Source: Podarcis liolepis (lineage: Eukaryota). From it: DNA of 64,000 nucleotides. The stretch lies in assembly GCA_965112155.1 (NCBI GenBank), contig OZ218108.1, one strand, 5' to 3'. Under the pieces are notes generated by a model, which searched no databases, was not told the DNA's origin, and saw only the letters and a program-made list of their open reading frames with translations. Shown here in pieces: positions 1-64,000 of the stretch; positions within the stretch are counted from its first letter, which is position 1; each line of letters opens with the position of its first letter. The position numbers were made by a program, and so were the translations under genes.

Positions 1-61
1 CCTCCTCCTCTTCTTCTTCTTCTTCTTCTTCTTCTTCTTCTTCTTCTTCTTCTTCTTCTTC
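1..61. repeat. (TTC)n microsatellite, possibly the tail of a SINE cut by the window edge
   Basis: ~17 TTC units preceded by CTC repeats, the same tail as the SINE at 34588-34836. Confidence 0.9.
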
Positions 62-1154
62 ACTGCAGTCCTGCTGCTAGTCAGAATACATAATACTTAA
101 CTAGATGGAGCACTAGTCTGACATGTCTGAAGACAGCTTCTTGTGTTCCTTGTAGAACTTCATGCATATGAACTGGCTTTACAGTTCTTTCTCCTTCATT
201 ATATTCCCTAGTTTTGTGCTCTCTCTGTTAAGACATTCATGCATTGAGAGATAGCCAGCATTCTCATTTTCAGCCTGACATCTGAAAAGTCATACATTTA
301 AGACATCGTGAAACTGGGTTTTTTTGTTCTTGATACTACACTGGCTATAATCTTGCAATGACAAATTCAACTATGGAATTTCACCTGGACAGATTGTTCT
401 GTTCACAGTGACAGGTTATGATTACTGTTTGCATTCTGTCTCCTGCTCTGACAGGAATTTTAACATTTCCCCCTCATGATGCCTTCCTTGACAAGAGTAA
501 CCTTTCTGCCCCGAGCCAAACCAATAACAGCTCTGACTCATTACCTGTTGATCTTGAGTAGCCCATTGACTCTTTCAGCGCTATGCCTGAGAAACCAATC
601 TGAGGGCTGCAACCTAAGACTCTGATGCAACCTGTGGTCACCTGGTTTGACTCCAAGAGATGAAATTTCTGATTGCACAAAGGCAGCTTTTACAATAACT
701 GAAATAAGAGGAAGGAAGACTGAGCAATTTTCCCTTTGTCTCTATAACAGACTCCTCAGTCCTGCAGACTGCTAGTGCTTTTGGGAAGAAGATGAGTGTT
801 ATGGGTTTGATGGGTCAATCTGGGTGACACTCATGGGTCCCTTTCCAGACATGTGAAGTGCTGCCATTTCCAAGTTCAAAGAAGTTGCCATAGAGACAAA
901 TGAGTGAGCCTTTTCCTACCACACCTGGCTGGATGCCACATCAGCCTAAGATGGAGAACAGTAGGTGAGTCTGGCCAATGCTGGAAACTGGAGAGACAGA
1001 AACATGCCTGCTCTGTGCTGGACCCAAAGCTGTGGCTTGGCTCATCCCTGGAAAGATAATGGGGAAGCATAATGTGTTGGGGTGTTAATGTTTTGAATGC
1101 AGGTTGTATGTATGTTGTAAATAAAACTATAGGTCTTGAAGACACCACAGTCTT

Positions 1155-1286
1155 CACTGTTCAGGGAAGTTTTTAATGGCTGATGTTTTATTGTGTTTCT
1201 AATATTTTGTCGGGAGCTGCCCAGAGTGGGTGGGGCAACCTAGTCAGATGGGTGGCATATAAATAATAAAATTATTATTATTATTA
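1155..1286 (+). mobile_element. L2 LINE 3' end fragment
   Basis: agggaagtttttaat...gagctgcccagagtgg...cagatggg...tataaataataaa(att)n, the same tail as 1860-2101. Confidence 0.7.
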
Positions 1287-1859
1287 ACCTTTATTTCAAT
1301 GAAACTGAATCCTGGGTAAATGCAGGAATCCTGGAAGTCTCTCCCCACTCAGAGAGTGGGGTGCACAGAACACTATTTGCAGAAAGCTAGATCAACCAAA
1401 GGGACCTGAGGTGGAATGAGGGGAAGGACATGACAAGTGCCATCAACTACTTACTGCTCATCCCCCAAGTACCTGCAGTAGCTGGCATAATGCCTCTGCT
1501 TCTCTGTCTTATGGTCTATATCCTCAGACCCACCACCAACAGCATCCACATAAATATGCATTGCAGGATAAGGACTGGAGAAATAGGTCTTCACTGGTGA
1601 TTAGGGTTACAGAGCTGAAGATGCTGGACTAGATGGATCATTGGCCTGATCCTGCAGGCTCTTCTTATGTGAGAACAGGGAGTTCAGGGAGGGATTTATT
1701 TATTTATTGAGTGGGCTGTTTATATTGGAATTCATCCTTGGGTCACTGATTTCTTTTCTCAATAAGAAGTATCGATTAAATAAATACATATCCTGATTTA
1801 AGACCTAAAATGCCCCCTACAAAACAGGGTGCCTATCAGTTTAATGAAGTCAGCAAAGG

Positions 1860-2101
1860 TAGAGGGCCTTCTCAGTGGTGGCACCCGCCCTGTGGAATGC
1901 CCTCCTATCAGATGTCAATGAAATAAACAACTCTCTGACTTTTAGAAGACATCTGAAGTCAGCCTTGTTTAGGGAAGTTTGTAATGTTTGATGTTTTGTC
2001 GTGTTTTTAATATTCTTTTGGGAGCTGCCCAGAGTGGCTGGGGAAACCCAGCCAAATGGATGGGATATAAATAATAAATTATCGTCATTATCATCATCAT
2101 T
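1860..2101 (+). mobile_element. L2 LINE 3' end (ORF2 C-terminus and tail)
   Basis: Encodes RAFSVVAPALWNALLSDVNEINNSLTFRRHLKSALFREV, the typical L2 C-terminal RAFS..AP.LWN.LP motif, followed by the 3'UTR stem and a short tandem tail. Confidence 0.8.
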
Positions 2102-3515
2102 TACATAAAGTATTTTTTGTGATTCCTGCTTGATTTTCAACTCTGTGCATTTGGTTGTACTCCTCAAATCTCCAATGATTTCTGATGTTTGAAAATTAGC
2201 ATCAGGTATTCTATTCAGCTGGTATAGGATGACATATATTTATATACCTTTTTCAGCCATATGGAAGTCTGGGTTGAAAGTCAATGAGGGGCAATGACAC
2301 TATTTAATGGCCCATAATGGCAGCCTAGAATGAAAAAAATGCCCTGTAGTTTTCTTGCCTTCCACAGATGGCCTAACCGTATAGAGTTGCATTTTCAGTG
2401 ACATACGTATCAGCAGCAGCTAAGGCAACATCTTTGTAGTGTGCAATCAAATCATTTTCTGAACGAAATTCCCCCCCTTGACTTCCAGAGACATAAATGC
2501 TATGGAACAGGGCGTGCTAACATTTTATTTGCTTCGGCTTCATCTTCTGAAGTGAGTACTTCAGTTTACTAAGCAAACTTTTATCCACTTTTGTATGCTG
2601 TTCTTTGAAATACTCTTATGAAAGATACTCCTGCTACTCATACTCAGAACAAACCCAAGTTCATTGATTTCACTGCATCTGCCTGAACATGGCTAACATT
2701 GGATATCAGCCTCAATAAATTTGCCTATAAATTTGTTTTTGGTCCCCCCCCCGAAAATCTTAATGGACTTTAATTGAGATCAAAGCAGCCACACTGATTT
2801 ATGCTTATACCACTAGGTACATTTCATGAAACCCATCAGCTGATTATTTGCAAAACTAAATACGTTTTTATTTAAGCAGATTTTATCTGAGCAGGTTCAT
2901 CCTCTGCAGGTTTCAATTACAGCAGCATATGGGCTCACAGAAAAATAAAACCGAGGCACTTCTGCATAACCATGAGGTACTTTCCCCAAACAACAGATGT
3001 AGTGGTAAATGAAATTCGTACTGAAGATGGGAACTCATATAACTGAGTGCTCCTCCATAGAAAAAAATAAAAAGTACAGATGCAAATGCAGGTGGGTGGA
3101 CACTACAGATCTGCAGCACTTGCAAAGCTTCCACATAGCTGTGTGTGCTTTTCCTAGAGCTGTGCAGGACACTTTGAAGCCCCAACAATCAGCTGATGGT
3201 TGGGTCTTCAAAGCACTTCACAAGGCTGTCTGTAAGTACTGGTGATCAGTTGTTGCCAATGCTTGCACAAAGCATTGCAGGGTGCTTTGAAACCCCGACA
3301 ATAAACTGTTCATTAGGACTTAAATGTGCCATGCTGCTCCTTGCAGGCCCTTAGAAGCTGCTGGTAGTTTGTGCTTGCTTAGAGCCCTATCTGGTATTTT
3401 GAAGCCCTGATAACTGATAATCAAAGCACTGTGCATGCGAAAATGGGCCACCTGCCACCATTGTGATGTCGGCTGGTGGATAGGTGGGCAGTATCACTGT
3501 AAGGAATCTTGATTT

Positions 3516-3882
3516 CGTAGAATCATAGAATTGCAGAGTTGGAAGAGACCCCAAGGGTCATCTAGTCCAAGCCCCTGCAATGCAGGAATCTCAGCTAAAG
3601 CATCCATGACAGATGGCCATCCGACCTCTGTTTAAAAGCCTCCAAGGATGGAGAGTCCACAGTCTCCCAAGGGAGACCGCTCCATTGCTGAACAGCTCTT
3701 ACTGTCAGAAAGTTCTTCCTGATGTTTAGTCGGAATCTCCTTTCTTGTAACTTGAAGCATTTGGTTTGAGTCCTATCCTCCAGAGCAGGAGAAAACAAGT
3801 GTGTTCCCTCTTCCATGTGACAGCCCTTGAGATATTTGAAGATGGCTATCATGTCTCCTCTCAGTCTCCTCTTTTCCAGGCT
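3516..3882 (-). mobile_element. CR1 LINE 3' fragment
   Basis: ORF 3595-3852 (IFKYLKGCH...FKLQERRFRLNIRKNFLTVRAVQQWSGLP...SPSLEAFKQR) is the CR1 ORF2 C-terminus. Ends in an ATTCTAT-type terminal repeat. Confidence 0.92.
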
Positions 3883-4374
3883 TCTTCAACCATTCCTCAA
3901 AAGGCTTGGCTTTATGTGTTTCCAATGTCTAGAGCTGATCCACTTTCTTCTTTACAACAGTCATCTTCAACAGCTTAAATACTGCTCTGAGATCTGAGAA
4001 ATTATTAGCCCTGGGTCTAACAGCACCATTTAAATGTTGCCTCTAATATTTTGCATTTAGGTGCTCGTATACTCCTTTCAGGAGGAACACCTACGATATC
4101 TGCTCCTGCACATGAGCAGTGGTGGACCTACATTTTTTGGGCCCTGAACTGTTATGGGGGCAACCATCTTCACAACCAGCAATGTGGTCTGGGTAACCAC
4201 TGTGATTTTCTTCAGTTGGATTGTTCACAACCACCTCTACAACATCTGACAACTACTGACTCTCAAACTTTGGGATAGTTGAAATATATACAACAAAACA
4301 TTAATTCATTTGTGTTGTGCAACTCAAACTACTAGATCCGTTTTTTAAAGCGATGTGAACTAAAGTCGCTTTGG

Positions 4375-5730
4375 TCTCTTCCTTTAAATTCCTGGGAGTC
4401 CATCTTAGTGAAGACCTTACTTAGAAGATCAGTACAGCCCAGGTACCGTATTTTTCACCCCATAGGATGCACTGGCCCATAGGACACACCTAGTTTTCTT
4501 GGGGGGGGGAATAGAGAAAAAATATATTATTTCCCCCCCAGGCACGGGGCTGGGGCAGGGGAAGCACGAGCTTCCCCCGACCCCAGCCCCCAGAACAGGC
4601 AGCTCTCCGCAAGCCTTAGGAGACCGGCGCGATTTCCTGCCGGGCTCCCACGGCTTGCAGATATCTGCCTGAAGCCCAAACCAGGTCGGGGAACAGCGGG
4701 ATGGTGGCGCTGCGCCTCCCCGCTGTCCCCCAAGCTTCTGGGGCTGGGGCGAGGAGAAGCGCGCTTCTCCCCAACACCAGCCTTCAAACCACGTCGGGGG
4801 ACAGCGGGAAAACGCAATGCGCCTCCACGCTATCCCCGGAGCTTGTGGGGCTGGCGATGGGGAGAAGCGTGCTTCTCCCCTCCACCAGCCTCCAAACCAG
4901 GTCGGGGAAACGAAGCCCGGGGCGCACTGTGCAGCGCGCCCCAGGCTTTGAGATGCAGGCTGCTATCCGCAAGCCTAGGGAGCCCGACGGGAACTCCCGC
5001 GGGCTCCCAAGACTTGCTGAGAGCTTCCTGAAGCCTGGAGAGTGAGAGGGGTCGGTGCGCACTGACCCCTCTCGCTCTCCAGGCTTCAGTGAAAGCCTGC
5101 ATTCGCCCCATAGGACACACACACATTTCCCCTTCATTTTTGGAGGAGAAAAATTGCGTCCTATAGGGCGAAAAATAGGGTAGTTAGGAAGGCCCAACAG
5201 AGACTTCATTTCCTTAGGGTCGAGGGAAGAACAATATTAGACAGCAACTGATGATTTCCTTCTATCGGTTAACAATAGAAAGTGTTCTCTCGTACTGTAT
5301 TATGGTGTGGTACACTAGTTTGACAGCCATGGACAGAAAGTCCCTACAGAGGGTGGTGAAGACAGCACATGATATCATGGGCTGTCCCCTGAGTCCACTA
5401 GATGTCATCGCAGGAGACTGTTGCCTCAGAAGAGCGAGGAACATTCTCAGGGATGACTCACACCATGGCCAGCACCTTTTTAATCTCCTGACCTTGGGCA
5501 GGAGATATAGAGGCATGATAAGCTGCACCAAAAGGTTAAAGAACAGTTTCTACCTGTGGGCCGTGAGGCTGCTGAATGGAAGACAGCAACATTGCAGCTG
5601 ACGTTCGGGGTTGGTGATCATACGACAGCACACAGAGTGTTACAAGGACTGAGAGATTGGGGGGGGGGCTCATTTAATCTCACTGTAAACAAGTGGTACA
5701 GTGACAATAAAGTATTTCTATATTTCTATA
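4375..5730 (+). mobile_element. Rex1/Babar LINE 5'-truncated copy, interrupted by a MITE
   Basis: FKFLGVHLSEDL..AQV|VRKAQQRLHFLR..FYRLTIESVLSYCIMVWY..DRKSLQRVVKTA..DDSHHGQHLFNLL..GRRYR..RLKNSF..AVRLLN is the Rex1/Babar RT C-terminus. AATAAA plus (TATTTCTA) tail. 14-bp TSD TAA(A/C)GTCGCTTTGG at 4361-4374 and 5731-5744. Confidence 0.88.
4446..5180. mobile_element. Tc1/mariner-superfamily (Tc2/pogo-like) MITE with internal hairpin modules
   Basis: TIR CCGTATTTTTC(A/G)CCC(C/T)ATAGGA(T/C)GCA at both ends. TA duplication at 4444-4445 and 5181-5182. Excision restores the Rex reading frame (Q-V-V-R-K). Confidence 0.9.
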
Positions 5731-7328
5731 TAACGTCGCTTTGGGCCCCCTCCAGCATTAGAGGCCCTGAAGCTTAAGCTTCATTAGTTTCATAGTAGAT
5801 CAGCCCCTGCACATGAGTAAATGGTTGTCATACATAAACTGATCCTTCAGGTGCCTTTGTATGTGCTGACTGTATATTTAAATAGCACTGGCAGAAGCAG
5901 GTGTAGGAGTACCTGAAGTAGCTGAAGTTGCAAGTAGTTTTGTGAGTAGTATCAGAAGACTTGAGGCCAATTTGTACTGATTTTACCTGACAATGTGCAT
6001 TCATAGCCCCAATAAAAAGGCACGACTCCAAGGAATTGTATTGCTGAATTACACAATGCTTTAGGAAAGAACCATATTGCTGAATTAAAGACTGTGTCAT
6101 ATTTCTTCTCTCATTTTCTCCTATTCTGTTCCTGACTCTGAACGGCAAGCACGCAGAGAAGCCCTTCTGGATTTTCTATGCAAAATGAATCCCTGCTGGG
6201 TAAGAAACTGTTGTATATCTGTCTCTCTGCATCCCAAGCAAGGCACAATACTTAAGGCAAAACCAATAAATATTTGTATCTTAATAGCATCACTATAGTA
6301 AAAGGATTTTCAAGTCTTATTCGCTGTCAGCTTCAAGACTGGTACTATATGATAAAACTGTGAGTAACTGTTATGCTAAAACCATGTTCTATATTAATAC
6401 TTTTGCACTTTGTTTGATATCTCACCTATGCTATTGTGCAGAATAAATTACTGTAATGTTTAGCATAAGATCATTTGGACCTTGGTTACAGTATTCTTTA
6501 CTAAAAGGTTCCATATTTGAGAAAATCTGAACAAAGAAAGTCCAGTGTTATGTGCAACCCCAATCTCTGCTGAATGACTGTATGAGATTCCGGGGGTTCC
6601 AGGCATTTATCCAGGGTTGTATTTCCATTGGGAAATCAAGGCAGAGAGGAGCCTAGCAGCTTTAAGAATTATGGTTTATTTAAACCTGGGTTGAGTTTGG
6701 AGTCCAAAGAACCCTGTACACCATCTCTGTGCCTCCAATCCAGACTGCCAAGATGGTTCTGCCCCACATGGCCTCTGCTTAGAATTCTGGCTCTCCCCTT
6801 CTCTTTCCCAAAGACCCCTTGCCAGAAAAATAACACCAAGCCTTGTGTAAAATGACACTTTTCCCCTGTGTCTATTCCCTACATCATGGAAGCTGAAATC
6901 CTAAACCTTTCTCCACACATGGTAACCATGGGAACTCCTCCCTCTGTCCAACAGCAGAGAATCTCTTGCCCTGATTATGGCTTCTATTGATGGGTTAATG
7001 TCTTGCTTTCAGCACCTTTTGTCTTTCTTATTGACTTCTATCCCAGGTGAGGCCCTGGCTTGGAAAAGAAACATTGTCTTATTTTTCACTGGCAAAGTAT
7101 CTTCTCTTCAATACTCCAAATACTATCTAAATGCTACCATTTATTCATTCCTAACATTCACTAACTCTAGCAGTTATGGGTGCCCTTGCACCCCCAAACT
7201 CTGTTCCCCAGATCTGTAGCACCAGGTTGAACAAAAGCACACCCTGTTCCTCTTGCTCCTCCAGCACAATCCTGAATCCACATTCACTTGGCGCTTGGGA
7301 AAGCAGTGAAGAGAGAGAGAGACAAAGA

Positions 7329-7698
7329 TAAGGTAAAAGGTAAAGGACCCCTGGATGGTTAAATCCAATCAAAGGTGACTGTGGTGTTGCAGTGCTCATC
7401 TCGCTTTCAGGCTGAGGCCAGCTTTCTAGGCCATGTGGCCAGCATGACTAAAGCACTTATGGCGCAACGGAACACCGTGACGGAAACTAGAGCTCACGGA
7501 AACGTCGTTTACCTTCACGCCATAGTGCTACCTATTTATCTACTTCCACTGGCGTGCTTTCAAACTGCTAGGCTGGCAGGAGCTGGGACAGAGCAATGGG
7601 AGCTCACCCCGTCATGTGGATTCGAACCACCAACCTTCTGATAAGCAAGCCCAAGAGGCTCAGTGGTTTAGACCACAGCGCCACCCACCTTTACCTTT
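7329..7698 (-). mobile_element. Sauria SINE
   Basis: tRNA-like head (GGTGGCGCTGTGG...GGTTCGAATCC) and (ACCTTT)n tail on the - strand. TSD GAGAGAC(A/G)AAGA at 7317-7328 and 7699-7710. Confidence 0.9.
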
Positions 7699-9609
7699 GA
7701 GAGACGAAGACACAGAGAGATATTACCGTAGGTTAAAGGTTGCCACAAGATTAGGTGAAGGACGTTGGATGCAACCTGAAGAAGGAGTTTAAATCAACTT
7801 GTGGAGATCAGTGATGGAGCTAGCAGGTGAGATCCTGGATCTCTTTTTTTAACATGCTCCTCCCCCTCTCACAATATTAATTCCTATTAACCTTTGAGTT
7901 GTCATGAGTGCAGACCTGGGGCTTTGTATCACTCAGTTTGCTCAGACACACCCATCTTTACATATGGGCTTTCTGCAAGTAAGATCTAGCAACAGATTGC
8001 TACTCCCTTTCTGTACACAGTTTTGCTGCGTTTTCAGGAGCCAGCTGCTACAATCCTTGTCTAGCCTGTCCAAGGCTCCCATTTCACTCTTACATTCTTA
8101 CAATAACTCATCCTTCACAGAGAAAACTAGATGGCAGGGAGAAGAGGCCTAAGGTAGACATCCATAACATATGTGGAGCAGAATTTATATTTAGTGGAGT
8201 GTAATTATGTCAACCTCAACTGGAGCTTGAAGTGGGACAGCCCAGACAAAGGTTTACTGTTTCAATCAGAATTAATCAGTCACACATTTTGAACTTTCAG
8301 AGACAGAAAGCTCTAGCAGCTGACTCTTATTTCACAAGAGATTTGGGGAAATCTGATGCATAACTGAGGAACTTACATTTACATATATGAAACTATGTCA
8401 TGCATAAAATGGCACTTTTGTTTTTTTGTAAAATGTCATGTAAAATGTCATAAAATGTCATAAATCATTACTGTCCTTCGCTTCCAAATGGTAAGCGAAA
8501 ATTACTCTTGGATCTTTGGCTCTGATATATCCTTTCCCTTGGATCTACAACTTAGCTGTCATTGATTTTTTTCCTTCTTCTTCTTCAAAAAAAATAAAAA
8601 TCAAAATGACCATCTTGGGTACTTTTTTTTATTTCATGACAGCCTTGTAAAGTTCACATAGATTAAGTCCTATTTTTTAAAAAATGCAGTCTCGTCCAAA
8701 TATTTTGTACAGCATTAATTAAGACTGCTATTCAGCCATGGTGTTTCTTCATGAGCTGCAGATGAAGACCCTATAGCTGCTTAGATGTTGTCACACTACA
8801 GTTCCCATCATGCTGTCTGAAGCTGATAGGAGTTTGAGTCCAATAACATCTGGAAGGTTTACCCTACACCTCGTGTGGATAGTGCTAAACTACATGAACC
8901 AATAGCCTGATTTGATATAAGGCAGCTCCTTGTGCCTATATGTTGTTTGTCTTCCTTGTCAAATACACAAATTCGCAATAAGCACCTTTGCATCCCATAT
9001 CCTAATTAAGATCTCCTTCCTCTGGATGCCCCCAGCAACCCAAGGTTAGCTGTCTAGCGGCACAGGGTCTTTTCGGTGGTGGAACTCCAGATGTGAAACT
9101 TCTTCCCCAAACGAACTTGATACTGGTATTCCTCAGACGTTGAATCAATACCTTTCTATTCTCCAGGGCTTTTAATGGATCAATCTCAAAGCTTTTAAAA
9201 CTGATTTCACTGTTTTTATCTGCTACTTTTAGCAACGTTTTGCTTCATCTGTCTTAATTGTTTTGTTCTCTTGCTTCTGCTGCCATGGCAGCAGCTTGGA
9301 TATTTTTATATAGGAAGGTGCAATATTAATATTTTAGTTAATTAATTAATGACTGTAAAAACAGAATAGGGAGGAGCAACAGATTAAAGCCAAGTTGCAC
9401 AGAATTCAGTTAGAAAAAGAATTTAAAAGGAAGCAAAGGAAAACTACCAAGTTCTGAAGGCCATTCTTAAGATTTCAGACAAAATATGCAGGGCTATAAT
9501 GTAGACTGTATAGTGTTTACACACACAGACACACACTAACATATACTACATTGAAAATAGTTATAATTGTTATAATTGTTTAATTGTGTCCTCCCTAAAA
9601 GAGGGTATG

Positions 9610-10361
9610 TGTTGCGTTGAGACCTGGTTGTGGGTGGCTCTATTGGATAGCCACAACACCCAATTGGTAGGTCCCTTGTTGCTGGGTTTAATCTGACCAA
9701 TGGGGTGCAGTCTAAATGGATTGAGGGACCTATATAAACCCATGCACGTCTCCCAGAGCTTCCTCTTTCGGCTCGTGCATTGGAACACCCATCCACCTCT
9801 CCCTAACTTTAGGGCATTTTGCGATTGACCTTGCTATGCCGTCGTGTGTTGTCTGTCCTTGGGACAGGGGCATGGCAGGAATTTTTCCACTTGGCTGATT
9901 GGCTGGTGCCATTTAAGTTTCACCTGCCGCGTAGCAATTCATCACAACTTGTAAGGTTGCGGATAGGCACTGGTTCATGTGATAGGGATGGGAGAACAGT
10001 CTTGCCGTCTCTATGTGAAGGGTATTCCATTAAAGGAATCCAGGGACTCCACTTGGCTTGGTCAAGCCCCAAGAGGGGGTTGTGCCCATGCCTGAGTCCA
10101 GGGGAGCATCTGGGGAGTGAACAGAGTCTGTTCCCAGACTTTTCATCTGCCTCAGATATTCACCCTTGGCTGACCTATGATAGAGCTCTGGGTCAGCGCT
10201 ACCTGCAAGGGTGTACAGAGCTAGTTGAACCAGAGCCTATGCAACCACTCACTTTTCTGTAATCAATAAAGTTGTGGCCTAAATTCCGCCAAAAACCAAA
10301 ACTAAAACTTGAGTCAAATGTGTCTTTATTTAGGGGGAGGTCTCTGGGTCTGAGCATGCAA
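9610..10361 (+). mobile_element. Probable solo LTR (Gypsy/ERV type)
   Basis: Begins TGTTGCG. CCAAT/ATTGG boxes, TATATAAA at 9731 and AATAAA at ~10265. Loosely inverted ends (TTGCGTTGAGACC / GGTCTGAGCATGCAA). No clean TSD found. Confidence 0.5.
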
Positions 10362-10879
10362 ATTGTCTAATTGTTTAAAGAGTTCATTCATATCTACCAA
10401 GATTTAATAAAGCTTTCATATTAATATTTCTTTTTATACCAGAGCCATAAGATCATACAACCATAATATAATACTACCTTTAATAAAAGTGGCAAGTAAC
10501 ATTTACTGAGAGTTTGTGCACGCAAGAGTTTTTCTGCAGCATATCCCTGCAGGGTAAATTATATTTTCCTGTTAGTCTTCATGTTATGCCAGAGGTGGGT
10601 TGCAATTCTTGCCCATGCTTGTTTCTTTTCTTTCTGGTAAATTATTTCTCGCCACTGTGTAGTGTAGTTTGCAGCCATTTGGGATGTAAACATCACAGTT
10701 ACCTCTTGGTACAGTAAACACAGAGAAAAACATCATTGTATCAATCCAGGTAGGGCAATATACACAAGGAATCCTTGCTTAATTTGGAGCTGCATGAAAA
10801 ATAGGACACTGCAGAGGTAGCGCACAGTTGTGCCAGGAAGACCCAAGTTCAAATTCCCATTCAGCCATGAAACCAAGTG

Positions 10880-11195
10880 GCACCACATTCACACATACAT
10901 TTAAAGCACTATGACGCCATTTTAAAGAGTCATGGCTTCCCCCAAAGAATTATGAGAGCTGTAGTTTGAGGGTACTGAGAATTGTTAGGAGACACCTGTT
11001 CCCTTCAAATAGCTATAATTCCCAGAGTTCCCTGTGTAACCAATTGTTCCCAGAGTAACCAATTGTTAAACAACTCTGGAGTTGTAGTTCTGGATCTCCT
11101 AGCATCTCCCTTAACAAACTCCAGAATTCTTCATGGATGCCATGATTGTTTAAAGTGGTATCATCGTATTTTAAATGTATACTGTAAATGTAGTT
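10880..11195. mobile_element. Palindromic MITE (recurrent family, PIF/Harbinger-like)
   Basis: Fold-back structure tacatttaaa..catggc..gaat..tgtagtttg / caaactc..attc..gccatg..tttaaatgtat. Related copies at ~12322-13135 and ~45960-46175. Confidence 0.6.
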
Positions 11196-12431
11196 TGGGT
11201 GATTTTGAACCAAACACCCTCTCTCAGCCTAACCTGCCTGACAGGGTTCTGGTGGGGATAAAATTATATGAAACCACTGCCATCAGATTTAGTTCCTGAA
11301 CTAGCAATGTTATAGAAACACAATGGGATGAATCCAAGGGGAAGTATGGTAGCTTCCTTTTTATATGTTAACATTAACATTCTATCAAAATAACAACAAC
11401 AAAAAGAATTAACAATGTACTAATAAAAGACAATAGTTTAAAATTCATTTACAATATCTACCTTAAATAAATATCAGCTTTTACACCAATCTATCACAGT
11501 ATCCTATATCCTTAATTTACAAAGTTTCAATAAATGGGTGACAAATGCTAGCCGCAGCTGGTTAAACTGTTCTTAAAATGCAAGCATAACTGTTGCAAAG
11601 GAATATTTGTCCTACAAATTCTCAGCAGAGAAGTGAAATATTCATTAAAAAATCTGTTGAGTTGTTTTGGAGATAAGAAGGGGGGGAACGGGGACACCTA
11701 CTTTACACATCAAGGCTAATAATACTACTTTTTTTAAAAAAAAACCAGAAATAAGCAATTTAACTAGAAAGGTTTTTCCAGGTGTTTTTCTGCACAGATA
11801 ACTCAAATATGATGTAAGTTTAACACTTCAAACTCTGTATGCGTATAAGGCTGGATTGTGTGTGACACAGATAAACTCACTGCTTCATCCAAAGTGCTTA
11901 GGCAACTCAACTTTCATTGAAGTGAAAAATGAAATGCGTTCTCTTTGCCTCGTAGAGATGCTCAACAGTTTTTGAGGTTTTCAAAGAAGACTTAGAGTAT
12001 ATATAAACTGAAGTTTACAGGCTTGTTTGAAGAAGTTAGACCTAAAAAAAAAAGTTATAGCTGTTTATCACAATTCAAACTGCAAATAGCATTTGACTTG
12101 AATGGATTTCTTACGAGCAAATATAATATTTCAGTTGCTGTTAAACAGTTTATTGCCCAATTAGGCATATATCTGTGTCCCTTCAAACCACAGTGGAGAG
12201 GCCCACACATTTAAGAAATATTCATTGACTATAAAAGGCTAGAGAAGAACCCACAGAGTTTTCTATGAATGGAAGAGCATTCATGTCACTGAGCTATATA
12301 AATTGGTATAGTCCAAACATTGGCCCCATCTGCACTGTACATTTAAAGCAATGCCATTCCACTTTAAAAATCCTTGGCTCCCCTCAAATAATCATTTGAA
12401 CTGTAGTTTGTTACAGGTGAAGACAGTTATT

Positions 12432-12986
12432 GTTGTCGTTTAGTCGTTTAGTCGTGTCCGACTCTTTGTGACTCCATGGACCAGAGCACGCCAGGCTCTC
12501 CTGTCTTCCACTGCCTCCCACAGTTTGGGCAAACTCATGCTGGTAGCTTCGAGAACACTGTCCAACCAGGGAGTCTTCTCTTCTCATGAGGTGGCCAAAG
12601 TATTGGAGTCTCACCTTCAGGATCTGTCCTTCCAGTGAGCACTCAGGGCTGATTTCCTTCAGAATGGATAGGTTTGATCTTCTTGCAGTCCATGGGACTC
12701 TCCTCCAGCACCATAATTCAAAAGTATCAATTATTCAGCGATCAGCCTTCTTTATGGTCCAGCTCTCACTTCCATACATCACTACTGGGAAAACGCCTTC
12801 ATGGATCACTGCCTTGCCATGGCGAAGGGGCTTGAATAACTCAGAGAAGCTATGAGCTATGCCGTGCAGGGCCACCCAAGATGGACAGGTCATAGTGGAG
12901 AGTTTTGACCAACCATGATCCACCTGGAGCAGGAACTGGCAAGCCACTCCAGTATTCCTGCCAAGAAAACTCCATGGACAAAGACA
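12432..12986 (-). mobile_element. RTE-BovB LINE: 3' end on - strand plus an inverted 5' segment (12795-12986, + strand)
   Basis: BovB tail (gagtcggacacgactaaacgactaaacgac) and RT C-terminal coding (VFPVVMYGSESWTIKKADR, LRLQYFGHLMRREDSL) on the - strand. BovB 5'-region sequence (..tgatccacctggagcaggaactggcaagccactccagtat..) on the + strand. 12-bp TSD AAGACAGTTATT at 12420-12431 and 12981-12992. Confidence 0.88.
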
Positions 12987-14989
12987 GTTATTAGTAGACC
13001 CCTATTCCTCTAACAGAGCATCCATTCCCAGAATTCCCTGGAGAGGGGTTGGTTGTTCAACCACTCTGAGTACTGAAACGTCAAATAGAACTCTTACAAC
13101 AACTCCCTTCACCCTTAACAGACTATTTTCCTATCAACAACTTTAACAGCACCTTAGAATCTGCTCATTGACCACACGAGCGTCCTCTTGGCCCTGATGG
13201 AACCTATTGTGACATGTGGCACACATCCTCACTCAACTTCTGTTATTGTGGTTTGGAAGAACCCACAAACATTCTGTAGCTTTGACCCTCTCGACAGCCT
13301 CCATGCTTGCTTCCCCACAGTTTGTTCCTGTATTTTATAGTATCTTCTTTATACAGTGCAACTATTCTTTTTTAGCCTCGGAGATACAGATACATAGATA
13401 CAGATGAGTCAAAAACTATTTATCAGCGAGTTCTTGAATAATTAGAACGTTTGGTGGAAATGCTTCTCACCGCCACCAGCATCACCATAAGAGCTCTAGC
13501 ATAACGCCTGACAAATGGAGCTTTAACTTCACAATAGGTCTCACAGCAGGCTCGAAACACGGAGAAGGACGCTGTGGGCTTTCCCCCCTTCTTATTGTCT
13601 TATTTATAGTGTGTCTTAATTGGTTCCTGGATAGGAAAATAGCCTAGTTGAGGCATTTAAAATCCTCATTAAAAACTTTGTGGAGATGATGACATAGAGG
13701 GAGTGCATGTTTGGAAGGAGAGAGCTAGGAAAGAACAGGGGCAAGTATGTGGTCCAGGTGAGATTGAAGTTAAAGTTCAGAGCAATGAACAAATTTCATA
13801 TGGGCAAGATTCAGATATAGAAAAGATTAGGAAGATGAGAAGACTTGAAATATGGTAGCCGAAGGCAAGGCCAAGCCATATGAATGACCAACAGTTCTGT
13901 CATTGAAAATGTCTCAAGAGGAAGATCTTACATCTTTCCCCCAACTTCTAGTATCATGTCCAGTTGAAGATTTGCCCTGTACATTATCATCTCTGCAGGA
14001 TCGTCTTCATTTTTTTTTTAATTAGGTGAGCATCAGTCTCCATTTTGTTACTCACACTTTTACTTGGAAAGTACAGTTTTCATTAGGCTAAAGATATTCA
14101 CTGTTCTTTGAAAAGTCAAGTTCATTTTTCACAATAATCTTGCTTTCAACTCCTAAGCTGCACATCATCAGGTCTGTAATTAGTTTGATGGACTGCTCAT
14201 ATGACTTAGCTTTGCCATGTCTGTTACAGATCATAGTATTTTTTGAAATTCAAAGTGCCTTGATCCATTTATAATTTCTTTCACACTCTCAAATTAATGT
14301 ATTACATATCTCTAGAATTTCTGGTCCTCGCACACATAATGCTGCAGAAAATATACCCTTCAAATATCTTTCCAATATGACTAACTTCAAGAAAAAGAAC
14401 AGTCAAGTTTCCAAACATTTTGTTGGGGGGGGGGGGCGAAGGATAAAGATGAATCAAGGTTTCTCATGTTTGCAATCTTACATGTAGTGTAACTTAACTG
14501 CCCAATTATCAGTCCTGATATGCTAAGTATTTAAGCTTGACTATCTAGATTTAGGTTGATTTCTTCCCCTAGAGTTTGATGACATTAACTTGATTTAGCT
14601 TAAATATGAGTGCCCATTGAAATGGTTGGTCAATAAATAGTATAGTTGTAATTTCTTGGTCCAAATCCAATGCCTAATGGCAAGGTTACATTATGATTAT
14701 ATAATGCAGTTAGCCTATTACGTTGCAACATAGGATAGGGACTTCTCTGTTGTGGTTTCCTGGCTTTAGAATTCACTTTTCCCGGAGGCATTGAAGGCAG
14801 AGACTTTAATATAAACACATTTCTGTTCTCCTAGACAATAGGAGTGAGTCCATGAGAGTCACTCTTGTTCTTGATTTCTAGACTGCTGCCATACCACACT
14901 GATTCCTATTGGTTGTTTTATTGAAATGTACTTTAAATTTAGTTGCTTTTTCATGTTGGAAACTGCCCTGGGATTACTGAAGTGATGAA

Positions 14990-15179
14990 GTTACAGGTAG
15001 GTAGCCGTGTTGGTCTGCCATAGTCAAAATAAAAAAATTCCTTCCAGTAGCACCTTAAAGACCAACTAAGTTAGTTCTTGGTGTGTATCTGAAGAAGTGT
15101 GCATGCACACGAAAGCTCATACCAAGAACTAACTTAGTTGGTCTTTAAGGTGCTACTGGAAGGAATTTTTTTATTTTGA
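14990..15179. mobile_element. Penelope-like (Poseidon-type) pseudo-LTR mini-insertion with inverted arms
   Basis: Same sequence as the pLTR at 24546-24681. Perfect 59-bp inverted repeat 15024-15082 / 15121-15179. 13-bp TSD TGAAGTGATGAAG at 14978-14990 and 15177-15189. Confidence 0.9.
15085..15122 (+). ncRNA. Minimal type I hammerhead ribozyme (Penelope type)
   Basis: GTAT-CTGAAGA-A-GTGTG(CATG)CACAC-GAAA-GC-TC-ATAC: stem I GUAU/AUAC, CUGANGA core, stem II, GAAA, palindromic AGCU in place of stem III. Predicted cleavage after C15118. Confidence 0.85.
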
Positions 15180-15468
15180 AGTGATGAAGGACAGTCTATA
15201 AAACTGATTGGTGAATAAATAAATAAATAAATAAATAAATAAATATTTCCTGTGTTATAAGTTGGTGAGGGAGAAGTAGGCTAAGAGCTCATGTCTGAGG
15301 ACTATTACCTGCCCTGCACCCGGAGAGCCCTATGCACTCTGGGCACAGAGTGGCACCTGGTGCTTTGGATAGAGATTGAATCAGGTAGCAAATGCAACAG
15401 CATTCTTAGGGATATTCATGGCGGCTATGCACTACCTCCAAATTCAAAGGCAGTTTTATGTGGAAAAG

Positions 15469-16352
15469 CAGGCCTTTATTTCAGTCAAAACTTGCCTGAA
15501 CTCAGTTCCGGCACCTTTCAGGTGGGCGCCATTGCCATTCTAAGAGAACAAGGCAGCAGGGCCATCTTAAGCATGTCCGGTGCCGTGGTGCAAAGATCCC
15601 TCCAGTGCCCCCCCCTGGTTTCCCAGACCTTTTTTAAGGGAGGGAACGCCAGCAGTGGCGGAGGAAACCCCTTGGGAGGGGCCGGTGCTGCTGGCGACAC
15701 GCCCAGCTTTGCGGGGCTGGAGGAGGCAGGCAGTGGCTGTAGGGTGGCTCCTCCGGCGGGGAAGAGGCGGAGGCTGGACGTGGTGCCTCCTGGCTCAGCT
15801 GGCCGCTTCGTGCCGCGGTGGCCACAGCAGGTGGAGGCTCCGGGTGTGGCGCTGCTTCGGTACGGCATGGCGGAAACAGGTGAGGGTGGCAAGTGGACCA
15901 GGGGAGCCGGCCCTGTGGAGATCTGTGGTACCTGATGCCCGGCTCGAAGATGAAGATGGCTAGCAGACGAAGATGCCTGCGCCTCAAACCATTGGGCAAG
16001 CGAGCATACCAAACCATTGGAGAAAGCGAGCGGGCCTGTGCCGAGTGAGTGTGCATGTGCCTCTCCTGCCAAGCGTCAGCTCGTTGCCACCCCCTTTAGC
16101 CTTCTGGTGCCCTGCAGAATTCGGTGCCTACAGGCTAAAAGGGAAAAAACTGAGCCGATGCTCAGCAGGAGTGGCGCATGCACTCTCACTCACTCAGCGC
16201 GCTTGTTCAGTGTTCCCCAGACTCTTGCCTGGTGCCCTTCAGAACTTGGCGCCCTGGTGCCCCGCACCACTAGCGTCTTTGGGTAAGACAGCCCTGCAAG
16301 GGAGGTGTTCATAGTGAGTTCCACCACCTCTTTTTCTAGAAAAATAGCACTA
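15469..16352. mobile_element. Short hAT MITE interrupted by a second hAT element
   Basis: Ends CAGGCCTTTATTTC / GAAAAATAGCACT resemble the TIRs of the 26309-26457 element. The internal motif AGTTCC(GG/AC)CACCT occurs on both sides of the insertion. TSD unclear. Confidence 0.55.
15557..16296. mobile_element. GC/CpG-rich non-autonomous hAT (Tip100-like) element
   Basis: TIRs CAGGGCCATCTTA / TAAGACAGCCCTG. 8-bp TSD CAAGG(C/G)AG at 15549-15556 and 16297-16304. Confidence 0.82.
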
Positions 16353-17519
16353 TTATGGAACAAGAGTAGAGGGGCATTAACATCATTTGCTGCCCATGGA
16401 CTTTCCATAAGAATCTGGCTGGTCAAGGAGGAAAAGGATACGGGACTAGATGAACCTTTGGTCTGATCCAAAAGGGCTCTTACATTCCTAAGGACACAGC
16501 AGCATTTTAAACTTTTGAATGGCCCTAAGGGAAAATTGCAAGCTCCTTTTCTCATCTGTTGCATCTTAGCACTTCTGCTGGAGACCAGGAGTAGGAGGCT
16601 AAACCTCTAAAACGTCAGACTGAACCTGGAGACTTGGCAACTCTTGGAAGGAATAGCACAGAAACATTACCCTAGATGTGAAACTCTTCCTCCAGCAAAG
16701 TTGGACTAGAGAATTAATGGGAGCAAATCTAAGGGAAACGGTTCAGGCTTAAATAATTAAAAGTTATATGTAATGGAGATTTCCCCCCACCCCCATAAAA
16801 TTCCCTTTAAAAAATGTGGAGATAGATTATGGTATTTTTATTCAGACATCTGAGGCTCTGCACCACTATCCTTAGCATTCTTAAGGTTCGTCCCAATCTG
16901 ACTTGTATCTATTGAGTAAAATAGCAACAGTTTAATCTCTTTTGATTAGCAACTGAACACAGCTACTAACTGCAAAGCAAGATGCTTCAAGGCTGGGAGA
17001 ACTGCCACCATTTTATTTCTTCTAGGTGGAGTAGAGGGTATTGTTGGAGGTCACAGTGGCAGGGTGAGCAATTCCCTAGCTTAAATGGGATTTTGATAAC
17101 CCTATAACCTTCCACTAAAATAACATATAATGTGGCTTATTTTTCTTTCTTTCATGTTACACCAAATACTAGGCAGGAATTGGTGATAACCAAACCCCCC
17201 CCCCCTCATTGCACATCCTTCCAGTATTGATTAGCATGGTTCCACACTCAACAAAGATCTCTGAAAGGTCCCATCTGTCTGGCAAGCAGTGTTTCACCCA
17301 ATGATTTGTATCAGTTTCTGCAAAGCTGGGTAAAGATTGGAAAGGTTGGATGCCTTTTATGCACAACAAGCCCTGAAAAGGCTGTTAATATTGCTCATGA
17401 CTTAGTTTATTATCATTTCCTGTTGTAGCAACGCCTTCCACCCTGGCCTAATTACAGCTGGCCTTCCTCATTGGGTACATGGCGGGTTTATAAGTCGTCT
17501 GATTATTCAGCAAAAATTA

Positions 17520-18162
17520 CCGTATTTTTCGCTCTATATGACGCACCTTTTCCCCTCCAAAAATTAAGGGGAAATGTGTGTGCATCCTATGGAGCGAATG
17601 CAGGCTCCTTGGCTTCAGCAATAGCACTCCCTCCACGCTCCGGAGGCTTCACATTGCTTTCACTGAAGCCTGGAGAGCGAGGGGTCGGTGCGCACCAACC
17701 CCTCTCGCTCTCCAGGCTTCAGGGATAGCTGCCTGAAGCCTTTGGAGTCCAGCGCGAGTTTCCGCTACATTCCAGAGGCTTCGGGTTCCTTTCACTGAAG
17801 CCAGGAGATTCTTGCTCTCCCGGTTTCAGCAAAAGGAACCTGAAGCCTGTGGAGCGCAGCGGGAACTCCCACTACGCTACGGAGGCTTCGAGTTGCCTTC
17901 ACTGAAGGCGACTGAACGCACCTTGAACGCACTGAATGCACCTTGTTTTAGAGGGGGAGAACAAGGGGAAAAAATTCTCCCCCTCTCTGAGCAGCGCCCC
18001 TTCAGCGAAGCGGCAGGAGAAATGGAAGGGGCTCAGTTTCTTCTGCCGCTTCGCTGATGGGGCACTGAGCAGAGAGGGGGAGATTTTTTTCCTTCTCATT
18101 CTCCCCCTCTAAAACAAGGTGTGTCCTATGGTCGGGTGCGTCCTATAGAGTGAAAAATATGG
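17520..18162. mobile_element. Tc2/pogo-like MITE related to 4446-5180, opposite orientation
   Basis: TIR CCGTATTTTTCGCTCTAT / ATAGAGTGAAAAATATGG. TA at 17518-17519 and 18163-18164. Shares terminal ~90 bp and the GTGCGCAC-centred palindrome with 4446-5180. Confidence 0.88.
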
Positions 18163-18599
18163 TATATACTGCTTATATGAATATATTCTAGGGGGAGATT
18201 TATGGCTGTGCGAGCAGTTTGCATGCACTAGGTGCTAAGTCTCAAAACCCAGTGAGTGAGGCACTGAGCTTTGAGAAGGAGGCATGAGGCTCTTACACAG
18301 TCCTCCTCTTTCCTAAAGCCCTATATATCACTTTCCCAGCTTTGGGAAGGAGGCGGGAGATTTCTAGGATCCTGCCAGAGCCCTCACACCTCCTTCCCAA
18401 AACCGGACACCTCCTTACCCACCTTTGGGAAGGCAATGCGAGGACCCGGGGGGGGGTGGGGGTTGGCTTTGCACAGGACACCATAGTACCCAATTCCACC
18501 ACTGTCATTTCCCGATGATGTTTTAAAGGAATGAATGCAGAACCAAAACAAATGGCCACTACTATGATTTTTTCCATATAGTTCTCTCGCCAAGTAACG

Positions 18600-18858
18600 T
18601 GTGCAGAAGAAAGGCATCTACTTGAGTAAAGTGTGTGTAAAATGCACATATTAGTGAAAAAATAATACCAAATGCCTTAGGAATACAAAATGTGTATATG
18701 GGATTATGCAAAATTGCATACAGAAATGTGTATATTCTGCGGATGAACTTTCATCCGGACTTTTCAAACTGAAGAGGAAATGGGGGGAACCAACCTTGAG
18801 ATTGGAAAAATGAGAAACTGAGGGAAAAAACCAAAATGACAGATTCATCCGTCTCTAG
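18600..18858. mobile_element. Old repeat (probably a DNA transposon), family also at ~63315-63667
   Basis: Shared aaatgtgtatat repeats and ...agattggaaaaatgagaaactgag...aaaatgacagattc...c(c/t)ct(a/g) terminus in both copies. Confidence 0.5.
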
Positions 18859-20769
18859 TAGGCAGGTAAACTGCATCATTCTTCCTGGTAAGGCTCACTT
18901 GCTAGGAAATTAGCATAGTGACAATGTCCCATCCAAAGATCTAATTCTGGTGGCATGTGACCAACGTTCTCAGCAGTCCCTAATTTGTGGACAGTCACAG
19001 CGTCTCTATAGATGGTGGTCTTACCTTCTACCCCAGCTAAGCATACATAGGATTTGGTGGGATATCTCAGGACCTGGTATTAGGTAACTATAGGATTGCT
19101 TGGCTTGACAATTAAATTCAGGACACTACTGGGCTACAAGGTATTAGCATATTCCTCGTTGGTCATTTCATCAACAGTGTTTGCAAGAAAGAGTCAAACA
19201 TGGATTTTAAGGACTGATATTTCAAAAGTCAAAGTTCAAATTATGCTGCCAATTTGTTAAGTCATGTTAGCTTCAAAAAGGACTACTGCGTTCAGCTATA
19301 ACTGCTTCTAATATTATGCCTTCCTCCATCAAAGGAAGTATTTATATGTGACAGGCATAATTATGCTAAGAAATAAGCAAAATGAATTTTTTATTTTTTA
19401 AAAAAGTTAAATGTTCTTTATAAAGGAAGAAAGTACAACCTTCCCTAGTTGTACTTAATAAAAGCGTATTTGAAAAGTTATAAAAATGCTCTGAAGACGA
19501 TACAGTACTTATTTTTCTCTGACGGGAAAAAAAATATTTCAGAACTGAATAGCTTCTAAAAGACTTTGATACCTCTTTTATCACTGTGGCCAGTTTAAAC
19601 ATTTCCATGCTTTAAGTTAACAGGATATTTTAAAATACAGTCTCCATTTCACTGGGGGAGATAGAAAATAATAGGATTAAGGTTCTGATTGAAACTTTTC
19701 CAGTCATGGGATACGTTGGTGATTAATTCACTTTTGTTGGAAACTTCTGGCAGGCAAAAGATAATATTCAGTACAACTAACCCTGGTTGTGTGCATTAAA
19801 ACTCTGAATGCAAGCCTATGTGTTTGAGACCTAGAACTGGGTTTTTCGCTCTTTGGGGATCTGGCTCATTAACTGCACATCTTCAAGGCCTAGTTCTAGT
19901 ATAACCAACAAAAAAAATAGCTGTATCTCTTTGTTGTTGTTATTATTTTGCTAAAGTTAAGCCAACACAATTCCTGCCATTGCTTCTCCTCATTTTTAGA
20001 AGCCACCAAATCCTTTCTTCTTCTTCTTCTTCTTCTATTCTTTAATCAGGATTGTGTGTTTTAAATGTGGCAATTCATAGCCTCCTACAGCACCTCTGTT
20101 GCTTCATCTTCTTCTCACCCCTTTTCCCCACCTTAAAGTATTATACTGAAGTATTGTACCTAGGGTGTGGAAACTCCGGCTCAGGCTCCAAATGCAACCC
20201 TCCATGTCTTTCTGTCTTGTCCTGGGAACATTTCTCAGACAACAGCTCTCCTCAGACTACACCCATCCATGTCCACAGCAAAACACTGAAAGGAGACAAT
20301 AGTGTGTGAGAGAAATAAGAACATTGCCCTATATCTCAGGTTCCACAAGTGCTAGAAACCTGTCTCTTTTCAATGAAAGGTAGGAATCTGGGAATTTACC
20401 CCATGTGGATATCTATGGTCACCACCACCCTACTTCTCCTGGTCCATGTCCTCCTATAATACTGGTTGGAATATGTCCTTGAGCTGTGGTAATACCTTCT
20501 GCTTGCCTAGATGGATTGTGGATTATTATTTTTTGTAGGGAGCAGGAAGAAGGATGCAGAAACTTCTAACCTTTCTATGGCTGGTATGTGCCCTACTGTA
20601 CATGGGCAAATTATGTATCTGCTGCTCATCTCAGTATTTGCCTCTGGCCATGTCCATGACTGGCACATGGCCACTGGAAGGCTGTTCATGAGGGAGTATG
20701 TCCCTCAGATTGAATAAGGCTCCCCACAGTTGTGCTGATGATCGTGTTGTGTTGCTGATCATGGAACCT

Positions 20770-21460
20770 CAGACCCTCCAAGTGTCCCTATTTTCCAGGG
20801 ACAGTCCTGGATTTACAGAAGCCATCCTGGTTTCTGATTTGATCCCAGAATGTCCCGCTTTTCCTTAGGACGTCCCTATTTTTAATCAGAGAAATGTTGG
20901 AGGGTATGGAGTTATGCAACTCCCAAGCCAAGGAGATAAGATACCACCTTTAGAAAAAATCTGAAGACAGCCCTGTGTAGGGAAGCTTTTTATGTTTAAT
21001 GTTTTCTATGTGTTGGAAGCCACCAAAGTGGCTGAGGCAACTCAATCAGATGGGCAGGGTATATGTTATGTAGTGAAGTTCTCACCCTGGGCCAGCAGGG
21101 GGATACTGTAGATAGTTATGCAAATGAAGGATCGAAAGTGACGTTCAGTGATTGGATAGTTTGTATGCAAATGAAGGATCGAAAGTGACGTTCAGTGATT
21201 GGATAGTTTTAGAAAGTTGCAACAGTTACAATTGTTCTGGAGCTCTATATAAGCAGGCTGACTGAGCTCCTCAGTTCAGTTCTGTTCCAGCTTACAAATA
21301 AAGAGCTGCTTTGGAAGAATCGCTGTGTCGTCTGATATGTTTGCCCACATCTTAACAGTGTAAATAATGTTATTATTTATAAATATATTGTTTGTTTGTT
21401 TGTTTGTTTGTTTTGGAATAGGACGTCCCTATTTTCATCGGAGAAATGTTGGAAGGTATG
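20770..21460. mobile_element. hAT-like MITE containing an L2 tail and a nested solo LTR
   Basis: TIR CA(G/T)ACC(C/T)TCCAA at both ends. Internal repeat ggacgtccctatttt..gagaaatgttgga(g/a)ggtatg at ~20868-20910 and ~21420-21460. No clean TSD. Confidence 0.6.
21064..21357 (+). mobile_element. Solo LTR (Copia-like size and TSD)
   Basis: TGTTA...TAACA termini. 5-bp TSD GT(A/G)TA at 21059-21063 and 21358-21362. TATATAA at ~21247, AATAAA at ~21297. Splits an L2 tail (gggcagggtata|aataat). Confidence 0.8.
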
Positions 21461-23677
21461 GGACATTCCTGATACCTTTACAAAAATTACTGTAAGTCCT
21501 CTGTCAGACGTATGGGGCTGTTTTGCACTCTCCTGAGAAAACATACAAAAGGAAAGCCGAGCTTGCTCACAGCAGCACTTACTTGGGCATCTTGTGTGCA
21601 GCCAGCAAGCACTTGAAGCCTGGAGAGAGTATTATCCTGTCAGGATTATGGATGTTTCCACTGCCCCAGAGACCAAAGGAGACTGCCTGGCTGACCCACA
21701 AAAGACAGACTCAGTCCCTTTCCAATGCTTTATTATTACACACATAAGTATAGGTTCCCCTAGCACACAAATCTTAACACTAATAATCTAGCAGCCGATA
21801 ATATAAATTTACTCGATCAGTCTGAAAACACTCTGGCTGGTTGCTCAGACCAACCAGAGGGCAGACATCTTACCAAACGCTGCAGTGAAATGGGTGCCAG
21901 GAGAAATCTGAAGAGCTGTTTCATGGTAAAACACAGGGGGCTTTTAAAGGGTTAGAGCTTGATGTCCCCAATAAGTTGGTCAGATGATGAAGTTCAGTAT
22001 AAATTGCCTTGGGCTTAATGGAAAAGGAGATTCCTAAATTAATCTATTAATTATTATTAGTAGTAGTAATAATAATTTAGTAGTAGCAGTTTAGTTGGAG
22101 TAGTAGTAATAAATGGCTGAGTTGCTCTTCAGTAAAGCCCTCTTTAAAATACTGGTATATATAACAGACAAAAGCCCAAACATGGACTGCTGTAACACAG
22201 AGGAGGTGTTTATTGTGCAACCTATAATCATTCGTCTGTTGCATCAGCAAAGACTGGTTCCAAGGGTGGCTGAATTATTTATTCAAGAGTCAGAAACTGC
22301 ATTGTAAGCCACAGAGGGGGAGAAACGGTCTTGAACAGTAGCCACCTGGAGAAAGCACTGTTATTGCATTCATACTCAGGAGAGCTTCATTTGCAAATTG
22401 GGAGGGTTTACAAAAGCATCATGGGAGTAGAGTTCAGGTGCTGTAAGCTGCCTGTCTTAAGAGTTAGCTGATGTTTTGGGAAATTAATTTGGAGGATGTT
22501 TGGAACGTGGCTCCGCTTTTTTTCCCCCTTTAAAAGGAGGAATCTGCCTAAGAATTCACACAGGCTTTCTTAAAAAGCACAATAATGCTTCTTTACGAAA
22601 CAAAAAGCCACTATTCCAAACCGAAAAAAGAGGGTGAGGTTGGGGGCTCTCTTATCTGACAACAATTGAAAATTGACTATGGTTGTCACAAATTCGAATG
22701 CAAAGCTTCCTTCTCTGAAACCTAATCCACGGTATCAAGTTGGGCTTCCTACAGAGGATTGCTAGCAAAATGACAAGAGAGAATCCATGCTTATTAAAAA
22801 CGCAGAACAACCTTGCTAAGCCGTACACCTTATGATTCACCAGACGAAAGCGCTCTCTAATTCTTAGCAAATATTGTACAGCTAAAAAATCTAGAAAGGT
22901 GTTCCATTTCCAACATGCCCTCTTTATTGTGGTGTCCCTCTCTTTATTCAAAAGTTCAAACACTCTCAAACGTGGGGTGTTTTAACCCACTTGAGCGTGT
23001 GACACTTGGCTTAAAGCTGTGAGAATCCAGAAGGAGCCACACCAGGTTTTTGGAAGATCACCCCTTCTACTGAGGTGGGCATGCCTCCCAGATTTATTAC
23101 ATTCTTATTCCAGCTTGTCTCCAGCTTGTGATGATCTTCACAATCATCCAGTAAAGTAGGGGAGGCTAAAATTCTTCTTTTTTTGCTCTGGCAAGCCTAC
23201 TCAGATGTGTACATCTGACATTTTAATATCTAATTTTATTTTATAGTGTATGCGTTTTTAAAACAGCTGATTTCATTAATATTTTGTCATTTTTTTAGAT
23301 CAACTTGTGTTTAAAATCTTCTTTTATTTGTATTTTTAATGTATATTCTATGTAAACTGCTGAGGGGTTTTGATTATTAAGCGGTGTTTAAATCCTGTTA
23401 AATAAAATAAAGATACTGGAGTCACATTTGCACATTATGCTGAGCTATAGTGAAGACACAACAAGCTTTGTAAGCTAAACAAACCGTGGCTTATGTTAAG
23501 CTGCAGAGCTAGGCTTGGATGATCAAACAAACCATGTGTATTTACTATGTAAAATGTTAGTAAATCATGGCTTAGTGTTATGTGCAAACCAGTCCAATGA
23601 CTGTCCAAAGGTTACTCAAAATAAAAAAAATCCTTCCAGTAGCACCTTAGAGACCAACTACCGTAAGTTTGTTATTG

Positions 23678-23715
23678 GTAGGAGCTTTCGTGTGCATGCA
23701 CACTTCTTCAAATAC
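23678..23715 (-). ncRNA. Degenerate hammerhead ribozyme in the sense pLTR
   Basis: The - strand reads GTAT-TTGAAGA-A-GTGTGCATGCACAC-GAAA-GCTC-CTAC: C3>U core mutation and a stem I mismatch. Confidence 0.7.
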
Positions 23716-23861
23716 ACTGAAATAGAAGTCACCAGACCCTTATATATACCGTAGTGAGAAGGTGGAGAGGGGTATTAGGTGTGGTAAACCTGTTGACGAC
23801 TGTTAAGGACTGCAATTGGTCTTACAGGAAAAAGCAAGGAGTGAGATGGCTAAAAATAGCT

Positions 23862-24494
23862 TTATCGTGTATAATGAGATAAGAATCCAATGTCTCTATT
23901 CAGACCAGGTCTCTCCATGGTTTTAAGTTTGGTAATAAGTTGCAATTCAGCAACTTCTCTTTCCAGTCTATTTCTGAAATTCTTTTGTAATATGACAGCT
24001 ACTTTGAGATCTTGCATAGAATGTCCTGGGAGATTGAAGTGTTCTCCTACTGGTTTCTCTGTCTTGTGATTCCTGATGTCAGATTTATGTCCATTTATCC
24101 TTTGGCATAGGGTTTGGCCTGTTTGTCCAATACAGAGAGTTGAAGGGCACTGTTGGCATTTGATAGCATGCACAATGTTAGAAGATGAGCAATTAAATAG
24201 TCCTGAGATGGTATGTTTGATGTCGTTGAGGCCAGTAATGGTGTTGTCCGGGAATATGTGGCAGCAAAGTTGGCATCTGGGTTTATTGCAGGCTCTGGTA
24301 CCGGTGTCCATGTTAAGTCTGGTTGTTGTATTATTGTGGGTGAGGAGTTGTTTAAGATTGGGTGACTGTCTGTAGGCAATGAAAGGTCTTTCTCCCAGAG
24401 CTTGAGAAAGAGAACTGTCATTGAGAGGTTGTAGATCTCTGACAATGCATTGAACTGTTTTAATTTGGGAGCTGTATGTGATTACTAGTGGTGT
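23862..24494 (-). pseudogene. Penelope ORF C-terminus: linker with Cys cluster plus GIY-YIG endonuclease (degenerate)
   Basis: TPLVITY..RPFIAYRQSPNLKQLL..CNKPRCQLC..FNCSSSNIVHAIKCQQC..LCIGQTGQTL.QRINGH..KPVGEHFNLPGHS..REVAELQLI.KLKT..PGLNRD. Both motif tyrosines are replaced (VHAI, LCIG). RT domain absent. Confidence 0.9.
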
Positions 24495-24547
24495 ACCCCT
24501 CCCCACCCTCTCACTATATATAAGGGTCTGTTGACTTCTGTTTCAGT

Positions 24548-24585
24548 GTATCTGAAGAAGTGTGCATGCACACGAAAGCTCATAC
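24548..24585 (+). ncRNA. Minimal type I hammerhead ribozyme (intact) in the inverted pLTR
   Basis: Identical 38-nt motif to 15085-15122: GTAT CTGAAGA A GTGTGCATGCACAC GAAA GCTC ATAC. Confidence 0.85.
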
Positions 24586-26185
24586 CAATAAAAAACTTAG
24601 TTGGTCTCTAAGGCGCTACTGGAAGGAATTTTTTTATTTTGTTTTGACTACGGCAGACCAACACGGCTACCTACCTGTAACAATGGTCACTCAGTGAGAT
24701 TTATGATCAATGAGGATTTGAACCTGGCTCTCTCTACTCTTAGTCTAACACTCTAACCGTTATGCAATAACTGCCTCTATTTGTGTTCAATAAAATGTGG
24801 TAATAGAAGTGCAGTTAAGGCTTTTGCATGATAATGCTTTTTTTTTTTAACGAGATATGTAGTGCATTCCCTAAAACGCACACTGGCTGTGCTAATTAGC
24901 ACATTGTAATTTAAATAGCTTAAATGTACAATTATTTCTATTATTCACATTTGCTCTTTCAGGACCACTTCATGAAGCAAACTGTGTCATCTTTAACGGC
25001 CATGAAACTGGATTTTTCTCAGCTGGTGTCTTCATTCCTTTAATTGAACTATTTAGCATTCATACATAGAAATGATTCGTTTGACACAAGCCACATAATT
25101 TATATTTCAATAGTCAGCTTTGCTATCAAATAACTGGCGTTGTTTGGAAACAGGGCTTCCATTTCTTGTCACTTTTGTACCTTCCCACCACTGGAACATA
25201 ACTTAAAAATCAGAGTCACACATCTATTGGGATACTCCACTTCACAAGTAACACCCACCCACCCACCCACACAAGCAAACATATCTCACAGCTTTTGGAG
25301 AACTATTATTGATTTTATTATATGCTGAGTTTGGAGATGGCTTGTGCAGTAGATTATTCTGCCTGGATTATTTTTTCCTTCAGTAGATGTATTTTGAATT
25401 GAAATAAACATTATCTCTGAAAATTAACCATATATCTTGTGTATGAATGCAATGGGACTCTTATAAGTGCATATTCAAAATTGCTCCAGAAACATGTCAC
25501 TGGTTAAATTAGCTATATAATTTGACATGGAATTTTATTTTGAATTAAAGTTGAAAATACAGGCAACAAATACTCAAAATACATGTGTTTACTACTCAAC
25601 TATGCCATGGTTCAGAAGTAATGCTAAATTAGGGATAGCCAACATGGGGTTCTGAAGATGTATTGGGCTACAACTCCCATCATCCCCGACCAATGAATAT
25701 GCTGACTGAAGCTGTGAGAGCTGGAATCAAAAAGGTCTGGAGGGTACCACATTGACCATCCCTGTGCTAAACCATAGTTTCGTGTTACCTACAAGAGCAT
25801 GGCCATGAGGAGGAGACGGGACACTTTTGCTTCTGTTTTCAGTTGACTGGTTTCTTACTGTTTAAATTGGGAACTATGGTCGGTGCCAACTATAGTTTAT
25901 TGAAAGAAGCCGCAATTATCATTCATGGTTCAATGTTGGCTTATTTCAATCAATAGCTATTAATTATCTCAGGTTGTCCAGATTTGGATGGAACAAGAAA
26001 CTGTGGTTAGTTGAAAATAGAATCAAAGCTTCCCATCTCCTCCCTCTTGCAGCTGCAGTAGAGAAGGGGAGAGGAGTGTGCGTCAGTCCAAGGCTAGTGT
26101 GTGCAATGCTAAACTCTGGTTGGGTTTTATGTTGAATCTAAGACACAGATGCACCCATCACAGACTCTACTAATTGTCCTCACAG

Positions 26186-26527
26186 CATAGGAGCCAATTT
26201 AGAGGGGCTGTGGGGGCCCCTAGAAATAAAATATTTGAGCAGGACGGGCCCCCGCAAAGTTGATGGGCATTCTCATTCAAACGGTGTATGTGCACTGTGT
26301 CATGTGATCAGTGCTTTTCTTCTGGGGGTACACAGGGGTACACATACCCCTAAACATTTTGTGAAACTAGGTTTGGCCTCATTGAGGGGCAGTATTTCAA
26401 TATGAGTAGGAAAATGAGAGTACCCCTAAACATTTTTTAATCAGAAAAAAAGCACTGCATGTGATGAATTATGTGGGGCGGGGCTTACCTGGGTCCCCAC
26501 AATATTTTATTCAAGTTGGCACCCCTG
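26186..26527. mobile_element. hAT MITE (outer element of a nested pair)
   Basis: TIRs CATAGGAGCCAA / TTGGCACCCCTG. TSD CCTCAC(A/G)G at 26178-26185 and 26528-26535. Confidence 0.8.
26309..26457. mobile_element. hAT MITE (inner element)
   Basis: TIRs CAGTGCTTTT / AAAAGCACTG. Perfect TSD CATGTGAT at 26301-26308 and 26458-26465. Confidence 0.88.
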
Positions 26528-26953
26528 CCTCACGGTTGTCCAGTTAACATCCCCAGCTCTCTCATGCAAGAAGAATTGGGGTAGGTATTTCTAGAATGGG
26601 CCAGCCTTTGAGCCTGAACTATTTGCTCGCTTGTCTTTGAATGTTTTTCTATACCACTGAGTCCCAGCTATAAGTAGCCTGGAAGTTTGGAATGCAGCTT
26701 AATCCAACCTAAAACGCCCTTGAAACCCGTCCTGGGTTGTCTGTTGAAGCTTGACATTCAAAGTCCACGCACACGGATACGTTTATTGAACACCGTTATA
26801 TACAACTCCAAGGAAGGCTTTCTTCTAGTGGGATGGGAGAGAGAGAATTGAGGCTGGGCTGTACTTACAGTGCACCATTACTTACTGCACCTCAATATAA
26901 CACAGACCCAGCCGTGAGTCTGCTCCAGGCTGCGTTGACAGCACAAGCTTTCG

Positions 26954-27052
26954 GCACGAGACCCTTAACCTCAGGGTCGTGGGTTCGAATCCCACTTGGG
27001 GCGAAATATTCTTGCATTACAGGGGTCGGATTTCAGATGCGTCCTCTCCAAC
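26954..27052 (+). mobile_element. tRNA-Lys(CTT)-derived SINE remnant with CR1-like 3' part
   Basis: GCACGAGACCCTTAACCTCAGGGTCGTGGGTTCGAATCCCACTTGGGGCG matches the 3' two-thirds of tRNA-Lys(CTT). It is followed by attcttgcattacaggggtcggat, similar to the CR1 tail at ~3560-3590. Confidence 0.7.
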
Positions 27053-27324
27053 CATCAGTTGTCGTTCACATCTTTCGGGTCTCTACGAACAAAACCGGGC
27101 AGCGGGCTGCAAGTAAGGATCATTCCTCCCGAGTGCAAGGCAGCAATCCTGCGCACGCTCCCTAAGCCCCGTTGCATTGATTTAGAACTTATTTCCGAGC
27201 AAAACTGCGCCCCGGGACTGAATTGCAACCCCTTAGATGGAAGAGATGCCGCTTGCGTTCTAGACATCCTTTTTTCTCTCCGCTTTGCCGAGCAGCTCCG
27301 AGCCGGGAGCTGTTTTAAAGTTCG

Positions 27325-27420
27325 GGCAGGCGCCGTCTCCGCCTCCTCTGGCCCCCTATTGGCCGGGCTCGGCTCATCATTTCACCGCCAGGAGGAGGGC
27401 GGCGCTAAGTGACGCCCCGG
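27325..27420 (+). promoter_or_regulatory. TATA-less ST8SIA4 core promoter: inverted CCAAT, GC box, CRE-like half site
   Basis: ATTGG 27358-27362, GGGCGG 27397-27402 and TGACGC 27410-27415, ~310-370 bp upstream of the ATG. No ATG lies between 27420 and 27727. Matches the Sp1/NF-Y type promoter known for mammalian PST. TSS not determinable. Confidence 0.65.
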
Positions 27421-27727
27421 AGACTGGCGGCTGCCGCCTCTGCTGTTACCTAAACTGGAAGGCAGCGTGAGAGGAGCGCGGAGAGGCTGGAGCGAGGAGC
27501 TCGCGGGAGCGCGTGGGCAAGAGGACTTTGCCCAGGGGAAACAGCCGCCGCCGTCGCCTTTGATCCCTCCAGCATCCCGCCGGCTTTTGATTTTTTGCTG
27601 CTGGTCCTTAATTTGATCCCTTGCTCTTTTTCTCCTCTCCTTTTTCAAAACCCATCCTGCCAAACAAAGGAAACAGAAGGAACATACACACAAACGCGCG
27701 CACGCCTATTTGCCGGAGGAAGGAGAC

Positions 27728-27840
27728 ATGCGTTCGATTCGGAAGAGGTGGACTATCTGCACGATAAGTATCCTCCTGATTTTTTACAAGACAAAAGAGA
27801 TTGCGAGAACGGAGGAGCACCAGGAGACACAAGCCAACGG
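27728..27840 (+). CDS. ST8SIA4: ST8SIA4 (alpha-2,8-polysialyltransferase, PST) coding exon 1: cytoplasmic tail, signal-anchor and start of stem
   Basis: ATG at 27728 translates [38 protein letters not shown], the recognisable ST8Sia IV N-terminus. Donor GG|GTAAAT at 27840/27841. 113 nt, phase 2. Confidence 0.97.
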
Positions 27841-29910
27841 GTAAATGCAAAGGGTCTGGATGTCTGTCTGTCTGTGCACACCTTTTATTTTATTTTTCTT
27901 GACCAAGGGGGAAAGAGCCAGTAAGATGCAAGCGCCGCGTTCGGCTTGCCCCCCTGGACCTCGCCGCTTCCCATTCATCAGACCTGCCTCCTTTTGATGA
28001 TGTTCGCGTGCTTTGATCTGTAGCCTGAGAACACTCCCCATCCCCGCCTAATTAAGCGTTCCGATGGGATCCAGGAGGAGATGCCTTGCAAAGGCAGAAA
28101 TAAATCGCGGGGGTAAAAAAAAACCCAGGTCTCAAATGATTAATGCCGGTTGGGTTAATTTGCAATTGATGAGCAGAACAAAGCGAAGGGATGGGGTGCG
28201 GTTTTTTGCTTTTTAGAAAATAAATAAATTTCTAGCTTTTGGTACGAAAGTAGCGGGAGGTTTGCAATGCAGAAAGCGGTGTCACGCCGGCTCTGTTATG
28301 TTTCTGTGTTGATAAAGGGGGAGTGGCATTTCTCCGAAGTTTGGCTGGCACCGATCTTTTCCCCGGAACTCCTAGCCGGATCCTTGCCTGCTGTGCACTG
28401 GGAGTTACTCCCAAGTAAGTGCGCACAGGATGGTGGGCTTTGCCATCTCTCTCTGCTGTCCCAGAGCAGCGTTCCTCATAAGTCCCCTTTGTACCCCGCC
28501 CACAGTAGGGGAGTCAGCCTTCCAAGAGCTGTTGCGCAGCACGATCCTAAGCGTGCTAACTTCGAAGTAGTTACCCTTCGCTAGTTACCCTCAGAATGAA
28601 GTGAATGGGTCCACTAGGAGGATAATAAGGCCGGAAAGGCGATTTATCTCCAGGTCCCACTGACGGGACTTAGCGAGCGTGTTTGAGATTTCGGCCTCTC
28701 TTGCTCCCCTTGAAGTTTTATTCTTAGCTAGTTCAATGGCACGTAGGATAAGTTCCCTGGGACTCTAAATACTATTCCCTCTCCGTGTTTGTCAGCGACT
28801 TGCTATAGAAACACGCGCCTCATCTCTGACAAAGATCCCCGTCTGTTTCTTTCTTGTCGCTCTTTTTTATTGCCCCAAAACAAAACAAAAAACCCAAAGT
28901 CTCGTGCGGGTTCCCACTTAGGGCTTTGTTGTCCTTTCTCGTCTGTCAAGCGTGGTGAGTTGTTTTGTTGGTTTTTTTGTTTCGTTTTTAAAAGCTTTAA
29001 AACCTCCTGTGGAAAGTTGCTTTGGAATCATAGAATCATAGAGTTGTCTGAGTCTTGGAACAAAACCCCCAGTTTTTAAATTTATTATTTGATTTTCGCA
29101 GGCTTGCCGAACTAGCTACACCAAGGAGAGAGAGGGAGTGGTGGGGATGGTGGATTCTGGAGGTTGTTCTATTTATGTCGGCGGCGGCAGCAACAAACCA
29201 GAGAGCTTTGATAGCTCCGCGGAGGGTATTTGTTGCTGCATTATTTCATTGACGCCTGCAAGCATTTCCAAGCGTGGCAATAATAGCTAATGCTCAAGCC
29301 GGCTGGTTTGGCGTGGGGCGAGCTGGGAGGTGTGTGCCTTGTGTGCTTGCCTTGCACAGATGCTGTGGAGAGGGTATATGAGGCGCCTAGGAAATCCAGC
29401 ATGGATCATTGCGCAGGAAAAGAAAAGCAAGCCTTTATGAGTAACTGCAACCCTCTGCCCATCCAATGTGCGATTTTTTTAATCCTTCCTGCGCGTTGTC
29501 CATGCAGCCGGTCACTCTGCCTGTCTCTCCCTCCCTCTCCCTCGCCTTTCCATGCGTGGCTAGGCGAAGTGGTAGCGCCTCGTTCCGAGAAGGGAGGAAT
29601 TGGAGGCTGCCTGAGGCAAGCGTGCGCAAGAGGGCATCGCCTTCTCTGTATGGGCAGCCTCATCCCCGCAGCATCTTGCCTCGAGTCTAATGGTACATGT
29701 TTCCAAGAAGGCTGCAACACCCCTCACTTACCCGGGAGTAAGTAAGCCCCGTGAGATTCAGTTGGATTTGCGCCTGTATAGGCGCCTTGAAGTTTATGCG
29801 CAGTGCGTTTAGGATCGCGCGCGGCGCTGCCCCTCCCACGCGGCATCATTGCGCACCTGAGCCCAGTTCCAAAATTTGCCGGCGAGCTACGGATCGTGTA
29901 GTCTGTGCTG

Positions 29911-29913
<3 letters not shown>

Positions 29914-29950
<37 letters not shown>
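29914..29950. repeat. (CT)n microsatellite
   Basis: Direct inspection. Confidence 0.9.
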
Positions 29951-29952
<2 letters not shown>

Positions 29953-29974
29953 CTTCACGGCTTTCTAGGCTTTC

Positions 29975-30030
29975 TTGGCAGGGGGTTGGACTCGATGGCC
30001 CTTGTGGTCTCTTCCAATTCTATGATTCTA
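29975..30030 (+). mobile_element. CR1-type 3' tail fragment
   Basis: ttggcagggggttggactcgatggcccttgtggtctcttccaATTCTATGATTCTA, the CR1 terminal octamer repeat. Confidence 0.7.
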
Positions 30031-33000
30031 GGCAGCCGTGCCAAAAAGGGGAGGCGCGTACGTTTGACTGCCCACCGCTGGGGTTCCTCCGCTGCCTCCA
30101 TCTCTCCTGCCTGCCGCTTGCATCCCGGGGCTACGCCAGGCCAGATGCGCACAACTGGTTCCCAGCGGAGAGCACGCAAGCAGCAGAAGCCAGCCCTCGG
30201 CAGTGCTTTTCCGCGAGCAAAAAGAAGAAAAATAGGCGGGGGAGGGGGCCTTTGCACTTCCTCTGCCTAAAAATCCGCGCGGCGGTTTTGCGAGGTTTGC
30301 ACAAACAGGAAAAGGCTCTCCGCTTGGCTTTAGATCGGCGCTGGCTTCCCGTGTATGAAAGACAAAAGACGAGACTCTTTGTTCCACTGTCAGCTAGATA
30401 GGAAACCTCCTGCTCCTCGTCTCCCGCGAAGAGTTTGCGCAACCTATAGAGCACGAGGCCTCTTCCTCTATTAGTCCACTCATTACAACTCTGGAAGGGG
30501 TAACACATTGTGCAGAGAACCCTTCTTTCATTTTTCACCCATCCTTCCTGTTTTGAGTTCGTTTGCAAAATCAAAAACTCCCAGATAAGACTTCTGGAGG
30601 CTATTTACTCATTCCAACCCAGAAATGAGGAACTTGTGGTTCAATTACTTGAATTAGTTCCCATTATTTGTGGCCATTGATAATGCTGGCTGGGACTGAT
30701 GAGTATCACATGAGTATCACAAGTTCTCATCCCTGTTGCCTTTCCTGTCCAAACTTTGCTTGCTTCCAGGTGATCTGTTTATTTGGCATTCAACCTGGTG
30801 TTTCTGTCCAGCATTTGCAGGCGGTTTAGATGACCTATGTGATCTATTGATTCATTCCAATTTTGTTTGCAGGGAGGTTATATGACTGTGCAAAAAACCA
30901 AAAAACCCACACTGCAGTACATTCCCCCCCCCTTGTTGTTTCTGACTTTGCGGAGTGCCAAATTGGCTTTAGTTGTAACACCTGAATTTTCCACTGTATG
31001 ATTGAATCCCACCTGATAATAGCGACAGTTTGAAAGTGCCCTTGATGCATTAAAAGCATAGGTTGAGTGCATATCAGGGGGTTTTTTTTGGGGGGGGGGA
31101 GGTCCGCCAAAGCTTTTAAAACGACCTTCTGTGCGCAAGATCTCTCTAAAACACCCTTTTACTATTAGACTCGTAAAGGCCATGTGCTTTCCCCATCCTT
31201 TGACTGCAAGGTTTCAGGAGAAGGGAACATACGGGCAGAGATGTAGAATCAAAAGTTGGTTGCTCTTTGCTGGCTTCTTGCGATGCTACTTAACTTTACA
31301 AGACGTAATTGGCAGGGCAAGGACTTGCATAAGGTGATGGGACCTTTCAGTGGAGCTGCAGCTAATCTTGTTTCCATCTGTGACAAAAAAAAACCCACAA
31401 CCACATTGTGAAACACATGTGCCCTAAATCACAGCAAAACCGGAGTCTGTATTCCCTGTCTCCTTGTTGCTTGTAAATGGAGCAATCAATACTCTTGTTT
31501 TTTTGGAAAGCCTTTTGCTCCCCTGCTAGCTTTCTCCTGGATCATATATGCTGATGTCACTTTTCTGTGGGCAGAGGAAAACAACAATCCACCTGCCTCT
31601 TGTTTACTAACCAGAATAGTGGATCTTGTTACTAGCTCTCCAGTCTGAAGCCCTTGGCTTGAAAGTTCCATGAACACCAGGAAACTTCCTTCCAAGTCCT
31701 TTAAATATTTGTTTAAATGATTGGCTTATTAGAGAGCTGCAGCTAAATAATATTGCAAATAGGAGCATCGGCATATATTCATCCTTCGTTTACATTTTCT
31801 CATTTTATATCTGCTGCAGTAATTCTTTAAATGCTTATTTAGTATCTGCTTGAAAGATTTTATGGAATTCATGGAAAATAAGCCTATTTTTATAACATGA
31901 AATAAAAACGCATGGAAGTAAAATAAATGTATTTCGTCTGTAGACAGCTTTAGCATCTTCTGAATGAAATAACCACTATTTCCTCTTGCATAGTTTTAGT
32001 CATAGCTTGCCTCCAAACTTCTGTTTGCCTTTGATATATTTTGTAGTGCAACTTGGTGTAAGAAACTAAGACTTCCCTTTTTACTAAGATACCTAATCTC
32101 AGTAAAGGCTGTCTGCTAGATATAAAACCTACATTGTGTTTTTTTTGGCATGTGGTGCAGATGTTGAACCTGGTACTGTTTTTGGCATGATGACACCTGC
32201 CTATCTCAGGAGACAATGGAGGATGTGACTTTGGAGGTCAAGTCAAATTGTTGGACCTGCTATTTGAGAAGTAATGTTACATGGTATCCCTCACTCTAGA
32301 CTTCTGGTTAAGTAATGTGCAAGAGCCTTTTGAAACAAACATCCACAGCAATTAGTTTTAACGGTGTGCTTCTATGATTTGTCTTTTAAAAGTTAATATC
32401 CTTTATGTTGTAGAATGTACATATGATGTTGTAGAAGCAATGGTCAGGGCATTGGTCCTAATCCTGCAGCCATAGCTTGTCAGCTTGCATTCCAGGGTTG
32501 TGCTCTGTTCATTTATTTGTTGACCTCAGTGACACCTATTTCTGAGTAAACTCGCTTAGAATCAGGCTGTAAAAGTCAAGTTCAGGGATGAGTGGACCAT
32601 AGGGTAGCTCGATGCAGACGAAGCAAGGACTCCTGCCCCTTTAATAGTTGTATAGGAGAGGGAATTTCAAGCAAGTGTAGATTGCGTGAGAATCTACACG
32701 GGTTAAAATCCCTTCTTCTATGCAGCTGTTATATACAGTATAGCCCTATGGACCATCGAAGTAGCACTTGAGTTACTTTTTGGACAACTTCCTTACAAAT
32801 CTGGAAAGACATTCTTGTTCTGTGTATGCTCTGCCTACTTGCCACAAAGAGCAAAGCATGCTTTCTTGTGTTAAGAGTGTTGTGTTATGCTGACTGCTGA
32901 TAATATGGATGATGCGTCTAGATGAATTGTCTTACTAGATTTGCCTTGGGTTTAAAGCTAAGCCTGGCTTGCCCTTTTGTAGGATAAGAGAAGCTTGCTT

Positions 33001-33034
33001 TTAAACTAGGGTAAGGCTTTGCTATGGTGAATAA

Positions 33035-33306
33035 AAGAAGAAGAAGAAGAAGAAGAGAAGAAGAGAAGAAGAGTTTGGATTTGATATCTCGCTTTATCAC
33101 TACCCGAAGGAGTCTCAAAGCGGCTAACAATCTCCTTTCCCTTCCTCCCCCACAACAAACACTCTGTGAGGTGAGTGGGGCTGAGAGACTTCACAGAAGT
33201 GTGACTAGCCCAAAGTCACCCAGCAGCTGCATGTGGAGGAGCGGAGACGCGAACCCAGTTCCCCAGATTACGAGTCTACTGCTCTTAACCACTACACCAC
33301 ACTGGC
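33035..33306 (-). mobile_element. tRNA-headed squamate SINE (~250 bp, Squam2/Squam3-type; exact family uncertain)
   Basis: The - strand reads GCCAGTGTGGTGTAGTGGTTAAG (A box)...GGTTCGCGTCTCC...(TTC)n tail. Confidence 0.85.
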
Positions 33307-34587
33307 TCTCTAAGCAATACATAAAGAGAGATTCTGCTTAAAAACATTGGTGGGGTTATAAAAATTATGCTCAGTAGCTCAAGTAAGAGAGGCATGATCC
33401 AGCTAACATTAAGCACACTGAAGTCCCAGTGGGATTTAAAAGCAATCAGATATTGCTGAGATCCCAAGGACAGTGTCACAGTTTTGCTGGTTGAAAGAAT
33501 GTCTTTTAAATGACAAAGTGAAAGTAAACATGAACCAAATGGATCAAGAGCATCTCCTTGAGTGGGGATTTGGAGAAATGTCTTAATGATAAACAGTTGG
33601 GACCTGGAGTGCCCACAACAGATTTAAGGTTGCTTTAATGTACTTTAAATCTGTTGGTGGGCACTCCAAGTAAATTGTGAGCTCCTGGGTCTGCTGTATT
33701 TCAAGCATTAGCACTTTTAGGGACAAAAACGTTGCGAAAAGCCAACCTCTCTCTCTCTCTCTTTTTCTTTCTCTCTCTCTCTCTCTCAGTGTATATTGCA
33801 ATGCGGCAGAGGATAAAGAGGGAAAATCAGTGATGGTTGTTTTGCGAGGGCTTTTTGGAATATATTGTGCATTGAATTAGAAGACAGAAAAACATCTTGT
33901 AATGAATCTCGATGTTGCTCTTTCCCTCTGGATTCATATAAGTAGTGTTCAGTGAAGATCATATAATTATTCTTCACGGCATGACACTTTAAAGACCATG
34001 GTTTTTAATTTGAAAACCTTCCCCATCCCACAAAAATAATTGTGTCTGAAGCGAGGAGTAAAGCGCGTTTGGTTTTTCAGTAGGTGGCACTCTTAGCTGT
34101 AAATCAATACTGCATATCGGATGAGGTGCAAATCCAGTATATATTAATGTATGATCATTGATCCTATAATTTCTTCACATAGTCAGGTTCCTGGATGCTT
34201 TGGAGCAAACTAAAGCCTCTATGCATACCAATGCATTGGGAAAGATTTCTACCTGTAGCGCACAGAATTCCACTGACTTTTAAAGTGACTTGCGATCTGC
34301 TGATGAGAGGCTGCTTGCGGATGTTCAGACCCGGGTTTGGTGTTCTCCTTCACTTGCCAGCACAGGAGCTGCTGGGCTAGTGGAAAGGCAATACAAGTGG
34401 TTGAGCAGTATGAACTCCTGTGCCACAGCTGAACTAGCAGAAGCTGGTTGTGCAACAGGAAGTATTAGGGCTAAAGCAATCTGTTGAGCAACCAGCCACA
34501 TGAACTGTGATGGCTTCTTGCACTTTCTTTTGCAGAAGTCATTCCACAAGCACAGCTGGTATACTGCTAAAGGACATTAACTCGAAT

Positions 34588-34836
34588 CCCAGTGTGGTGT
34601 AGTGGTTAAGAACAGTGGACTTGTAATCTGGTGAACCAGGTTCACATCTCCGCTCCTCCACATGCAGCTGCTGGGTGACCTTGGGCTAGACACACTTCTC
34701 TGAAGTCTCTCAGCCTCACTCACCTCACAGAGTGTTTGTTGTGGGGGAAGAAGGGAAAGGAGATTGTTAGCCACTTTGAGACTCCTTAGGGTAGTGATAA
34801 AATGGGATATCAAATCCAAACTCCTCCTCTTCTTCT
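34588..34836 (+). mobile_element. Same SINE family, + orientation
   Basis: CCAGTGTGGTGTAGTGGTTAAG...GATATCAAATCCAAACTCCTCCTCTTCTT. About 90% identical by eye to the 33035-33306 copy. Confidence 0.85.
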
Positions 34837-34845
34837 TTCCTCCCT

Positions 34846-34849
<4 letters not shown>

Positions 34850-34888
<39 letters not shown>
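34850..34888. repeat. (CA)n microsatellite
   Basis: Direct inspection. Confidence 0.9.
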
Positions 34889-34890
<2 letters not shown>

Positions 34891-35245
34891 GAATGTTTGG
34901 AGAAGGCACCACAGTTCATGTTCCAGGTTGAATAACCAGTGTCTCTAGTTAAAAGGATCAGGTTGTAGGTAGCAGGGAAGACTCTCTTGGGAGCTGCTGG
35001 CAGTCACAGTGAACAATACTAGACTAGATGGACCATGTAGTTAGACCTGGCATATGCCTCCCTAGAAGTGGCTGGACTTTCTCAATTGGCAAAGAAATAT
35101 TCTGCGTATATATTTGATAAGAAAGAGGAGGTCTTTTTGGTAGGAAGAGCTTTCCATAGGTAGGAAGAGCTAGTCTTACCTGTTCTTGCTCATTCTACTA
35201 GTTTTAAACATTCTGAATTTAAGAACTGCTCAGGTTAGAATGCAG

Positions 35246-35250
<5 letters not shown>

Positions 35251-35304
<54 letters not shown>
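35251..35304. repeat. (GA)n microsatellite
   Basis: ~27 GA units. Confidence 0.95.
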
Positions 35305-35306
<2 letters not shown>

Positions 35307-37084
35307 TGTTGCCTAATGCATGAGACTCTTGCCTCCTGTGGTTAATAAAGGAAAATAAGAAAATAAGAAGTTTGTACGTTGTTAGGAAGCAAGCCAAACA
35401 GGACTCCTACTCATACAGCCCAGCCCAATGATTTCATACAGAATAATTTCAGAAAGCGAGGCCATGTTAGTCTCTTGTGGCAAAAGACAGCCTGTTAGCA
35501 TGCTATAGGCTTCTGCTACAATACTATGCAGGCTTGGGAGTAAGTTCTACTATTGTCAGTTTGGCTGGTGAGGGCATGAATATAGAGTGGAGACTTAGCT
35601 AGCTTATTGTGACGTGAATTTCCAAGGGAAGAAGTCAGCCAGATTTCAAAAACAGTTTGGCATCAAGGTGGGAACAGGGAAGTTGCTGTTTGTGTTGTCA
35701 AAATGTAAGTTCAAGTTTGGGGCCATTGATTTAGAAATAGATAACAAGATTGCAGAATAGCTGTATGATTTTTTTGCATCTGTTTTCAGTGTGGAAGTTG
35801 TGTCAGTTTCTCAACCAACTTCACATATGCAGTGTCTTGGTTCACACATAACACTAGCTACAAGTTGTTTCTCGGGTGATAAAACAAATCATGGCTTGTT
35901 TTCCCCTCAGAATTTTATTGTTTCCCAGCTGCCGTTGTCTCATGTCATTATAATTTGGCAAGCACCTATGATGTGATGGTGAAATAAACCATGGTTTGGG
36001 AAGAGTGCTGGGTTTACACGTAACACCAAGCCATAGATAAAACAAATCAAAGTTTGTCAGCCAGCAACATACTGGCTTCAGAACACATTTTGTTGGCAGG
36101 AAACAGACAATGAAGTTATGCTGCTGGGCAAGATCACAATAAAATGCAAGCAGAACTGAATTTCTCTCCCATCCCTTAGTAATGGTATTGTTGCTAGAAT
36201 AGTGGTTGGCGGCTCTTTGTTTTTGTGGCAGATGAATGGGCTGGAGTATCCTTTTCCTTTGCTTCTGCATTCCCAAGAAAACTGACTGTTGGAGCCAAGG
36301 ATTCTTCCTGGCAGTGAAAAGGAAAGCAAGTCTCTTGCATTGCAGCTGCTTCTTCTCTGGCTGATGGATGGAACCATGTTGGTTTCTCCTGTTCCATTCC
36401 ATGATATTCTTCCTAGGAGTTCAATCATCCAGTGGTCTTTGGTCCCCTTCGCCAATGTCCGAAGTCAGAGTGTGCTTCCTTTCTGCTCTGCAATCCTAGA
36501 GCAACGTTGGCTGCATTCAGACGTCACATCATTCTGCTTTTCCTGATATTTCCTCACTTTGTGTGTTATGCAATCTTTCACACAATGTAGAAGCTACCTA
36601 CAGAAATCAATCATAATCTAGAACAGCCTTGTTCTTCTACCGCAGCAGGTAAACAGCCAACTTTCCTATAGCACTTGAAGAAAAAACCAGTTTATTGTAG
36701 CAATAGCTTTTTGTGGGCAAAAAACTATTTTTTTTTTTTAGGATGCAGTGATGCTAGAGCGCTTGAGGGGCAACACCCTAGCAGGAAACCTATGTCTCAT
36801 GGGAAGGTGGGGGCAAATGTTTCTGAGGGTTGTTTCAGCTAAATAGAAAACAGTTTGTTTCTTTGAAGGAAGAGAGGATTTTTTTGGTAAATTCTGTCTC
36901 TGTAGGACAAGGAGCATAGGAAGCACACTCTGACTTATTCTGAGTTCAGTACTGGCCACACTGACTGGTGGTGCCCTTTCAAAGTTTCACACAGGGTACA
37001 TTCCCAGCCTTACCTGATGATTCTGGGGATTGAGTCTGGCAGAAGCTCTACCACTAACCTACAACCCTTAGCCTGTAGGGTGAG

Positions 37085-37391
37085 TAGGGCTGGGCGATAT
37101 CAGCTTTTCTGCATTGCAGTGTAACACCAGCCAAACATCACAATATAGTGATACATTACAATGTTGAAAAGCGGACGGAGGAACAAGCTGCATCATCCCC
37201 GGCCCCACGGGGTGAAACTGCCTCAGCTCCCCTCATGGGGCCAATGCAACTTGTTCTTCTCTCTGGGTGCTGGCGCTAGAAGGAGTCAGGTGCGGGCAAG
37301 CCCTACCTGTGATATACTGTGGAGTGAAGGTGGCATTGCACTCTGGCCCTCAAACTAGTCCTGGGCAATGTATCAATACATTGCCCAGGCC
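37085..37391. mobile_element. MITE with AGGGCTGGGCGATAT-type ends; related element at ~44373-45123
   Basis: TAGGGCTGGGCGATAT ... ACATTGCCCAGGCC. The 44.4-45.1 kb copy ends ATATCGCCCAGCCCT and shares acaccagc(c/t)aaacatc. Confidence 0.55.
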
Positions 37392-37712
37392 CAACAATGA
37401 GTACAGAAGGATTTATTCATTGACTATATCCGCCACAAACATATTTATTCATTGTGTTTATACACTGACTTTCTGCCAAGGCACCCAAGTGGCTTACACA
37501 TTTTTAAAGTCCTAAGATAACATGCTAACTTGGGAGGGGCCGGGGAAAGAAATAGACAGTTTGGCCAGAGCACAGCTTGATGTTGTCTGTGCCTGCCTCC
37601 CTGACATGCTTCTTCTTCATCACAGGGCAGGTGGTTACCGTTGGCCTTCAACATATAAATAGGTCTGGTATCAACAGTTAGCGTTCCAGACCTGGTACTC
37701 TGGTTGGGACTA

Positions 37713-37935
37713 CAGTGGTACCTCGGGTTACAGATGCTTCAGGTCGCAGGCTCTGGTAAACCCAGAAATAGTACCTCGGGTTAAGAACTTTGCTTCAGGA
37801 TGAGAACAGAAATCGTGCTCCAGCGGCGTGGAGACAGTGGGAGGCCCCATTAGCTAAAGTGGTGCTTCAGGTTAAGAACAGTTTCAGCTTAAGAACGGAC
37901 CTCCAGAACAAATTAAGTTCTTAACCTGAGGTACC
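37713..37935. mobile_element. Tigger/pogo-like MITE, right TIR eroded
   Basis: TA-CAGTGGTACCTCGGGTTA ... TAACCTGAGGTACC. Confidence 0.75.
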
Positions 37936-38230
37936 TGAGGTAGTTGTGATGTTGACACCTGCCCTGTTCTTCCCATGTGCTCTCCTCAATACCTTGAAAT
38001 GACACCAGGTAAGGTGCCCCAGGGCATTGTGAGAACTTGAAAGGGTGGCTCTCAGTTACCCTTGGAGTCGGAAGTGATCCAGTGGGTGCTTGGTGCAGAG
38101 CCATGATCCTACATGGATATAAATAAAACACTCCTGCTGTTTGTGATGTAGATAGGGCAGGAAAAAAGGGTTTCTGGATGGCTAGTGCCAAGCTAATTTT
38201 TAACGCTCTCTTTTTGTATTGTGTTTTCAG

Positions 38231-38362
38231 AGACGGTGAGCTAAGTTTAAGTAGATCAATGGTCAATAGCTCTGATAAAATAAACCAAAAGAGTGGCTCT
38301 TCAATGTTCCAGCATTCCGTGGAAAGATGGAAAATCAATTCTTCCTTGGTACTGGAAATAAG
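38231..38362 (+). CDS. ST8SIA4: ST8SIA4 coding exon 2 (stem, start of polybasic region)
   Basis: Acceptor ttttcAG at 38229-38230. Encodes (G)[43 protein letters not shown](R). Donor AG|GTGAGT. 132 nt, frame continuous with exon 1. Confidence 0.97.
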
Positions 38363-39714
38363 GTGAGTACCTTAAATAACGCACAGAACTCATTTATACA
38401 TTGTGGTAGCTTGTAACTGGGTATATGCAAGTGAGGGCTGGCAAATCTGTCTTTCTTTACAGCTGTTGGTCTTTACCAATGTGGAAGACAAAAGTTTGGG
38501 GATTCCAGTGTAAAAGGTGTCTCTTTAATTTTGAACATTCCTTCAGTAAAAACTGAATCCTTTACTAAACTAAATTCATGCAGAATAGGGTCTGTATAGT
38601 GGCATCCAGTAAGTTTGACTGGATTGGTCGCAGCATTTCAATGTGCTGTATAATAAAGCACGAAAAAGATATTAATGGCATACAGCTAATTAATATGTGC
38701 AGAGTTGCATTAAAAGAAATCTGCAGGAGGCCTCTAGTTTGATAGCTCTTGGAAGGCTTCGCCTGTGAATGATCCCACTGTTTCATCACTGTAAAAGCAA
38801 ATGGCCAACAGTGATTCTGACAACTTGTATTTCAGTACACTTGACTGACTGATATTTTCTTTTATGATCTTACTAATATCATTGTACACACTTGGTTAAG
38901 AAAAAAGTATCAGCAAATCACTTCTGTTAAAATAAAGTGTAGTTGCTTGCTTTTGAAGAGTTTGTGTCTCTGAGTCATATCTTTTGTTTTCCGTTGCATC
39001 AGTCTAAAACCACAATGGCAGAACGGGGCTGGGGAGGGGGGTTTCCATTTTCTTCTGTGAGAAGGAAAAGGGACATCTTTTAAAGTGAGAAGTGTTGGGG
39101 CTCACATCTGGCTGCAAGTCTCTCCCTGGATACATCCACATAGCAGTTTATTCCTTTCTCCTAATTTAATTTCCATGCTATATGTGAGCTTTCGCATGGA
39201 AACCATTTCTGGAAATCTAATGAAATATAGTGGGAGTTTTGTTCTCATTTCCATGTTAATTTCTTCCAGAAAACAATTCCCTTGCAACCCCATTATTTGC
39301 AGGAAGAAAGTGACAAAATCTGGGGTGGTATATTGGCATATGGTTCTTTCCTGCTTAAAGCAGTATCATAGCACTTTAAATGTATGGTGTGAAGGTGGCT
39401 TTGGTTACTCCTACAGTAAACATGATCAGTTCTTAGTGGTGCAGATTATACCCTGGACAGGACTCAGGCCACCAGGCATTGTGCAGCCTGATGTTTTACT
39501 ATGATCTTTCCCATTACTGGTTATTTTTAAGAGCAGTTAAGGACTGTTTTCTGCTGTGCTGGGAGCCTTCAATCCCTTTGCTCTGGGAAGGCTAGTGCGT
39601 GTATCTTTTAAAGGTGGTTCAGAGTCGGATTTCAAGCGTGTTTTGGTTATATCTTCATCTGGGATTGATAGTTCATGCAATACTAAAGACTAAGACTGTT
39701 GTTTTATTATGCTT

Positions 39715-39816
39715 TTGTATTTGTTGGAAGCCACCTAGAGTGGCTGGGGAACGCAGTCAGTTGAGGGGGTACGAATAGAAGAAGAAGAAGAAGAAGAAGA
39801 AGAAGAAGAAGAAGAA
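39715..39816 (+). repeat. L2 tail followed by (GAA)n microsatellite
   Basis: ttggaagccacctagagtggctgggg... followed by ~13 GAA units. Confidence 0.75.
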
Positions 39817-40811
39817 AGTTCAGTTTTCTGGATGTAGATCTTTGTGTAGGCAAGACTGGACCATCCCCACCCAAGAGGGAAGTACTGGCTGACTTGGAGA
39901 AACCTCAAAGTTTGCAAAAGTCCAAAAATACTTTACTCTTCCCTTACATTTCCTTATAGCATCCACCAAACAGATGAATAAGCAGAACTGAGCATGCTTA
40001 TTGGTCATGGAATGTGGGGGCAGCAGGGTGGGATGGAGTGTCCTACAAGAGGACATAGCTGTGTGTATGGAACCCCAAACTGGATCACTGCACACAGCAA
40101 CCTTTTGTTTGTGGGTCCCACTTATCCTTTTAGTTTCAAAGCCAGTTTGAGTCAGTCATATGATGGCTGTATCCCAGGAGGAGTTGCACATTTAAAGGCA
40201 GTAGGGGGCTGGCAATTCAAAGGACACAAGCCATGATTGCTGTCAGCAGATGTCCTTTAAATTCCTGCCATTATGGATTCATTTACCTCCTTTCAGCCTC
40301 CTTCATGCTCCTTCACACAAGAAGCAGTTTGCAAAAGTCAAAGTTCTGGAAAAGAAACCAGCCTGGGCTGAAAATGAAAATCCGTTATAGCAATCTGTTC
40401 ATTTGGCATAATTTAACTTAATTGTAGAATTGAGATTCGATCATTGCTGGGTATTGATAGGTGTGAAATATCTTGACTAAAGCTGCATGTCAGGCGTTCT
40501 CCTTTGTAGACATTGTGAACAGATGGCGTATCAGTAACCAGGCAGTCCAGATCAGTAGTGGCGGAAGAAACATTGCCTCACGTTGTTGCACGGCACCTAT
40601 CACAGCATCTTGGACCTGGCAAGTGACAGTTCACCTGGATGTTACAGCATAGTCACTACTCCTGCCACACTTAACAGTGATGGTGTGAGCACATCACGGT
40701 AAACCAAACTTAATGGTTTACTATGCATGGCCTGGTTGTGCCTGCTCCATTCCTCGCTGCTAGTGCTGGTTTAGGATTTTGTCTGAACAAGGGGTTGTGA
40801 TCAACATGGTA

Positions 40812-41067
40812 AAGGTCCAGCCATTAGTTCCAGTCGTGGCCGACTCTGGGGTTGCGGCGCTCATCTCGCTTTATTGGCGAACCAGAGCAGCGCACGGAAA
40901 CGCTGTTTACCTTCCTGCCGGAGCAGTACCTATTTATCTACTTGCAGGTTGGCAGGAGCAGGGACTGAGCAACAGGAGCTCACCCCACCGTGGAGATTTG
41001 AACCGCCAACCTTCAGATTGGCAAATCCTAGGCTCTGTGGTTTAACCCACAGCGCCACCCACGTCCC
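40812..41067 (-). mobile_element. Sauria SINE (internally deleted)
   Basis: Head GGGACGTGGGTGGCGCTGTGGG on the - strand. ~19-bp TSD GGTTGTGATCAA(C/A)ATGGTA at 40793-40811 and 41083-41101. Confidence 0.88.
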
Positions 41068-43261
41068 TGGGTGATCAACCCAGGTTGTGATCAAAATGGT
41101 AGATGAGCCAAAATCAACTCCCAGCTTTTCATTATGGTTTGTTGGGAGGAAAACATGCCCCATAGTTTGAAAGTAATGAGAAGCCATGTATTGTGCTTTG
41201 TTTCCTCAGTGTGATGTTGGGGAAGAGCAAGAGTCCAAATTCATTACCATTAAGTATGCTTTACTGTGATGTGTGAACTGCATAGCTCTGCAGCACCATG
41301 TGATGGCTTGGGGTATGTGCAGACAGTCTGTCGGTTGAGACTATGGCCTGATGCACTTTCCCCTAATGGGTGCTATTACAATGGGGGCTGATTTCCATTG
41401 TTTGCGGTTATAGGATTATGCCACTGTGAGTCTCTGTCATGTGTTGGGCTGGAGTGAAGTTTTGCCTTCCATCTATAGAAGGTTTATCATCCAGTGGAGG
41501 GATCTTACTGGCTGGGAATGGGTGACTTTTGTTTATCTTTATTCCCCTGTCCCCATTAAAGGTTTCGTGGAGATGAGGGAATCAGAAGCATTAGCCATCA
41601 CTGGGACTAAAGTCTTCATACAACCCAAATGTATATTGTAAGCAGTTCTGTGGAGTGACCTCATACAGACAAAAAATAAAATAAATAAAAAGTAAACCAT
41701 TAAGACCAGCTAACTGCCCAGGCTGCAAAGGTTGGGTTCAAGTAAAAAAGAAAAGAAAATAATTCACACATTTATTATTTGGGACCTATTCGTTCAGAGG
41801 AGGTGATTTCAATTGTTAGAAAAATGATCAATGAAGTGAAGGCTTTGTTTACAAAGGTGCCTCATAGGATAAATAAAATAATGTGGAGTTAGTTATAATA
41901 GTGGCCATTTGTCTTTTGGTAATCAATAACTCCTAGGAGAATCTAAACATAAATCTTTCATTTTCAATCCTCACAATAAATTAACTGCAACTCCAAAATA
42001 CGGGAGCTTTCCTAAATGCATCCTCCGTAAAGCAGTTGTTGGGTCGTTTGTCTTCTTGGCAGTGTTATAGGGGTACGTACTAAACTTCTGATCTGCATAG
42101 CATACGCCTTTAAAAAAGGAAATAATATGTTAAAACAAAAAACCGATCAAGTTAAATGGTGCATTTTTCATTTAATGAAAAGCATTACCTTAAATTGTTA
42201 AAAGTCACAAATTTCTTTCATTTGGATGCTGAAGACAGGACAGTTAGAATGCATTTCCCCTTAAAGATTTTCTTAATGTAGCCTCTTCATATAAACAGTC
42301 AAACTGAAATTGTAAGATCAAGAGCAACAACAAAAGGTTACTTTCTGCACAACTTCCTTTTTCATTATAGTATGCAGGAGCTGTATCTCTCTGTGTTTCA
42401 GAACATAATGTTATCCCCCATTCATGTTTGCATAGCAATGTGCAATTAGAAACAAAGGTAATTTAGGCTGCAATGTTGTGCACACTTTTTCTTGAACTTA
42501 ATGGGGCTTGCTTCTGAGTAGTTACGCATCAGATTGCATTGTTAAGATGTCTGCAGTTTTGCGAAACGAACGTTTAATGGAGTACTTAGCTGTTTTACCC
42601 AAGACTGGCTACACACAAGCCGGTTAATCTGCAGCATTTCAGTAGAGAATGAAGGTCTTGTGTATGCATGTTTGTTGTATCTGAAGTTGAACAACAGCAT
42701 GGTTGTTCTTGTTAAAATACTTTTAGAGGCTTTAGAACCAGCTTGGAACTTTCCCCCCAGGCAGAAACTTAGTGAGTTTCTTTTGACTTCTGGCTATAGA
42801 AGCTACTTTTTAAAAAACCAGGTAGAGGCAAGACAGAAAACTTCTAAAATATCTGCATACAGTCCATTTAGAAACTTTGTCAGCCCAGTTGAGCTTTCTT
42901 TAGGCGGTAGGCGAAAACATTCCTCTTCAACCAGGCCTTTGGCTGATTCATATTCTACAGCCTTTTAAACGTGTCTGTGGGAAGGGGTGGCTATTGTTTT
43001 GCTGTTTTGCTTTACTTATTTTCATGTTTCTACCCTGTATTTTACTCTGTGAATAGTCCTCAGTAGACCCGCTGCATGTTGTTCCCTTTTACAGTGCAGG
43101 CATTTGCAGAGAGGGGTTTTTGCATGTCTCTGCGTAGCTGAATCCATAAAGGCTTCCATGTGATCTGGGACCATAAGTGAGTGAGTGCAGATGCACGTGC
43201 AACCCCTCCCTTTCCTCACAGTTGTTTGCATTGCATTTGCAAATGCCAGGGGAAGGCACTA

Positions 43262-43501
43262 CAGTCGTACCTTGGAAGTCAAAAGGAATCCGTTCTGGAA
43301 GTCCATTCAACTTTCAAAACATTCGGGCAGCTTCTGATTGGCTGCAGGAAGCTCCTGTAGCCAATCAGAAGCTGTGGAAGCCCCATCAGATGTTCGGCTT
43401 CCAAAAATAGTTTGCAAGCCGTAACAGTCACTTCAGGGTTTGCAGCGTTTGGGAACCAAAACGTTCAAGAACTAAGCTGTTTGAAAACCAAGGTACAAAT
43501 G
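43262..43501. mobile_element. Tigger/pogo-like MITE
   Basis: TA-CAGTCGTACCTTGG ... CCAAGGTACAAATG-TA. Central palindrome gcttctgattggctgcagg..cctgtagccaatcagaagc. Confidence 0.8.
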
Positions 43502-44485
43502 TACTTAGCAGTGTGGGGATACTCAGCACCTTCTGGTCATACCAGTATAACTTCTACATGGGTGTCAAGGCCCAAATGCTAACCAGACAAGGGAATTAAA
43601 CTTTATATCCCATGAGAGGTCTGGGTTGCAAGTCAATCAGGGTGTAAGGCTGCCTGCACTGTGGGTCCGGCTGATTAGCTGCAGCCACTTGGTACTTCTG
43701 TTGAACATTTCAAATGCATGACCTTGGAAATCTTTACAGCATCCCCATAAGACAGGACAGCATGCTTATCACCATCACCATCTTGCAGACGGTAGGCTGA
43801 AGGAACTGTGCCTTGCCCAAAACCACAAGCAAGCTTGAATCTGAGGTGAACTGTGGGGATTTCCTAGCTCCCACTCATATCCACCATGCTGCAGCAGTTC
43901 TCAAGATTAAAAGATCGGTAAGTCATTGCCTTCTGTGAGCCTTTTGAGAAGCTGTGCTGTGTGCTTCAGCTTGCAGAGCAAAAAGGCCTGTGCTCTGTTC
44001 ATAACTTGATCTAGAGATAAGGTTTTCTCTGAAACTTATCTTTGATGCTGCGCAGGTGTTCTGCTATATCAATAGGCCTCATTTCCTCCTTCAAAAAGCC
44101 ACAGATCTAAGGCTTCTGTGTAACTATGAATCGGGGGTGTTCAGCAGTGTTTCCGTGTCAGAAGAAGCACGGGAGCTCCCTTAGAGTTGGGGAGAAGCCA
44201 CGGATTGGTGTTAAAACTTGTGTGTTGTGATCCTGGGTTCAGTCCTAGGCATCTCCAGATAGGGTTGTGAGATTGGTGGTCTTTACTTAGTTTAAAGCAG
44301 CTTCCTATGACCTTCTTCTCTAAGAAAATATGGGTTATTTTGTTAGATGAGATCAATGGTCCATCTTACTGATAGGACTGATATCTGATTTTCAACACCG
44401 TGATACATCACCAGCTAAACATCGGGATATACCAGTACATATATCACAATGTCTAAAATAAGAATGGAGCTATGTAGAGGCATTA

Positions 44486-44832
44486 GGGACATGGGTAGCG
44501 CTGTGGGTTAAACCACAGAGCCTAGGACTTGCCGATCAGAAGGTTGGCGGTTCGAATCCCCGCGACGGAGTGAACTCCCATTGCTTGGTCCCTGCTTCTG
44601 CCAACCTAGCAGTTCGAAAGCACGAAGTGCAAGTAGATAAATAGGTACCGCTCCGGAGGGAAGGTAAACGGCATTTCCGTGTGCTTCTCTGGTTCGCCGG
44701 AAGCGGCTTAGTCATGCTGGCCACATGACCCGGAAGCTGTACGCTGGCTCCCTTGGCCAATAAAGTGAGATGAGCGCCGCAACGCCAGAGTTGTCCGCGA
44801 CTGGACCTAATGGTCAGGGGTCCCTTTACCTT
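44486..44832 (+). mobile_element. Sauria SINE, full length
   Basis: GGGACATGGGTAGCGCTGTGGG..GGTTCGAATCC..GGGGTCCCTTTACCTTT. Perfect 14-bp TSD TATGTAGAGGCATT at 44471-44484 and 44833-44846. Confidence 0.93.
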
Positions 44833-44983
44833 TATGTAGAGGCATTGGTGATTTTTGCCAGTGCCTGCTCTTGTGATTTGCTGCCCCTTGCATGAAGCAG
44901 GGGAGAATTCACCCGGCAGAGTTAACAGGAGCTGCAGAAATTGAAAGAAGCATTGACTGGCTTCGTGGTTTTTTGCATCACAT

Positions 44984-44984
<1 letters not shown>

Positions 44985-45021
<37 letters not shown>
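44985..45021. repeat. (CA)n microsatellite
   Basis: Direct inspection. Confidence 0.9.
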
Positions 45022-45022
<1 letters not shown>

Positions 45023-46189
45023 ATGATTCGCGATATATTGCCAGATCAAAAATTATGAAACCAATGTCACGATATGGACTTCAAACCTCTTTGGGACAGT
45101 GTATCAATATATCGCCCAGCCCTGCCAACTGACAAGGCAGACTGTTGGCCCATCATTCCCACAAGGATTGCTTAGGGCAATACTGTGCTTGGCCTGACTC
45201 AGTTTAGAGCAACTCAGTTTAGTATGCCTGACCCTTTATAGCATGGACTCCTACTCTCATGCGCTCTGACTGGGGCTGATAGCAGTTGGAGTTGAACAGT
45301 ATCTGGAGAGCCATAGGTTCCCAAGCCTTGCTTTATAAGGAAGTTTATAAGTCAGGAGTTGGCAATCCTACACAGTTCTCTTGCTATCTCATGTATTGTC
45401 CTATTTCAGGTCTTTAGTGCATTTAGATCAGTTCATTTCCTTCTTAATGTGTTTTCTCCAATATATGATGTTCTTGGAATATTAGGCATGAGCAGCTTTT
45501 AAACCCATCTGTGTACAAGATTAAAAATATGATAAAAAATATAGTCTTTAGGTTTCAGAAAAGCAAAAATCAAGGAAAGGGAACCTTTGCCTTGACTTAT
45601 CATTTATCTGATGCTCTAGGCACTTTGCATCTTAATATATCCCATTCTGCTTCATTACTATGTTGTCATACAAGCTCAGTTGTGAGATATTCCCTTCTCC
45701 AGCACGGCTTCAAATCTACACCAATATCCTAAAGAATGTGTTTTTCCTCTTCTATTTTACTGAAATGTAAGTTCCAAAAATCATGGCTCAGTTCCCTTAG
45801 GCTTAAAAAGTAAGTGTAGCATCCTCATTGTTGTAAAACCAAGTATCAGAAATCTCTTTTTGACTTGAAGCTTTGACTGTGGCTTGTATTACGATGCCAT
45901 TTCCCTCTTTCCCAGAATGAACAAACACACTTAGGAAGTTTGTAGAGCCACTGGAATAGTTAGGAGAGTTGTTAGGAGACACCAATTGCCCTGACAGACG
46001 CACAGTTCCCAGAGTGGTTTAACAGTCAACCCCTCTTCCCAGGGAACTGTGGAAAGTGTAACTTTCTGAGGGGAATGGGGGTCTCCTCACAACTCTCAGC
46101 ACTCTTAACAAGCAACAGCTCCTAGAATTCTTGGGGGGATCTGTTTAAAGTAGCATCAAGGTGTGAATGTGGCCTGATACTTCATGACA

Positions 46190-46340
46190 GCAAAGGAACT
46201 GTTACTATGGGAGGTGAACACTGCTGTCATGTTTCTAAAGACATCATTCACCAACCTATCTGCCTCTCTCAGCTTCTCATATTCAGCTACCCTGACTTCA
46301 AGGGAACAAACTTGTTGTCTGAGAACCAGGAGCTCTTTAT
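46190..46340 (-). mobile_element. CR1 ORF1 coiled-coil fragment (probable)
   Basis: KELLVLRQQVCSLEVRVAEYEKLREADRLVNDVFR resembles the leucine-zipper region of reptile CR1 ORF1 (recognised from memory). Confidence 0.5.
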
Positions 46341-47291
46341 TAGGGTTGCCATATGTCTGGGTTCTCCCAGACATGTCCTGGTTTTGGGGGGCCAGCATGC
46401 CGACCTGGGCAGATTTTTATTTTTTAAATGAAATGTCAGGGCTCTTTGGGAGTGGGGGCAGACACATGCCACTGAAGGGTGGGAGAGGGCAGGCACTCTT
46501 CAGAGTCAGCCACTCTCCACTGCCTTTCTGCACTGCGGCTGTGCCCCAGAAGCAGAAGCGCTGCAACGGGATCTGGAGCACCACCACCACTCCTTTCCAG
46601 TGCCCGCTCCTGGCTGTGCTGTTTGCCAGACCCTATTTGCGTGAGGCTACAGCTTGCTGGTGCCGGGGGTGACTCTGGGCTGCTGAGTGGCTCCGCTGTG
46701 GAGCTGCCTCTTCCTTTCAGGCCTCCTAGTGGTCACTGGCAAGGACATGTCCAGGATCTGGCCCGGGGAGGAAGGCTCATTGCTTTGCGGCTTCTCTGGT
46801 CCTGCCTGAGCCTCCCCCAGCAGCAGTGCCCCCCCCCCATGGCTGCTCAAGTGTGGAAGGGGCTGCAGGAGCTCTATGGTCTCTCGGGTCCTACTCAATG
46901 CGGTTTTCCCTTTTCTTGCGAGGAATCCTATTTGGAATAAGGGAATTTCCCTTTAAAAATGGGAAATGTTGACAGCTATTGTTAGGGGTGCCACTGCTGC
47001 TGCTGGGGAAGGCCCAGGCAGGACTGGAGAGGCCACAGTGCTGACATAGCTGCCGCAGCCACCATTGCAACTGCCAATGCAGCTGCTGGCCGTGACCCCT
47101 CTGACGTGGCTTGAGCAGCCTTTGGGGGCCGCCGGTGGGCCTACTCCTGGATACGACTTGCTGGCGGCCATTTGGAGGGAGGCCGGAGGCCTGAAAGGGA
47201 GAGGTGGAGCCCATAGTGGAGCCTGCTCAGCGAGGCACCAGCAAGCAGAAGCCTCTGCGCGAAGGGTAAGTCTGTCAATATGGCAACCCTA
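46341..47291. mobile_element. GC-rich hAT-like element with TAGGGTTGCCATAT inverted ends; contains part of a 90-bp MITE (46903-46979)
   Basis: 14-bp perfect inverted termini at 46341 and 47278-47291. No matching TSD. Confidence 0.55.
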
Positions 47292-49818
47292 AGAGAGGGG
47301 AAGGGAAGGAGGAGGAGAGCAGGTGGGTAGGGAAGGGGTAGTAGGGAGGGGGCGAGCAACAGAGATGCAGGATGGGGGGGTGTCCCGATGGTGGGAAATA
47401 CCCACATCTTCTGTCCAGCTGGCAGACAGGCTACATATAGCTAGTTCTGCAATACATTGGAAGCCACACACCCCTCCATGTCTACATAACTGTTTATTGG
47501 CCTCATTTATTTGGAAAGTTGAGCTATGAAAAACTCAATGTTACTTTCAGTGTCGTTCCCACTACTATGTCATATCATAGAAATGCTTCCATTTCAAAAA
47601 CCTTTTTGAAAGTAAAATTCATTAGTAATAATTGATAATCTTTAGTCTCTTGTCATGAATTCATAGGTCCCATCCTTTTTACCGAATGAGTGGTTTTTCA
47701 CCCCCTTCATGGGATAAGCACCTCTTTTTCAAAAGGATGTTTTAGAGTGTGGAATTTTCTGTTCGGTCTGTAGGCCAATCTGGAGTTACGGGGACAACCT
47801 TAAAGGTAAAGGATAAGCCACTGCTGAAGTTAGCTGTGAAGCTGTCTTCTAAGTAGGATGTTAATTACTAAGGTGCCAAAGGAGAAGAAAGGAATAACAG
47901 TGCTAAGACATAGATGTTCCTTAAGTATCTCTACTTGATGGGACATTTATCAGGTGGGCAGGATGTGTACTTTGTTTGAAGAGATAATGTGTGTGAGAGA
48001 CAGTCTCCTGGGGCACTCTGTCTGTTTCCTAAAAAGTGACTCACCAGCCCGTTCTCACAGAAATCTCAGGCTGGTCTTTACTTTATAGATGTCTGGAATA
48101 TCAAAAGGTATTCAAAAAGGCATTTCTCTTTCAGAGACCCTGGTTGCTCTGAGCAGTGGCATACTATGGGTTGCCACGTCCCGGGGCCGCGCAGAAAGGG
48201 GGGAGGGAGGGAAATGGATGGAGCACACCTGCGCATTGTGTCTGCGTCACCCAGGAGATCTCAGCTGCAGAGATAAGAAGAGCCATTCCATTGTCTTGAG
48301 AGGTCACTTCCTGGTTCACATGGAGAAACCGTTTCTCAACAGAGCCCAGCAATGGAAGCACACAGCTGTATTACTGAGGCATCACTGGGTGTGCCTGACA
48401 ATTTTGCACCGGGGGGGTAACCTCCCCTGTGCCCCCACCAATGCTGCACCACTGTTGTGGATAGTTTGTGTGTATTGTAGCAGAAGAAATTGTGCAGTTA
48501 GCTCAGGGCAGAAGGGAAGAATCTTTCTCATCTTCCCAGAGCGGCTGAATATTTAATACAATGGCTGTGCCATCTCCTGTCTTCAACCCCAAATCCACAG
48601 AAATGTCACGGCCACCTCAGTGGGACTCAGGGACCTCTGGTGGTCCAGGGCCCACAGTTTGGGAACTGCTGGTTTAGGGGTCAGTGCTAATGTGCAGAAT
48701 TAGCTTAAATGGGACCAGCATGTATCCATGCCTCGTGTCCATAAACAGTGCACTCGTTGCAAATTGCTATGCAATATGAACTAATCTGCACCTCTGGAAC
48801 TAATGCGCATATTGAAATTTCGTTTTCCCTGGGATTTTGTGTTTCTCAAAATGTTGCAATGTATCATAATATCAGATTGAAAGAGAACTTGAGAGAGCAT
48901 GAACATTTTTATATGTACTTTGAGAGGACTTTTTAAAAATTGCAGATTGATTAGGAAATGGGTAGAAATGTGGAAGTGGCCAGACCAGAATTAAATTCAC
49001 CTATCTCTTTCTTTGCACAATTACTTAATAAGATGAGAATTTCATACGAGCCTATAATTTAGAATATTATAACCCTGCTAAAATCAATGACCATGTTGCT
49101 GCCGACTTCTATGAGGTTTTTTTTGTGCCTTATGTGATTAGAAACCATAAACATGCTGGTTTTGAGCCTGGGCTCCACTAGTTACATTTATTTTCTCAAC
49201 AATATTATTGAACCTGATTCTTGCTCTAGAACTGTTGATTGCTGTTTTGATTTTAAAAATAATAATAAATATTTTTTGTATAAAAAATCAGTAAAGATGG
49301 ATCAATGGAAACTGAGCTTTGACATTTTAAAATCAAGTGGTGGCTTTTAAATTATAGGTTTACAAATGCAGTCTCATCACAGTTTAATGAAACCCACAAA
49401 GTAACAGTTTTCATGCTTTGTTTTGTTTTTAAGATGTGTCAGGTGTTACTGGAAAAGGGAAAGTGCTGTTGCACATTGAAGGCTAACTTTGAGGAGGCCA
49501 GAATTAGTGTGATCAGATGGATGAAGTGTACCTATGAAAGGGAGGTTGGAATGCCAAATCATGGATTGGTTTCATTTCATATGAATCAACAATCAAGGAT
49601 TCTCATTGCTGCCCCTACCTCCTGATTTCTGTATGGTGATTCCTTCCTGGTTTTAGCAAAACATTTCATTTCTTTCAAACTGGAAATCTTCGATTGTGGC
49701 ACTTGCCTTGGATAGCAGTACCAAGCCATGGTTCGATGTTGCATGTAAACCTTTCTAAAAGTCCATGCAAGATTACACTGCAATTTTGCTCCAAGCAACA
49801 GGCTACTCTTTTGGAATA

Positions 49819-50063
49819 CAGTGGTACCTTGGTTTTTGAATGTAATCCATTCTGGAAGACTGTTCGACTTACAAAACGTTCGAAAACCAAGGCACAATGG
49901 GTGGTCTGCAATTTCAGTGGAGAAAATTGGGGGGGGGAGGAACTCAGCAGAAGCTGTTTGACTTCCGAAAAGCGTTCAAAAACAGAACCAATTAGTTCCA
50001 GGTTTTCGGCGTTCAAAGCTGAAACTTCGGCTTCCAAGATGCTCGGAAACTGAGGTACCACTG
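49819..50063. mobile_element. Tigger/pogo-like MITE just upstream of exon 3
   Basis: TA-CAGTGGTACCT ... AGGTACCACTG-TA. Confidence 0.85.
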
Positions 50064-50111
50064 TATATTTTGCAGAGGTATCATAAATTTGCATTCTTGT
50101 TTTCAATACAG

Positions 50112-50369
50112 GAAGAACATTCTTCGTTTCTTGGATGCAGAAAGAGATGTCTCAGTAGTCAAAAGCAGCTTCAAGCCCGGAGATGTAATCCATTACGTGC
50201 TAGACAGACGCCGCACACTAAATATTTCTCAGGATTTACACAGTCTTCTTCCTGAAGTTTCACCGATGAAGAACCGCCGATTTAAGTCATGTGCTGTTGT
50301 AGGAAATTCTGGTATTCTCCTTGATAGTGGCTGTGGAAAAGAGATTGACAACCACGAGTTTGTTATAAG
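50112..50369 (+). CDS. ST8SIA4: ST8SIA4 coding exon 3 (polybasic region, first part of sialylmotif L)
   Basis: Acceptor tacAG at 50110-50111. Encodes (R)[85 protein letters not shown](R). [10 protein letters not shown] is sialylmotif L. Donor AG|GTGAGC. 258 nt. Confidence 0.98.
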
Positions 50370-51291
50370 GTGAGCATTCATCTCTCACTTGACAGGTTGT
50401 CTTTTACTTCAGCAGTAATGAACACAAATGTTTTAACTTGGAACAATGATTTGGAATTGCTAAATGATAACTTTCACTGTGTGGTGCCCAGAGTTAAATA
50501 TATTTCACAATAAAAAGAACAGGTCCGTCTTTTATATTGCAAATGAGAATTTGCACTGTTGGAGACCGCAGTGAGATTTGTAATATTGTTTTGTAGGTTC
50601 TGGTTTTGCTCTTTATGCAGGCAAAAATCACTATTCCAATAGCAAGCTGGCTCTGCAAAATGAAAATGTTTTCATTTTCTCCTTCCTGCCAATAGTCATA
50701 GTAGAAAATCACCACCTTTACTTATTATATATGCACTGTATGGGGTACAATTTATGTGAAATGCATTGAGGATTAGCCAGATAGCTCCCATTAAGGGAAT
50801 TGGAAGTCACACATCTACACCCTTGTGTGCTGCACCGAAAATATATTCTGGCTGCATCTGCAAATGTATTCACATATTTTAGTTTAAATAATTAGTTTGT
50901 TTGTCCAAAACAAAGTGTTCTACTTTGTCAAAGGTCAGCGAGGAATTGAAAGGAGTTGTGGGCACTGTTTAATAGACTGTCACGTACGAATGTAAAACAA
51001 GTTTTAGTTGAAAATACGAGGCATTGGGTGCCATCCAGAACCATTAAAAATCAATCTGAGTCTTGCTGTTGGCTTGAGTGGAATATGGTTTATTCCCACT
51101 ATGCTTTTAGCAAGTCACAGTTTTCCATGCCTAATAGAACGGACATGATCCTGCCACTTCCATCTGTCAGAATAACATTTTCTCAGCTCTTGTATTGAAA
51201 TCAGTGGGCCTAAGTCTGCAGTCCTAAGCAAGTTCAGTATTGTGAAGGCTCGAGTTCAGTGGGACTTACTTCCGAGTTTGTATACCTAAGT

Positions 51292-51381
51292 CATAGCTGT
51301 CAACATTTCCCCTTTTTTAAGGGAAATTCCCTTATTCCAAATAGGATTCCTCACAGGAAAAGGGAAAAGTTGACAGCTATG
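51292..51381. mobile_element. 90-bp hAT MITE
   Basis: TIR CATAGCTGTCAAC / GTTGACAGCTATG. Perfect 8-bp TSD ACCTAAGT at 51284-51291 and 51382-51389. Confidence 0.92.
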
Positions 51382-52272
51382 ACCTAAGTACGTACCATGT
51401 AAGTAAGTAAACACTATTGAAATCAGTGTGAATTATTGCTGTGCCTCATTTTTGTGAGGTTTGGTTTTTGATGTGAATGTTGTTGCTTTAGACTATAGAA
51501 TGAAGATGTCTGTGAAAAATTCAAAACTTGCTCTTTGCACATTTTTGACACCTATTTACTGTTATTGTTGCCCTAATATACCGCTGGTTCATCGCCCTGT
51601 ACATTCTGCCCCAGTTAGTCATCTACATGTGACTTGGCTGGGGCAAGGGGAGAACAGCCAGATTGCCTTGGCCATGGTGACACATGCCATATTGGATGTC
51701 TTGTCCCCTCTGCCCGGAACAGTATCCGTGCTTTCACAAAAGGCTGTATGTTTCATAGGAAGTAAACATTTTCTTGAAATATGCCCCATGCTATTTTAGC
51801 TCGGCGTTACTGAAATCATGCATAGGATTTCGCTGTTGAAAGTGCTGATGGATTGAACCTCTGCCCCCTCTCATCACTGATAAGTACATCCAGGACTAAG
51901 TGCAGTGAGAGATGGAATGATATCTCAAAATATTACTGCACCTTTCTTTTCATAATTGCGGAATGCTGTCCTTGATTAAGGGACTTTAAAAAGATCAAGA
52001 ATGTACACCCAGAACCCTACAAGACACTCCTTAGTCTACAATCATTTGTTAAGACGGGTGCACCTGATACCTTTTAAGAGTTTTAGACCTTAAAACATGT
52101 AAGATAAAAAGAAGTTAAAAGGTACTTGTTTTTTCTGTGTATACAGTAAAAGAAACAGTAAGTGAAACAAACATTAAATAACTCCAAGACATGTGCTATT
52201 CATCCATCGACTCCATCTAGGATGTTTCACAAGCATATACAGTAGATTTTTTGAGCTTATATTAGAATAGCA

Positions 52273-52528
52273 CAGGGGTCAGCAAACTTATTCAGTAGGG
52301 GGCCGGTCCACTGTCCCTTAGACCTTGTGGGGGCTGGACTATGGGTTTTTTTTGGGGGGGGGGATGAGTGAATTCGTATGCCCCACAAATAACCCAGAGA
52401 TGCATTTTAAATAAAAGGACACATTCTACTCATGTAAAAACATGCTGATTCCCGGATCTTTCCATAGGCTGGATTTAGAAGGCGATTGGGCCAGATCCAG
52501 CCCCTGGGCCTTAGTTTGCCTATCCATG
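52273..52528. mobile_element. hAT-Charlie-like MITE
   Basis: CAGGGGTCAGCAAACT / AGTTTGCCTATCCATG. TSD GAA(T/A)AGCA at 52265-52272 and 52529-52536. Confidence 0.85.
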
Positions 52529-54308
52529 GAAAAGCATATTTGAGGCCTGGGTCTTTTATTAGTGCCACCACCTGTTCTCCTAACTTAGGTTCTCATATTG
52601 CTCTATTTGGACACGAAATGCCCTGTGATTTACTCTTCTTTCATTTGTGACCAATGCAGACCCATTCCTGCTAGCCAGAATCTGGGAATGCTCTTCTTAT
52701 TTGCATGTGTTCAGAAACGGGACAGACTCACAGGAGTCATTGCTTGTCTGAAAAGTATAATGCAGGCAGCTGTCTTGGGATTCAATTTTGAAAATAATAT
52801 CACATTCAATACACTGGATACAAGTCTCTCAGTGTGTTAGTCAAGTTAACTGCTATAGCTGGCATGTTGGAATCCAGGGATGTATAAACTTTTAATATCT
52901 GCAGAGTAATTCCAATTTATCCAGCAGTGAATCTGCTAAAGCAAGATGAATGCATAGTATAGGATATTCAAGGATGCCGTGTGCGAAGTATTTGAAATCA
53001 GCAATGTATGCATTCATTATATTCTATTAAATGAATCTGGATTTCTATTTTTAAAGGGGCTAGACTTGATAGATCTTGCTCTTCTGTAAGATAGCACAAA
53101 AATACTCCTGTACTGTTCCTAGGGCAATTCTCTGGAAGCAGTCTGTATTACAAAAGATAAGAAAATTTATTGCTAAGTCTCTGTGCATCTGTAAATGGCA
53201 TGGTTCTACTTCATGCTTTCCCTACATGCTCTCTTGCAAGAGATTCAGTCAAGAAGGGGCTAGATAGTTAAGCTGAAATACCTACCATTAAATTGATCAG
53301 ATAGGTCACAACTGACTTTATTGATGGATTATATGAATAAAATGATAGGAATGTTGCACTCCCCCACCAGAAACGGCAATCAAACATTTGTTCAATTGAT
53401 TAGAGCATCCTTGCTAGTGTGAGCAAAAATCAGCTACTGACTTTCTGTTGCTCTTCTGGCTCCAATGTAAGAATTGAATCAGGCATATGTGAAAAGCCGT
53501 AAGGGAGGACAAATAAACCTGTATGTAAGTAGACAGGAATGTAGAATAAGAATGTGAAATAACACAGAGATGAAGTCAGAGATGTAGATTCCGTTTGGAT
53601 ATACTTTCTTTCTCCCTCTCTTTCTCCACTCCATCAAATTTCCTGCCCACTATTACACAGGCAGAGTTTCATAAACCTGATTCCTTAAGTGGCCTGTGTA
53701 CCTCAGAAGAAGCCATATTTTTTCATTCTCTAGAGTGATGTGTGGTCAGTGTTTTTTAGTTTTTATGGAGTGGCATTGTTGTGCTAGCTAATGATGCCAT
53801 TGCATTCTACATGGTGGGAGAAACTTGCTAGTATTATTCGAGATAGTCTTAGTGTCTGCTACATGGCCAAGTATAATGTCTAGATGGGCTTAAGCTTTCT
53901 TGACTCAGGAGGAAGGCCCATAAAATAGCCATACTTAGCCAAGATTCGGGAAGTAGCAGGAACTTCTGAATAAAGGAAATTGGTCTTCAGCATATTTGGT
54001 TGCAACCAACACTGCTGCTCTGCCTGCACAACAGATTTTCACTCGTACAGAGGAATTTCCTTTTCCTCTTGATTGCAGACACCACCACACCTCAGATCCT
54101 CAATATCTGTTAGGGAGCAGATTAAGGGGGATGCAAGGAGAAGGAGGAAAGTTCTGTTGTGTGCTCACGCAGTGTTGAATATAGCCCATTATGTCCGTGT
54201 CTAAATATCACTCAAGAACAAGCATGCATGCAAAAAGATGGTAACTTGTTGGTTATGTAATTCCAAGCAAGTAGTTTATCCCTGCTTCACAAAATACTAT
54301 TGAACTAG

Positions 54309-54660
54309 TAAAAGGTAAAGGTACCCCTGACCATTAGGTCCAGTCGCGGATGACTCAGAGTTGCGGTGCTCATCTCACTCTATAGGCCAAGGAAGCCAGC
54401 GTTTGTCCGCAGAAAGCTTCCGGGTCATGTGGCCAGCATGACTAAGCCGCTTCTGGTGAACCAGAGCAGTGCACGGAAACGGCGTTTACCTTCCTGCTGG
54501 AAGGTACTTGCACTTCGATGTGATTTCGAACTGCTAGGCGGGTAGGAGCTGGGACCGAGCAACGGGAGCTCACCCCATCGCGGGGATTTGAACCACCAAC
54601 CTTCCAATTGGCAATCCCTAGGCTCAATGGTTTAGACCACAGCGCCATCCATGTCCTGCC
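54309..54660 (-). mobile_element. Sauria SINE
   Basis: Same family sequence on the - strand. 13-bp TSD ACTATTGAACTAG at 54296-54308 and 54661-54673. Confidence 0.92.
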
Positions 54661-56239
54661 ACTATTGAACTAGGTCATATTTAATAAGTATGCTTACATT
54701 TTTACTTTCACTAAACATACCTAGAATTCAATGTAACACCAAGGAGACAAAGCGACAATCCCCTGTACTGATTGTAAGCGGCTGGTCAGAAATGTCATAG
54801 CAGCTGCTGCCCATGGTTCTGAAGTTTCATGGCTCTTCAGTGGAGGAGAATGTATTATTGGGGGAGAATGGGGTGGCATGGCAGGCAGAATTTGGCCCGC
54901 AGGCCTTAAGTTCCCCTCTGCTGTACTAAATCATGCACTATTCTGATTCCCAGTACCTCTGCAATTTCCACAATACCTGTTGCAGATTATACCCCAACAT
55001 CTTACATTTATATTTTGTGGGTGTATATTTTCCATGCAGCAGATCTTTAGCTCTCCAGCTGGTGGTCTCATGGGCATATAAGTATTATCTGTATAATCTT
55101 TACATAGCAAAGCAGATCGAAAGATAATGTGTATGTAGATTTGAAGAACTGGATTGTAGAGTTAAAAAACAACAACCAGGAATAAAGTGTCTAGGCCACA
55201 TCTGCTTGTTGAAGCAAACACTCCAGTCTCTCCTACAGAAAGCATTAGAGTAATTTCAGAAGGTAGATGTATAGATCAAGGATGACAATCATTATTTTAT
55301 GCCGTGTTATTCTTGCTACCTGTTATTCACATGGAAAAACTAGCCTTTGAAGCTGTCACACGAAAGGCCATGCAGGTCCCCAAAGACTCTTTTATATCCA
55401 AAACTGAAAAAGTCACTATAAAAAATAAGAATGAGTGAACGTGTTTTTGGCCCTCCAAAAGAGATGAGATTTTGCAGATCAACAATGAGAGACTGAAACG
55501 AGTGACAACTATTTTAAAAATGTTCATTTTCGTTAAAAAAAAGAAAACAGTCGTTCTTCATATAGTCTGAAAATTTCTTGTTTACCAGGCAGGTTTTTAA
55601 TCTTGCCTAAAGGCCAGATGGCCGGACTGGAGAGGCTTTCACTCTCAAGAGACTTGGGTGAAACACGGGTGAAACTGGCTACCTTATATTCTCTTTCCCC
55701 CTGAAATTTAAATATATCCCTTTTGCTTATTTTTTTCATGCCCTTACAAACTACTGGCTTCAACAGATGAAACAATCTGAGAACTATGTTTAGCATCCTT
55801 CATGCAACTCAAAACTGAGAATGTGAGTTCTTTCCCCCACTTTGTTCTTTCTTCCTCAAACTAATCAATTGCAGCATGCTGAAACCACTGCCACTGTTTT
55901 TAGCAAAGCAACACACTGTCCATAAATAGGTACTGTAAAAAGATAAAATTCACTTTCCTAAATTTGTTTCTGCACAGAATGAGTGGCCTCATGCCTGTAG
56001 ATTTACATACTGCATGCTTGCGAAAGTGGGGACTCTCAAGTGACATTAATGAAACCTCAAAATATAAATGCAAAATAAAATTTTGATGGATTTTAGTAGC
56101 TTACTTTTTATATTGCAGAAGAACCTACTGCAGTTGGCTCATGGTATCAGGGTCCCAGATACCACTGGCTATTGAGTGTCAGTGGGAAAGAAATATATTT
56201 CCTCTTTTTCAAAATCCAGATTAACAACAAGATATATAC

Positions 56240-56375
56240 CAGGCTTCCTCAGCCTTGGCCCTCCAGATGTTTTTGGCCTACAACTCCCATGATCCCTAGC
56301 TAGCAGGACCAGTGGTCAGGGATGCTGGGAATTGCCGTCTCAAAACATCTGGAGGGCCAAGGTTGAGGAAGCCTG
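56240..56375. mobile_element. Palindromic hAT MITE; degenerate relatives at ~8765-8870, 25630-25765, 45230-45330, 56428-56557
   Basis: CAGGCTTCCTCA..CCCTCCAGATGTT / AACATCTGGAGGG..TGAGGAAGCCTG. TSD AT(A/C)TATAC at 56232-56239 and 56376-56383. Confidence 0.87.
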
Positions 56376-56746
56376 ATCTATACATTAGGCAAGCAGCATG
56401 CACTTACAGTCCTAGTAAGGTTAGCTCAGAGATGTAGAACCTGTGGCCCTCCAGATGTTGTTGGAGCCCATCAGCCTCATATAGCATAGCTTAATAGTCA
56501 GCAGTCATGGGAGTTGTAGTCCAACAATGAATGGAGAGTCCTGGGTTCCTTATCTGTAGGGTAATAATAATAATAATTTGTTATTTATACCCCGCTCATC
56601 TGGCTGGGAGAGGGCTCTATCATAATGGGAAAGTCTTCTTCTCTGATCGTGGGTAACTTATAAATACCCACTTACCTGATACCTACAAAGTAACTCGTGT
56701 GTTTTGCCTAACATTGGAGATAGGTCAAGAGAATGGTATATAAGTA

Positions 56747-57072
56747 CAGTGGTGCCTCGCAAGACGAAAAGAATCTGTTCTGTGATTCTCTTCGTCTAGC
56801 GGTTTTTTCATCTTGCGAAGCAAGCCCATTGACGGATTAGCGGATTAGCGCTATTAGCGGCTTTTAGCAGCTTATCTGCTGATCGGATCAGCTGATAAGT
56901 GGCTTAGCGGCTTAGAAAAGGGGGGGGGAACCCGCAGGAACTTGCAAGGCATTGTCGTCTTGCGAAGCAAGCCCATAGGAAATTCGTTTTGTGAAGCACC
57001 TCCAAAACGGAAAACCCTTTCGTCTAGCGGGTTTTCCGTCTTGCGGGGCATTTGTCTTGCAGGGCACCACTG
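56747..57072. mobile_element. Tigger/pogo-like MITE with internal (TTAGCGG)-type repeats
   Basis: TA-CAGTGGTGCC ... GGCACCACTG-TA. Confidence 0.85.
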
Positions 57073-59767
57073 TATACAGAGATGGGGAATCAGCCATTGT
57101 GTATTTCTCCCCCACCCCCTAAAGGCTGTGGTGCAACCTGGAATATCCATAGCACCCACAGTTTATGTAGTTTGAATGTCTGCCACCTTCTTCATATTCC
57201 GCCTTAACACTCTTTCAAGATGACTTCACATCATCCAGCTTTTCTTCTTCATCCCTTTGCTTTGCTTATTTCGCCTGATTAGGAGTTCTTGCAGAAGTGC
57301 ACTTAATATATATATATGCCTCCAACCCTCCAATATCTAAAATGTACTGAAATTTTCTGCTCTGGAGAGAAGCAGCAACATAGAACCCTTATCCTTTTTC
57401 TAACTATGTTTGATAGTAGCTACAGGAACTCCCAATTTTTGTTTCTGTTTCATTTAGTTGCAATGCATTTTTTTAAAAAAGCATCACTAATTTCCCCATT
57501 GTGAAACACTGATGTTAGCTAAAATAGTGAAATCTTTCTAAAGTTCTTTTGCTGCCATTGTTTCCTGGTTGCTCACAGATTGCATTCTAAATCCTTCCAT
57601 AAACATATTAATGGAAGGTTCTGCAACAAAGGTATCAGTAGCATTGCAGTCTTTCACAGGAAGTGATGAATCACTGATACTCTTGCTGTTCATATTTATA
57701 GTCATGCACCTGCTTCCTTGAGTCAATATGCAGTCTGAAGAATGGCACTTATTTCAGATATGTGCTCATAGTGGAATGGACCATGCTGCAAATGGCTGAA
57801 ATATTTACAGGAGTGTTTTGTAAGATGAAGTGCTTTTTGAAATAGAAGGAGAGGTGGCTAGATTATCACAACAACTGAGATTTTAAATAACAAAGCTGCC
57901 CAGAGATTATTTTGAGCAGATGCAAAGGAAAGCTTTTCTTCCTTCTACCTTCTGAGTAAAAGAGACATTAATTTAGATGGGAAAAGTAAAGATTGGGGTG
58001 TAATCTTATTTACAGTAGGTGGTTGGGTGTGATGATCTAATGCTTCCAGTATTCTTCAGCTTATACTTGGCATTTAGGTAACTGCGGCCTGGTAGTCATT
58101 TATGACTGGTGGACATGTATTTTTTATTATAATTACTGAAAACCTATGAGGAGATTTGCGGGTTGTACGTTAGTTGTACTAAAGTAGCAATGGTGGGTCC
58201 AGGATGCCAGGGGGATTGCCTCCTCTTGTACAACCTACCTACTTCCCTAATATGAGATGGAGAGGCCCTTATCTGTGTCCCATCTAGGATGAAAGCGTGG
58301 TTGGTGGTGGCATGGGATAGAGCCCTTTTAGTGGCTCCCACCATCATTGTAGAACTGTCAGGGTTCAGCCCTTCCCAGGCCTCAAACCTGAGGTCTCCTC
58401 AGAAGAGGAGCAGAGGATACGGTGAACCAGGTAGGAACTTCAGAGCTGCATCAAGCATGGATGGACTAGCTGGATGCAAGGCTACTTGAGAAACTGAGGA
58501 AGCACCTGCTCAGATCAGGGCTGGCTGAGAGCTGGGAAGGGGCAGAGCTTCCATATCCTGTAGAAGCTCCCAGTCTGAGATGATTCATTGTGGAGGCAAT
58601 AGTTCTTATTCAAACTCCATCCTGCCTGACATGGGGAATATGGGCAGGACACATTGCCCTGAGAAGACTAGATGTACCCCAGTTACCTATGGCTTTTTAA
58701 AATGATTTTTTCTAAACCTGAATCCAATCCTTAGCAGGAGACTTGCAGGACAGACAGCCAAATCATATGGAGAGGCTATTGTCCCTACTTCCTATAGGAA
58801 GCAATAAGGTCAGTCCCTCAGTAGCCTTCTCCATTGATGTCAGCCTGCGTCCCCTGTTCCTATGTAGTGATGCCTAGAGTTATACAAGGTGACCAGTATA
58901 ATAAGTTTGCTATGCCCTCACGCCTGCCTTTGCTTACAAATGGCAACACATTTGGGATTTTAAAATAGAAAGCTGCTACTTATACAATGGTATTTGAGGT
59001 TTTATGGAACATTTGACAGCATTTTACAATGTTCAAATAATAAGCAGTCAGTTTATGTCAACTAAGTAGCATGGCAACCATTTTATAAAAATATACATGT
59101 TTTTACAGATAAATATGTGAGCAGGGCTGCATTACAGTTTGAAATACCAGCCACAGAATGATTAATTTGATGGTTCTTATGACAGCATTCTTATCAGTGC
59201 ATCCTGATGGCAACTGTCGAAAGGGTATAAGTGTGAGTGAGTGAGTGAGTGAGTGAGAGTGTGTTAGGGATGAATCCTTCTATTCCAATCTGTGTCAGAT
59301 CTGCCAGTGCTCATCCATAAACCCATTCTGTCCATTTCTGAATTAATATATGGAATCTGCAGGGGAATGTGGGTTTTAAACGCGTTTTGACACTTTTTGA
59401 AGCCGAGAACTGTGTTGCAAAACTCGGAGAAGTGCAAAACCCCTAGGATAATTGTGTGATGATTTACACATTAGACTGGGAGGTGTTGATCAGGTTAGTC
59501 TGCATTGGAATTCAGAGAAATCAAATTCCTCTAGTGTGGTACCTTTAGAGTAAATGAACACTCTGTTAATTTCAAGAGCACTGGTTAGTTCCTTACAGCC
59601 TAACTATAAAACATTCTTCAGAAGTTCGTTGCATTCATTGAAATGGTGCTTATCTTCTAGGGAACGTACTTTAAATCAGTGGCCCATTCATTCAGCAGGT
59701 ACGCTGTTCTTCGTCTTGCTTAAGTGCATCATAAAGTAAGAGGTCCTTGTTGAGTTCAGTGGGATTT

Positions 59768-60388
59768 TTTTTTTTTTTAAATTTTAAAAAAACCTTTATT
59801 GTATCACCTCAATTAAAAAACATTTGTACATCTTCCATAAAAACCGACACAAAAACAACAAAAAAAAAGTATCAAGTATCAAAGAAATTAAAATACATAA
59901 ATCAATTTCAAGTTTCTTACTACTTAAATGCACATATCTTATATACATCAGATTCATTATCAGACTTCCCACCACCACGTCGAGAGCCATAACTCAACAG
60001 TATAATCAGCAGTGTCTTCATCTAATCGTAGTTCATACCTCGCGGTTTTTATATCGCACCAACTGTAATTTTTACATTTCCCAGAGTCAACTCCATGTAT
60101 GAGAGAAATTTATTCCAATTGTTAATAAATTTGTTATTTCTCTGTTGCCTGATCTTTTGAGTCATTATTGCTGTATCCATGTATTCAATTAGTTTATTTT
60201 GCCAATCACTGATCGAGGGGACATGCGATGATTTCCAACTCTGCGCTAACAGTATCCTTGCGGATACTGTTGCATACTGAAAAAAGATTTGGTCGTCTTT
60301 GTTGATTTCTTCTCCTATCATTCCTAAGAGGAATGCCTCGGGCTTTTTTGGGAATGTATACTTTAGAATCTAGATTCTAAAGATTCTA
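59768..60388 (-). mobile_element. Young 5'-truncated L1 LINE, antisense in intron 3
   Basis: ORF2 C-terminus ILKYTFPKKPEAFLLGMIGEE..QYATVSARILLAQSWK..W..K..WNKF. AATAAA and poly(A) on the - strand. Perfect 16-bp TSD GAGTTCAGTGGGATTT at 59752-59767 and 60389-60404. TT/AAA endonuclease-type site. Confidence 0.9.
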
Positions 60389-60592
60389 GAGTTCAGTGGG
60401 ATTTAAGATGCTTCTGGATTTCACCCAATATTTTTTAGATGACTAGATGCCACACAGTGCTTTGTGAAAGCATGTGGGACGCCACAGCCTTGCACGTTCA
60501 TTTTCAGCCTTTATTTCACGCACACCTTTTTATCTGAGTTAATGTTTCATATTTATTATTTTATTTTTTTCCATTAATCTCTTCCTCTTCAG

Positions 60593-60886
60593 GTGCAATC
60601 TAGCTCCCGTGGTGGAGTATGCTGCCGATGTGGGGACTAAATCAGATTTTATTACCATGAACCCATCAGTTGTACAAAGAGCATTTGGAGGCTTTCGGAA
60701 TGAGAGTGACAGAGAGAAATTTGTGCATAGGCTATCCATGCTGAATGACAGTGTCCTTTGGATCCCTGCTTTCATGGTCAAAGGCGGAGAGAAGCATGTG
60801 GAGTGGGTTAATGCATTAATCCTTAAGAATAAATTGAAAGTGCGAACTGCCTATCCATCACTGAGACTTATTCATGCTGTCAGAGG
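60593..60886 (+). CDS. ST8SIA4: ST8SIA4 coding exon 4 (end of sialylmotif L, polysialyltransferase domain)
   Basis: Polypyrimidine tract and cAG at 60591-60592. Encodes (R)[97 protein letters not shown](G). Donor GG|GTAAGT. 294 nt. The final exon (sialylmotifs S/VS) is not in the window. Confidence 0.98.
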
Positions 60887-62370
60887 GTAAGTGTCTGGAA
60901 AAGACTGGCCTGTCCTTGGCACAATAGAACTCATAACTAAAATTTTCACTAGAGTGAAAGAATAGCACTGGAAAGGTTTATGATAATTCTGTTCTTACCA
61001 CAATGGAGTATGCTTTCGATAAAGTCATGCTTGTTTGCCTGAAAACGTTTCCCACTCATTTAGTCCAGGCAGAGGCAAACATTGGCAATGATTTGATTTG
61101 GTGACCTCCCTTTCCTCTTTTTATGGGACGGAGCCACTTTATGAGGAATTATTTGAAATCTTCTAATTTATAACAGAACCAGCTAATCCCAGTATTAAAC
61201 ACTCTTATTTGAAAGTTGTGTTTCTGTCCTCCAGCTGTATGCGTTAAATTTCTTCATCTGAAACAGGCCTTTAGTCGCCATAATTCTCCTGTACAATCAA
61301 GCAAATGGATAGTCTTAACAGGCCAGACGTGGAGTACCTCTTCGTGATTTGTTTTTCTCTCAATCCTTCTTGTACCTCTTTTTTAAATTCTCCCCAAAAG
61401 TTTCTGTGTCAATTTAGAAAATATAGACAAAGTTGCTATTCTAATTTCAGCTTACTTGGTTGTGTAAAAATCATGTCTAGCTCCTATTGCCCTAGTTCCT
61501 CTGTTTATGCATTAAGAATTGCATTAGTCATTTTGTCACAAAAGTCGAATTCTTGTCTGTCGTGATGTATTAAGTCTTCCTTAGAGACACTTCTTTCTAG
61601 GATTTATTTCTTCATTGTGCTGCATTGCTGTGCTGTGTGTTTTCCTGTTTCGCTGTTTCCTCTTTTCTTTTTTAAAAAATGGTATCATAGCATATTTGTG
61701 GCTAGAATTAGTAGGTTTTTCAGTCCATTAAGCATTGCTTGCTTATTAAATGGGAGATACCCTGTGGATTGAAGATGCTTTCTGAAATGATAGGATTTTC
61801 ATACTGAACTTGCTGTCAGTATTTGTGCCCTGTGCAAATTTAACTGTCAAGTATGTAGTGGGTTAGATGCAGAGAAATGCATGCATAAGGAACTGGAAGA
61901 AGCAGGCTTTAATACCCCTCCTCCCTGGCAGAAAACCTCCCCCATGAGCTGTGGCACAGGGGTCTGAGAGAGCAGGGAATACCTGAAAACAGAGGTTGCC
62001 TTCAGCCATTTTTTTCATAGCCGCTCTTTTTCCTCTCAGCCCACTGCTTTATCCCATCCAGCAATGTCCCCCGATCCCCTGGGAAGCCGCCTCCAAGAGC
62101 TTCTGGTGGAGGAGGTCCTATTAAGCACACATTTCTCTGGATCCAACAGAATATTTTCTTCATTGATAGAACGTTTGAATGATATTAATCTAATACAGGT
62201 GGTGACCATATTGTTCAGGGGGTTCCATTTCCAGTCCCTGTGCATGTCGGGTGTGTTCATAAGCCTGCCCCATTCCACCCCGTTCTGCCCTCTTCCGAGT
62301 CCAAAATAACTCATGTGTCGGCAATCACATGTCAATTGGACGCACCTGAAATGTTCGCTGCTTGTATAAA

Positions 62371-62697
62371 AAGGTCCAGTCGTGACCGACTCTGGGGTTG
62401 CGGCACTCATCTCGCTTTATTGGCTGAGGGAGCCGGCGTACTGCTTCCGGGTCATGTGGCCAGCATGACTAAGCTGCTTCTGGCGAACCAGAGCAGTGCA
62501 CGGAAACGCTGTTTACCTTCCCGCCGGAGCGGTACCTATTTATCTATTTGCACTTTGACGTGCTTTCGAACTGCTAGGTTGGCAGGAGAAGGGACTGAGC
62601 AACAGGAGCTCACCCCACTGCAGGGATTCAAACCGCCGACCTTGTGATCGGCAAGTCCTAGGCTCTGTGGTTCAACCCACAGCGCCACCCGCATCCC
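62371..62697 (-). mobile_element. Sauria SINE (tail partly lost) in intron 4
   Basis: Near-consensus family sequence on the - strand. Short TTGTATA duplication in the flanks. Confidence 0.9.
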
Positions 62698-64000
62698 ATC
62701 GCCGTTTGTATAGATCAGCTTTTAAATCTCATTCAAAAGATTGCATCGATTTGGAGATTGACTTGGCTCTGCCACCACAGTTAGAAGCTTCCACATGCCC
62801 ATTGCTAGAAACGGCAGGACAGGAGAGTGTTCTTGGGCTTGTAGGTTTCCCATAGGAATCTGGGTGGCCGCTATAAGAACAGGATGCTGGACTAGAATGG
62901 CCATTGGCGGGCTCTTCATTGACGGGCCCTTCTATGTACCCCATGAAAAACATTTTAAATATGTACCAGAAGGTTTTGTCCATTTTGCAAGTGTCCCTGA
63001 TATTGTTATGATGGGGCTCTTTCTTATATCCGCATATGTTCACAAGCCATTTCAAAATTTTAAGTATATTACACAAGCACAGCTATCAACCAAATGAACA
63101 ATCTTTTTTTAAAAAATAGCCCTAATGCAGTAAATGGATTTTTTTTTAAAAAAAATGAAACAAATCAAGCATACATTAACTTCCATAGAGAACACTCCTT
63201 TCAGCTTTTCCGTCATCTCCCCCAGTCTATAGTTACCCACAAGCAAACAAACAAAACCCTTCATATTTTCCCTGTGAGAGTATCGATAGAAGTTCAACTT
63301 CTTTCTGCTCGGATAGGGATTGAGCGTGGGAGAAGGATTTGATTCAGTTTTCATTTAAAGGTAAACCTGCTTAATTTCCAAAACATTGCATGAACTGAAA
63401 TACAGCCATCCTTTGAAATGGTTGTACAGTGTCTACAAAAATGCCTATGTGAGGGTAAAGTGTGCAAAAAAACACATATAGTCATGAAAATGACATACAA
63501 GAATGCATTTTATCTGGAGAAGTAGCTTTGCAAAAATATGTGTATTTGGAGAAATTTGCACTAATTAATTTTCACGGCAGCTGACATGGAAATGGGGAGA
63601 ACTGAACAAAAGATTAGAAAAATGAGCAACTTAGAGAAACCACAATTGACAGATTCTCTCATCCCTGTTCTTGATAACACATGCTGACAATATTTGCATT
63701 ATACTTACATCCAAGGAAAGACTGCGCTCAGAAGCAGAGAGTAGAGCCAAACATCTGAATGCCTTTTCCAATTGTTCTCTGTGTGACTTTTCTCACAAGT
63801 AGTTGAAAGGATTCAAATGCAGGCCCTCTTTTAAAAGGCTGGGGTTTTTACTCAGCTGTAATGTTTAAGCCAGTCTTTTAAATCCAACTTTCCCCATCTT
63901 CAGATCTTCCCAAGAAGAAAAAGTGTGACATTCCACGCAGCAACATGAATGATCTTTTCACTCTAGCATCTGAACATTTTTCAGCAGCACTTTTCTGGGG

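Follow-up and report, generated by a model that had tools for sequence, protein, structure and literature searches.

The 64,000-nucleotide stretch of Podarcis liolepis DNA analysed here (GCA_965112155.1, contig OZ218108.1; hereafter the window) contains, at 14978-15189, a long hairpin whose loop carries a hammerhead ribozyme motif and which is flanked by a short target-site duplication (TSD). The locus raises the questions of which element it derives from, how two copies of the same short segment came to be joined head to head beside a predicted ribozyme cut, and whether the structure is a single insertion or a member of a self-propagating family. Our analysis indicates that it is probably a short insertion of the end of a Neptune-type Penelope-like element, in which the two nicked strands of one target each primed a cDNA and the two cDNAs were joined head to head, and that the resulting copy is predicted to be inert.

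Anatomy of the insertion and its parent family

Positions within the pLTR are numbered from +1, which corresponds to 15085 in the hairpin and to 24548 in a related insertion found in the same window (the sister copy). The features of the hairpin locus are the following:

14978..14990, plus strand: left TSD, identified as a sequence repeat; its last base is common to the tail end
14990..15023, minus strand: 34-nt Penelope tail, with 1 mismatch relative to the sister end at 24648-24681; 3' ends of the family pile up at 24681
15024..15082, minus strand: inverted arm, antisense pLTR from +37 to +95, identified by repeat comparison
15081..15085, no strand: head-to-head junction, likely a microhomology of 2 nt, or of 4/5 nt when one mismatch is counted, which the self-complementarity of stem I would create, as the 62-nt repeat (98%) suggests
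15083..15179, plus strand: sense arm, pLTR from -2 to +95, without tail, beginning at the family's 5'-end pile-up
15085..15122, plus strand: minimal type I hammerhead motif, predicted cut 15118/15119, checked against the motif description in PMC4209133
15177..15189, plus strand: right TSD, identified as a sequence repeat; its first 3 bases are common to the element end

The segment 15024-15082 is the exact reverse complement of 15121-15179 along all 59 bp, and the two enclose a 38-nt loop, as the original prediction had stated; the repeat grows to 62 nt (15024-15085 / 15118-15179) when one mismatch is tolerated. The fold of the hairpin has a z-score of -17.6, and none of 200 shuffled sequences was equally stable. 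The proposed 13-bp TSD is likewise borne out, with a 13/13 match that is expected by chance at about 2e-5 even with a slack of +-10 nt allowed at either end; of its bases, 3 on the right and 1 on the left are shared with the element, which leaves 9 nt that are unambiguously target. The 34-nt tail of the family, missed in the first reading of the locus, is present on the inverted arm only. The description of the insertion as non-coding holds in practice, with the reservation that loop II contains an ATG followed by a stop after 9 codons; in the sister copy the frame opened by the same ATG (24566-24681) stays open through the tail, and this ATG is possibly the ORF start.

Further copies of the hairpin's end lie at 23616-23774 and 24494-24681, and together they delimit one 1.07-kb insertion, the sister copy, whose pLTRs are 89-95% identical to that of the hairpin. 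It consists of two parts:

23616..24493, minus strand: sister body, 3' part of the ORF (CX4CxxC linker and GIY-YIG-type endonuclease region) and pLTR without tail, identified by protein comparison
24494..24681, plus strand: inverted pLTR with tail, abutting the body; it starts 54 nt before +1, well away from the cut site

The sister insertion thus has the same layout as the hairpin with a different junction, and its body (24493 to 23616) lacks the tail and stops at the base where the right arm of the hairpin also ends. The body codes for 212 residues comprising the CX4CxxC linker followed by the endonuclease region. The ORF fragment itself gave no Pfam family match; it is 90% identical to P0002, which scores above the cut-off for both RVT_1 and GIY-YIG, and it has 39 longer homologues, the named ones being from a lacertid lizard (77-84%) and turtles (55-62%). 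The hairpin pLTR therefore matches the end of a family with reverse transcriptase (RT) and GIY-YIG domains, in agreement with the Penelope-like origin originally proposed. The further assignment to Poseidon has to be given up: a CX2-5CxxC linker is absent in Penelope and Poseidon according to PMC8557442, and since a CX4CxxC linker precedes the endonuclease here the parent element is, on its sequence, of Neptune type. The C-terminal GIY-YIG region with this linker is shared with the Neptune clade of reptiles, to which the family is assigned by linker rather than by an RT tree.

Two identical 5-bp insertions in the sister pLTR (23659-23665 and 23747-23753), each producing TA-CCG-TA and lying 88 bp apart, resemble the footprints left when a DNA transposon that targets TA is excised. 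Elements opening with the same seven letters occur at 4444 and 17518, where two related non-coding elements with terminal inverted repeats (4444-5190 and 17518-18164) are found, presumably MITEs of mariner/pogo type.

The arrangement is that of a known insertion unit. EN+ Penelope-like insertions comprise a pLTR, an adjacent inverted 5'-truncated copy, a tail of 30-40 bp at one end and a TSD (PMC8557442, legend of Fig. 2), and Pen2a of Adineta presents the same unit with a 9-bp TSD and with a TATA box and an initiator motif in the pLTR (PMC3846280). The hairpin shows pLTR homology, an adjacent inverted truncated copy, a 34-nt tail on one arm and a 13/13 TSD around head-to-head arms, and the pLTR of its family shares the TATA and initiator-like motifs; it differs from the published unit in that both arms are shorter than 100 nt, the ORF is absent and the 5' end coincides with a family-wide pile-up. 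It is therefore the published Penelope-like layout at minimal length, which agrees with the earlier description of it as maximally truncated. Exact-pattern scans for the family in genome, viral and metagenome contig collections returned 0 loci each, and protein-based locus searches confirmed 0 of 40 and 0 of 8 candidate stretches.

The hammerhead motif and its predicted folding

The hairpin loop and the first bases of the right arm form an intact minimal hammerhead motif of the dimer type, as the original prediction had it. Its parts include a helix I of 4 bp, a helix II formed by GUGUG/CACAC, an extra A between A9 and G10.1, the AGCU palindrome at helix III and C15118 as the cleavable base. 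Minimal hammerheads of PLEs are described as having a short helix I, an extra base after A9, the pair G10.1-C11.1 and palindromic positions 15.2-16.2, and as occurring mostly singly, or close together on opposite strands, in truncated PLEs (PMC4209133); all of the listed features are present here, whereas the local inverted arm of the hairpin is predicted to block the fold. A scan of both strands of the 64-kb window for minimal hammerheads found 2 sites, 15085 and 24548. The hammerhead family is absent from the 20 Rfam matches at E<=10, which are sub-threshold hairpin models; the miRNA matches among them were dismissed as such.

It had been suggested that the long helix extends stem I. Nearest-neighbour predictions, which include no tertiary contacts or protein, point the other way: the long helix would compete with stem I, taking two of its bases and pairing C15118, whose probability of being unpaired is predicted as 0.004 in the hairpin versus 0.815 in the sister RNA. 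The penalty for adopting the hammerhead fold is estimated at 9.05 kcal/mol in the hairpin versus 1.24 in a sister RNA starting at 24545, and at 4.25 kcal/mol when upstream sequence is added to the sister RNA. During transcription of the hairpin the predicted penalty is 5.2-5.9 right after the motif and about 9 eight bases further on. In dimers it would amount to 8.6 kcal/mol per strand in the hairpin versus 0.8 in the sister RNA; a duplex of the 4-bp helix III is predicted at -2.5. The hairpin copy is accordingly predicted to be inert, since the long helix would bury the cut site and the TATA box is missing. Stem II together with its loop (15097-15110) is perfectly palindromic over 14 nt and could serve, in addition to helix III, as another site of dimerisation.

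Ends of family copies and the likely RNA start

Reads and contigs from 4 runs were placed on the sister copy (reference 23500-24800), not on the hairpin locus. They comprise raw DNA of organism A, with only 415 reads placed, contigs of organism A (15036), and single-cell RNA (2291 reads) and contigs (13372) of organism C, a relative. Since the reference is itself inverted, other fold-back copies show as skips, and private differences of the reference at 23659-63, 23681, 23711, 24588-93 and 24637-41 shift or break alignments near both sites. The statements below refer to the 24 loose-end rows listed of 1340 and the 15 joints listed of 217, with which a small peak at the cut site or the hairpin junction would be compatible. 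Contig depths are not taken as copy numbers. A loose-end row at 24641 was dropped as a candidate "no-tail" end, because a 5-nt duplication of the reference breaks alignments there.

The short segment is in excess over the ORF: in the raw DNA the depth of the segment from the hammerhead to the end is 15x the body mean and 10.6x that of the ORF 3' end. The 3' ends of the family pile up at 24681 in 4/4 runs, and the 5' ends at -2/+1. Two features of the sister copy bear on the latter:

24517..24524, plus strand: TATA box, 31 nt before 24548; missing from the hairpin copy
24542..24548, plus strand: initiator-like motif (24542-24547), which also resembles a 3' splice site; 5' ends pile up at 24546-24548

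Among the rows listed, loose 5' ends at 24546 come from 11 DNA reads and 74 RNA reads, and those at 24548 from 94 RNA reads and from 65 contigs with long, unrelated flanks (median 255 nt, agreement 0.36). In the organism C contigs a loose-end row at the start is absent among those listed; a listed piece with long flanks does begin at 24548, which is also where several joints end. The table of positions at which many molecules begin or end is empty. No loose-end row falls at 24582-24584, the cut site, among the 24 listed of 1340, although a few such ends could be masked by a row at 24594 (10 contigs, median 9 nt).

All listed joints are borne by contigs and none by raw reads. In 12 of the 15 listed one arm ends between -2 and +9, while the partner arms spread from +7 to +107; ends at +6 to +9 probably reach further, because the reference has a private mismatch at +5. 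The 15 joints listed of 217 do not include the hairpin's own. One joint, from 23710 to 24554 within the hammerhead core, is a near-perfect fold-back with a contig depth of 1143 in X1, compared with 20-43 for the single long pieces listed, and is absent from X4; it represents either a join by microhomology that recurs or a fixed junction that was amplified.

The first base of the hammerhead, 31 nt past the TATA box, is the likely start of the family RNA, and copies beginning at the pile-up would lack the promoter because the RNA likely begins downstream of this box. The consensus of the RNA clip at 24548 resembles what we take to be a template-switch primer (18/29 letters by eye), which, if the match is real, would place RNA 5' ends there; at 24546 no such likeness was seen in the RNA clip. 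A description of a 5'-end pile-up at the start of a hammerhead was not found in the literature searched, which covered few subscription papers. The promoter of the Drosophila virilis element is described as TATA-less and internal (PMC2377424).

The geometry was compared with 120 hammerhead-like metagenome loci retrieved with a looser pattern, none of which, among those listed, has the stem II of the family. A TATA box within 60 nt upstream occurs in 0 of the 35 loci that pass the helix filter and in 3 of the 85 that fail it, so the arrangement is not general. Two of the three TATA loci, L002 and L110, represent one family, and only L002 has an RT match; this unrelated locus has the same 35-nt TATA-to-core spacing. 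At L002 (1-2978) a Penelope-like RT without an in-frame endonuclease after it is followed by a TATA box, the core of a hammerhead and another long ORF, which contains tandem peptide repeats. Another hammerhead repeat family accounts for 35 of the 120 loci and shows neither a TATA box nor a pile-up at the ribozyme edge, its 5' extents varying from 13 to 262 nt, several of them limited by contig ends in a set of loci all chosen for having the core. This dispersed minimal-hammerhead family (L006, L007, L011, L014, L020 and 30 more, mostly in JAAUYG01 contigs) has a fixed 3' end and variable 5' ends, with an apparent TSD in at least one member, L020.

Proposed formation of the head-to-head junction

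The proposed insertion would begin with a target cut staggered by about 13 nt. A bottom-strand primer would start at about +95, where 3 nt can pair with the RNA, and would be extended to the RNA 5' end to yield the sense arm; a top-strand primer would start at +129, the end of the tail, and yield the inverted arm, with its cDNA stopping near the cut site. Stem I provides a short match between the RNA start and the region of the cut, by which the two cDNA 3' ends could then anneal. Because stem I makes these two regions partly complementary (with a 3-pair extension), a junction close to the cut needs no cleavage. The survey suggests a variant of the family in which two additional letters precede 24546; if the donor was of this kind, the overlap at the junction would be 2 nt exact or 4/5.

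This scheme resembles two familiar processes. In L1 twin priming, priming of the second strand gives an inversion, and the two cDNAs usually copy different parts of the RNA, whereas here the same part would have been copied twice. In LTR retroelements, run-off to the RNA 5' end gives the short strong-stop cDNA, which is transferred; the run-off cDNA of the hairpin would be similarly short and would be integrated instead.

An experimental counterpart is the Poseidon element PAc of Anolis carolinensis, whose enzyme in vitro cuts and extends both strands, with two internal RT starts bounding the tail (PMC11167929). Two-strand priming is taken over from this Poseidon element, so that the mechanism proposed here stands by analogy. 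PAc shares with the present family a hammerhead in the pLTR with an AUG inside, two 3' ends that bound the tail and a tail end about 110 nt past the AUG; it differs in being a Poseidon without the linker and in an AUG-to-cut distance of 26 nt, compared with 16 here, and its RNA start is not mapped in the main text of PMC11167929. Contrary to two-strand priming, PMC3846280 favours self-priming on an antisense template. Self-copying of a single cDNA was rejected for the hairpin, as it cannot supply the tail. Against our reading it also counts that the RNA run comes from a relative, that the pile-up site is a good 3' splice site too, and that the inverted arm ends at +37, within 2 nt of the cut.

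The last point leads to the alternative favoured by the original prediction, in which the same two cDNAs are made and synthesis of the inverted arm ended by run-off at the 5' terminus of an RNA that had cleaved itself. In its favour, the arm stops at +37 to +39 and the cut is at +34/+35, another listed joint, found in X1 and X4, also starts at +37, and the anole hammerhead cleaves with its protein present (PMC11167929). One joint among the 15 listed is, however, about what chance provides (~5-7% per arm), the listed ends show no pile-up at the cut site, and the stem-I microhomology suffices to explain the position; in the anole, moreover, cleavage is not needed, dead ribozymes were inserted normally and no RNA-seq reads start or end at the cut, according to PMC11167929. 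Run-off on cleaved RNA is thus unlikely as an account of the junction, while for the hairpin copy alone it is possible. Considerably less probable is the other proposal made for the locus, a self-propagating hairpin mini-element with a fixed junction, retrozyme-like or MITE-like and mobilised in trans. It would accord with the large excess of the short segment over the ORF, with the high contig depth of the joint from 23710 to 24554 in X1, with the ability of pLTRs to act in trans (PMC3846280) and with the derivation of retrozymes from pLTRs (bioRxiv 10.64898/2026.07.22.740005). Yet in the tabulation of inversion junctions, a check proposed for it and carried out here on reads and contigs placed on the sister copy, the joints listed vary, do not cluster at the cut site and do not include that of the hairpin. 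The hairpin copy also lacks a tandem array and the TATA box, its ribozyme is predicted to misfold, and its asymmetric tail is what a primary insertion predicts. Non-LTR retrozymes are defined by tandem repeats with a hammerhead in at least 2 consecutive units (same preprint); the locus resembles them in being non-coding, derived from a pLTR and equipped with a type I hammerhead, but it is a single fold-back with one motif.

It is also improbable that the 5' ends accumulate at a splice acceptor, or at the terminus of a short non-autonomous master copy, instead of at a transcription start, with the hairpin formed otherwise as proposed above. A branch-like motif, a pyrimidine tract and an AG end at 24546 would fit an acceptor, and in the D. 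virilis element the intron extends up to the 5' end of helix I (PMC4209133); a start site is nevertheless favoured, because the clipped DNA flanks share no upstream exon or leader (agreement 0.36-0.55), and the canonical TATA spacing and the primer-like RNA clip mentioned above also speak for it. Perfect inverted repeats can be artefacts, and reads were placed on the sister copy only, but an assembly fold-back or a rearrangement after insertion would not supply a family tail on one arm together with a 13-bp TSD, and similar fold-back joints occur in contigs of two organisms; an origin of this kind is hardly credible.

On the two-cDNA reading, primed from both strands of one target, the locus itself is likely an ordinary dead insertion. 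As a minimal Penelope insertion unit, whose arms both fit first-strand cDNAs made from either end of a single staggered cut, the hairpin ties the two-strand extension and the two start sites observed in vitro to the inverted structures found in genomes. The pile-up provides a cheap handle on the role of the hammerhead and on the manner in which a template primed near its own 5' end yields full-length copies. We put forward a broader model only tentatively: the first base of the hammerhead would be the start of a capped RNA and would lie about 95 and about 129 nt upstream of the two priming sites, and priming in the upstream pLTR would produce short strong-stop-like run-off cDNAs, inserted singly or as fold-back pairs and outnumbering ORF-bearing copies about 10x; long copies could then arise only from tandem or circular RNA, and self-cleavage would remove both the cap and the loop-II AUG. 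If this were true, genomic mini-copies would preserve a fossil record of where the RNA starts and where priming takes place in this class of retroelements.

In its genomic setting, the hairpin lies about 35 kb before the first identified plus-strand exon of a glycosyltransferase family 29 sialyltransferase, exons of which occur at 50200-50370 and 60590-60887 and which we take to be ST8SIA-like. The inverted tail shows on the plus strand, at 14993-15001, what is presumably a strong consensus 5' splice donor, and such insertions could thereby be exonized.
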